A DNA stretch of 62,342 nucleotides, the filler included, from Sphacelaria rigidula (lineage: Eukaryota), in assembly GCA_964200075.2 (NCBI GenBank). It is 8 parts of 8 records of this genome, joined end to end, with 100 filler letters (N's around TTAATTAATTAA, not from the genome) between each part and the next. Parts side by side here need not be neighbours in the genome. Positions count along the whole stretch, not along the records: positions 15,613 to 23,318 come from CAXNAA020013729.1; 7 more parts are not named here. One strand, 5' to 3'. Positions 1 through 62,342 of this stretch are shown one piece after another; the first letter of the stretch is position 1, and every line of letters begins with the position of its first letter. The translations under genes and the position numbers were made by a program. The notes beneath the pieces were generated by a model. It saw nothing but the letters and a program-made list of their open reading frames with translations. It was not told the origin of the DNA and did not search any database.

Positions 1-2598
1 TAAACCTCAATTCTCACAATTTGCTGTTATCTGGAGTTGTGGCCCGTTCATGTACTGGAGTCGTCAGCAGTCCCTCCAAATCAACAAAAATCTGTCGAGA
101 AAAAGATTCGAATTGACAGAAGTTGCGATATGGGTACAAGATGGATATCTCAAAATGGGCAGGCTGCCGCGATTGTGAACGGGGGCCGAAAAACACATTT
201 TCATGTTGACGCATTTCACAACCATCGCTACCCCTAACCTTGGCCCAATCCCAGGCAAACCAAGATCCCTCGGGCAAGGGTGGTACATGGCGTTCCCTGG
301 CCCAAGTGCGGCCTTCGTGGACCCCAAATCGGCGCCCGCGGCGCCGATTTCAACGAAAACGACATCTGGGCACGCGAGGACGGCACGGCACTGTCGGCCC
401 CACTGAAGATCCGATCATCACTGTCCTCACTCAAATCGAATGATACCAACCACGGACATACTACCCCGGTCAACTCTGCTTTCATGGCGTCGGGTTGAAG
501 GCGTACGTACATACCGAAGTTCGTGCGACCCAGGACCTGTGCACATTTACGGCGAACAGCACGCAGGTACCATCCACACGATTGCTCAGTGACACGCGCA
601 TCATATCAAGAAGTCAATACGTGCAGCAAGAAATCACTCCGTCTCCACGATCAAGGATGCACTACGACAAGAGTAGAAATGCCTCATACCTGTAGAGTGC
701 GCGATGCCCACGAGCGGTCTGCATACACAATCGCTGAGGTCCTGTCTTACCCGTTTGGAATCATTCACATCTCGCGCTTGCGTCACCTGCCGTAAAACAA
801 CACATGATATCGTGGCAGGTGCGGATGGTACCATGCATATTACTTGTTGATCCTATGCAGACGCCGATTTCAACAAAAACACGTCTACCTACCACATTTT
901 CTCCAGTGCGACATCTCGCTCATTTACACACACCACTTATCGATGAAGTCGTGGCTGGCCGGCTTATCAAAGACCGTCACGTAGTCCACAGTCTCAGACC
1001 TTTTGCATTCCGTGCTCATTGCACCACCGGCGGCGAGCCAATCCAAAAAAATACCGTGCGGACAGGAGCTCGTGGTTTTGTCAAGCGAACCACTCGGCAC
1101 ACGGCAGGAACAGCATGATTTGCTCTTCCCTCCGTGTTGTGCAACATGGGAGATCTTCACCCGTTAGCCAAGAAAGTAAGCGCTTAAACAGCAGCACTGA
1201 CTGGGCGGTGGAGACGTAGGTTGGAGCCAACGAACTATTGTTCCGCGTGTCATGTTCCGACGAGCTAAATTTCACCCACACGTCCGAGACACGTCGGCCC
1301 CTACTCCATCACTTTCCACCAGCCACCCAGTACCCCCCAGCGGAGCATCTTTGAAAGAATGTGGTGAGTGTGTCGTTTCGTGTAATACTTTGGATGGGCA
1401 TATATCCAACAGATGAAGGTAACTCACAGTCAAATGAAGTGCGTACACATCAATATCCTAGTCAGGGATATCAAGGGCCTCAGTGGCAAACTACTGTACT
1501 ACGGGAAGTATATTGGGCCTCGGGGAGGGGCATTTCGGAACTGAAACGATTCATCCACTAATTAACCTCTTTCCACTCTCAATCGTATCCTCTACCCTCA
1601 ATCTCACGAAAACACTCTTAGAGGTGCAATGAGGTTCACTGGGGAACAAACCCTTGTACAGAAAGAACACAACTCCATCCTTTTAATCTCAAGCGTCCGT
1701 GTACTTGTCGTGCGGTTCGACAAGAAACTCGTTCTCACTAGTTTCTTCTTCGTTTGTTGCTTCCTTTTCGTATTCACCAGTTGGGAATCAGCGATTCCAA
1801 TGAAGAGGGTCCAAAGCAGGGAGTAATTACGGTGAGCGGAAGCATTCCTCGACTTCTTCATTCACAAAGTACAACAAGGCGTTGTCGTCTTGGCGCTGAG
1901 GGACACCATCCGATCCATTTACTGGTCCGACCTACGATCCGAGGATCTCAAATTACCATCATTCTATTGATCAGACCGGAGTCCTGATATTGTAGACAAG
2001 TACCGATCCACTGTCCTACGAAGGAGATACGGTAAAGGTTTCTCAACCCCATGACAATGGCCCACCCTGGTGAGCCTCTTACTGTTACCATGAGTATTAC
2101 CGCAAGGCGATGCAACGGTGTCATATAAATTTCCATATGCAGCAAAAATGGAGTCCTTCTTTCCACAAAAAGTCATGAGAGGCCGGACAAATATATCAGT
2201 AGACCCCCGGCCTTCACACACCTCAAGGGAGGAGCACAAACTGCTTCTACGTGCTAGCAAAACCCGCAACAGGAAAAGAATAAGCTGCTTCGATATGCTG
2301 TAGCGAGGACGAAAACCTTTAACCGGCAAGGCCCAAAAACAGGGAACATATTCCCTTGATAACGACCCTTACAGGTCAGGTTAATTGCGTCGGATCTTCA
2401 CGTTCATGTCACATATTGTTGTCCTTGTTTTGGGGGGGGTTTCGCCGATAGTCGGAGGAAGATGCACTGTTGGGAGTGTTTGACTCGTCAGGCAAAGGGT
2501 TGTCACCCCACGTCTTATCACCTGGTTTTTGGGCGCTTTCCTCTGGGTATATGTGTGCTTATGTGGTCATGTGACTTATAACAACCGCTCTTGCGACA

Positions 2599-2841
2599 TG
2601 TGACAAAATGACGCCGTTGCTTTGAGTTGGTAGTGATGATCTGGATAATGACCGTTGGTAGTAATGATCTGGATACGGGGACACTATGTTGATACCCTGG
2701 TGTCTCTGGGAGGGTGCCTTAAAACGGCACTCCTGAGAATATGAGATGTTGCAAAGGCTGACAACTGAAACTGAGGCCAGTAAGACTGGGGAGACCCTCA
2801 ATCGCAGTAATCCATCAATCCTTCTTCTGACTGGCGTCACA
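2599..2841 (+). repeat. 5' LTR (243 bp)
   Basis: TG...CA ends with a 6-bp terminal inverted repeat. Aligns to 6982-7201 and carries an extra ~23-bp internal tandem duplication (ggtagt.atgatctggata). Confidence 0.92.
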
Positions 2842-3304
2842 ATATCGGTATTAGTGCTAGTGTTAGTGCTGGAAATAGGGCCCAGCAAAACCTGCTGGAG
2901 AGGATTTCGGCGGAGGAGTCTGGAGGGCTCTGGCAGCTGTGGGAAACATGAGAAACCACGGGCGCGTGGAGAGGGTTCCAGCTGAGGCACCTGCAGAAAG
3001 GTGGCTGGCCTGTGGTTGATCCAGACTGGAGACTTGCTGAAGCTGCGTGCAGCGGGAGTTTGGAGGCTCCTACGACTGTCTGATACGGCAGCGGAGCAAG
3101 AAAGTGTGTAATTTGCGAAGGTCCGCTCGCCTGCGAAAGGTTTGCAGGTAGCAGGTTGCAGCTGTGGCGACCTGCTCGTGTAGTACGACCAGCGTGACGC
3201 CCGTGGTTATGCGGGAAGAGTTGCGACCTCCCCAATTTGGGGATAGGTACTGCGAGAGTGCATCTCGCACTTTTTATACGGAGTACTAGGAGTACAGAAA
3301 GCGT

Positions 3305-4500
3305 GTGGAGCACGCTAGCGCAGGGGATGCTGTGCGGCATCAGGAGGTGTCAATGACTCAACAAGTGCCAACTCATGTGCAGAGAGTATTTGCTCGTCTG
3401 GAGCATAAAAACAGCACAATCACCCCGCCGCAATTGGTTGCGGCAATCACAAAGCATGCTGGGCATGCGGTGAGCACTTGCCACTGTTGTGGCCAGGTCG
3501 GCCATTACGCGCGCGATTGCCCAACGTCTACCGGTGGAGAATCTGGGCAGTCTCATGCCGCGCGCCATCAGCATCGTCAGCACAAGGGCAAAATACGAGG
3601 TAATCGGGGTGACGGCGGCAGATCCTCCGACGGTGGAGGGTCGCAGTCGAGTCCTCAGCAGCAGCACCAGCAGTACCAGCAGCACCAGCAGCAGGGGCAG
3701 CGACGTCAGCATAGGTCTGGTTCTGGGTCCGGCGCTGCTGTAGGTGCTGCTGCTCCACAACGGGCGGTGCAGGTGGGACCGACTTATATAGTGTCGAACA
3801 CTACGCCGGCGCCGACGATGGCGCCGTTGGCGACACCGGCAGCAGCACCGGGCACGACGCCTGCTGACGCGGTGGTCGGAGGTTCGCCAAGTTCTTGGTC
3901 TGCTGGCTGGGGATCATACCCGCGAGCGGTGCCGTTTGAACCTTCCAGCGTGTCTTCGCCTGTGCAGCTTGCGCAGCCGTGGCGTCAAGTGGGATTAGCG
4001 GCGCATCGATCGGCGAATGAAGTGCCAGCGGAATCTGCGCACAAATATGTTCCTGCGGAGCTGTGTCTTCCCAATCAACGGGAGCGTGGAGCCATTGCGG
4101 TTCGGGCTAAGTGGGATTCTGGCGCCCACTTCACGGGTCACGTGAATCTGTCGGTACAGATTGTAGAGATGATGGAACGTCTTCTCCCAGGTGTGCCGCT
4201 GCGCAAGCTGTTTTCGCTCGGGGTGCGGCAGGCCGTCGCGCGTCGGGTCAGCATGTTTACATCACAGAGCCTACTATTCCGCTGCAGCTGACTTTCACGA
4301 CTTCCTGGGGGGCGGCGTCGTTGCCTCCGATCTCGTTTGCGATCATGCCAGGGTCGGATGGCGTCATTCTTCTGGGGTTGCCGACGCTTCAGGATCTTAG
4401 AATCGACGCTCGGCGGTTGTGGGACTCCATGAGACGCGGATATCTCCGCCTGGTCCACGCTTGGAGACGCTCGCCTTTTGGGGCAGTCGCCGCGTGAGCT
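3305..4500 (+). pseudogene. gag (CCHC zinc knuckle) and aspartic protease remnant
   Basis: CHCCGQVGHYARDC knuckle. WDSGA protease-like motif, then frameshifted TTSWG...FAIMPGSDGVILLG. Confidence 0.8.
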
Positions 4501-6907
4501 TGTCGGTGGATGCTTTTCAGGAGGCTGGGGAGCAGGTGGCTGAGGAGCGGGATGCGGCGGTGGAACGCTTGGTAAAGGGCGGTCCGGAGATGTTTAAGGT
4601 TCCGGCGGAAGAGGAATCCGCTCGGAAGGTCGCGCTGGAGGAGAGCGTGACGGACGCTGTGGCGAAAGGCCTTAGCGTTTCAAAAGCGGAGCGCCTGCGC
4701 GGCATATTGCAGTGCCGCGTCAACACGTTTCGTCGTGCGCTGCGGGGTGATCCCCCTGCGCGCGTGGAGCTCATGCGTGTTCAGCTAAACCTGGGGCGTC
4801 CGCGGCGAAGACGAAGCCGCGGCCGTGCAATCCACTGAAGTCGAGTTGGTTGGCGTTGTGCATGGCGGCTCTTTTGGCGCTCGGGTTGGTGTTACGGAAT
4901 TTTCAGGCGGGGTGGTCCAGTCCAGGTATGGCGTTTCCGAAGAAGGCTGCATCGTGGACGGAGGGCAGGCTGTAGGCGTGGGCGGTAGCGAAGGATCTGG
5001 TGGCTTATGCCATGACGCTGTTCCATCCTCGTCCTGATTGTCAGGTGTTGATGTTTTCGGATGCATCTAAGCGCCATTGGGGTAGTGGTCATGCGGGTGC
5101 CTACAGTTGAAATGCAAAGGCCTGTGCGCGCTGTGGTTGTGTATGGTCCGTGTGAACCTGATGACTCGATGCCGTCCAAATCTGTTGTCCGCCAAGCGCA
5201 ACGAAAAGACCTTAGGGGCCAAGGTGCGGATGTGCAATCTTTCGAGTCGGACGCTGGTACTGTTATCTTGGACGATGAAGCTCTGTTTCGTGTGCATGTG
5301 CGTGGCCGAAACGTTTTGTGCATTCCGAGTTATGACAAGCAGTTGCAGGTACATCTAAAGATTTGCGCGCACATGTGCGACGCCGAGCATCGTGGTGTGA
5401 CTGCGACGCTCAGGCGCTTGCAAGAGTTTTGTGTCTGGCAGGGGATAGAAACTCATGTGCGCGAGTTTGTCCGCCAATGTCTTCACTGTACTGACTCGAG
5501 GGCAGGCGATGTTGTTCCCCGTCCGCTCGGCGAAACGGTCCATGGGACTATGCCGAATGAAGTCGTTCATTTTGACTTCTTGTACGTGGGCGAGAGTGAT
5601 CCGCTAGCTTCCAAAGGTTTGTGGGAGGATGCTGGGTTTCGATACATTTAGGTAACTATGGATGATTTGAGCAACTTCGTGTCTCTGGAACCAGTGGCAG
5701 TGTGTGCTGCTGAATCGTCTGCTGCATCTTTGCTGAATCGGTGCAAACCTTTGGGGGTGCCGCGTGTGTGGGTGAGTGATACCGCCACGCATTTCAAGAA
5801 TGTGATCTTGGCTCGATTACGAGAGGCTTTGCACGTTGATCTCCAGTTTGCGGTGGCGTATTTTCCATGGTCTAACGGTACGTGCGAATGCATGGTTAAG
5901 GAAGTAGTTCGTGTTTTACGGCGGATATCGGCTGTATATATAGTAGGCGTCTCGAATTGCGCGCGGCATGTGTAGTAGGTTTTATTTCATTCGCATATTG
6001 GTGTTATTTTCCTATTTGACGTACTCCATCCGGGCCCCTGGCCCCTCACATCGTTTTTAGCTACCTAGCAAGCCTAATACCAAAGCTATCAGCCACCACT
6101 TGGAGAGATCTCGCTTGCAAGTAAGTCGAGAGCACTTCTCTGCACGTGAAAGTGAGTCTATGTTTTATCATATGAGAATACGCTTTAGCTTATGATGCAG
6201 TGCTGATTCGGACTCAAGGGTCTGTTAGCCACGAGCTTGAGAGTCACTTCTCTCGACTACAATCATTCATTGTGGCCAGCCGCTGGCTTCGTGCCACCCC
6301 TGGCCTGGTATGTTCCTTGAAAGTGATACCCGTATCACCTCGTGACCATACCAAGACACGTGCTCTTCGCTCCATTCTTCTCGAGCAACGTAGAGCGGTT
6401 CCCGAGTGGGTGGACGTGTTGCCTGCGGTGCAATGGGCGCTCAATACAGCTTATCGTCGTCGTTACGATAGTACGCTGTACCACGTACGTGATGTTTGGC
6501 CGTGCACGTGGACTGGTCCATGGAGAGTGGTTGGGGCTCACCACCCGCACGTGTTCGAGATTCAGAACATTGTTTCGGGTCGTGTTCAGACCGCACATGC
6601 AAATCGTTTGCGTTTTTATGCAGACTCGCAGCTTAATGTTACGGCCGACGTTAAGGACGTGTTCCAGTATGCTTTAAATCATATGCAATTTCATATGGCT
6701 GGTATTGTCCGAGTGGCAGAAGCAGACGATCGTTGGTTGATGTTGTTGGTCCACTGGGCTGGTTTCGAAGTTGAGGAGCGTACGTGGGAGCCTTTCAAAG
6801 TTATTTTTGAGGCCGCTCCGGAATTTCTTTCGAAGGAGCTGCGTCAATTGCGCATGACTCGTGCCGTTTCTGCTCGCACCACGAGTGAGTTTGGTATTCA
6901 GTTGTAA
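4500..6907 (+). pseudogene. pol remnant: RT N-terminus, RT-RNaseH connection, integrase and chromodomain, with stops, deletions and a nested insertion
   Basis: NPLKSSWLA...WSSPGMAFPKK (to ~4945) jumps to LFHPRPDCQVLMFSDAS. Integrase motifs AHMCDAEHRG, CLHC, VHFDF, WVSDTATHF, WSNGTCE. Chromodomain LVHWAGFEVEERTWEP. Stop at 6907. Confidence 0.88.
5912..6358. mobile_element. ~447-bp insertion (probable solo LTR) interrupting the integrase
   Basis: Removing it restores KEVVR|ALRSILLEQRR. Ends TGTTTT...AAGACA. Flanking CG (or CGTG) duplicated. Confidence 0.65.
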
Positions 6908-6981
6908 CTTACTCATCGTTTTGGCGTTTTCTATGTGTCAAGCTTGCTGATCGATTTTCGCCCAACGCGCTTTGGGGGTGC

Positions 6982-7201
6982 TGTGACGAAATTATGCCGT
7001 TACGTTGAGTTGGTAGTGATTATCTGGGTAATGACCGGGGACACTAGGTTAATACCCTGGTGTGTCTAGGAGGGTGCCTTGGAACGGCACTCCTGATAAT
7101 ATGAGATGTTGTAAAGGCTGACAACCGAAACTGAGGCCAGTAAGCCTGAGGAGTCCCTCAACAGCAGTGACCCACCAGTCTTTCTTCTGGCTGACGTCAC
7201 A
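6982..7201 (+). repeat. 3' LTR (220 bp)
   Basis: TGTGAC...GTCACA, homologous to 2599-2841, preceded by the PPT-like tract. Confidence 0.92.
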
Positions 7202-7706
7202 GACATCATCTGTACTAGCCAGCCAAGGCCCTGCGGATGAGCGTCGCTTGTGGGCAGAGCCTTCTTCGTTTGTATCGTGTCATGTGTGTTTGGTTTTTCG
7301 CATCGCTCCAAGTCATCCCTCGTCCAATGTATCATAATGTATGCACATACTGTGAAGGTCAGCTCTTGAGAAGCACCGTTCGGCCAAAGCTTCTGCTCTT
7401 GCGTGGACCAGGATATATATTTTCGGGGTACTTGTTGGCTTTCACGGGGGGGAAGCTCTACTTTTTGTATTACTGCAGGTCCCTCTTCCGCATGGCTTCC
7501 GGTAAGAACGAGGCCGTACAATAACTCACAAGAGCAATGGAAAAAATGAACAAATTCGAAGAAGCGTCTTGCGACTCAGGGATCCGGGGACCACACTATT
7601 TGAGTAGGGACAGCAGCAGTGTACCGTTGTACTGTGTGACGCTAGCAGGTCTGCTAGTACTGCAGCGTCTAAATGCTGTTGAGGGACTCCCCAGCTCTTC
7701 TGGCCT

Positions 7707-7806
7707 NNNNNNNNNNNNNNNNNNNNNNNNNNNNNNNNNNNNNNNNNNNNTTAATTAATTAANNNNNNNNNNNNNNNNNNNNNNNNNNNNNNNNNNNNNN
7801 NNNNNN
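7707..7806. other. Artificial spacer N44-TTAATTAATTAA-N44 (same at 15513-15612, 23319-23418, 31124-31223, 38929-39028, 46734-46833, 54539-54638)
   Basis: Seven identical 100-bp spacers with a six-frame stop linker, spaced 7805-7806 bp apart. Confidence 0.98.
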
Positions 7807-7903
7807 TTCACAAACCGTTGGCTCTTTCAACACACAGTTGAACCGAAATTTCCCGCAAAAAAAGGCCCAAAAATCCCCCCCCCCCCCCTATCGTAGGATG
7901 ACT

Positions 7904-9636
7904 CAATCGATCAACCAACCCCTGAACTAACCAACTCACCAATCAATCAAACAATCAATTAACAAACCCATTCATCAATCCATCCATGAATTCATCGATC
8001 GATTGATCGATCGATCGATCCATAAATCAATCAATCCATCAACCAATCGATCAATCAATGCATCAATGAATCAATGAACCAACCAGTGAACCAACCAATC
8101 AATTAATTGATCAATCAATCCACCCATCAATCAACCAATGAACCAATCGATCAATCGATCAATCAATCAATCAATCAATCAATCCGTTGATCCATTGACC
8201 AATCAATCAATTAGTCAGTTACACAACGAATCAATCAATCCATCCATCCATCGATCATCCGATCAATCAACCCATCAACCAATGAATTAATCAATCAATC
8301 AAATCATCAAACAATCCATCGACCATTTGATCAATCAATCAATCGATCAAAGTATCAAACAATCCATCCATCATTCGATCGATCGATCGATCGATCGATC
8401 CATCAATAGATCAATCAATCCATCCATCAGTTCATCAATCCATCAATCTACTAATCAATCAATCAACTCACCAACCAATCATCAATCAACGAACCAATCG
8501 ATCCACCCAACAATCAACGAATTAACCAATGAAGCGACCAACCAACCAATCAATCAATCGATCGATCAATGAATAAACTAATCGATCAATGAATCAATAA
8601 AGCAATGAACCAACCAATCATCGACCAATGATCCGATCCATCAATAATCAATCATTCCCTCAACCAAACCATCAATGAGTGAATTGATCAATCGACCAAT
8701 CAACCAATCAACCAACCGACCAACCAATCGATCGATCCACCCATCAATCACTGAATCAATCAATTCATCAAACAACTCATCCGTCAATCAATCGATCAAT
8801 CAATCAATCGATCAATCAACCCATGAATCAGTTCATCAACCAATGAACCAACCAACCAACCGATCGATAAATCAATCAACCAACCAACCAACCCATCCAT
8901 TGATCAATCGATCGATCGATCTATCGATCCATCCATTAATCAATCAATCGATCTATCAATCGATCGATCAAGTAATCAATCCATCAATCAATCGATCAAT
9001 CAATCAATGAAGCAGCCAATAATCAATCAATCGATCAATCAGTCCACCCATCAATCGATCAATGAACCAGCCAATAATCAATCAATGAATCAATCAGTCC
9101 ACCCATCAATCAATCAATTAACCAATGAACCGACCGACCGATCAATCAATCAATCGATCGATCGATCCATCCATCAATCCATCCATCAATCAATCGATCA
9201 ATCGATCAATCGATCAATGCATCAATTAACCAACCAATCATCAACCCACGAATCAATCAATCCATCCATCATTCAACCCATCAATCAATCAACCAATGAA
9301 ACAACCAACCAACCAATCGATCAATCAACCAATCAACCAATCAACCAATCAATTCATCAATCCATCAATCGATCCATCGATCCATCAATCAATCCATCGA
9401 TCAATGAATGAATCAATGAATGAATCGATGAATCAATCGATCAATCGATCAATCAATTGACAATCAATCGATCAATCGATCAATCAATTGACAATCGATC
9501 GATCAATCAATCAATCAACCAATCAGCGAATCAACCAGCCCAACCATCAATCAATCAACCAACCAATGGACCGACCAACCAATCGATCAATCAATCCATC
9601 AATTAACCCATCAATCAATCAATTAACCAATAAACC
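7904..9636. repeat. Degenerate tetranucleotide satellite (ATCA/ATCG/ATCC/ACCA)n, left part
   Basis: Continuous 4-bp periodic low-complexity sequence. Confidence 0.95.
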
Positions 9637-11092
9637 ACACGCGTGGACAGATAGCACCTTGTAGGGCATGCTGCACAGGGTTCTTCCCAGTCTTTGTGAG
9701 AATCCCTGTGCAGCATTTGCAAACCCTAGTACCCCTACCAGAATTTTGTGTAGCGTTTTTCTCGAGTCCCTATAAGCAACCCTGTGGAAAGGCACTCTCA
9801 ATTTGAAAATTCCAAATTGTTTTGTTACAAAATCGATAAATTATTTTTTTAGAGGAGCTGTTTGAAATAATTCCTCTCTTTGCCCAATTTCCAATCGGGC
9901 AATCGGGCAAAAAGAGGAATTATTTTGGAAAGCAGAAGAAGGTATTCGAAATAGATCCTTTTTTCGCCCAGTTAAACTGGGCAAAAAGAGGATCTACCTT
10001 GAACAGCTTCATCTGCTACACAAGTCCCATACACATGTACTTGTGTAGCAGATGAAGCTGTTCAAGGTAGATCCTCTTTTTGCCCAATTTTACTGAGCAA
10101 AAAAAGGATATATTTTGAACAACTTCATCTGCTCCACAAATCCGATACACACTGGCAGATTTGGAATATATACAGGAGAAGAAGCTCGAAATGAATCCTC
10201 ACTTTGCCCGCTGATTAATCCGGGAATTGGGCAAAAAGAGAACTTATTGCGAAGAGCCTCAAGTGTGCAAGTTCTGCACACTGCGCTATAATCAGCAGAT
10301 GGTTCCGAGATGCAGCAAAGATTGTTGAAAATGATTTATCCTTTTGCCCCCCAATTTATATATCAATTGGGCTAAAGGATGGAACTCTCAGCAGCTTTTG
10401 CTGGATACGAATATCACACACTGCTTACGAGTGTATGTCCACATGCCTGAGCTTAAATACGATGCCTTGGCTTTAGGCGTGGATGCTGAAATAGAGGTGT
10501 ATATCTCGCATATGTATGCGCGCAGTTCACAGAAAACCCCGTGGTCCAATGTCTACCAAGACAAACTAAATGATGTTTGGAAAAAATTACTCAACCAGTC
10601 ATGCTTTTGTTCATGGAGGTTTTTGCTTGATGTTCATTAGAAGCACAAATATATATATATATATATATATGTATATACATGCCACCCTATCAACAAATCC
10701 GGTAGCTCAAGGGGTGTCCCGTCGTATTCCCGAGCCCTAAGAAGTGATTTCAGTACCTCCCACTGCCATTTCTCTACCGTTTTTTTCTGCCAGTACCATG
10801 CCCATGCTGTGTGGTGGAGCATATTGTACGTGCGATATAAACACTGTACAGCATATTAACAACAATGGACAGTACTCGGGGTGACGAAACCCTGTGAAGC
10901 ATACTGTGCGGCGCGAAAAAAAACCTACAGCCAAATCCCTGCTAGAAACACTGCACAGTTTCCCTTAAACCCTGGGAAGCTTACTGTGTAGCGCAAGAAA
11001 ACATCCTACAGCCAAATCCCCGCGAGGAACACTGCACGGTTTCCCTGAACCCTGTAGACGTGTCCCACAGGGTGCTATCTGTCCACGTGTGT
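9637..11092. mobile_element. Non-autonomous TIR DNA transposon (~1.46 kb) inserted in the satellite
   Basis: ~45-bp TIRs ACACGCGTGGACAGATAGCACC.TGT.GG / CC.ACA.GGTGCTATCTGTCCACGTGTGT. Subterminal ~80-bp tandem repeats at ~10886-11046. Flanked by AACC (TSD ambiguous in satellite context). No transposase. Confidence 0.85.
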
Positions 11093-11218
11093 AACCAACC
11101 GACCAATCGATCAATCAATCAACCCATCCATCGATCCATCAACACATTAATCCATCAACCCTCCATCAATCGATCAATCAATCAATCAATCGATCAATCA
11201 ATCAATCAATCGATCAAT

Positions 11219-11269
<51 letters not shown>

Positions 11270-11830
11270 CCAATCCACCAATCCACCAATCCACCAATCC
11301 ATCAATCAATCGATCGATCGATCGATCGGTCAAACCATCCGTTCATCAACCAATGAATGAATGAATCAATCAATCGATCGATCGATCAATCAATCAATCG
11401 ATCGATCAATCAATCAACTAATCGATCAATGGATCAATGAATCAATGAATCAATGACCTGATCAATCATCAACCAATGATCCGATCCCTCCATTCATCAA
11501 TCAATTCATCCATCAATGAACCCATCCATCCATCAATCAACCAATCAACCAACCAATCGATCAATCAACCAACCCATTCACCAATCCATCAATCCACCAA
11601 TCAATCGATCGATCGATCAACCCATCCATCAATGAATCAATGAATCAATGAATCAATGAATCAATGAATCAATGAATCGATCGATTAATCAATCAAGCAA
11701 ATGAATAAATGGATGAATTGAATGAATGGATGAATTGAATGAGTGAATGGATGAATCCATCCATCCATCCATTAATCAAATCAAATCAAATCGATCAAAC
11801 CAATCAATCGGTCAGTCAAATCAATCAATC
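11093..11830. repeat. Degenerate (ATCA)n satellite, right part
   Basis: Same 4-bp periodicity as 7904-9636. Confidence 0.95.
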
Positions 11831-12340
11831 CCCGAAATTACCAGTACAACACCCGACCCAACGAGAGCTCCAAGCGTATTTCTTTTTAGCGTGCCGAGTC
11901 TGAATAACCCCTACACGATCGCTTTTGCTGAAGGCCCGCATCTCCAAATAACTACTTTTTTTCTCTATAGGTGACCAGTGACGATCTGAAGGCATGGCTG
12001 ATGTGCGGCTTGGCGGAGGAGGACGAGCAAATCAAAGAGGCAAGCGCGATTTGTTTTTTGTTCGAATATTTCAGGGCGGGACTCATCAACGACAAGAAGA
12101 CGTGTTTCCACCATGGTTATTTTCATTGTTGCGGAGTAAGGCGCGGGTCCCCCCCCCCGGCTGTTTATAGTGCTGCTCCGCCACTTGAAAGGTCGCGATC
12201 TGTGCTGTGTTGTGTGTTGTGTGTCGTGTTAATCTTATCTCATCTTGAGTGATGCCGTGATAGCCCCCCCCCACTCCCGTCAAATGAGCCCCAAAAATAC
12301 CACGAAAATAATGACCACATAGCGCGTGATAGCTTATTTC

Positions 12341-12799
12341 CAGGGTTATACACGTTACACGTTCACGTTCACGTTACGTTCATCACGTAGAAAATGAGAA
12401 CGTTCACGTGACGTGACGTGTGTCACGAGATTTGTTTTAAACGTTACGTTAACGTTACAATTGAAAATTTAACGTTACGTTCACGTTACGTTCATCACGT
12501 AAAAAATGAGAACGTTCACGTTACGTTTCGGCCAAAACGTAGCGTGAACGTAACGTGTAACGCTATGGCACGTGTAACGTGTATAGCCCTGGCTATACAT
12601 GTACATGTTGACGTTCACGTCACGTTCATCACGTAAAGAACAATTAACGTTTACATTACGTGACGTGTGTCACGTAAAACAAAATTAACGTTACGTTGAC
12701 GTTATTTTTTAAAAATTAACGTTCACGTTACGTTAATTTTTCAAAAATAACGTCAACGTAACGTGTAACGCTATGGCACGTGTAACGTGTATAGCCCTG
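12341..12799. mobile_element. hAT-type MITE, head-to-tail dimer, ACGT-rich
   Basis: 21-bp TIR CAGGG(T/C)TATACACGTTACACG (20/21 match). 8-bp TSD CTTATTTC/GTTATTTC (one mismatch). A second right end occurs internally at ~12571-12591. Confidence 0.82.
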
Positions 12800-14661
12800 G
12801 TTATTTCATACTGGATGGATCGCCTCATGTGGACGACATTAGCGAAAACGATCCCAAGCGAGGGAGTCCTCAGTTGCCCGTGTGCTTGGCTTTTGTCATT
12901 TCGAACATATGTCGGTTTTTCCTCCTCAAACCAGCCGCATTCCCTGGGGGGGGGGGGGGCTATCCCGGCGTCGCTCTCCTGTAGTTCGCTGCTCGCGCCA
13001 CAGCGGAAATTAACGTAAAGGCAACGTACACTGTTTTTCAAGTACTACGACGAGTGGATAGGTGGCCCAATGATCGGACTGTCACTAATAGGGCGGAGAG
13101 AACGGGAGTCCGATTCCCGGTGCGTTGGATTTTTTCTTCGAAGCATCTGATTCCCACCGTCGAAAAGCGTAAATACGTGAGTACGCAGGAAGTAGTTGAC
13201 TGAGTTTGTTTGGCGAGAGCTGACGCGGTGCGGGAGTGATGACCCATTCCGCGAGACCAAAATGCAAGGCGTGTACCGGGGAGAGATAGATGGATTGATC
13301 CCCTGAGACCACGGGTTCGTCTCGAGAATGGAATATGGCTGCAAAATCCGACACATGAAAAGAAAGAAAAATGATGAAAAACAGTAGATGATTCACGGGA
13401 AACGTCACGTGTCACAAGTTTCGAAGTATCTCTTCTTTTTGGTCTCGTTTCCCGTGGCTGTGGTGGAAATAAAATCATCGGGAGAAATCGGTCCTGCCAC
13501 GCAACAACGGTGCCACTTTCCAAGGCACAGGCTAGACAAGAACCACGCCAGCTCCCCACGCCCCTAGAGTTGGTCGTTAGGGAGGGACCGTCTCCCGTTG
13601 TTGTTCGATCAGTTTTTTTTTCTTTTTTGCACTTACGTTCTTACGCAAAGTGGTCGACAATATCCTGGTTGAACATACTTTGTAGTCGCCAACCCCTGAC
13701 GCTAACCGTAACCCTAACTCGAACCCTGTACCACACAGCCAACGAGGAGAATTTTCGAGTCTCCTCGGTAAGGGGGGCGGATATGATGTCCTGAGGTGGG
13801 GTCGGGCTCGGCAGAGCTCAAATCGGCGACGTAGTGGGGCGTTTTGAGCTTAAATGCATCGTGCGCACGGTTCGCGAGCACCTGAGACTGTCAGCCCCCC
13901 CCCCCGAAACAAAAATCCAAATGAGGCAGTCTACACTGAGATCAAGTAATTTTTCAACCATGGCTTTTTTTCGACCAATTATCGTAAACTCTACCGCATT
14001 TTTTTCCTGTTTTTGTTTTTATCAGTTACTGCCGTCCCCGCTCCCGCCCGCTGCTCCGTACCCGCACGTCTAGGCTGAAGGCATTCTGAGAGGCCTCGAA
14101 CGTGAAGCCAAAGCGGTGGAGCACGCGCTCTCCAGGGTCGGCTACACGAAGTTCCGCCAGAGAGTGAGTGCTCCTGCAGTGTCGTTGTCCGTGTCTTTTG
14201 TGTTTTGTTCTGTGCGTCTGTTGTGACTCTAATTCCTCTGCGCGTTCTGATGTGCGTTGGCTACACTGTACCCTTTGCGGGATGATGGTCAAGCTACTCT
14301 CGGATTCGAGTGTCTGATGTGAAAATCGTGCAAAGATGACGAGTAAGGTGAATCACCATCCCTGATTTCGACCCCACTACACCTACGATTTCTGAGGCCT
14401 GATTTCTCGTGCGAGACAAAAAAAAAACGCCATTAAAGTTGGCATCGTGTTTGCGCAATTTCACGCGCTGCCTTGATTGCCTGGCTGCGCGTACGTACGT
14501 ACCTGGGGTGCAACGCTGAAAACGAAGCCCATAAAAGGATTGGTTTCGTACGGTAAAAAAACAAAAAAAGGAAAAAGAAAACAAAAACAAACGAATCAAA
14601 GACAAGACAAGAGGAACAAAAAAAACTCCGGAGTAACAAGAAATGGGTGGCCTCTGCAGCA

Positions 14662-14699
14662 AGGGTGAGGGTTAGGGTTAGGGTTAGGGTTAGGATTAG
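14662..14699 (+). repeat. Short interstitial (TTAGGG)n telomere-like tract
   Basis: agggtgagggttagggttagggttagggttaggattag. Confidence 0.75.
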
Positions 14700-14928
14700 T
14701 TTTTTCCCTGCGTACAACACCACAGCGCGTGGCACACCACTCGCGAGGGGGACGGAAACTCTCCGAACACATCCTTCACTTGCACACGGATACTAGCCAG
14801 GGTAGGATCTAACTATGCCTGTGGCGGGGGTACGGGTACGTCAAACCTCGGGGAAGAACCTTGAGAACGCGATTTCTTCTTTGCTCTGCAGTTAGTAAAC
14901 ACCAGGACTTCGTCATAGGAGGTCTGAA

Positions 14929-15191
14929 GAGTGATGCTACGGTAGGGGTGCACAAATATTTTCTGAGGTTATAATTGTTAGGAGCCCTTCATCTCATCCA
15001 AAACACGACTCATGAAACATGTGAGAGTACGTACACCAGGATTACTATTTCAATATGCCAGGGATAATCCGAATGAATTTTGCAAACGGGGATGCCCTGA
15101 CCCATATTCTTGTGCATCTACGGAATCGTTAGGAGCCCCTAAACCAGACCAGATTCCGCGCAAAAAGTGCATCCCTACGGTAGCATAGCTC
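14929..15191. mobile_element. MITE with GAG...CTC termini (family also at 29701-29928 in opposite orientation, truncated at 31068-31123, fragment at ~23599)
   Basis: TIR GAG..ATGCTAC.GTAGGG.TGCAC. Interior of 29701-29928 matches the reverse complement of this copy. Confidence 0.8.
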
Positions 15192-15469
15192 TGGAAAGCG
15201 CTATACTGTATGTGCATGAAAAAGAATTTCGAGGCGCATATGGTTGTCTCGAGGAGTGACGACGTCTGAAGAAAAAACGTTCGTCACTTCGACGCAAGCT
15301 CAGCTCACTCTGGGGTACCTCCGATTCGAAGTCGACGAAAGGGCGCCGGACAAGGACCGTTCTTAACCATGGGCGTACTCTTTCTTGAGACACATTCCGT
15401 GCATTTTCCCCATCATTTTTTCCCTGAAAAATGGAGAAACGGTCTGCTTCATGCTATTATAGACGGTGT

Positions 15470-15512
15470 GTTGTGTGTGTTGTCGTCCCATTTATTCTGG
15501 GCGCCAGTCTAC
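15470..15512 (-). mobile_element. 3' end of tRNA-derived SINE, truncated by block end
   Basis: gtgtgttgtcgtcccatttattctgggcgccagtctac matches the SINE tail at 55709-55770. Confidence 0.75.
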
Positions 15513-16684
15513 NNNNNNNNNNNNNNNNNNNNNNNNNNNNNNNNNNNNNNNNNNNNTTAATTAATTAANNNNNNNNNNNNNNNNNNNNNNNNNNNNNNNN
15601 NNNNNNNNNNNNAAACAGTTCGCAAGTTGGGTTGCCCACTTGAGCCTCAATTCAGAGTTAAACCTCAATTCTCACAATTTGCTGTTCTTACATGTTTCTC
15701 TGAGATCGCTCATTTCTCTGGAAGATCGGTTGAGTCCACACAAATCTCGGCAATTTTTGTGGACTGGAGAGGTCTCCAAGAAAACTGCAAGTTTGGACTA
15801 GAAAAAGCCTGCGGCTGTCGAGAAAACGCACAGTTGTATTGGAATCGCATCAACGAGTACGGACAGGCATTCTTAAGGGTCACAATCCACCCACTACGGT
15901 GGCGTATAGTTAGTGAAGGCTCGACATCAAATTTCCATTTTTCGGGCGACGTGGACATTTTATAGCGTCAAGGAACCGCATCAATAAGGGTGTCACGCAG
16001 GAGCAGAAAGCACGACAAAAAACATGAACACGACGAAAGTGTGTTCGTTTCTTGATGCAATCAACTCAACTCTACAAGAGATTCAATCCGTCCACATGAC
16101 CCCCGTTCTCCTGAAACTCCCAAGTAACCATGGATTGAGGTCGGAAGCTCTCTGGGGTAGGGCCGGAAGTTAGGTATCCAGAGGTTCGAGTATGTAGCAC
16201 CCCGCGTAGTTCATAGTCCCCCATCTTGTTCCCACCTAGACTCCCCCGACATCCAGACCCAGACACGATATACTTGATGGGCCGGTAGCCGGCAAAACTT
16301 GCGCCACACGGCCGAGGAGGAAATCAATCGACATCAACATGATGAGGCCTTCATGTGAAACGAACTTTCCCTCTCTCCCTCATCCTGACTCTCGTTCAGA
16401 TATTCCCTTCAAAACTTGCAAACACCCATTACCGGTCAACCTTCCCCCTCTCATTTTCATCTCTCCCTGGTGAGTTTGGATCATTCATCAACATGTCCGT
16501 ATCTCTGTTGTACTCCCTTTTCTTTTCTCACCCTTGTAAGATGATCGAAATGTGTATACGCACTGTTTCGTGGTTCACGGAGAAGATAATACTCTACCCG
16601 ACTCTCGTGCACAGAGACGTCACTCATACTATCCCTCCGCCGAATATTACGCGAAAAAAAGCGTGCATCCGTCCTCTCATCAAC

Positions 16685-19135
16685 CTAGCTCCCTCTCGTG
16701 GGGAGAAAGGCCGGGGTCACGTGGCGAGAGGGGGCAGACACATCCCACTCCAACTTCACGTCGGTTCCCAATTTTTCAGATATCGCGCCAAACCCCGATG
16801 GCATATCAAGTGCCGACTTCACCGGCGCCGTCCGGCGTAGCCGCTTTATGTTCCTGTCATTGGTGATGCTACAACCGCATCTCTCGTTTCCGGTAGGGCT
16901 GCTGGAGCCGCCATGAGCCATGCTGTTGTAGATGCTGGATCGCCCAGTATCCAATTCGCTGGTTCGTATGCCATTTTCGACTCGCGCAGGCGCGACAGTC
17001 GTCTCCATCTTTAGTTTCATGCTCATCTCTACCTCACCTAAGGGAGCCCTATCTGCTGCCGTCGCGCCGTAGGACTGTCCTGGGGCGGCAGACGATGTGG
17101 TCGTAGTATTCGTTCCCTGTCGCCTAGCACGGATGACACACCAGCAGGGACGCGAATCAGCGTGATGGCTACTGTCGCTCGTGATGGGACCGACCGTTGA
17201 TGGGTGACTGACATTCTCATCCCGTCCATCAGTACCGACACCAGTCTTCCCTACGTCCAAGTCATAGTTTGGGCGTTTCTTCTCTCGCACATGGCCTGCG
17301 GCATCAGACGCCGTAGTCGGGTCATGTGCAGCGCAAACCAACGCCGTGTTGGCACTGACTGCACCGAAAGATGAGTGTGCGGAGCAACTCTCCTCGCCGC
17401 ACTGCCTGCTCACTACTTCGACCATGCTCACCCGTTCGTATGTAACGCAGTATTTCGCCCTTCTGCCACCGACTGTACCGAACGATGGGTGTGTGGAGCA
17501 GCCCTCCTCGCCGCACCGCCTGTTCACTACTTCGACCATGCCCGCCCGGGCGTGTGCGGCGCAGTACTCCGCCTCCCTCCCGCCGGATACACCGAACGAT
17601 GGTCGTTTTGAGCAGCTTTCCTCGCCGCACCGCGTGCCTACGACATTGATCATGCCTGCTCGGGCGTGTGCGGCGCAGTACTCCGCCTTCCTCCCAACGG
17701 CTGCACCAAACGATGGTTGTGTGGGGCAGCCCTCCTCGCCGCACCGTCTGCGGCTAATATCGACCATACCCGCTCGGGCGTGTGCGGCGCAGAACGCCGC
17801 TTTCCTGCCACCGACCGCACCTAACGAAGATTGTTTGGAGCAGCCCTCCTCACCGCACCGCCTGCTCACGACATTGATCATGCCCACTCGGGCGTGTGCG
17901 GCGCAGTACTCCGCCTTCCTGCCACCGGCTACACCGAACGATGGTTGTGTGAAGCAGCCCTCCTCGCCGCACTGCTTGCTCCTCACATCGACCATGCCCG
18001 CGCGGGCGTGTGCGGCGCAGAACGCCGCTTTCCTGCCACCGACCGCACCGAATGAAGGTCGTTTGGAGCAGCCCTCCTCACCGCACCGCAAGCCGACGAC
18101 ATTGATCATGCCCGCTCGGGCGTGTGCGGCGCAGAACTCCGCCTTCCTGCCAACGGCTGCACCGAACGATGGGTGTGTGGAGCAGCCCTCCTCGCCGCAC
18201 CGCCTGCGGCTAATATCGACCATATCCGCGCGGGCGTGTGCGGCGCAAAACTCCGCCTTCCTGCCACCGACCGCACCGAACGAAGATGGTTTGGAGCAGC
18301 CCTCCTCACCGCACCGCCTGTTCACGACATTGATCATGCCCGCTCGGGCGTGTGCGGCGCAGTACTCCGCCTTCCTGCTGCCGACTGCACCGAACGACGG
18401 GTGCTTGGAGCAACGCGTCTCGCCGCACCGCTTGCTCTTCACATCGACCATGCCCGCTCGGGCGTGTGCGGCGCAGTACGCCGCTTTCCTGCCACCGGCC
18501 GCACCGAACGACGGGTGCTTGGAGCAACCCTCCTCGCCGCACCGCCTGCTCACGACATTGATCATGCCCGCTCGGGCGTGTGCGGCACAGAACGCCGCTT
18601 TCCTGCCACCGACCGCACCGAACGAAGCTTGTTTGGAGCAACCCTCCTCACCGCACCGCCTGCTCACGACATTTATCATGCCCGCTCGGGCGTGTGCGGC
18701 GCAGTACTCCGCCTTCCTGCCAACGGCTGCACCGAACGATGGTTGTGTGGGGCAGCCCTCCTCGCCGCACCGTCTGCGGCTAATATCGACCGTACCCGCG
18801 CGGGCGTGTGCGGCGCAGAACTCCGCTTTCCTGCCAACGGCTGCACCGAACGATGGGTGATTGGAGCAGCTCTCCTCGCCGCACCGCCTGTGTACTACAT
18901 CGACCATTCTCGCTCGGGCATGTGCGGCGCAGTACTCCGCCTTCCTGCCAGCGGCTGTACCGGATGATGGTTGTTTGAAGCAGCCCTCTTCGCCGCACCC
19001 ACTCCTTATTGCATCAACCATACTTGCTCCTGCGTGTGTGGCGCGGAACGCCGCCTTCCTGCTACTGACTGCACCGGACGATGGCTTTGTGGAGCAGCCC
19101 TGCTCGCCAGACCACCTGCTTACTACATCTACCAT
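16685..19135 (-). CDS. EsV-1-7 cysteine-rich repeat protein, 816 aa, 16 tandem 38-aa repeats plus ~210-aa C-terminal tail
   Basis: Uninterrupted ORF. Repeat consensus MVDVVSRR-C-GEEG-C-SKQPSFGAVGGRKAEY-C-AA-H-ARAG = C-X4-C-X16-C-X2-H-X12, the motif of the brown-algal/phaeovirus EsV-1-7 family that includes Ectocarpus IMMEDIATE UPRIGHT. True start uncertain. Confidence 0.9.
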   Translation of the reverse strand: MVDVVSRWSGEQGCSTKPSSGAVSSRKAAFRATHAGASMVDAIRSGCGEEGCFKQPSSGTAAGRKAEYCAAHARARMVDVVHRRCGEESCSNHPSFGAAVGRKAEFCAAHARAGTVDISRRRCGEEGCPTQPSFGAAVGRKAEYCAAHARAGMINVVSRRCGEEGCSKQASFGAVGGRKAAFCAAHARAGMINVVSRRCGEEGCSKHPSFGAAGGRKAAYCAAHARAGMVDVKSKRCGETRCSKHPSFGAVGSRKAEYCAAHARAGMINVVNRRCGEEGCSKPSSFGAVGGRKAEFCAAHARADMVDISRRRCGEEGCSTHPSFGAAVGRKAEFCAAHARAGMINVVGLRCGEEGCSKRPSFGAVGGRKAAFCAAHARAGMVDVRSKQCGEEGCFTQPSFGVAGGRKAEYCAAHARVGMINVVSRRCGEEGCSKQSSLGAVGGRKAAFCAAHARAGMVDISRRRCGEEGCPTQPSFGAAVGRKAEYCAAHARAGMINVVGTRCGEESCSKRPSFGVSGGREAEYCAAHARAGMVEVVNRRCGEEGCSTHPSFGTVGGRRAKYCVTYERVSMVEVVSRQCGEESCSAHSSFGAVSANTALVCAAHDPTTASDAAGHVREKKRPNYDLDVGKTGVGTDGRDENVSHPSTVGPITSDSSHHADSRPCWCVIRARRQGTNTTTTSSAAPGQSYGATAADRAPLGEVEMSMKLKMETTVAPARVENGIRTSELDTGRSSIYNSMAHGGSSSPTGNERCGCSITNDRNIKRLRRTAPVKSALDMPSGFGAISEKLGTDVKLEWDVSAPSRHVTPAFLPTRGS
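17324..19135 (-). repeat. 114-bp coding tandem array, 16 units
   Basis: Exact 114-bp period (e.g. ATG of unit 7 at 18451, unit 15 at 17539). Terminal units are degenerate. Confidence 0.95.
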
Positions 19136-21169
19136 GCCCGCTCACAGGCGCAGAATTCCACTTTCATACTACATGCTCCAGCATATGGTGCTGTCGTTGT
19201 TCAACTCCTATAGGTGCATCCAATAGGCATCCTCCCCAAGGCAACAATAGAGAAGGGGTTAGGGCTGCGGTGGTCTCACTGCTGCTGCTGCGATCCGAAC
19301 CGTCTCAAATCCAACAGCAGCCTGCGCCAATTACCTTGCGAAAATAACCTGAGGTCGTGCACATGTGAATAATGGGTAAACGGTGATCATGGTATCCTGG
19401 TCGCAAATGGTTATTTGGACTAGAAGGGCTGACAAGCCAACCGTGGAGTCATCAGGTGACAAGGATCGCCGCTGTAGCAGGATCAATACAGGAGAGAGAG
19501 CATTGCATTGAAAAAAAGCCTAGTGCCGATACCGTGATTGCAGCGCGGTGGGACGACTGAAGCAAACGAAGCCATATTGCAGTGCGTCGGGACGACTGGA
19601 ACAAAGCGAGAGGCGTTGAAAGTGCCGAGGTCGCATTGTACACCTCGGCACTTTCAATTGTACACCTCGCATTCGGGGAATACATAGGCGAGACAGTCCC
19701 TTCATGTCAGTGATATCATATCCCCCAGCACCAAACTTTTGACGCCGAAAGCCCGTACCAGTCAGGTCATCATGTAGAGGTGGGCCGTATACGCCGATTC
19801 ATCGCGTGTTCAGCATACTGTCGCACGCTGTTGGTAGATATCACCCTATCTGTGTGGGTACGCAGAGGGTGGTCCACACTGGATGTGGTGGATGTGAACA
19901 CTGTCCGGGGAATTGTTCATGCTACTGCACTCGTTTCATGGCCCTCGCAAGGCGGCATGATAACAGCGAGTTGTGCTCACATCAATCGGTTCTGGCGTCA
20001 TCTGTATCGAAACGCCAGATACCTCTTAAAGGACGGAGGTATGCAGAAATGCACCCCTTAACAAAGTTGCTGTTACTTCTGTTGCTGACCCCTTGCCCGG
20101 AGAATGCAAGCACTGATACCTGTATCTCTTTGGCTGGGCGAACTGACGTCAAAGTAGCTCGCGTAATGTTGGGGTCGGATATATTCTTATACAACACCTC
20201 AAAACAGCAACGAGGATTAAAAAAACAACACATGCTCTCATCAAACGGCGTCCAACGGCACAAGTCATTCCCATGACACAAGACAGAGGTTGTCGATGGG
20301 CCATACGATGAATCTGCGGAGCTGTGCATCTACAAGGGCTGAAGGACCTGTGGCCCGTGCGTCAACCTCCCACGTGGTGCAGATGAGATGCACAGGACTT
20401 GATGTATCGGCATCAGGACTGCTCCGGGGTCAGAGTCATAGCGTGTGGATGCGCGAAGCACAAACAACCTAGCCGTGTCTTGGCTGCTTTGAATGACAAC
20501 ACTCCAGCGTAGTGTAATTATTTCGAGGGGAAGCTCGAAAGAGCATGCATCACGGAAACGCAAGCAATCGGCGGCTCCCCCATTTTGAGTACAGTACGAG
20601 CGACGCCCAGGGCGATAGAACATCGCTCGGAAGTGAGTGCAAGGCAAAAGACAACATGGTGGATACCATCTGTTATAACACAGGAGTGAATGACAAAGTA
20701 CTTTGTGATCGTGGAGAGGTTTGTAGCGTAAAACATAACAGTGTGCCGAACGAGGTATGCCGTGTTGAAGAGGAGAAGACGACGAGACCACCAGATCAGC
20801 TCACAAGGAGTGGTCAACGCAACATGATTGGTTGAGCTACTCAGAGGGGCACGGACGGTAAAGGTGTACCTCGGTGGAAAAGAAATCCACGCGTCAGTAC
20901 GGATCTTGGAAAACGAACTGCAGAAGCAATCATCAACGTCATGCCACAAACGGCACAGCATACTTCGCGGTAGATATAGAGATATGTCCCCGGTATTCGC
21001 TGATGGGTGAGTTGAGATACAGAGTGGGAATGTTAGCAAGAGAGCAAACCAAGCAAGGCTTCACACCCTCGACCAAACAATATGTAGCATGTATTGCTGC
21101 TAAACATTCTGCGCGTCGGGTGGTCAATATATATTCGGCGAGCAATATGATGGCACGAAAGATAGATCA

Positions 21170-21200
<31 letters not shown>

Positions 21201-22652
21201 GCCATTAATGTGTCAAAGATTGCGATATGCCATATATATCGACCGAACCATAAATCTCTAAACGCGTCACCTCAACATATATTGGCCGAGTCATATGGTG
21301 GTGCGGTAAAGCGCCAACATATACTGTCGAGTAAATATTGGTTACCACGTGAGATCAGTTCATGTTGCGATTCAATATTCTCAACACCCGAAGCGCCAAT
21401 ATATATTGACCAAACATGTCGTGCGTCAATGCGTCCGATATATATCGGGCGAGCGATACACGAGGGAACCGACCGTCACAGTACATATTGGTGTGGCAAT
21501 ATATAGATTTATCATTCAATATGCATATTGGCAAGTTGATTGGTTGATTGATTGATTGATTATCTCACATGAGCTGATTGCAACAATCCAGCCGGTGGTC
21601 AGGGGCAGCAGAAAAAGTATAGAGGAATTACTCGAATGTTTTGTTCCCAGAGCAAAAGCATGTACAATGTATAGTCATGACTACTTCACGATCATGATAC
21701 CACGAATATATGTTGTTGCTTCAACTTCCCCGAGGGACATCTCAACACAATCCATTTTGGAAAAACAATCTTTGCGCCGTCTCCAATCCAAAATTTCGAA
21801 ATCTCTAGCATCAAATGTTGGTATGATATTGGAACATACTTCGAATTATGATTCTATTCAGGGTACTGTATTGGCAACACAGCACCGGAGACCAGGGGGG
21901 TACCAACATGCGCATTCGACCCGCGTTTTCTGCCGCCGTGGTGCTTAGCCAAGATATATCACACACGGTGAAGTGGATGGGCGGCACCGCACCGGCAACC
22001 AGACACGCATCTGGATCTTTCTCAAAGGGTACACTCTACTTGTAATATCCAATATATTTTGAACGACCAATACATTGACACCCCCTGACCCCAACATATA
22101 TTGACCGGTCAATATGTTCTCATCAATGCAACCCTAGTTCATGTATCGGTCGAGCGATATGCCGTCGCCCACGCTATATGTGTGCAATCGCACGGTACCA
22201 AGGTATAATAGGCGGGAAACATGCATGCAATTCCACGACACCGTTATACATTTTTTGGTAGCGAAATACGTGTACACTCCAAGGGTACCAATATATATTA
22301 TGCCGATCACTACATGGTGGAAGTACCTTGTATTGCCCAGAACACGGGATTTTCCAAATCGGGGATAGATTCTTTGGGGGGGATGAAAACCCGGAGGATT
22401 AACCCTTTTGGGACCGGACCCTCACTAACACAGGGTTGACAACCCTGTGCTAGTGAAATAATCAAAAACTAGTGGTAAGCCACGGCTGACGCACGTGGCA
22501 GTACCGCCGCAGGTACCAACGCCACTGTTCTCGCACGGATGGTGATTCAGAACGAAACTGCGAGAAGAGAAAACGACCTTAACCGTAACTAAAAAATACA
22601 AAGTATAAGCAAATATGGGCTTCCAGCCCCACAGCTAACGTGATGAGCGTTA

Positions 22653-22956
22653 GACAAGCGGCCATTTGGCTATCCCCAAAATTCCTCCAGGGCGGTAAAC
22701 GTTTCGAGCCTCCAGAGGAACTGAACGCCTCTGGAGGGGTGCGCGGCCCTTCAAAGGAATACTTTTTTGTTGTTTCCAGAGGGATTAAACGCACCGGGAC
22801 GCTTGTTTTTGCCTCCGTAGGGGTGCGCGGCCCTCCAGGCCGGTAGTGTTTGATTTCCTCCAGAGGGATTCAAGGCCTGCGGAGGCTTGTTTTGCCTCTG
22901 AAGGGCCGCGCATTCCCCCGGAGGCATTTTGGGGGGGAGCCAAATGGCTGCGTGTG
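22653..22956. mobile_element. CACAC-terminus MITE with 2-bp TSD (same family as 31451-31783)
   Basis: Ends gacaagcggccatttggct...agccaaatggctgcgtgtg, flanked by TA/TA. Internal CCTCCAGAGG/CCTCTGGAGG motifs. Confidence 0.75.
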
Positions 22957-23810
22957 TAGGGGTGCCAAAGGCGGGGGGAGTTGCTAGCCTACGAAAAGTG
23001 TCCGGGGTGTTTGGCGACACTCTACTAACCATCCTGAACCATCGCCCCTTTTCGTTTGTTTCTTGGGATACACTTGATCTTAGACTACATCCTTGACAGG
23101 GAGAAACCGTGCGTGAAGGTAACGCTATTCCTGTTCAGACGCCGAATATACATCCGCACCAGTGAGATATTCCGGGGAGTGATGCTGCGATAGGGTCTGC
23201 GCTTTTGCGGCGTGAGAGGAAATCGGGATTTAGGCATGTCGAATCACCTTTGACTCTCACCACAGTTCTAAGAGCCTCAGGGTGGAACATGCATCCATGA
23301 CCCATGAGATAATTCCAGNNNNNNNNNNNNNNNNNNNNNNNNNNNNNNNNNNNNNNNNNNNNTTAATTAATTAANNNNNNNNNNNNNNNNNNNNNNNNNN
23401 NNNNNNNNNNNNNNNNNNTGTTGTTCCTTCCTTCTGCCGTTCCGCGGCCCCTCCGGCCACTGCTTGGCGGAGGGCCGGGGGGGGGGGGGGGGGGGGGGTA
23501 TAAACCGTTTTCCAGTCTGTAGGGCCCCTTGGTTGACTGTATAGCAGCCGGGCATATGGAACATGACTACGTATATGTATATTTATTCCGAATCGTTCCA
23601 CGGTAGGGGTGCACACTTTTTTCTGAAGCCGTGCACTGTCGGAGCATCCCTTGCGAGTATGCAATAAACAATATTCAGTATTCCTCTCACCTGCTAACCT
23701 TTATGGCCCGGGTACAATGCGCATGATTCACAAGTCCGTAGGTTGTAGGTCGACTGTAGTAGCCGGACATATGGGACATGAAGTGCTGTACGTATGTTTT
23801 TTGGCACTCA

Positions 23811-24020
23811 TCATATCATGACAGAATTTTGTGACATGCGAAAAGTTGAGCGTCGGGTCAGGCTAGTACTACGATGAGGGAACACGTGGGGAGCCCTGGT
23901 TGGAATGCTTTCACTTCGTGTGCTTACTTTGAACAAGGCTCCCGACGTGGCCCCCCACCGAAGTACTAGCCTGGCCCGACGCTCAATTTTCGCATGTAAC
24001 AGAATTCTGACATGTTACGA
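23811..24020. mobile_element. Foldback (hairpin) MITE-like element
   Basis: catgacagaattttgtgacatgcgaaaagttgagcgtcgggtcaggctagtact pairs with agtactagcctggcccgacgctcaattttcgcatgtaacagaattctgacatg. Confidence 0.75.
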
Positions 24021-25571
24021 TAAGCGTCCTGATTTTTTTCTGACTGATTCCACGCGCACATTTTTTTCCGAAGCTGTGCACTCACAAGAAACTTTCATCT
24101 GCTCGCATGCTTAACACAGTGTAGATCTGTGGAGAAAACCGGGCGTTTCATAAGCCTAAGAAGCGAGGTCACCTCGCAAAACGCCCGCCGTTTTGCTGAT
24201 TGCAGCACTCGTTCAGTTCACACCCAAATGGTAACTGCAGCAGTGGCCTCTGAGCATTAGCATTTACAACTGTCAGGCACTCTTTTGCGCAACAATGCCA
24301 GCAACAGTAGGAGGCCAGTCCAATACCGTGGGAGTCGGACTTCTTCGCTCCGGTGGCAGTAGCAGTAGTAGTGAGGAACAGGGGTGGTGATTTGCGTAGA
24401 TGACACGTACGTATGTTGACGTGTGCCAGCGGCAGTAAGGACAACTGTTTTTGTATTTCCTCGTTCAGGGTGCACGCTCATGCGCGGCGGGAAAAGGAAG
24501 AAACATAATACAGCTATGTGCTCCATTGACCCATCATGACGGTGTCCGGCCAGCGTCTGACGAAGTTTTGCGGAGAAGGGTCTTCGACGTGTACATTGCC
24601 GGCGTTGATGACGTACGGGTACCTCCCCCTAGCCTGCTCGACGATCAACCGTATGACCTTCGCGATCTGCGATTGGTCTGTATCCGTCTGACCCGTTTAA
24701 CCTACACACACTTCTCGTGTGGTGACCTGAAGAACCCGGTTGCCCTGCACACATGGCGTGATGAATGATCTGTATGACCCGTGTGATTCGTACAAAGTCT
24801 GCCTGATGGTGATCGGTATGACCCGAGTGTTCGTACCAGGGTTTCCAGAAGAGGTGATTTGTATACTCTGTTTATCAGTACATCACCTCCTTGGGAACAC
24901 CTGTGTTATCCGAATCAGGTGTACACGAAACGTCAAGAAGAACCTGTGTATCCTTCTAACCCGTACAAAATACCTCCCTCGAGCCTGGTGCTACCCGAAA
25001 CACGAGGACCGTTCCATAAACTATTTGCATTATGCCATTCGAATCGTGTACACAAATGTGTTCACACTCCACCTGTATGACCTGGGTCCCATAGAAGAGG
25101 ATCTGTCCGACGTGTGAAAGCGTTTTTTGTCAAGCCATACAACGCGCAAGCAGAACTGCCTGCTGTGAGATGGGAACATCACAGCCCCAGGATTCGGAAG
25201 ATGTTCTATGGTCGAACGCATAGATGAACACCAGTTGGGCATGGACGCTCGGGCCGCTCGTTGGCCGAAAAAAAAGGTTCCATAAAAAGAGTTTCCAAAA
25301 ACGCCCCGTGATTGGTTCAGCGACAATACCCCGCACCCCCTGAAAAGGAAGCGTCGATACTGTTTTTTTGCTGGGAAGTGTTCTGGATATAGTGTTGGGT
25401 TTCTGGAAATAAGTTGGGGTGTTCGCCAAAACGTTTTGCTTGTAGGGAAACGAAGACAACAACGCTACCAAGAGGCGACGCGTGGAGGGAAGACACAAAC
25501 CTACGGTACAGCCACACATAAATTTCCGAGGCACACAGTCCTAAGAGAGATAACGCATGACTCGAGTCGCA

Positions 25572-25820
25572 GACACTTTCTACGATAGCCCCCCCCCCAA
25601 AATCAGCTAAAAGTGTCACGAAAAAAATGGCCATAAAACGCCTGATGTTCGTGTTCAGGCTGCATGAAGCGACTCATATTGGTGACATTGGCTAGAACGA
25701 ACCTAAGCGTGGGAATTCCCAGCTTCTCGTTGTGCTGGGCTTTTCCCATGTCGATTTACGTGAAGGTTTTGCCTCCCAACACTATGCACTTTGGGGGGGG
25801 GGGCTATCGTAGAAAGTGTC
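25572..25820. mobile_element. MITE with GACACTTTCTACGATAGCCCCCC TIRs (relative at 54639-55100; related ends at ~7885-7904 and ~39083-39103)
   Basis: Near-perfect ~30-bp inverted ends. Interior 25700-25815 aligns with 54980-55097. Confidence 0.8.
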
Positions 25821-27134
25821 CGCAGCTGGTGATCAGCCGAGTAAGATATGCTTGGTTTAGGACGAAGCGACTCACAATTGAAAGAGGTGCTACCCTTGAT
25901 GTCAGACTTACGTCAAGCGTAGCACGCTCAGCCGGTTGTCAAACGTCTGTTGCTGGCATTTTTTCAGTACGTACACGACCGACCCTCCTCCAATACTAGA
26001 CGGATTTTCCTGGAGTACAGACCACTTTGTGTGGAAGAATGAGCAAGGGCTAGCGCCAGCGTGGTGAGCTTGTGTGGAGTGAGCTTGTGCATGCTTGTCT
26101 GGGCTCTGTTGTGTAGATGTAATGTGCTTTGGTCACGGTCCTCGTGCTGAGCGTTTAGACCTGATTCAACCTGTGTTCGGTTCAAAGAAACACCGCTCTC
26201 GGGAAAATGAGGTTCATGCGTGTGTTCTCCGTAAAACTGGAACATCCCGCTGTGGGCAAACAAACTGCCGTGCACACTGTGCTGTGGAACCCTTTTTATT
26301 CGTCCCGTCACCATACACGACCTGAAATATTTTCAAGAAGCATCAGAAAAGCCCACACGACTAGGTCTAGAGCTCTTCGCGCGGTTGCACTGTCAAGTAG
26401 GGGGTTTTATGTTCATAGTATTAAGTTGTTGTTGAGGCAGCGCCCACCCGATGCGACAGCTACACGGCGTAGCACAGACAGGCTTTTCTCTACGATTTGT
26501 AGAGTATCCGTGTACTACAGTACGAGCGTGCTGCCGCGATTATTACTCATGGTAGTCTCCGCGCATCACAGCCAAATGTATTTATATGTATAACTGGTTG
26601 TGCCCCATGCACAGTGATTACACAAGGCAGGGCATGTTCGAGCTGAATATCCCTCCTTCTATGCAGAGGTTGTCTCTCGACAAGAAATAACTATTCTGAT
26701 CCCTCTCCCCCAAAAGCCCGTCCAACCAGCGTCCGAGTAGCGGCCCGGGTGCTGAAGGGATACCCCAACGAGTCTGCGCGAGTCATGTCGGTAGCTACAA
26801 ATGCAAGAATAGAGGCCAGTTGTAATGACTTCACCTTTCCGCAAACCCGAGAAGGAAGAACAGGGTCTCGGCAGAGACGCCGATCATACTGGTTCACTTT
26901 CCTGGAAGTGTCCCGTACCCCCACTACAGTGGAGTAGTCAGCGCGGGGTATTCATGCAAGCGCTATACTCTACAACTCGTGTGGATGCACGCAGTCTCCT
27001 GTTCGCCACTCGACTGACCGAGCACACTTCTTTCGCCCATCTCTCGTCGTCTCCGCTCCGCATCCACCTCTAACAACAACGACGACGACCGCTGTGGCGG
27101 CGACACGAAACATACAACAACCGGACGCGCGCAG

Positions 27135-27410
27135 ACGGTGAGCGAAGCAACGGTATACGTGGATGTACCCGCGGGTACACGATCCAAGGACATCACGTGT
27201 ACCATCGAGCCCCGGCGACTCAGGCTCAAGATTAAATGCGCCCAAACGTACGACGTAGTCATTGACGGTGAGTTGCCGACTGCGGTATCAAGGGAAGACA
27301 GTATGTGGAGCCTCAACGACGGCAACGCCGTGGTGATTTCGCTGGAGAAGACGAAGCGGACCTGGTGGGGGAGCGTGGTGAAGGGGGACCCGGAGATCGA
27401 TACTAGCAAG
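27135..27410 (+). CDS. NudC-family co-chaperone, CS/p23-domain exon (internal; upstream exons not identified)
   Basis: cag| acceptor at 27134, |gtgaa donor at 27411, 92 codons: TVSEATVYVDVP...IDGEL...EDSMWSL...ISLEK...WWGSVVKGDPEIDTSK. Confidence 0.88.
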
Positions 27411-28344
27411 GTGAAATACTGCACGGTGACTATGCGATTTGTTGCGGATGAGGTGTTTTTGAAGTCAAGCGATCTTCGTAGTCGTCGTCGTCGTGGTTGT
27501 TGTTGTTGCAGGTGTCTTGCGTTTTTGAGCGTTTGGCAGGTTGCCTCTACTGCGATTGGTGAGCAATATAGAAATGTTGTGCTGGAGACAACGCCCATAT
27601 ATGCCCTCAAAATGCATGCGTTACTATCGTGGTTTTTCGCGGAGGTATGCTACTTGAGCCGTCCTTTCAGACGGTAACGTTACACACACGGGGGGATGTT
27701 GGCAGGGAGTGGCATCGGAAGCGTCTCAACAAACTGTTCTGTGAAGTCACTGACAGCCACGTGGTGTCCATTCCTAATCACATGCTCGTAAAAATACTTG
27801 GAAAAAAAGAAAAATTTTGCTGGATAAACACCAGTAGAGCATACGTATTGGTCGTGAAGCATGGTTGACGCGGTCGGTTACTTGATTTTAAGGCCGAAAC
27901 CGATTTCGGATCTTTAGAAGGGTTGACAGTCCCAAGTACTCCTAGCTTGCCCAGAGCGTGTTTTTTCGCCAGAACATGTTTTTTTTTGTCGGAACGTGTT
28001 TTTTCCGATATCGGCGCCGATTTGAGGCCTGCCAACGCACGCTTTGCCTAGCGCACCCTTTGCATCCCCCTTGTCCGAGGCTTTTTGTATGCTTTGGTCG
28101 GGGTTAGGGTTATGGTCAGCGTTAGTTTAAGGTTACGAATTTCCGAGAACGCTCTGTCAGCCATGTTTGACGACCAATGCGTAAGCCCGGTTCGTAAGCG
28201 CATATACACCAATACCAGAGAACTGCACAGCCGCACCCGCTCGCTCAGATTGTTTTCTGCACCCTTATTCCCTGTACATATTCTGAGCAATGTTGGCGAA
28301 TGCTTCTCATCACCTTGACCTACTCTTGATAAATGTGGACGCAG

Positions 28345-28527
28345 GTTGACTCGACAGCCAGGATTGGAGAGTTCGACGAGGAGACGCAGGGCACGATTCG
28401 AAAAATCATGTTCGATCAGCGTCAGAAAGCACAAGGACTTCCCACGAGCGACCATCTCTCCGCGGAGGCTGTCCTTGAAAGGGCAAAAGGCTTACCCGGC
28501 AGCCCTTTCCTCCCTGAGGGGACATAG
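28345..28527 (+). CDS. NudC-family co-chaperone, terminal exon
   Basis: cag| acceptor at 28344, phase 0 with the previous exon. VDSTARIGEFDEETQGTIRKIMFDQRQKAQGLPTSD is the NudC C-terminal signature. TAG stop at 28527. Confidence 0.9.
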   Translation, partial: VDSTARIGEFDEETQGTIRKIMFDQRQKAQGLPTSDHLSAEAVLERAKGLPGSPFLPEGT

Positions 28528-29700
28528 TGCATGCAGGGACAGTGGTGTTGGGGGCCCTCCGCAGTAGTAGGACCGATGGCACCGGTACTAGGAGTGCTGA
28601 TGAATTTTCTGCCGCTGGGGGAACAGCAGCATGATCCGTAGATTTCGAGACTGATGTGTAACATTGATCGTTTCAGGTATCTCTTTGAGTAATAGCCATC
28701 GTCTTGTGCGATCATGCGGGGTGATAAATTAGTATAAAAGGCGTGTGTACCATGTATGAAATAATGTATAAAACGTGTACAGAAAAAGTACATATGTGAT
28801 GCTGCCCAAGTTTCTCTGGCCGCGAAAAGTGGTCGACGGGGTTGTCTTTCCGCTTTTGCTGCGCTTCTTCTCCCATTGCCTCGCAATCCTCCGCGAATGT
28901 GCCCCCGTCGTGAACGAAAATAGGAAGCGTGCAACGCAGGCAATGACGCCACAGCTATTTGTTGCTGTCAGTACAACCACGGACGGCATTTCAAGGCGTT
29001 TCACGTCTTGTATCGCCCATGTTCTTTGTTCCAATGGAGTTTCTTGTCCGCCGGCTGTCCCGTAAAGTTTTTGAAGGATGGTTTTTGCAGGTGTGGGTAG
29101 ATGCTATTACAGTATACACGGACATAAGAGCTCGCTTAGCGAGAGTCGCCGAACGTATATGTAAGCTGTAGCCAAGATAAGAGGGCAGTGCGATAGTCTG
29201 TCATGTTCACGGGAGGCGAGCATACGCCCTTCTCCATTTTATTCATCTCTCTGCTGTGCGTCCTGACCTTCGTGTTGTATATCAACGAAAACATGTATGA
29301 CTAGCGTAGTCATTGCTGCCATTCTCTTCTACATGACGATCAGTGTGCTGCTAGTGGTGGCTTTGCACGGAGGATGACGATAACGGACTTCACGTGGGCG
29401 TAATCTTTCACGAATAAACTCTTCTTTGGAACCCCCAAGATAGTTTATACAGCTGGCATAGACATGGGGGTCGCGGAGGTTAAGGAGCGACTTACATTTT
29501 TGTCTCGAGCGCAGCTGCATTTCGAGCGTTCACTTGCAAGTTTTGGTATCCTAGACCCATACAGACTGGGCCGGCCAAGGAAACAGCTCGTGTTGGATGG
29601 TCTTATATTATGAACGGCGCTGAGTCAGGTCAAGCTGGGTATATTGTTGAAATCGGGTAGTTGAGGCGGTCACGCGCAGCCATTCAGCTCGAGAGAATCG

Positions 29701-29928
29701 GAGCAATGCTACGGTAGGGGTGCACTTTTACCGCAAAATCTTATCTGGTTCAGGGGCTCCTAACGATTCTAGATGCACAAGAATATGGGTCAGGGCATCC
29801 CCGCTTGCAAATTTTTGCGGGATGTCCCTACTCTAGCACATTGGAATAGTAATCCTGGCGTACCCTCACATATTTCATAAGTCGTGTTTCAGATCAGATG
29901 AAGGTACGCCCGACCGTAGCACCAACTC
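29701..29928. mobile_element. MITE, same family as 14929-15191
   Basis: GAGCAATGCTACGGTAGGGGTGCAC...CCGTAGCACCAACTC. Confidence 0.8.
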
Positions 29929-30059
29929 TAAAGCGAAGGGGCACATGCCATACAGCTTTAAGGATACTGAGAAAAAAATGAGATTCTGGGTGAACTCTCT
30001 AGTGCTCACCCATCGTTGAAATGTCATGGACCAGAGGTCTAGCGTGAACTAATAACTTC

Positions 30060-30330
30060 AATTCAAAGTTATAGCGTATTCTCATGATTTTGCATGCCGT
30101 AGTCGTACGACCGTTGACCTCGTGAAGTCGCCGGCGGGGAAGGACGCAAACGCAGAAACTGCACGAGAAAAAACGCCGGGTGCAGAAGAAGTGATCTTCC
30201 AAGAACAAAGCAACCCGATGAAGGAGGTTGAACACTCAAATCGGGTTACAGTCGTCTTCCAAAACGTCAAATTTTACGTGAAGCATTTTGCCAAAAACAA
30301 CCAACTGAAGATTTTTCTCGTCTATTGAAG
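30060..30330 (-). pseudogene. Possible hAT transposase C-terminal dimerisation-domain relic
   Basis: Frameshifted LTFWK...LHRVALFL...TSSAPGVFSRA...RRRL...IMRIRYN resembles the hATC pattern (L.FWK...L.RVA...TSAPSERVFS). Weak. Confidence 0.35.
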
Positions 30331-31450
30331 ATTTCCGAGGTTGCCTTATCGGGCATTGTTGCTCCCGTATCTAAAGCCATATGTATCTCGCTTCGCACAT
30401 TCGGGACGGCTCTCACAAGGCAGCTGTCGTCCGCTTCCTTTTGCTTCATCAAATTGTTGAGGAGTTTTTCGACATGTCTCGAAATGATGAAAGAGGAAAC
30501 ACATGTATATTTATGAAAAGTAAAAGTACTGCCGTTGGTGTTTCGGAAAATAATTCTATTTACTGGAAACGTTTTACAGGTGTAGGAATAGGACATTCCA
30601 GAGGTCAGGTGTGGGTTACTACTCCCTGCCCCTTACGAATTTTCGTGGGACTCGAAAAAAACTCCGGACCATGAATTTTCAATATGAGGGAATCCTAATC
30701 CTATTAAAGCGACTTTCCCTACCTGGTGAAGGCTGTTTCGAATGTACGAAAAAAAGGAGATTTACTTGGCTACAAACACCGGAGCAGTAATGCGTGACAG
30801 GGCAATAAGTAAAGAGAAAATTCAAAGACAAAAAAAATCCTCAGTTGGTTGTTTTTGCGAAACTGCTTCACGTGAAGTGTGACTTTTCGGAAGGCGAAGT
30901 CCTTCTACCCGATTTGAGTGCTCAAACTCCTTTTCAGGATCTCTTCCTTGTTCAAGGGCGATGTACGCTCCGGTTGTGCAGATGCGACCAACTAAATTCG
31001 TTCACCATCGGTCGGATAAGTTGGAAGCAGACGACGCGTTGTTGACACGAGATACCTTGAATAACCAGAGCAATGCTACGGTAGGGGTGCACTTTTTTCG
31101 CAAAATTTTGTCTGGTTCCGAGGNNNNNNNNNNNNNNNNNNNNNNNNNNNNNNNNNNNNNNNNNNNNTTAATTAATTAANNNNNNNNNNNNNNNNNNNNN
31201 NNNNNNNNNNNNNNNNNNNNNNNCGCCCCTACAAAGCCGGGACGGAGCACGCCGGGTTCTCGCCAGACCAGGGGGGGGGGGGGTACTCATGATCTTGCAT
31301 GCCATGGCCATAAAACCATCGACGGTATCTATATGAAGCCGGGACGAAGCACGCTTGGTTTTCGCCGAATGAGGCTCGCAATCGATCACGAAGCGCGAAG
31401 CGCCGTGGTGTGCTCGGCGAGTGAAGGGTGAGCTGCATCCTGCTAAGATT

Positions 31451-31783
31451 CACACGCGGCCATTCGGCTTCACCCCAAAATGCCTCCGGAGGGATGCGCG
31501 ACCCTCCAGGGGGAAAACACGCCTCCGGAGGCCTTCAATCCCTTTGGAGGAAATCAAACTCTACCGACCCAGAGGGCCGCGCATCCCTCCGGAGGAATTT
31601 GGGGGTATGCGCGGCCCTCCAGAGGCAAAAATAAGCCTCCGGAGACGTTTCATCCCTCTGGAGGAGACCAAAAAAACTCCTCTGGAGGGCCGCGCAGCCC
31701 TCTGGAGGCATTTAATTCCTGTGGAGGCTCGAAAAGTGTACCCATCTCGAGGAATTTTGGAGGTAGCCAAATGGCCGCGTGTG
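31451..31783. mobile_element. CACAC-terminus MITE (CACTA/CMC-like), 2-bp TSD TT
   Basis: TIR CACACGCGGCCATT(C/T)GGCT. Flanks agatt|...|ttgctc. Empty paralogous site agatt-gttc at ~32117-32125. Confidence 0.85.
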
Positions 31784-34271
31784 TTGCTCGCCCGGAAGCC
31801 CACTGATTTTCTTGTATTTGGATGACAGCCTCCAATGAGATGCTTTATTTTCGGGTATCGCCACTTCCAGAGACAGCCACGGCTATACACTGCCTCATCG
31901 GTGTCTCGCTATGTCTCACCGATAGGGGGGAGGAGCGCGGGGGGGTGGACCCATGATCTTGCATGCCATAGCCATATGATCATTGACCTCGCATCCCTAC
32001 AAAGCCGGGACAAAGCACGCCGGGTTTTCGCCGGACCAGGCTCGAAATCGATTACCAAGCGCATAGCACCGCGATGTTCTCGACGAGTCGCATGAAGGGT
32101 GAGCTGCATCCTGCTCAGATTGTTCAGCTCGAAGCGTACAATAAAGAGTGCCCCCTACCGTAGAATCACTCGAATCAGCTTCATTTATCGGTCACGAGCG
32201 CATTTGAACAGCCGTTGCTGCTTTCAACGACGATTTGGAGTGGAGTTTCGTGGAAGAAACGGCCCAAAAAACGCGACGGAAAACATCATGTGCAACGGCG
32301 ACATATACACCGTGACTCGCATCTTCGTGTCCACCAGCGCGCTTCCAGTACAAATAATCTTCATCACATCATCGGCCTCGAAACCCTTGGATCCTACACA
32401 GGAACCCCACTCATTTCGACACCACCCAGTGTTTCTGTTAGTGTTCATAGGCGCTGCCTTTCCCTGGTCCCAGCACTCGGTCGCACTGCTTGAACGCATT
32501 TGTGACTATTGGAGGCGTATCTTCGGCCGCGTCCGGCATGTCTTCGCCCGCCTCTAGTATGTCTTCTTCCGCCTCAGGCGTGTCTTCGTCCGAGCCAGGC
32601 ATGTCTTCGTCCGCCTCATGCATGTCTTCGGCCAACTCCATCCTGACGTTCTCGATTGCTGTCACCAGCAAAGGCCTGAGAACCTGTTTTGGCAAGCGAC
32701 AACCAACGTGGGAGTGAATTCTGTTCATCTCCACGGTTCTTGTATCGTGACGACACTTGACGTCGCTTCATGAATCAGTCATCTGCGAGCAGCGGAATAA
32801 AAAGTAACCCCTCCCCGACCCCCCCCGGCCTGACGCAACATCATGTGTATGTGATATCCGAAACGTTCCCCACACCAGGCGGACACTGGGCACAAACCTC
32901 TCCGAGGAGCTCCGCTTCCGTCGTAGATTCCCCGGAGATCGCGGGGATCACCGGGATGAAATCTACCATCGTTTCGGCGTGTTCTTTACTCATGGACACC
33001 TCCATAAAGTGTTCAATAAAGTCATGGGTAACCTGTCACAAGCGTAAAACATGAAGTATACACAGCCGGACATCGTGAGTAAACGTGGCCAGCAACATAT
33101 CCATGTGTGAGAGTACTGACGTCATCAAACGTCATTCGTGGCTGGTGCGCGGGAGGCTTTGATGCCTGTGCTTCTGGGTGAAGACGTCGCGACCGTTGGA
33201 CGAACAGGTCACGCGCCAGAGTAACGGCAGTGCTGTCGGGGCTTTCACCGGCACCAGCGAAAAGCTAGCACACTACGAGCTGGGCCAGCCTTAAAACAGA
33301 TTCAAGCTCCTAACCCTTTTGGGACTGAAGCTCACTAACAAGGGGTTCACCATGTGTCAGTAAAATCAGAATAAACAAGCCTGGGGGTGACCTGTCCAAT
33401 CAGGGCGAGGCGAAATTTATCGACCACATCAGAACGACCAGTGGGGGGGGACTGTTGCCGGGAGTGATGTCACTGCAAAGTTGGTGTACCCTGTCCCTCG
33501 CCCACAAAAAAGCCTTCGAAGCAAAAGAAACCCCAAGTCCTCGGGGCTCGGATTCCCGATTTTATCATCATTCACTTGCATTTTATCTAGGCCCACCTCC
33601 CATACCCCGATTTTTTTGGGTCACCGTCCTTTAGTATAACCTAGTTTTTAACACTAACACGTAGTGCTCGGGGGAAATTCGGGAATAAATGTACCCTACT
33701 ATATATGTGGTCATGTTCACAAGGCGACTGAACCTGGCAACGCTGTGGGACGAGAGACCCAGCTAGAGGCATGAGTTCTGCGTATCCCTCTGTCGACGCG
33801 GCGGTGAGGTCATGTATGCAGCGGCAGCTGCTGCTGCATTCGGAAAGGCGTGCTGCACTGTTGTACCTGCGGCGCAACGCCCATGTCGTTCGAAGCGAAT
33901 TTGTCGCTTGCAACAAAGAGGGAAATCGCGGCCCACCCCGACCACAAAGGGCTGTGTGGCAAGGTAATGGGGACAACATCCAAGGCCACAAGTGGCGGGC
34001 GGCGGTTTGCCACATCCTGTTGAAAGCTCCCCACGGCGACTCATACTACTTGATACATATGTACATTTCCTGATGCGCACAACACCCGAATTACAGTACA
34101 GACAGTTAGTTTGTATATGCACCTGAAAATAGATTGTATAAAAAATTTGGTCTTCCTCTAACCCTGTGGTGGATTTTTAGCAACATCTAGCCACTGTTTC
34201 ATGCAAATGCAGGACACGTCATTCCTTACCGGCCTAATTGGTCGTTCTGGAGGCCCAGCCCCCAAAGGGTC

Positions 34272-34591
34272 AAGAATCGCCATATCTTACGCGAAACAAA
34301 ACGAAGTCCATCAATATTTATTCGGTACGTTTGTGGTACCAAGTACGAGTGCGTCACAAAAAATGAGGATTTTCACGGAATATTGAGAGTCCTAGAGCAA
34401 ATAGCAGCTTTTGGCATTTCCGCCCACACGCGTTCGCACGGAAATGTCGAAAATACGGTTTTGGCTCTAGGACCCTGAGCATTCCGCAAATCTTCCCAAT
34501 GTTTCGTGACGTGCTTGCAGTTGGTACCACAAACGTACCGAAGAAAAATTGGCGGACATCGTTTCGTCCTGCGGGAGTTATGGCGATTCTT
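34272..34591. repeat. 320-bp imperfect inverted repeat (foldback)
   Basis: AAGAATCGCCAT...ATGGCGATTCTT ends. Perfect 22-bp block 34321-34342 / 34521-34542. Inner pair gtcctagagc/gctctaggac. Confidence 0.88.
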
Positions 34592-37229
34592 ACTTTTCAG
34601 AATCTCATCCCACAGATAACGTTCATCCCAGACTGAGGTCTATTTACCACTTAGTAGGATGAAGATAGTTCTCGGAAAGTTACGGTGTGTGCAGGTGCTG
34701 AAGATCATAATTGTTCTTTTCGCACATGAGCTTGATGTTTGGAACAATACCTCTTGTGACATGTGTTCGTCACCAACTACTAACTGTCACCTCGTTCGTG
34801 ACAGTCCCGGAAAAATTGCGCCGCTTCTAATCAAGGGCGAGCACACAACACACACACACGACGCACACACGTTCAGTCAATGACACACACGCACCCTCAA
34901 GCACGAACACACATATACAAGGTCATTGTGCAGCATTCCTGCTGCGCCTCGACGTGCCAAGTCGCTGCAGTGTACTAGCGTGGAGAAGAAGATCTCACTT
35001 GATACATACAGTAGTCTGGCTACATGTGCACGAGTACTACAGTTAGTAGTAGTTGCGCAGCACACCTCCCGCTGCTGCAATTGCCATGCGGGCGATGTAG
35101 CCCGAGGGTAGAGCGACACAGTTCGACACAGTTCGAGAGTCTATGCCAAGGCTGCATCATCACACCACAGCGAAATTGTGAGCTTGTACCCGAGAGAGGA
35201 TGGCATGGGTAGCAGCTCCTGTATTGTGTGTAGTTGACTGAATTCAGTGCTGCGCTGGCGGGAAATCATACCGTTATGGCGGAAAACTACGGCGATAACG
35301 GAAACCCCGTTCTCCCAGGAGGGAGAGGGCTTATTGCCGAGGAACTGGACGGGATGCCTTCTACCCGTTTTTTCCCGGTCGACACTCAACACGCGGACTA
35401 TAGCAGTCACCCTCCGGCAGTACGCTCTGTACAATGTACAAAACGACCCTGCGTCTTCCACCAGGCTACCATATTGGTCGCAATAGGATTTGGTTGTTCT
35501 GAATCGGCACTGGTCGTTAGGGGCACTCCACGCGGCATTACTGCATCGGAGATAGGGCAAAACATCGAACCAGACATGCGGCTTCTTGTATCGGTGAGGA
35601 GGAGGGGGTAAGCATGGAGGGAGTGCGGCCGATCAGACGGTTTATCGGCGGAGGTGGCCGAGGCGGTCGCGACAGGAACGGCGGCGGAGCGGGAGGCGGT
35701 GGCGTATAGTCATGGCTATGCAGCAGGACCAGGCATCACTCCATCCTACGAAGCGTCGTGTGTGCAACTGCCCCAGAGTACCCGAAGAGGGGCAGGGCCG
35801 TGGGGATGTGGGGCGGGGGGGGAGAACGGGGGTTGGCGGCGGCGGGAGCGGGGGCGGGCGCAGTGGCAGCGGCGGTAGGGGGAGTGGACACGGGAACGGG
35901 GGCGGCTGCGGCGACTGGAGGGTGTATAAATCTATGATGTCTGCCTCCGATGCTCCAGGGGCAAGGCTGAATGGAACTCGTGAGTTTACAAGAGAACTGT
36001 GCAATTATGCGCGCCCTCTGCTTGTACTACGCTAAAGGCGCCATCCGCGGTTAAGGGCCGCTTGCCTTGTCCAGCTGAAAAATAAACATCACAAGTCGCT
36101 TTTTGGTTCGCCCAAAAAAAACTAAACCGTCGTCAAACAAGCTTCACGTAAAAAAAAATCGGCTCGGAATCGCCTCGAATTGATTTGTTCACCGTGCTAA
36201 TAAAATTTCCGTATTTTTTGTGCTCCTCGCCCCTCGATTCCGTTTCGCCGATTCGGGGAGACAGGGGGGAAAGGTGGTGCAGTATAATTCACGACCTTGT
36301 TGGGGCAAAAAAACAGCTTGGTTTGACTTAAATACTTCTTTGCGATAAAAGCTTCAACATGATCGTATGGGTTCGACCTGATCTTTTACTGCAAAAAATG
36401 CCGTCGTTGGCGACATATCTAGGACACAATAACTGAAACGACAATACGAAAAACAAGTGCGGGATTTGTTATCACCGCCCACAAATTAGCCTACAGTAAG
36501 TGTTTAATTGCGTTTGTCTCTGAAACCCCCAAAACTTCGTGTGAAACGATACACGTGAAATATCAGTTCGGGATCGCCCCGAATAAATGTGTTAACCACG
36601 TTTTTTTTTTTTTTTTTTGTTTTTATGCTCCTTGGCAGTCGATGCTGTGTCGCAGACCGTTTCATTTGGGGGGGGCACAGGCGTGTCGTCACCTGTTGAT
36701 CCAAGGACTCCGACTCTTTTGACTTGAATTTTCAATTGCGAGTAAAAGCTCCAACATGACCGTCTTTGCTCGACTGTTATGAATCTTCGTAATGCTTCGA
36801 TCTCTCTGCTTGTACCTGTCATTGTCTCTAACCGAACGTCACTGCTCTGGCGCACTTGTTTCCAGTTACACAACCGAGGCAATGCTCGTGAATCTCTTCA
36901 AACAGCTCCAATCACGTTCGACCTCATGTACCGGAGGCAGCGAAGAGTGTTTGAAGTATGTTTTGGAACGCGGGTCTACAGCGACATCGGATGCGGAAGG
37001 GTTTTACAGGTCAGACGGGAGTCAGATCGCGCACATGTTTTTGTGGAGGGCGGAGGGCGGAGGGCGCAAAACATCTTGTGGAAATCGTGAACCAGTAGCT
37101 GGTGAGTCGCGTTTCGTTGTCTCTCATGCTGTAATCGCTACAATTCTTGAAAAACCGATCCACGAGCATGGATATAAGTGAGGGGTCTGTGTAACGCCTG
37201 CAATTCCAAGGAAGCAATTGCCTGCCAGT

Positions 37230-38085
37230 AATCTTCTCACCGTGACCCTACCCATTGTATAGTAGTCAACCTTTGTGAACAAGGAGACAACGCTGGCCGA
37301 GGGAATTATAGAGGGATAACGCTACTCAGCACGGTAAGGAAAGCATTTTGTAAGGTTCTGAAATATAGAATAGGAAGGATGCTAGAAAAGGAAAGAAAAA
37401 ACAGCGAGGGGCAAGCAGGTTTCAGACCAAATCGTAGTGGCGTAGACCATGAGTACACGCCAGGTGATATGATTCAAGGTAGGAAAGACGACGGGCTTTT
37501 TCTTTCTGGACGTACAAAAGGCTATGGCACAGTATGGAGAAATGGGCTGTGAAAAAGTTGTGGGAAACTGGGATCGGAGGAAAGATGCGGATAATGTTGA
37601 ACAAGACAGAATGTGCCAAAAGTGCGATGGTGCTAAACTGGAACATATCAAAATACTTTGATATTTTACAGGAGTTGCACAAGGATCTACGCTATCACTC
37701 TCTTATTCAAGGTACTTTCCATGACCAGATGATGGCAATAGAAGCAGCAAAGTAACGAGTCAAGGTGGCTGTAGATATGGTATCAGGATTGATGTTCGCG
37801 AATTATTTCGTGGGGGTATCAGGAACACCAGAAGGACTACAGACACAGATAGACAAGGCGCTAGAATACACGAGGAAATGAAGAATGACAACGAACATTA
37901 GCAAATGCAAGGTACGCGTCAGTAACGAAGACGAGAAAAACCCGGTAGAGTTCAAATGGAAGTGGGGAGAAGAACAACTGCCGATCGTAGAACAGTATGC
38001 ATACCTTGGTGTAGAGATATAAAAAAACTGTTCTTGGGATGCACACATTAATGAAGCGATGGAAAAGGGTGAGGAACAGGTCGGC
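37230..38085 (+). pseudogene. Non-LTR (LINE) reverse transcriptase fragment
   Basis: NYRGITLLSTV.K, EGQAGFRPNRS, FLDVQKAY..VWRNGL, QG(V)AQG, LMFANYFVG (degenerate FADD), YAYLGVEI. Several frameshifts and stops. Confidence 0.9.
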
Positions 38086-38855
38086 AGTTCTCGAGAGTAC
38101 GAAAAGATGAAGGTTCGGAAGTGTTTGAGGTAATCAACAGTCAAAAGATGCAGTGGTATCCGACAGAAAAAACAGTAATCGACAGAGCAAAACCCGTTCA
38201 ACATTGTGACCGACATTCTGAATATGTCACAACTGGGCGTACTGTACGTACATCGATTTTTTCGACGACCGCATGCATTTCCAGCGCATTGACCTGGGGA
38301 GCGCACGTACAAAATCTCAGGTCAAAGCTCTTCCCGTTGGGCCGCACATGCCACTTTTCTTCGTGAAAGCGGTGCACCCTGTGGTGTACCCAGTATAAGA
38401 GGCTTCCACGAAGGCGGAATATCTCACAAAAAATCCAAGGACATTTATCATCTCTCGAAAAATGATCTTGTTTGAACCTGCCTTTTTCGCCCTTCTTTGT
38501 CGTTTCACGCCCGAAAAGAGGGTGAGACTGATGTTGACACCTTGCGATGACTTGCTTCACTGATCGAAACCGTTCCAGGGCATATTTTCGTTCCCGGAGG
38601 TGACAGTTTTTCCCTTGACCGAAATGTCATTTTCAATAACAAGCGGTTAGGTCCCAAAAAATCAGGGGAAGAAATGCCTTCTTTTTCATCATCTCCGCCG
38701 TAGCCTGACACTGGATTTTACGAATCGAGCATGGGTTTTTTGTCCTGTTTGTCGTCGATCTACAGCAATCGTCGTGTTTGTTTTCTGCAGGCCAAGGTGA
38801 CCTTCATCGCTGCCGAACTACAACCCGCCGGTGATCTTATGAACAATGAAGCAGG

Positions 38856-38928
38856 TGTGTGTGTTGTCGTCCCATTTATTCTGGGCGCCAGTCTACCCTT
38901 TTCGGGATATGTGGGCGCATCAGCCGGG
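38856..38928 (-). mobile_element. 3' end of tRNA-derived SINE, truncated by block end
   Basis: Matches 55709-55801 (cccat.tattctgg.cgccagt...tatgtgggcgcatcagccggg). Confidence 0.8.
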
Positions 38929-39239
38929 NNNNNNNNNNNNNNNNNNNNNNNNNNNNNNNNNNNNNNNNNNNNTTAATTAATTAANNNNNNNNNNNNNNNN
39001 NNNNNNNNNNNNNNNNNNNNNNNNNNNNAAGGATGTCTGACACACTTATGAGCCTCTTTTTTCGTGCAACCAAATACCTCCACCCCTATCGTAGGATGAC
39101 TCAGAGCCCCGAACACCAGTTTTGTCTTTGGACTTTCTGTCGGCTGCAGAAGCAAGTGGTTTGACTACCACTGTGCAACTTCTGCTAACCTACTGTCTCT
39201 GCGACGGTAGTCGGTCTGTTTCGAAAACAGTACCAAACG

Positions 39240-39900
39240 CCACGAGCCACCAAATACTTCCAACAGGTTTTGAGCCTTTGATTCGCGACCACGATGTCCT
39301 TCAGTTAATCGGCCGTCGATTCAAGACTACGACGGTCAGCACGAGTGAGGGGACGTCACGTCAAGGTCGTCTCAGCAGCATCCATCAGAAGACCAAGAAG
39401 TCAAATCCTTCCACAGGACCTGCAGGTGTGAATAGAAAGGTTTACAAATAAAACTTGAGGCAGATGAATACATCGGGAGAGCCATCTGTAACTTAACTCA
39501 TCAAGAGTATAAACAAGTTCGACGGTACGAAATTCGTCGAGTGGACGCGCTTTACGCGCGCGATAATTATTTTTCACTCATCCAGGCATATGTGATATCC
39601 TCAACGGGGTTGTACGCCCCCCGAAAATTTATGATGGAGATTTTTCTGAGGTCGATCACCCACAACCAGCTGTCAGATCGACATCAAGAACAAGCCCCAT
39701 TGCGACCCGTTCCAGAAGCCATCAGCAGCCGCCGGCTCGTTCGCCGTTACCATCGGTGGAGGCAACCGCGGTGGCGTGACTCAGCCCCGTTCATTCGAAA
39801 TCCGCCCAGCGGGGACCGAGCAGGTGACCGTCGGCATGAAGAAAGCACATGCATGCTACAGTCTTCACGGGAAAGACGGCCGCCGGGATCTACGAGGGAG
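39240..39900 (+). pseudogene. Probable Ty1/copia 5' relic: LTR end, PBS-like site, gag N-terminus
   Basis: CAACA followed by GGTTTTGAGCC at 39261-39276 (copia-type GGTTATGxGCC PBS). Downstream IKSINKFDGTKFVEW...HP.I.DILNG..RP, gag-like and frameshifted. Confidence 0.5.
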
Positions 39901-40644
39901 TCCCTCACCCGCTCTTTCGCATGCGTGTTCCAGATCTGGAGTGCGCACCTCCATTCGACCTGAAGGAGGTGGATGCCGCACAGCGAGATAACATACTGCG
40001 ATTTTCCGTGTTGTCGACATTGTGCCAGCGCGATTGTGCACTAAAGCGCTGTACTGCCCTGTGACAGCCCGTCATGGTAACTCCCCTCATGTTTCATGAC
40101 GCTTTATTCGAAAACACGCAGAAGAGATGCCGGCGAGTCTATTGTTGTTGCATTTAAAGATGTGGTGCCATTTTTGTTTTCGATGGAGAGTGATCGCAAG
40201 GGCGATAGACCACCGAATACAAGCATGCTTGATCCTGAAAGAAAAATCCAACACTCTACACGTACGTGAGGTCGAATCGTATCATTGAACTCAATCTCGC
40301 TATTGCTGACGCGGTAGCCTTGCTAGCTTAGCTCAACTGCAAAGTTGCATACAAGATATCCTGTAGCTTACGTGGTCCAAATACTCTGCTAGAGTATCTT
40401 TCATTGACAAGTCATGGCAACACGCCTGCTGTAGCAGTATCCTACCTGAAACGTCATTCACACAGGTAGACTATAAATCAACACAAAGGAGGTCATCTCC
40501 GTGAAAAGGATACTAATGAAACAGTCTTACGTAGTTCAATGTTTCGTTGAAACGCGACAAATTGTACCGCTACATTCTGTTGCGACAACTTCATTCAAAC
40601 AAAATGAATATACATTACATCGTCTGGATTTTCCCGACATTATG

Positions 40645-41643
40645 AACACCTTTCGAACCAACTCTCCTTACTCGTGGTCGCGGCACCTTCACAGTCTGCC
40701 ACCCATGCCCGTAACACGGACCAGCTGCGGCCAGCCAGTGCGCACGGTGTACAAACACGCACGATACACTCGACGGTTGTAGATCGGTAGATACGAGACC
40801 ACGGGGTTTTCGAATATTGGTGGTCAACTACACTCAACCGAGACATGTAGGATATACATCATTAGGCAGTAGGTAGGGGCAGTGGAGCCGTCGAATAGAA
40901 CGGGGGGGGCGGGGAAAACAGACAAGGATAAACACGATCGTATTTCTACAAGCACCAAGTCGACATAAAGCAGGCACACGACATACCTTCGAAAGCAAAC
41001 GTCGACGTACGGACAACAGGAGAGCCGACGGGAACACCTCACACAAAGATATACAACCGGCGTCGATCGAGTTCCCACAAGCAAGCACCAAGCCAGCGCA
41101 AAGCAGGCGCACGAGATACCTCCGAAAGGAAGCGGCGCGCTGATACAGGCTGTCGCTCACGCCAGAGACACACACGTCCACGGTAGCTGTTCGATGTTCT
41201 GTGTCAAGAGTGCTCGGTCGTCTCACCCGTGGTATCTCAACACCTTTCGAACCAACTCTTACTCGTGGTCGCGGCACCTTCACAGTCTGCCACCCATGCC
41301 CATAACACGGACCAGCTGCGGCCAGCCAGTGCGCACAGTGTACATACACGCGCGATACACTCGACGGTTGTAGATCGGTAGATACGAGACCACGGGGTTT
41401 TCGAATATTGGTGGACGAGGACACTCAACCGCAACACGTAGGTTATACACCACAAGGCAGCAGGTAGGGGCAGTGGAGCCGTCGAATAGAACGGGGGGGG
41501 CGGGGAAAACAGACAAGGATAAGCACGATCGTATTTCTACAAGCACCAAGTCGACATGAAGCAGGCACACGATATACCTTCGAAAGCAAACGTCGACGTA
41601 CGGACAACAGGAGGGCGGAAGGGAACACCTCACACGAAGATAT
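40645..41643. repeat. Pair of ~405-bp direct repeats (40645-41052, 41239-41643) separated by ~186 bp
   Basis: Both start aacacctttcgaaccaactc and align at high identity to ...cacac.aagatat. Confidence 0.9.
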
Positions 41644-42789
41644 CTTACAAGTTTCTTGGTCATCGTCCAGTCGATTAGATTTCCATGTGTCATACTGTGT
41701 CATGCCTGGTACCTGCTGGGTCATACTCCATTGTGGTTGGATCGAACCGGCTGCCCTCACATGTCACAGCGTTTTTGACTATGCCTCTCAACTAGCAAAA
41801 GACGAGTTAGCCTGTACGCGAATAATACAAGAGCATCTACGCAATCGCGGACTGCGGTATCACAGGGATCTCTGGTCGTTTTATAATGTAAGCCCGATCT
41901 CCATGCAACACATGTTGTGCTGCAGCCTGCGCGGCTCACGGTATGCCACCTGACTACTGGTGCGGTGGCTGACTTTACACTTGGTAACGTCGAGCTCAAT
42001 GGCTTCGATACTAGTGATTGCGTTTGGGCCCGCTAGCCCCCGGTGCGCACTGAACAGGCACCTTTCCACCTAGTTGGTGAGTACCGAACCATGACATAGT
42101 GTCCAACCCTTGCTTGTGTAGAGTCAACACTGGCATGCTCCGACCACAAACTTTTGGAGGGGAGGGTTTTCTGGCGTGTGGGCCGGATGAGGTAAAATGT
42201 TACTTCTTCTATGTAGAGTAAAATAGTGTGCCTGTTCACAAATTGTAGTTTCAACAGCGTATCTTACCTACAACATCATTTAGCAGGTAGTAGAGAGTGC
42301 TTTTGAATTTCATGACTCAGTGTCACTGGGATGTTTGAAGACCTGTACGGTGAGCGTACTATGAGGGTACGCTGCCTCGGCTCTTCGCACTCTTTCGCTC
42401 TGTCGTCTACTTCCCATTCGTACGTTGAGCATAAGAAGTTGAACATGGGCTATGTAGTTTGTTCTTGTCCCGTGGTACCCTTTGTTCCTCCTTGGTTTTG
42501 CCCCTTTGGTGCTTTGTGCTTCATCTTTCCGCCCGCTGCATAATTATACCGTATTCATGCACAAACAGATCATGGGGTGATCAGAACCAGTATCTCAACA
42601 GTGTCGCGCCCTACGATATGCCGGAGGTAACCAGACGTTCAAAGCGAAATGATCCAGCCGACATAATTCAATGAAAGGCAATATGGTCGAACGAGAATTG
42701 GACGAGTTCAAGGAACCAGGGGGCCTACAATTACGTCGGGGCGTTTCGGGACATCAGGCTCGAGACAGCTGCGGAAGCTATGCAACCGC

Positions 42790-43296
42790 GTCGTTGTTGC
42801 CTGTTGTTGTGTGCTGCTGATCGCCGCTGCCGTGCCGCCGCTGTGTGTTGCTGCTGTTCGCCGCACGGCTGTGCTGTTTTTCGGTGCTGTTTTTCTGTGC
42901 TGTTTTTCGTCGCTGCCGCGCAGCTGCTGTGTGTTGTTTGTTGTTGCTGCTGTGTGTTGTTGTTGTTGTTTCTGTTGTTGTTGTTCGTCGATGCCGTGCC
43001 GCCGCTGTGTGTTGCTGCTGCTCGCCGCACGGCTGTGCTGTTTTTCTGTGCTGTTTTTCGTCGCTGCCGCGCAGCTGCTGTGTGTTGTTGGTTGTTGCTG
43101 CTCTGTGGTGCTGCTGTTGTTGTCGTTGTCGTTGTTCTTGTTCTTGTTCTTGTTCTTGTTCTTGTTCTTGTTGTTGTTGTTGTCTGTTGTCTGTTGTCTA
43201 TTCTCGCTGTTGTCTATTACTACTGTTGCTGCTCTGTGTTGTTGTTCTTGTTGTTGTGGTTGTGGTTGTATGCTGCTGCTGCTGCCATCGTTGCTA

Positions 43297-43334
<38 letters not shown>

Positions 43335-43400
43335 TCCACCGTGCTTTCTGCTACCCTGGTTGGCTGTTGTTGTCCCGCTTGTTGTGTTGTTGTTGCCTCT
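42790..43400. repeat. Compound (TGT/TGC/TTGTTC)n low-complexity tract with internal duplication
   Basis: Trinucleotide and hexanucleotide runs. Block tgccgtgccgccgctgtgtgttgctgctg repeated at ~42827 and ~42992. Confidence 0.9.
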
Positions 43401-45099
43401 ACCGCCTACTGTCGACTGTACTTTTCTCGCTTGCTATCGCATCGCATGCTGTCATGTGCACGCGTATTTTCCGCCCTCATGTTCTTTTTGAAACTTGCTT
43501 CGATCTGATTGAGCTTTTGTTTCGTCATTGTCGCCTGCATTGTAGCACCTTCGCCTGACCTACACCTGTTCATCCATAACATCACCGCTGTACCTAACCA
43601 GCAACGATCATGTTCCAGGCATTCTCCTTGTCATTTCGGTATTTTTGTTGCATATTGAATTGGGACAATCAACCCACCATGATCAGTATGTACTTTGTTT
43701 CCGGGGTTGCATTTTTATTGTGGCCATGGGGATTTGTGGAATGCACATGTAGTGAAGCTTCCATTTTATTTCGATCTTGTTTCTTTTCTTTCATCTTCTA
43801 CACTTACATTGTCTGCATCTCCGGGTGTCGTGTCTACCATAACTGTCTTTCGAGCCCCGCGATTGTATTTTGAGTGCTTTATAGTGTTGCGCCGCCGTCG
43901 TCTTGCTCTTTCGAGCTGCACTATTTTTCATTTCATGTTCTGGAAACTTTGTATCTTATTTTGATTGTCCTATCATTTGCGCCGCCGTCGTCTTGCTCTT
44001 TCGAGCTGCACTATTTTTTATTTCATGTTCTGGTAATTTTGTATTGTGTTTGGCGCTTGTGATGTTTTTCTTTGACCGTGCGGGTGTAGGATATCCGCAG
44101 GGCCTTGTCTGGTGCGCTGCCAGTACTCATCATGCTTGAGCAGGATTCCGCTTGTAATCGTTTCATCTATCTGGTTCGCAAGGCCGAAACGCCGAATTTA
44201 CCGCCCGGCACACGACATTTCGATCTGCTTCACGTGCTATAAAACCGAGCCAGATTTTCACGGACTCCAAGACTTTCAACGCATACTAACCGTGCCCTCT
44301 ATTACTTCCTCCCTTGTTTCACCTACACCCTTGCCTTGGGTGTGTCGCATCCCGATGTGTGAACCGGCGCTGAACGAGATTGCTTTGGGGAGGACACGCA
44401 GGAAACACTAAACGGTTTGCTCACAACGGTATGTTCCGGCGTGGAGTGCCAGCTATCTGGTTTGGTATAGCTAATCCCGCGTACCTTCAATAGGATTCTG
44501 GTGGCAGGGTTATTGCCTTGGTGTCACCAAGCATTATCTCCATTTTTATCCCACTCTGGTGATCGATTGTATGGCTTGCTATTCAACAGATTGACCTCTT
44601 GACGCACCCTGTACCGTAGTTGACTACTACCTTGTCCCTTCCTAACACCGTAGTTGGATGCTACTTTGTTCAGTTGCTGTGAACTTGGCTTTCGATACCA
44701 TGCAACCACAAATATTTCCGTGCAATGTCTTGCCATTACTTATTCAGTACGCAGACTTGGTTTTCCTGCTTTACCTTTTTGCCCTTCATGCCCAGCGTAC
44801 CATGCAAGTCGACTGCGCGACTACATACCTAGTCTTGACAGTTCTTACAGACCCTACATATGGTTTTCAGACATTCATTCCGCTGATATGGTTGCTGAAC
44901 CCCCTTGGGGGGGCGAAGCACGAGTTCCATATTTTTTGCTGGTTGTTGTCTCGCGTGCTCACCATTTTCCACAAAACAACGCGGCGTCCCACCATAAGAA
45001 CGCCGCAAGATCAGAAAAGAAATGCACAAGCTTCTTGACCGAGGTGTAGCTCACCCAACTTTCCCCGGCAAAGTTTGTCGACTACACGATTTTTTGTTT

Positions 45100-45420
45100 G
45101 GTATAATTCGCCGAATTCGCCAAATATATCTTTACTGCAGGTTCTCCCAGGTTCTTGAGTCTGTTGATCGATAATACCGGCATACAACCAGCCCTTTCCA
45201 AACGCAACGCAATTGCTCAGACGTCACGTCCATACAGTCGAAAAACTACGTTCGTTTCTAAACCCACCGGGTACCTTGGACAGTTTGTCCAGGAGTGTAG
45301 CATTCTAGTCGCCCCGCTGATCGATATTCTAAATAAGTAGGAAAGCCAACAGTAGTGCTGCACGGTGTAGGTAAACGCGCGCTCTCCTTTTGCTGTCAAA
45401 CTCATGTGCCGTACAACTGT
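45100..45420 (+). pseudogene. Highly degenerate gypsy RT C-terminal relic
   Basis: TGYLGQFVQECSILVAPLIDIL resembles the GY.R.F...Y...A.PL..L thumb motif. Confidence 0.4.
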
Positions 45421-46109
45421 AGCAAGACGTCACCACCACAATCCAGTTGTCTCATGGTGGCGCAGCCAGGATATGGCATACGAACTAGAGACTCGCCCAA
45501 TGACCATCAATGTACAACTCATGCATGTGAGGTCATGTTTCTTGTCATTTCTGTGCTTTGTTTCCGTGTATTTAGTACAACGTACCTCATTATTATATTT
45601 TTATTTAGCATGCCTTGTCTATTTTATTTTTGCCATTATATTGTCTACAGTTCCACAGGATTCGAGAACCTAGGGGGACGGCTGCTGAAAAGGTTACAAA
45701 ATTGTACAAATCTTGGCCCCAGAGAGAGTACGTGTCACGCACACTCTTGCGTAATCGCACCCTACCCGACGACCCGACGCCATGCTACCGTCTGACACGT
45801 TTCCCTTCGAGCTCTGGGCTGGCCGTAAACATTACACACGTACCACCGCTGTCTCAAAAGCAAGAAATTCCTTCCATATCCGCCCACCCCATCCGAAACA
45901 CTCCATACCCGAAGTGTTTGCGTCCCACCTTCGGGGGGACCAAAGTGGAACGCTACACCCACATTCCATCTGACCCCTGAATTTGTCCCCGTGTTGGATT
46001 GCATCGCCTGTATCTGTCACCATGTTGGATTGTCGAGAACTCTACGTTGTTTCAGGCACTGACGGGTGGGGAAAAGGGAAAGACTTCAAAAGGAGGGGGG
46101 GGAGGCGTA

Positions 46110-46540
46110 CTCATTTGTTTCGAGCATCCAGGTAATGTCCTTAGCTGCTGTAATCTGCACTGTTTCCAACTCCTTCACTAATTTTATTGCATCCGAGTAT
46201 TCTTTTAGCTGCTGCCAGCTGCACTGTTTCCAATTTCTTCAGCAACTTCACCCCTCTGAACGACCTCAAAAGGGCGGGGGGGGGGGGGGCGTCCTCAACT
46301 GTTTCGAGCATCCAAGTAATTCCCCTAGCTGCTGTCATCTGTACTGTTTCCAACTTCCTTACCAACTTCACTTCATCCAAGTATTTCTGAGCTGTTGCAA
46401 TCTGTATTGGTTTCATATTCTTCACTATTTCTATTGCATCCAAGTATTATTTTCCTTGCTGCCATTTGCACCGTTTCCGCATCAAAGTATTCTCTTAGCT
46501 GCGGCCAGCTGCACTGTTTCCAGTTTCTTCATCAACTTCA
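46110..46540. repeat. Degenerate ~60-bp minisatellite
   Basis: Recurrent catc(c)aagta...tagctgctg...ctgcactgtttcca units. Confidence 0.7.
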
Positions 46541-46544
46541 CCCC

Positions 46545-46733
46545 TTGCTTTGCCATGTCTCATGTTTGTATCAGGTCATCAAAGAATACCTCGACTAGAG
46601 AGGGTGATAACGTACATCCTGGTGCGACTCCTTGCAGAATATCAAAATATTTCGATATTTCCCTGTCTTGCATCATCGCACTTTTGGCACATTTATTTCG
46701 TCTTCATCGTGCACACCTTTCCTTTGATCACAG
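46545..46733 (-). pseudogene. LINE RT fragment, same family as 37230-38085
   Basis: Reverse complement aatgtgccaaaagtgcgatg...aaatattttgatattctgcaaggagtcgcacc matches 37611-37690 (ISKYFDILQGVA). Confidence 0.8.
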
Positions 46734-46949
46734 NNNNNNNNNNNNNNNNNNNNNNNNNNNNNNNNNNNNNNNNNNNNTTAATTAATTAANNNNNNNNNNN
46801 NNNNNNNNNNNNNNNNNNNNNNNNNNNNNNNNNCCCTGGTCATCATCCAGGATCCTACATGCTACATTTACTACGCCTTGGTGTATTTTGGCTACAGCAC
46901 CCCCAAAGCGAGTTCAAGAGAAACGAACGAGCTTGAGAACCAACAAAAA

Positions 46950-47600
46950 CCAAGGCGAATTCACATGCTCCAAATCACGAAGAAATGCCATACTCCGACG
47001 CTAGTTCACTCGTCAGCGCCCGAGTCAACCTTAGTTTACGCAATTCCTGCGCAATCAATTCAGGCGCAATAATATTTACTTCCGAAGAGACTTCTACGTA
47101 ATTTCTTCAGTACCGAACCCATCTCAATCGACCAAAACAATAACATGACCATTCCTTCAGAACCATTCGACCAATGAGTATACGCAACATAAAATGGGTG
47201 GTGCACCTCCAGCGCGTCGCTCTGCTGCGCGATTCTTGTACTTGGTTCTCGACGTACGTGGCGGTATCACTAATCCACACACGCCGCACCCCCAAAGTCT
47301 TGCACCATTGCAAAAAATACTTAGCCGTAACCTCGGCAGTGCAAGCCTCAGTTGGTTCCATCCAAACGAAATTCAACAAATCATCCGAGATAACAAACGT
47401 ACAGCAAACCACCAGGCAGTTAGTACCGTCAAGTTCGCTACTTCCGACGTACGAAAATCAAATTGAACAATCTCACCTGGCGCGATACCTTACACAATAT
47501 CGCCAAAAACGTACCACGGGCAAGGATCAGTTTTCATACGTGCATAATGTTCTTATCCTTAAACACACCAAAACTCGGGTGATCTCTGCTCACAGGCAAC
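46950..47600 (-). pseudogene. Integrase core and pol C-terminus, frameshifted
   Basis: PGEIVQFDF, DDLLNFVWMEP, VWISDTATY, WSNGSE. C-terminal APELIAQELRKLRLTRAL...EYGI is homologous to the end of the 6200-6907 frame. Confidence 0.8.
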
Positions 47601-48154
47601 GAGCCTAGGCATTTCGTAATTTCAGCTCAATTTCACGTCATCAGTAGTAGTCACCGTCTCCTACAGTCAATGCGAGCTTCAATCATTTATCATTCAGCAG
47701 TATTGTTTTAACTGCCTCACCCTGTCGGTTATCAGACACTCTGCACATCAGTGCCATTCGAGCGAATATTCCACACATGCATGCAAAGATTCCACTCAGC
47801 ACACGAAAATTCGTACATGCATGCCAATATTTGACTCAGGACCTTCAATGCAACCCGTGTTGCACAAAACATGCATCATGCATGCTATTCAGAGCAGCAC
47901 ACACACGCATACCAAATTCCACGCGTACACCGGCATTTTCCAGCGAACGCAACCCGAGCACACCCGCTCTACTGTCATTCTTCATGCGCGAACGGCAACA
48001 CAAATATGACCCAAAAAGCACACCACAACAATCTTTAATCGTCAGAAAACGATTCGGAAATACCAGTCATCATGTGTGTCTTCATGCTCAACAAGCACCC
48101 TCACGGGTACTTGCTCCTCGACAATAGTCAGTCCGGAGCTCACCACTATATCAC

Positions 48155-49243
48155 TCATCTCAGTTGACCCCCGCTTTGTAGGCTTCCAGCTCGCTCCTGC
48201 GAAGTAGCAGCACTGGAACCACCACCTTCTGCACACCATAGAACAACAATTCCTCTCGTACGGTAGCTCTTAGCAGCCACCTCTAGCACCCCCATGGTGA
48301 ATCTCAACATGCCGCCAAGCAGCATATCCTCACTGCCGAACCAATGCGACAAATACTCTGCCTCCATAGAAGCTTGCGCATCGACGACTTCTCCTGTTTC
48401 AGTCGTTTTTTTAGGCGAAGCGAGAGGTGGAACGGGAACAGCCATACAGTCCCGCAGAGCAACAGCTCTCGAGGTCATTACACCATCCTCATTAAGCACC
48501 TGACTTGACATCATATGAGCAATATCACGCATCATTCGCTTGCATTTACGATGGGACAACGGCGAATTGACCATTCGAAATCTACAATCCATCAACGCCT
48601 TATTAAACGCTCTCACCGCACAATTCTTCACATGCCATCCCGTACCGCCGACCCATACCTCCGACGACCCCATCGCTTTTGCTTTGAACCATGTCAGAAA
48701 ATGCTCCACCTTCTTCGCCTCCACACTAGACTTTGCGGGCTCCAACCACACGAAGTTGCTCACACCGTCTTTGATCACCAAATTATCTTGGATCGGATCG
48801 CCGTCGTCCAACCCACCATTTTCCAGCTGATCACTCGCTCCATCGCCGAGGAAATTGAATTTCATCACCTCCTCCGGGCGAATACCCTGCACCTTATCCC
48901 CACCATGCACCATATCCTCGTGGGGATGGGGAATGTGCGCCCCCACCTCGGATTCGCTCACCCCTCGCGAACAGAAGTTTTCCGGCATTTCCATCGCCGC
49001 TCTCTCCAAGCTTGACTGCAAACTGCAGTATAGTAACCCAAACGCCACCAAAACTGAAATGCACGAAGCTAGCCACCCGGCCTTCACCGGATCGTTGCAA
49101 TTCTGCGGGGCCTTCGCAGCCGTCGCTTGTGACTGTGGCTGCACCCTCATAGGCGGTACGGCTCCACTCTCAGGCGCTTCCTCTTCCTTTCCACCAGTAT
49201 CCTTCTTGCTCTCACTTTGAAACGACCACTCAGGGACGATCAC
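48155..49243 (-). CDS. Open 362-aa frame fusing RT N-terminus to a diverged, catalytically dead integrase-like core
   Basis: PPMRVQ...DPVKAGWLASC (RT start), then HIPHPHEDMVHG...MKFNF...DGVSNFVWLEP...VWVGGTGWHVKN...SHRKCKRMM, colinear with the integrase at 5500-5910. Expression unknown. Confidence 0.55.
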   Translation of the reverse strand: MIVPEWSFQSESKKDTGGKEEEAPESGAVPPMRVQPQSQATAAKAPQNCNDPVKAGWLASCISVLVAFGLLYCSLQSSLERAAMEMPENFCSRGVSESEVGAHIPHPHEDMVHGGDKVQGIRPEEVMKFNFLGDGASDQLENGGLDDGDPIQDNLVIKDGVSNFVWLEPAKSSVEAKKVEHFLTWFKAKAMGSSEVWVGGTGWHVKNCAVRAFNKALMDCRFRMVNSPLSHRKCKRMMRDIAHMMSSQVLNEDGVMTSRAVALRDCMAVPVPPLASPKKTTETGEVVDAQASMEAEYLSHWFGSEDMLLGGMLRFTMGVLEVAAKSYRTRGIVVLWCAEGGGSSAATSQERAGSLQSGGQLR

Positions 49244-50295
49244 CCCCGCCTAGCCGGAAGATAACTAGGGCTGTTCATGCCGGTCTGCACCGGCACAGCA
49301 CGCGGGTGTAACTTTTCCAAAGCCAGCGGATACAAATCTACCCTGAATTCCTTCATGGTCGCCATGCCAAACAACACTACGTCATCGTTGCCAGGCATGA
49401 CCGTGAAAGTGGTTGGCGACATCTCCACAGCGCCCCACGGCGTTCGCACGCTTACTGCAATAGGCACTGTTTTATGAGAAACAGTCACGGGCGCACCCGT
49501 GGCGCTCTATGCCATTTGCGGTCCATTTTCAAATGGTCGCTGTAGCTGGGCGCATCCAAACTGTGAAGACATCTGTTGCAGCAACCCCACACTTTTTGAT
49601 GTGAGTGCTGATCCAGAGTCGAGAAAAACGCGAGCCATAAATGAACCAAAATAACCGGGTATAGATAGATCAGCGCGCAGGCATTCTGCGCTGCGGTCGA
49701 CAGGCACCACACCTGCCGAAGAAAAACTCTGGTTAGTACCTAGAGTCACTTGACGTCAAGGCAGCGCTCCAGCACTTGAAATCGATGCTTTTTCATCCGT
49801 CGCAACAGTGAAAGATACACCCGACACGAATCCTGCCAGCCCTATGGGTTGCGAGCCTTCCGCTCCAGCACTCCCCACCAAAGTATTTCCTCCTCCCACA
49901 TATGTTAGCCGCGCCGACACAGACGAAGCTGGAGATCTAGCGTCATCACTTGAAAACGCACTTTGGGACACAATGGCGGAGGAGTTACTATTCTCCGTCG
50001 CTTGGTTTCGTTTTTGGCGCCTGCCTCTGCACCCGTATCTCTGGTTGCTTCGACCTTGTCCGCCGTAACGACCGCTTCGAGATCTTGACCCATCTCTCGC
50101 ATTTCCTTGCGCGGCGCCTTCAGCGCGAGGCTTGGGGCAACTTCTTAAAATATGCCCATGGTCTCCACAATTGTAACACGAGCGAATGAACAACGCTCGC
50201 GAAGTCGGCAGCTGTTCTTGTTGCTTGCGCTCGCCATACTTTGACGTTTCTAACGGTTTATTCCAAACCAGCGGCATTGTTGGCGATTGAGCCAT
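49240..50295 (-). pseudogene. gag zinc knuckle and protease remnants
   Basis: CYNCGDHGHILRSC, VFLDSGS and RTPWGAVEM...FTVMPGNDDVVLFG in three short frames. Confidence 0.8.
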
Positions 50296-51720
50296 GTTCT
50301 CTATGACTCAAAACATCATGGATAGACTCTTGCCTTACTTGAGCGTCCCTCCAGCGGAGTGTGTTCCTCCAAACGCTGTGCGCTGTAAGCTGTCTTCCGT
50401 CTGCGGGCTGGACTGACTCTATGCTGCAGCCCAATCCCTCCTCAGCCAAGACTCCTCTAACAGAGTGCCGAACGAATAATATCTAGATATTATAGCCTCT
50501 GCCAGACGATCTGGACAAGATGGCTATTCAGTGAGGGGCTTCTCCAGAATCCATTGGCCTCACGCTCGATAAGAACTTCTCTTAGAGCTTCCATTCACGA
50601 AGTAAGCAGCTGCGGCCTGTACCTGCAGACATAGGCTACACAGCAAGGGTCATCTGTGATATGATGTGACTGCAGGACGTAGCCATGATCTTGGGCAAAG
50701 GTGACCTTGAATGATGGACTTTTTCATATTCAAATAGCGGAGAACTGACTGCCCCTTGAGTTGACGTCTACGGAGAGCATGTATTTGAATTCGAAAAAAA
50801 AGGTAGAAGTGACCCAACCATGGCATGAATTGAGGAACCCGGCTCTTGGGTTTTATGGTATGACCTCAGTTTATGATGATTAGTGGCGGCGAAATACCTT
50901 TGAAGCTGTAAACAGCCCCTACGACCTTCACTCTCTTTTCATTCCCGGTTTTTGGCTGCGATTCAACAGTTCCCCATTGGAGTATCTACAAACCGGAGGA
51001 AAGTGAGTCCCAGAGATAAGAGCGGTAGTCGGGCTGCTGTTTTGTCTGGTGTGTTTTAGTGATTAAGGCTTCGGCTTGTTTCGGTTTGTGTTGTATTTGT
51101 GTTCTGTAGCTGAAGCTGTAGATGAAGCTCGGATACAATCAATATTGTGAAACAAAAACGATGCTACTCTCGTCTGTGATTGCTTGTTGTCTCTTTGTGT
51201 GAAATACATGAGAGCGACTGTGGTCAGCCCGCGCTGCTGAGCTGAGTAAACAAACAACGTACACTGAGGTCTGAACCTGGAACAATCGTGAACACCATTC
51301 CACCCTTCTCAAGGTGCTTCACCCCTTATCTCATCACGTATCATCTACAGGATGCCCTTGTCCCCTGGTCATCATCCAGGATCCTACATGCTACATTTAC
51401 TACGCCTTGGTGTATTTTGGCTACAACCCCAAAATAAAAGGACGTAACTAGTAAATTACAAATAATAATAATGTATGAATATATAGTTCACTGTGAAGGG
51501 AGGAATCAAACGCAGCGAAACGCTACAGTAGTTGAAGGGTGGAAAAGACAAAATGATCAAGGCGTGACCCTTGCATATAATGTCTTATACAATTACGGAT
51601 GGCCAGGTGGAGCAGGCGGAGAGCCTCCTGCGGAAGTATCTGCAGACGCAATCTCTTACCTGATGTAAGTAGTATGTTTTGTGCGAGCTGACGTTTCAAT
51701 AAGGGTAATGTTATTTCTAA

Positions 51721-52460
51721 GTCGCGACTTGGAAATAGTTATGCCCACCTCCAGCTGCGATTTCACCACCCGCCTGCGTGCGTCTCATGTGCCTTGCATC
51801 GACACCACAACACCCGGAATACACTCCCACAGCCCGTAGCCATCGTTCAAGCCATCGCGCGGTGCAAATAGCCTCGTAGCGATCGAGAAACGCGCCTGCT
51901 GCACAGTCCCAAAAGACACCGCCAACCGACCGGAGGTGGGCATAAGCTATATCCAAGTCGCGAGTTAGACATAGCTTATACCCACCTCCAGTGATTGGAA
52001 TACCTGTCCCCGCCCATCCCATGTGCCTTGCATCGACACCACAGCACCTGATTTACAGTCACACAGTCCGTAGCCACCATTCAAGCCATCGCACGGTGCA
52101 AGCGGCCTTGTAGCGGTAGAGAAACGCGCCTGCTATAGAGTGCCGAAAAATATCGCCCCCGACTGATGGTGGACATGAGCTATCATGTCTAGGCCGCGAG
52201 TTGGACACAGCTTATGTCCACCTCCAGCGAGTGGAATACCTGTCCGCGCTCGTCCCATGTGAATAGTATCGGCACCACAGCAGCTAGCTGTAATACACTC
52301 ACACAGTCCGTAGTCATCGTTCAAGCCATCGTGCGGTGCAAACGGTGTCGTAGCGGACGAGAAACGCGCCTGCTACACACAGTGTCCAAAGAAATATCGC
52401 CGACCGACTGAAGATGAAAATAGGCCATGTCCAAAACACGACTTGGCGACTTGGACATTG
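51721..52460. repeat. Tandem array of ~236-bp units (three units plus the start of a fourth)
   Basis: Units begin g(t/c)cgcga.tt.ga.a.ag(c)ttat..ccacctccag at ~51721, ~51957 and ~52192. Shared ttcaagccatcg and gagaaacgcgcctgct. Confidence 0.85.
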
Positions 52461-52476
52461 TCGAAAGTGTGGCTGT

Positions 52477-52922
52477 AAATACGGGATCTTACAAGTTGGG
52501 GATGGATCTTTTATTGGGGATGAGAAACCCGGAGAACAAAAATCTTCGTATCGGCACCAAATCTTCGGAATATGGTGCGATATCTTCACCTACTGGTAAC
52601 TATTGACAACTACTACACGCCATAGAAATTTGGATTTCGATCACCGAAATGTTGGGGCCCTAGTTTAAAAACCAGTTTCGGAACCATTTCGGCGTCTGTT
52701 CAGACACCCGGAATTCCCCAAAATTAGTTTTTCACCTAGGACCCCAACATTTTGGTGATCGAAATTCAAATTTCTATGGCATGTAGCAGTTGTCGATAGC
52801 TATCAATAGGGGAAGATATTGAACCATATTCCGAAGATTTGGTGCGGATACGAAGATTTTAATTCTCCGGCTTTCTCATCCCAAATAAAAGATCAATCTC
52901 CAACTTGTAAGATCCCGTATTT
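52477..52922. mobile_element. 446-bp foldback element (Mutator-like MITE candidate)
   Basis: AAATACGGGATCTTACAAGTTGG...CCAACTTGTAAGATCCCGTATTT with ~200-bp arms. Flanks share GTGGCT (gtggctgt/gtggcttg). Confidence 0.85.
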
Positions 52923-53231
52923 GTGGCTTGTGTATAATACACAACGTTCGACTGTCAATTCTACAGGAACACGGTTCACCACGTGAACCCAGCTCTGACA
53001 AGAGAGCTCGCAGGCTGCACAGTGTTGTTAAACACTTGCAACAATGTTTTCGTGAGGTTGAGAATCTACGATACGATTGAGAGCAGGGGTTTTATGGCTT
53101 TCAGCGGCGGGGAGTGTCTGCATCATTAATGGACAAAACGCTTACCTCGCACATTGGTGCAAAATCCTGCCGGCAAACCTAACAGTGTTTCCGTGAAATC
53201 GAGCGTTGAAAGTACGATTGAGAGGGAGGTT

Positions 53232-54538
53232 TTATTCATAACATGTCTCGCTGCGCCGGTTCCGATGATGAGACGAAACGTTTACAGGTGTAGCATGTTG
53301 GAACATTCCTGCCACACGTTGCCTGAATGGAATGGCAGAATAATGTTGGACAATGTTGCGCGCTGGCCCACAGGCGCGCATTTGTGGAAGAATGCACCGT
53401 TCAAGAGGTCGCCAAAGTAGTGAGTCGTGCGGTTCGAGTAAAAGATACGATTTAGCCAGGTTGTGCCCGAATTCATTCGCAAATGCAGTTGATGCCACCA
53501 TTCGTCGTGTGGACTTGGGACTCGTGGATATTTTGAAATCACTTTTCTGTTCAAAAATTTCGCTGCAGTTTTCGTCGTTGTTTTTGAAAGCGCAAGTCAT
53601 CGCGTGTGATATGACTGCTGATATCCCGCCTTTTCGTGCCGAGAAAAGTCGCAAAACGTGGTGGGACCCTGGATTCTGTTCCATCATCTCACCCTCGATG
53701 GCAGCGGATCATAACAAATTCTCTTACACGAAGCCAATGGAGCGCCCCCCGTCTATGAGCTGCAGCAAATCGATTTTGCCAGGGACTCTCGCCAACCGCA
53801 TCGGATTTCCGAAAATGCACTCGAAACATGTGCCGACGGACCCATTAAGAATAGCTCATAAGCCATCAACACGGGAAAACAAATACTACCACATCAGCAA
53901 ATTGGCTGCAAAACACCGGGAGCACTTGGAACTGGCTGACCAAAAACAAAATGTCGTGCTGTGCTGAACAGCAATCAACGGTACAACGAACACCGGACGC
54001 TGGGTCTCGGTAGACTCCAAGACCACTGCTCCTGCTCCACCTCTACCCCATCCGTGCTCTCCTCCTTGAGGGACAGTACGTGGCCTACACAAATCGCCGA
54101 CTCTGCGCAATTTGATGTCACGCCGAGCGTCGACACTTGAAAGGGATGCGTCTTGCACGTCTTCTGCATGATCCTGCGGAAATGATTGATTGGGGGCAGC
54201 GGCGAAGGGTACGGGTGATCGCAAGAGTTGATGGGGGAGGTTACAGCCGATAAATCGGGCGCTCCAGTACAGCTGGGCGAATTTCAACAACCTCAAATTA
54301 GAAACTGGCGCAAACAGGACGTCCTTTTGTCCCGTGTGGGGACGATGCTTCCAAACGTGTTCATTTACTTGGCACCACGCGAGGACGATACCGACACATT
54401 CAACACTAGGCGGGTACTCACGATCGAAAAGACTTCGATTCATCATGCCGAGCAGCTGGGCACTCTCGACTCCGGCGACATTAGACACGACATCCTCCAA
54501 GGCCTTGTCGAGCTCGATCGTGTCTCCGTCGGGGAGGT
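53232..54538 (-). pseudogene. Unidentified coding-like region with in-frame stops, 5'-truncated by block end
   Basis: Long minus-strand frames 53886-54500 and 53232-53687. No confident family assignment. Confidence 0.3.
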
Positions 54539-55143
54539 NNNNNNNNNNNNNNNNNNNNNNNNNNNNNNNNNNNNNNNNNNNNTTAATTAATTAANNNNNN
54601 NNNNNNNNNNNNNNNNNNNNNNNNNNNNNNNNNNNNNNGTATGAACCCCAAAATATAAAATCGGCTGTTAGTCGGTGAATTGCGCTAAAAAAGTATGCAC
54701 GCGATCGAGGGGCATTAGGCCGACAAAAACGTCATTAGGCACCATCGCTCAAAGTGTGAGGAAAGCACTGTTGCTTTAGGCTTGAACCTCACCTCGGAGT
54801 TAAACCTTAATAATTCGCACCATTCGTTGTTACACAGTATCGTTGCTAATGACAGTCTACGATACCACTCCGAGCAAAAAAAGCCCAAAACTGTTGAGCA
54901 GAAATCGGTCATACAGCGCCTGGTGTATGTTTTCAGGCCGCATGAAGCGTTTCATATGGGCGACATTGGCGGAAACGAACCCGAAGCGTAGGAATTCCCA
55001 GCTGCTCGCTATGCTCGGCTTTTTTCATTTCGATTCACGTGTAGATTTTGTTTCCCCAAACCAGCCACTTTGGGGGGGAGGGGGGTATCGTAGAAAACTC
55101 GAAGATCAAAGATCAATCATATTTTCAGGAGAATAAAGGTGCC

Positions 55144-55468
55144 GGTCGCCTTGGTGGCCACAGTTGGTGACCTCGAAAGTTTTCGACGGACAGTTGAAAC
55201 GTGGATTCGAATCTCGGTGAAGTCACACGATGTGGGATCTTTGTATCACATCATGCCCTAGACATTGAACAGTGACTGTGTCGTGAGTAAACAAATTCGA
55301 CCTCACGGTCGACGAGGGAAAGGGACCGCCGAACCCTTCTTCTCGCGATGAAAATAACGGCAAGCACCGCAGAAGGAGGGTGGAGACCAAACAAGACAAG
55401 AAAAGCTCGTCGTATTGTGTATGGCCTTCCTCCTGTTGTGTGAGTTCCGCCGATGCGCCCACATATAA
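55144..55468 (+). mobile_element. tRNA-derived SINE, older copy lacking the tail
   Basis: ggtcgcc.tggtggc..cagttggt (A box) ... ggattcgaatct (B box). Body aligns with the reverse complement of 55780-56081. Confidence 0.8.
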
Positions 55469-55708
55469 CGAACTTGAAAGGCATGCTATTAATAACTTCT
55501 GATTGAGAGTGGGCTTTTATAAGGACCACGTTGCGTTCATGTCTTCTCACTAACGAATAAAACACTGAAGACTAATTAAAGAGAACGATCTGTCGAACTA
55601 ATCAAAAGAAGAGAAATGCGCATATCAATCATCGAAACTTTCGTCCCTTGATTGCGCTGGTGTGCGTTGAGCAGGTTATGATTATTACACGTCGCACATA
55701 GTGTCATG

Positions 55709-56081
55709 TGTGTGTGTGTGTGTGTGTGTTGTGTTGTTGTCCCATCTATTCTGGACGCCAGTTTACTACACCTTTCGGTATATGTGGGCGCATCAGCCGG
55801 GGTCACACAGGAGGAAGGTTAACACAGGAGATCTTGTTTGTTTTTAGTGCTCCACCTTCCTTCTGCAGTGTTTGCCTTTTCTTCTTTTTTTATCGCGAGA
55901 GGAGTTCAGCAATCCCTTTTCCTCGTCGACCGTGAAGTCGATTTTTGTGTACCCACGACATAGTCGCTCTCCACTGTTGGGCATGGTATGAGAAAAAATC
56001 CCAGATCGCTCCGAGATTTGAACCCACGACACAACCGTCAGAAGGCTCCGAGGTTACCACCCGAGCTACCGGGGCGACCGG
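55709..56081 (-). mobile_element. tRNA-derived SINE, full length
   Basis: Minus strand starts ccggtcgccccGGTAGCTCGGGTGG (A box) ... GGGTTCAAATCT (B box) and ends in a (CA)n tail. Perfect 10-bp TSD TAGTGTCATG at 55699-55708 and 56082-56091. Confidence 0.92.
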
Positions 56082-59000
56082 TAGTGTCATGCATCCCAAA
56101 AATGTTTCCCGATCGATACGTTGAATGACAGTGTAGGATATTGACCCGTCGCGATTCGAAAAAATCGTATATCGGCGTTTTCGTGCTTGCGGATTACACA
56201 TAAACGACCAACTCTTCGGAATGTCAACGTTTTGACCGCCAGGGTTTGCAATCTGGGCCACATAGTAAATTGTCAAGTGAAGATGATGCCGATTCCACAC
56301 ACGGTTTAAACCCTCACAATCAAAAGACATACTCTCAATCTGGTGAAAACGTTGTTGTCTCAATCTTACGAAAACCCTGTTCATTGTCCAGTTTTCTGAG
56401 AATCGGTTTCACATGGGAGAGCATCAAGGGGCAACGCACTCCATTTTTTTCTCTCTTGCTTTCTTCTTTTATGAATTCTCCCACCACCCGAATCACTGTA
56501 CTTACAGTAAAATAACAATCCTACATAGTAAGTAAATATACGCTCCTGCCACACACGCGCTAAAAGAACCAACTTCTACAAGTGTACCATCCATTCCGCC
56601 CTTCTTTCAATACCATTTCCCCTCGAAAACGGTACCGCGAAGAGTAAGGGGAAGACAACACAGGCTACTGCAGCAGTAGAACTCTACACACCGTAGCGGA
56701 AGACACTCGATCGAGACTACGGGAAAATGTGATTAGTAAGGGGCAAAACTGAAGCCAAAAGCTACCTACATACTACTACCGGAATGATTCAGCGTTTCAA
56801 CAACAAAAAATACCACCTCTTACACTAGAAAATCACGCCGATAATAGATAAATCACAAAACGAAAGACAACAATCAAACTACGAGAGCCTAAACATTTAA
56901 AAAAAACGGTGAAATGAATAGTCTACAAAAATCGTCCAAACCCGGCGGTCGATCGGAAGGGAGGGGAGCGGGGGAGGGTAGTGGATCGTCCCACTACTCT
57001 TGAACTTGACAGGTTTTATCCTGCAAGAGGGAGGACAGTAACCGACCTGAACGATCTCGGATACAACCGACACGCATACACACCCATTGCCGCGTTTTAT
57101 ACAAAAATAAGCACCCCAACGATCAGGGATGAAGAGGAGAAAAACCATCGATCGCTACTCCGCGTTTTTCCCGGTACTCCTCTCGGCAGGCAGCAACAAC
57201 GTCGTGCTATCGACATGTCGTGATTCTGGTCAACACGGTATGCTTGCAGTAGCAGCGGCGGTAGTAGTCTTTGTCGTAGTTGGACGTTCTGGATAGAGGA
57301 TCGAAAAAATAGAATGAAACAGATGGAACGAACCAAACGCTCATTCCTCGTACAGACCGAACCAAACCGAAATGAAGTAAAATTTCGTTATCACGTTCTT
57401 GAAAAAAACAAAATTACATGTTCGCCGAACCGCGCTTCTTTGCTTTTCTAGAGCTTATCGTTTGATGATCACGAAAACGTCCTACCATCTCATCTCTGAT
57501 GACATCATCAACGCAGCTGTGCCTGGGGAAAATGTGAGGGGACCGAAGAAAGCAAGCGTCCTCTCTCTCTCTCTTCCCCCCCACCCCCCCCCCCGGTCCC
57601 GTCCCCGCCCCGTCCTTAAAACCAGCGCAAGGTAAAAAAAAGACAGTGACGGGGACCACAATCGTGTCGCAACAACAGCCCATCGCACCAAGTTAAGCCT
57701 GTCCAGCACCGGACCCGTTAATTCTGTTCTGCTCATTCATCATCACCTCGCAAACCTGGCGACGAAAACACCGAAGACGGTGGGACACAAAATCACGCCG
57801 AAGCAAACATCACACCAGTAACAACCGCAAATCCCGAAAAAGTGAGGGTAGCGGGAGATATGAACACACCGAGCCCAGGAACTGTATCGATCTATATCCC
57901 CGCTGGTGCGTAAACGCCTCTTTTTCGTGAGTACGTCTAGACGGCCCGGCCCGCCTTCGCCTTGCGCTCTTTTTATCCATGTACCGTAAATTGTCTCAAT
58001 CAAGGCAGGATAAAAACGACGGATTCCTGCACTACTGCTACTACTGTAGCTGACCGTTGCCGCTACCTGTTTTCTCCGTCTCTCTTTCATGTCTAAAATG
58101 TCTGCCGTTGTGGCTTCACGACTGCAAGGTCGCATACTAGCCCGGTCATTGGACACGAAATATGACGGCAAGACCAGGAGTGAGGCAACAAAATTTCGGA
58201 ATACATTGCAAAATCTACACTTCTCTCACAGCATACAATGAGAAGGTCCCGCCTTTGTTGCCTTGTGCTAACACTATTACTACAGTAGCACACGCACCTA
58301 CTGCTGCGAAGTTTCTTCTTCTCCTCTTGCCCGCTGACTTTATGAAAAATTTAAGAAAACGACTTCTGCAGTGTACTATATTTTGGACTTCGCACGTGTA
58401 CAACCCCGACAAGAACCTTCTCAGCATTCTTATGGGTGATGTTCGTACATGAAAGACAACGAACACAAAACACGGAATGGCGGATGGGCGTATTTAGGGA
58501 TCGACAGCTACTTTTCGAGGTCAGGCAGTACAGGAAACACTTTCCACGGAACAACGCACTCAACACACAAGAGACACGGAGCAGCAACAGCAACAGGAAT
58601 GGCATCAGCGGATGCTTTTGGAACAGAAGCACAACTTCAACTCAGACTCCCTTCGAAGGCTTACCAATGCACGAACAGCACCAACATTCCAATCGAGGGC
58701 GTCAGAGCACAACAGAAGAGGGGGAAAAAACGCAGAATATACACACTTAGTAGTTCGTGGCAAGTGATGAAATTTTAGGCCCATGGTGTGAACTACATAC
58801 GTCGACTTGTTGGCATTTTGTGCTGTGCACAAATCAGGCGATAGAGAGGGAGAGAGACAGAGAGAGACAGAGAGAGAGAGGACGTTTTCCTTTGGGGAAT
58901 TTTGCCAAGAACATCAACTCGGCTGCTGCACTACAGTTGCCCCTGCTCCCTCCCCTTACCCCTGTTCTTGATACTACTGCCAACACAAATCCACACCGCA

Positions 59001-59091
59001 TTGGGGGCAACGAACACATTCCTCAACACCGAGCTTACCGGCGTAATTATGCATGAGGTACAGCCACGAGCTGAGCGCGAGGCGGGATGGG

Positions 59092-59130
<39 letters not shown>

Positions 59131-59573
59131 CATACGACACACACGCTAAATGCAATCTCGGTAACACTATCAAGTCTGCGTCTATAACGACAGCCCTTGT
59201 CCCACACTAGGGGGGCGGCGGGTGGAAAGCACGCTAGATACAATTCACACCACACGTACATACTGAACCGCTACATACAACGAGAAAAAAAAATGTGCTA
59301 CACAGGTTCTCTACTTGCCTCCGCTTCTACGACAACGAAAAATAAACAAGATCAGTCACAGTAAAAGCAGTCCATCAGTAAAACCTCCTCAACATTCCCA
59401 CCCGTTTTCTGCAGATCACCATACCACCACGTTCCTCATCGATCGAGCATTGATTCCCCCTCCCTCACCCCTCGCCCGTCAAACGTCCCTCAACTCCTCC
59501 TTCTCTTCCTCCTCCTCTGCTGTCGCCAATCATACGACCACGACAGCAACCATCTCAGGCAAGAAAACAAATA

Positions 59574-60212
59574 TCAATACGGCGGCATGGGTCGCCTCCC
59601 ATGCGTCCCCGGTGGCCCCGCCGGCGGCCCGCCATGATGACCAACCATGGCCATTCCCAGTGGTACCATTCCCACATGAGGATGGTGGTGTAAGGCCTGA
59701 TGGTGCTGAGCGTGCATGACCATGGTCATCCCATGACCATGACCGCCCGCATGAGGATGCCCCACCGCATGTGGACCAAGCCCTGCACCATCCGCCCCCA
59801 CCATCCCACCGCCCATGGAAATCCCGCCGTGAGTAGTCGCCAAGGGAATGCCCCCTGCACCCCCGCCGACGCCGCCCCTTCCGCCGGCGCCAGGTGCTAT
59901 TGGCCCCCCCGCTCGACCCCCCTGCAAAACAGAGCCGTTAACCCCTCCAGCGCCTGCACCACCGGCGCCGCTGGCGGTGCGATCGGCCCCTGCCCCGGCG
60001 CTGCCGGGGGTGCTCCTTGAAGACGTGGCTCGACCGAAAATGTCGACGAAGGCTTCGTCAAGGCAGCGTTTGACGTCAGAAAAAGAGACAACGAGGAGGG
60101 ACCGCTTGTCGCTGCTGGTGAGGAGGATTTTTTCTTCATCGCCGGCGTCGAGGCGGGCCAGCGATTGATAGATGTGCCCGAAGTCCATCACCGGCTCGCC
60201 CTCCGCGTTCAC
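59574..60212 (-). CDS. PAN3: PAN2-PAN3 deadenylase subunit PAN3, terminal exon (knob end plus low-complexity tail)
   Basis: tcag| acceptor at 60213. VNAEGEPVMDFGHIYQSLARLDAGDEEKILLTSSDKRSLLVVSFSDVKRCLDEAF matches the PAN3 C-terminal domain. TGA at 59574. Confidence 0.93.
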   Translation of the reverse strand: MNAEGEPVMDFGHIYQSLARLDAGDEEKILLTSSDKRSLLVVSFSDVKRCLDEAFVDIFGRATSSRSTPGSAGAGADRTASGAGGAGAGGVNGSVLQGGRAGGPIAPGAGGRGGVGGGAGGIPLATTHGGISMGGGMVGADGAGLGPHAVGHPHAGGHGHGMTMVMHAQHHQALHHHPHVGMVPLGMAMVGHHGGPPAGPPGTHGRRPMPPY

Positions 60213-60814
60213 CTGATTTTTGCGTGTGTATGCGTGTGTGTGTGCGTGCGTGCGTGCGTGCTCGCGTTTCTTGTGTGTGTTTCACGTGCTGCCTGTATTT
60301 TTCGATGTGGTGTATGCATTGAAACCACAAAACTGTAGCTAGCGTGCGATAGAGGGGGGGTGTTTGGCAACGTTCTATAACGAGGGTCACCACCCCGAAA
60401 GTTGAAAAAAAACGAAATGAGAAGCAGCGGAGAGGAGGGGAATGGGAGAAAACGCTTCGGCCACGGTTGATCCCACGAAAGATGGAGAGATGTGCAGGGG
60501 GCGTACCCATTTCTTGCCTGCCGTAGTCATTTGGCCATCGACCAAGCATCCCTTCCGAGGGGAGCGGGGGAGCGAGGGGATACACTCTCGCGCCCTTCCT
60601 CGATACTGGCACTGTATCAGCTCAAAACCTTCCGATGCGGCCAGAGAAAAACTATCCGTTCGAGAACGGATGGGTTACCGGACGCATCGAGCGAGAGACA
60701 AAGTGAGATGACATTGGCCAGAATTCCCGCCAATAGTTCAATCCACGCGATGGCCGGTTTGTACTGTATTGAGACAACATTTCAGGCAGAGCAGCGGCGA
60801 AAAGCGATCCGGAC

Positions 60815-61042
60815 CTGGTGAAAGCAGTAATCTCTGAAGAGTTTGAGGATGTATCGCTCCCCTGTTTCCGCCCACTCTCCCCCGCTCTGATCTGGCCGTT
60901 CGTTCAGGGTCCCGAGCTTGAGCAGCAGTCGTAGCATTCGGCCGTTGTCGTACTCGTTGGATAGATGGCACTGCAGCGCGTCGTTGGCCGTGAGCGTGGT
61001 TTCCAGCGCGTCCATGGTGTGGTGGGCTGTGGCCATACAAAC
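60815..61042 (-). CDS. PAN3: PAN3 internal exon (coiled coil / knob)
   Basis: tag| acceptor, |gtccgg donor, 76 codons. NGRMLRLLLKLGTLNERP...WAETGERYILKLFRDYCFHQ is the PAN3 signature. Confidence 0.95.
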
Positions 61043-61593
61043 CTATTAATGTGAAGATTATTATTAAATATATTTTGTGCGAGCAAAACCGAAAACGATC
61101 AAGGTGCAATGCTTAGAAAGCTAATACTACTAATACTAACAATACTACTAATACCAATGCTAATAATTGATCGACTGTTTGATTGTCGCACTTTAACTGA
61201 CCCCCCAGGGGTCCAATAATTATATAAAATGACAAACCAATCAATGATGAAAACACATCGTACTGTCGTCGTTGGCGTACGTAGCTTACATCGATGTTAG
61301 AAGGGTATGTTATCAGAGAGCAGTTGGGTTGAACAGCCGTTCGTTTTGTCTGAAAAACATGCACGTCCTTCTGATTTATCTTTTCCCTCCCCCCCTCCAT
61401 CCTGTGCTCTCGTTCTCCCCGTGCCCACTCCCTCCCAGATAAATCGACGGCACCAGCAGGAGATAAAAAAAAAAGTAACTGTCTCCATGTTGAGCAGAGA
61501 CATAAAACAAGTGGGCCAATTGGCCAGAGCTTTTGAGCAATCCAGGACCTGCACTTCCAAAAAAGGGATCGTCTTTCGCTACAATGCCCTTAC

Positions 61594-61776
61594 CTCGAAC
61601 ACGCTGGGAGGTTTCGTAACCAACGACCCAACCAAATTGTGCAGCTCGTGGGAGTAGTGCTGTGCCAAGAAATTCATCGATTCGGCTTTAGTGCCGGCCG
61701 TAGCGGGGCTGCGACATGCCAAGGACAGAATTAGTGTGCCAAGGTCATGCATATCCTGTTGCTGGAGTTCGGCAAC
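61594..61776 (-). CDS. PAN3: PAN3 internal exon (pseudokinase C-lobe); 5' exons lie outside the window
   Basis: gcag| acceptor, |gtaagg donor, 61 codons. LQQQDMHDLGTLILSLAC...YSHELHNLV. Confidence 0.9.
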
Positions 61777-62342
61777 CTGCGAACCCCGAACCCCGCCCCC
61801 CACCCCCCGCAGAGGAAACGGACAAAAACGAAATAATTGGTGAGACCAGACCACAATGTACTGTTCCAACAAAAAAAATACAAGCAAGGAATTGAAATAT
61901 TGCCCAGCTTTAGGGATTAAAGTTTGCAAACCATGAACAAATACAGCACCACCCCTCCGTTTCAAGGGAAACTCCCACTGCTATCTGTTTTTCTCACATG
62001 CATTTCGTGTAGAACGGCAACTTCCCGCCATACCACAGTACCGCTTTGGATACACCGTTTCACTGCCGTGCAAATCAAAAAAGGTACAAAACACCTTCGT
62101 CACAAACAAAAGAAAAACGCGATACATACATACATACATGCATGCATGCATACATGCACACACTACCGTAGTTTACAAAATCCACAATTGCACAAAATGA
62201 TTCTTAAGCGGTCGATGAATACGAACCCGAACTCAAACCCAAAACACATAGAGGCGGAGGGTGGGGGGGGGGGGGGGGGGGGGAGAAAAAAGAAAAAACA
62301 ACAACAACCAAAAAAAAACAACACCCTCTGTCGGCGCCACAA

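What the first reader, a model, noticed from the sequence alone, without database searches (positions are those of the whole stretch)
17324..19135. EsV-1-7 array shows a fixed scaffold with clustered hypervariable positions: candidate TALE/zinc-finger-like modular recognition code
Seen: 16 units of 38 aa. The scaffold (C-GEEG-C, SFG, GRKA, CAAHARAG) is nearly invariant in units 2-14, and variation concentrates in two patches. Patch 1, the four residues after Cys2: STKP, FKQP, SNHP, PTQP, SKQA, SKHP, SKHP, SKPS, STHP, SKRP, FTQP, SKQS, PTQP, SKRP, STHP, SAHS (third position mostly Q/H/R). Patch 2, the five residues before Cys1: VVSRR, ISRRR, VKSKR, VVNRR, VVGLR, VRSKQ, VVGTR and others. The patches co-vary: VG(L/T)R always goes with SKRP, and ISRRR always with .T(Q/H)P plus AAVG. 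Established: the C-X4-C-X16-C-X2-H motif defines the EsV-1-7 family, shared by brown algae and their phaeoviruses, and includes the developmental regulator IMM. To my knowledge its ligand is undefined. Inference: basic CCCH modules with a small alphabet of Q/H/R/N/K residues could each read one or a few nucleotides, giving a programmable nucleic-acid-binding system, perhaps targeting transposons or viruses.
Basis: partly seen in the sequence, partly recalled or inferred. Interest (0 to 1): 0.78.

Follow-up and report, generated by a model that had tools for sequence, protein, structure and literature searches.

The report
Fast-evolving seaweed zinc-finger array gene
A brown seaweed gene strings together sixteen small zinc-binding modules whose fast-changing positions partly match those of giant-virus relatives that are joined to a DNA-cutting enzyme, so this large family of unknown function probably recognises DNA much as animal zinc-finger repressors do, although no binding and no code have been shown.

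Summary
The array is real: 16 units of 38 residues (Pfam EsV-1-7) in an uninterrupted 816-codon frame, one of a large brown-algal family. One core idea survives. Across 60 paralogous arrays (708 units), position 17 (third after Cys2) and position 6 change amino acid faster than silent sites (pN/pS 1.65 and 1.79; neutral simulations reach 1.29), position 5 marginally. In giant viruses, 61 of 66 complete array genes end in a Vsr/I-Bth0305I-like nuclease domain, and position 17 is again above 1 (1.63) with the same Q/R-rich alphabet. The algal proteins lack the nuclease and carry a drifting tail with conserved NLS-like and SUMO-consensus motifs (68 of 69). Best reading: a modular DNA-binding zinc-finger array used as a nuclear regulator, an analogue of KRAB zinc fingers, not a TALE. 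Binding, targets and any code are untested; the structure model was weak.

The parts
16685..19135 (-). Uninterrupted reading frame, 816 codons from the first in-frame ATG: EsV-1-7 array plus C-terminal tail
   Evidence: P0001
17324..19135 (-). 16 EsV-1-7 units of 38 aa (C9-x4-C14-x16-C31-x2-H34); units 2-14 and 16 keep all four ligands; fast sites are unit positions 5, 6 and 17
16688..17323 (-). 212-aa tail without a Pfam match, evolving near neutrally (dN/dS 0.8-1.0) apart from short motifs
17003..17014 (-). SUMO-consensus-type motif 1 (LKME), conserved in paralogues
   Evidence: the psi-K-x-E consensus is recalled knowledge
16832..16846 (-). Basic NLS-like motif KRLRR, conserved in the subfamily
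16748..16759 (-). SUMO-consensus-type motif 2 (VKLE), conserved in both subfamilies sampled
19136..19230 (-). Decayed first unit ('unit 0') behind the ATG used by other paralogues; it holds an in-frame stop shared with three paralogues (L031, L041, L069) and is out of frame with the array
   Evidence: identical contigs across it in two public runs
19240..20650 (-). Non-coding upstream DNA shared with paralogues (about 67-80% identity, no codon periodicity, 27 of 112 indels a multiple of 3); part of the duplicated segment, with ragged ends
15613..23318 (.). The genuine contig (G000:C13729); the rest of the window is other contigs joined by N-linkers and is not neighbourhood

Best explanation
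The gene encodes a tandem C2CH zinc-finger array that binds DNA in a sequence-dependent, modular way, with position 17 (and 6, perhaps 5) of each unit as specificity residues read in context, as in C2H2 fingers, not by a one-residue cipher. In giant viruses the same array is the aiming arm of a Vsr/EDxHD-like endonuclease; in brown algae the nuclease is replaced by a disordered tail with nuclear-import and SUMO-type motifs, making a nuclear regulator, most likely a repressor. Unit duplication, conversion and segmental gene duplication generate new arrays, and selection favours new residues at the specificity sites. SHOWN here: array, family, elevated amino-acid change at fixed positions in host and virus, nuclease fold of the viral partner domain, conserved tail motifs. 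INFERRED: zinc binding, DNA binding, nuclear location, SUMOylation, repression, and any transposon or virus target.
For: Position 17: dN/dS about 2.2 against pooled dS and p=3e-6 against its own dS in a codon-likelihood test on 60 arrays, 708 units; tree-free pN/pS 1.65 [1.41-1.90], position 6 1.79 [1.49-2.09], position 5 1.37 [1.14-1.65], all other sites at most 1.04. Neutral simulations with duplication and conversion: at most 1.29 in 36 sets. CpG-type steps are 13 of 179 codon-17 changes. Viral arrays: 61 of 66 complete non-redundant ORFs carry nuclease motifs; position 17 1.63 [1.40-1.91], position 19 1.68 [1.37-2.03]; site profile correlates with the algal one (rho 0.67, 34 sites); neutral maximum 1.29 in 50 sets. 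Viral C-domain model (pLDDT 79.5) matches Vsr 1cw0 (Z 9.6, rmsd 4.5, 128 aligned) and I-Bth0305I 3r3p (Z 8.6, rmsd 3.4, 95 aligned). 92 of the 150 best cluster representatives carry that domain. Q and R lead position 17 in both classes; D+E are 5 of 708. Units are net basic, +2 to +3. psi-K-x-E in 68 of 69 algal tails (6% in shuffles) and 30 of 58 nuclease-free representatives (5.0 expected, max 12) against 11 of 92 nuclease-bearing ones (21 expected). An Ectocarpus Tc1/mariner transposase has an N-terminal EsV-1-7 domain (PMC12477816, passage).
Against: No binding data exist in what I saw. Positions 5 and 6 are not significant against their own, raised, synonymous rates, and sites 22 and 33 gave positive calls in one subset through low site dS. 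The window's array alone has no significant site. Position 19, fastest in viruses, is mostly Ser in the alga (pN/pS 0.35) and position 6 is not clearly above 1 in viruses (1.16 [0.96-1.42]). Scaffold sites are only moderately constrained (many 0.4-0.9). Simulations are simple and arrays are related, so intervals are optimistic. I-Bth0305I itself draws most specificity from the centre of its site, near the nuclease (PMC3239194, passage), so an array fused to such a domain need not be the main reader. The tails are homologous, not independent.
Confidence: 0.55

Rival explanations
1. Strict TALE-like cipher: each unit reads one base (or a fixed short word) by residue 17 or the pair 6/17, independently of neighbours, so arrays are freely programmable.
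For: Exact 38-residue register in most neighbours; a few sites carry the selection signal; 6 and 17 change nearly independently after dereplication, as free modules would.
Against: 20 residues at position 17 and 162 distinct 6/17 pairs, far more than four bases need; fast sites are separated, and differ between host and virus (19); scaffold is not invariant; claimed co-variation vanishes (G6-R17 p 0.04 in all units, 0.25-0.53 after dereplication at 12 nt).
Confidence: 0.1
2. The array recognises proteins (viral or parasite proteins, or host partners) like a repeat-type immune receptor; diversifying selection reflects that arms race.
For: Diversifying selection on a few positions per repeat is also typical of LRR/TPR receptors (recalled); hydrophobic L, Y, I, F are common at 17; best, weak, fold neighbours are RING/LIM/ArfGAP-type zinc domains (Z at most 3.2).
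Against: The same site is selected in viral nuclease fusions; basic charge and near absence of D/E at 17; no signalling domain in the tail.
Confidence: 0.12
3. The array binds RNA (nascent or viral transcripts) in a sequence-dependent way.
For: Small Cys3His zinc modules often bind RNA (recalled); RAP-type RNA-binding domains are among the fold matches of the viral partner domain (FASTKD4, Z 7.6).
Against: The two best matches are DNA endonucleases and the viral domain keeps invariant acidic and His residues; transposase fusion; spacing differs from TTP-type fingers.
Confidence: 0.1
4. Non-specific basic nucleic-acid clamp; the variable sites are relaxed linker/loop positions and the excess is an artefact of conversion, codon bias or constrained silent sites.
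For: Positions 5-8 lie between predicted modules (strands at 20-22 and the next unit's 1-3); some codons have low synonymous diversity (site 21 at 0.3 of pooled); positions 5 and 6 have raised dS; tail drifts at dN/dS 0.8-1.0.
Against: Site 17 exceeds its own dS; 60 algal and 50 viral neutral simulation sets never reach the values seen at 6, 17 (alga) or 17, 19 (virus); the residue spectrum at 17 is similar in GC-rich algal and AT-rich viral genes.
Confidence: 0.1

Closest known systems
EsV-1-7 domain family of brown algae, including IMMEDIATE UPRIGHT (Pfam PF19114; bioRxiv 10.1101/2024.02.19.579948, bioRxiv 10.64898/2026.04.27.720984, PMC7457493; passages read)
   Same: Same motif, tandem repeats, large expanded family, no other Pfam domain; described as a possible novel class of zinc finger of unknown function.
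   Different: The passages read give no ligand, no site-specific selection, no SUMO/NLS tail and no viral nuclease fusion. IMM has five repeats and a unique N-terminal domain; this gene has 16 and a C-terminal tail.
KRAB and other tandem C2H2 zinc-finger genes of animals (recalled; search listing only)
   Same: Many paralogues, long array in one reading frame, decayed end units, birth and death (7 of 80 loci with split arrays), diversifying selection at fixed unit positions, likely repression.
   Different: Unrelated finger (C-x4-C-x16-C-x2-H, 38 aa, no helix in the model), no KRAB domain, effector-like motifs at the C-terminus, no target shown.
I-Bth0305I / EDxHD (Vsr-like) homing endonucleases (PDB 3r3p, 1cw0; PMC3239194, passages read)
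   Same: The viral relatives have repeated N-terminal modules in front of a Vsr-fold nuclease.
   Different: The window's protein has no nuclease; I-Bth0305I uses NUMOD repeats, not EsV-1-7 units.
TAL effectors (recalled)
   Same: Fixed-length tandem units with few fast sites.
   Different: TALEs are helical with a near-invariant scaffold and two adjacent variable residues; here cysteine-rich units, separated fast sites, broad alphabet, variable scaffold.

Membership tests
EsV-1-7 (PF19114) | Profile match above the curated cut-off | tested here: met
   651.9 bits against 25; 16 stretches
EsV-1-7 (PF19114) | Tandem C-x4-C-x16-C-x2-H units | tested here: met
   14 of 16 units complete
EsV-1-7 (PF19114) | Zinc binding by the Cys3His set | not testable with these tools
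   inferred from conservation; note that units were picked by these four residues, so their invariance in my counts is by construction
TALE-like cipher repeat | Variation confined to two adjacent residues on an invariant scaffold | tested here: not met
   fast sites 5, 6, 17 (19 in viruses); many scaffold sites at pN/pS 0.4-1.0
TALE-like cipher repeat | Superhelix with variable residues on one face | tested here: inconclusive
   model pLDDT 65.5, pTM 0.30; coordinates not available
TALE-like cipher repeat | One unit reads one base by a transferable code | not testable with these tools
   needs binding assays
KRAB / tandem C2H2 zinc-finger proteins | Cys2His2 finger motif and KRAB-type effector domain | tested here: not met
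   ligand order is C,C,C,H; Pfam at E<=1 lists only PF19114 and a sub-threshold DUF1490
KRAB / tandem C2H2 zinc-finger proteins (works-like test) | Diversifying selection at fixed positions of tandem fingers in an expanded family | tested here: met
KRAB / tandem C2H2 zinc-finger proteins (works-like test) | Binding and silencing of transposable elements | not testable with these tools
   no target data
EDxHD/Vsr-like homing endonucleases (window protein) | Vsr-fold nuclease domain | tested here: not met
   the 212-aa tail has none of the nuclease motifs
EDxHD/Vsr-like homing endonucleases (viral relatives) | Vsr-fold domain | tested here: met
   Z 9.6 to 1cw0, 8.6 to 3r3p, 8.2 to 3hrl; Foldseek alone gave no match at E<=0.001; atlas leads PvuRts1I-N 0.90, DUF559 0.87
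EDxHD/Vsr-like homing endonucleases (viral relatives) | Residue-level EDxHD active site and homing | tested here: inconclusive
   invariant D, E, D, E, H columns were not mapped onto 3r3p; mobility not tested
TTP-type CCCH RNA-binding finger | C-x8-C-x5-C-x3-H spacing (recalled) | tested here: not met
   spacing here is 4/16/2
Treble-clef zinc fingers (RING/LIM/THAP/WRKY19-like) | Shared fold | tested here: inconclusive
   best Z 3.2 (RING); sub- or near-threshold Zf_WRKY19 hits in some relatives

The most novel reading that the evidence does not exclude
EsV-1-7 arrays are a third class of natural programmable DNA readers beside C2H2 fingers and TALEs: giant viruses use them as the aiming arm of natural zinc-finger nucleases, and brown algae turned them into a KRAB-ZNF-like, SUMO-linked surveillance system against transposons and integrated viruses, with a residue-to-base code centred on position 17 (with 6 and 19) that can be read off and re-engineered.
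Probability: 0.25. Interest if true: 0.92.

Novelty: new variant of a known kind. Interest (0 to 1): 0.66.

Why it matters
EsV-1-7 genes form the largest orthogroup of brown algae and include a developmental regulator, yet have no known molecular function; how brown algae silence transposons is described as largely unknown, with H3K9me, H3K27me3 and most 5mC absent in Ectocarpus (PMC12477816). The results name the residues to test (17, 6, 19), a likely ligand (DNA) and a likely effector route (SUMO), which makes an open question directly testable. If a code exists, it would add a compact programmable DNA-binding scaffold and an independent origin of zinc-finger genome surveillance.

Tried and rejected
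Co-variation as a functional code: rejected; co-change of sites 5/17 was 106 against 104.4 expected, 6/17 146 against 133.9 (p 0.02, 1 of 14 pairs tested, uncorrected), mutual information 6/17 z 2.6 in 708 units but 0.3 in 325 dereplicated units. CpG decay as source of Q/H/R: rejected. Gene as part of a transposon with sharp ends: not supported; flank homology among 20 downstream and 20 upstream stretches fades at different points. Upstream coding exon (KRAB-like): not supported. Pseudogene: unlikely; the stop in unit 0 is shared by paralogues that keep long frames. Nuclease domain in the own genome: not found with two protein queries. PDB sequence searches with array and nuclease profiles: 0 hits. 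Pfam, NCBIfam, PHROGs do not name the viral C-domain. Array fold: no PDB match at E<=0.001, none at Z>=5; the viral library returns only EsV-1-7-like proteins, several labelled endonuclease. Expression: no RNA holder listed; two runs only guessed to be RNA, of one study, cover about 15.9-19.3 kb and fade beyond: not counted as evidence. An upstream hairpin at about 19620-19660 is private to this copy. The fold models were built from alignments without two viral loci; this leaves their depth slightly lower and nothing else open. No complex prediction was run (DNA cannot be given). The IMM paper (Macaisne 2017) is not held.

Full report
Observation. The stretch 17324-19135 holds 16 units of 114 nt on the minus strand, inside a frame of 816 codons that ends at 16685. 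Pfam EsV-1-7 matches 16 times. I number each unit from its Met: C9, C14, C31, H34. Fourteen of 16 units keep all four ligands. Variation peaks at positions 5-7 and 16-17 but is also present at 2-3, 23-24 and 29-30, because the array is a mosaic of two unit lineages. The window is a chain of about 7.7-kb contigs joined by N-linkers; only 15613-23318 (G000:C13729) is real context.

Family. The genome holds 4575 first-look candidates for the motif, of which 150 were scored, all above cut-off; 40 of 47 candidates were scored for the tail and all matched. The closest named relatives are brown-algal (Sphacelaria rigidula, up to 62% identity). I fetched 80 paralogous loci, 40 sharing the tail and 40 top Pfam hits: a sample, not the whole family. 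Arrays lie in single long frames; 7 of 80 loci are split. Paralogues share non-coding flanks with ragged ends, as expected from segmental duplication, not from an element with fixed ends. A decayed first unit upstream of the ATG has a stop shared with three paralogues, two of which show frames of 730 and 775 codons and one 712, so the loss is old and the downstream frame has been kept.

Co-variation. Units 4, 9 and 13 (ISRRR) differ by 4-7 nt; the VG(L/T)R rule rests on two units; neither motif recurs in the other 80 loci. Across 578 closest-pair steps, changes at 5 and 17 coincide as expected by chance (106 against 104); 6 and 17 show a slight excess (146 against 134) that disappears in dereplicated units; the G6-R17 pairing also fades on dereplication. 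The co-variation is ancestry.

Selection. From 1135 strict algal units I kept 708 internal units of 60 arrays with an intact tail. A codon-likelihood grid on within-array trees gave dN/dS above 1 against pooled dS only at positions 5, 6 and 17 (1.8, 1.8, 2.2), in both subfamilies; against each site's own dS only 17 held in the full set (p 3e-6), while 22 and 33 came up in one subset through low dS, and the window alone showed nothing significant. A tree-free count on close pairs gave 1.37, 1.79 and 1.65, with bootstrap intervals above 1, and at most 1.04 elsewhere. Neutral simulations with duplication and conversion reached at most 1.29 in 36 matched sets and 1.44 (site 5) in 24 less well matched sets. 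So 17 is robust, 6 likely, 5 marginal. CpG steps explain 13 of 179 changes at codon 17. The alphabet at 17 is Q180, R148, H106, K65, L62, Y57, T23 and 13 rarer residues, with D+E 5 of 708: rich in residues known to read bases (recalled), but not small.

Viral relatives. Three scans of viral contigs gave 109 loci; 106 were analysed, giving 69 non-redundant array ORFs, 66 complete, 61 with nuclease motifs. The model of this C-terminal domain (pLDDT 79.5) matches Vsr endonuclease (Z 9.6) and the homing endonuclease I-Bth0305I (Z 8.6), followed by a DUF559-like protein and RAP domains; Foldseek alone was not significant. In 28 nuclease-bearing arrays (213 units) positions 19 and 17 are above 1 (1.68, 1.63), 6 is 1.16; neutral sets reach 1.29. 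Position 17 is thus under apparent diversifying selection in both host and virus, with Q and R leading in both; position 19 is fast only in viruses. Among the 150 best of 8433 cluster representatives, 92 carry the nuclease domain. I saw the fusion, before the look-up that showed six earlier scan notes on it; two of those found no fixed-position code, one found four fast spots.

Tail. The algal tail drifts (dN/dS 0.8-1.0) except for a basic motif (58 of 69) and psi-K-x-E motifs (at least one in 68 of 69, two in 54 of 69; 6% and 0.2% in shuffles). These tails are homologous, but the motif also marks 30 of 58 nuclease-free representatives at 50% clustering (5.0 expected) and is depleted in nuclease-bearing ones. 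That these are SUMO sites and an NLS is inference from recalled consensus.

Structure. Five window units folded with 116 own-genome rows gave a low-confidence model of small strand-and-loop modules without helices; no PDB match is significant, the best being RING-like at Z 3.2. Positions 5-8 fall between modules. Whether 6 and 17 share a face could not be tested.

Mechanism. Most likely (0.55) the units are zinc fingers that read DNA in context, serving as aiming arm of a nuclease in viruses and, with a nuclear/SUMO tail, as regulators or repressors in the alga; new specificities arise by unit duplication, conversion and selected change at 17 and 6. The direction of transfer between virus and host was not tested. 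Rivals are protein recognition (0.12), a strict cipher (0.10), RNA binding (0.10) and relaxed sites with an artefactual excess (0.10).

Literature. I read passages with 'EsV-1-7' in 5 of the 9 papers listed, passages of PMC3239194, PMC12768974 and further passages of PMC12477816; some searches were seen as listings only. These call the motif a possible new zinc finger of unknown function, report 95-335 genes per genome, expression biased to unicellular stages, and one transposase fusion; none of the passages reports site selection, the tail motifs or the nuclease fusion. The founding IMM paper is not held, and no supplements were seen; either may bear on novelty.

Verdict. A known family with a newly supported mechanism: real diversifying positions and strong architectural hints of DNA binding, but no TALE-like code shown. 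Interest 0.66.

Noticed in passing
window 7707-7806, 15513-15612 and every ~7.8 kb after: N44-TTAATTAATTAA-N44 linkers: the window is a concatenation of unrelated contigs, so gene neighbourhood across them is meaningless.
   Followed up: yes
window 3290-6904 (+): Broken LTR-retrotransposon remnant with zinc knuckle, integrase zinc domain and a weak chromodomain match.
   Followed up: no
window 7940-9631 and 11104-11756: Long degenerate CAAT-type tetranucleotide arrays (425 and 150 copies).
   Followed up: no
window 27018-27674 (+); 49759-50307 (-); 59577-60281 (-): Exons matching a CS domain, a zinc knuckle and the Pan3 pseudokinase domain, on other contigs.
   Followed up: no
P0046; P0151; P0136: EsV-1-7 arrays in one predicted protein with a Sir2 domain, with a resolvase N-terminal domain, and with what looks by eye like a different nuclease-type tail; gene models unchecked.
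   Followed up: partly
BFVD row A0A481Z3W0: A Pithovirus protein labelled DNA primase matches the array model over 80 columns.
   Followed up: no
L114 and L124; L110 and L113: Close paralogues with very similar tails have clearly different strings of 6/17 residues and unit numbers, i.e. arrays turn over faster than tails.
   Followed up: partly
window 19275-19292 (-) and paralogues: A CAG-repeat run just upstream of the start, conserved and longer in several paralogues; a CAGCAG upstream motif is mentioned in the 2026 preprint's methods.
   Followed up: no
window 15613-15690: A short high-copy repeat at the contig end, shared with unrelated loci.
   Followed up: no
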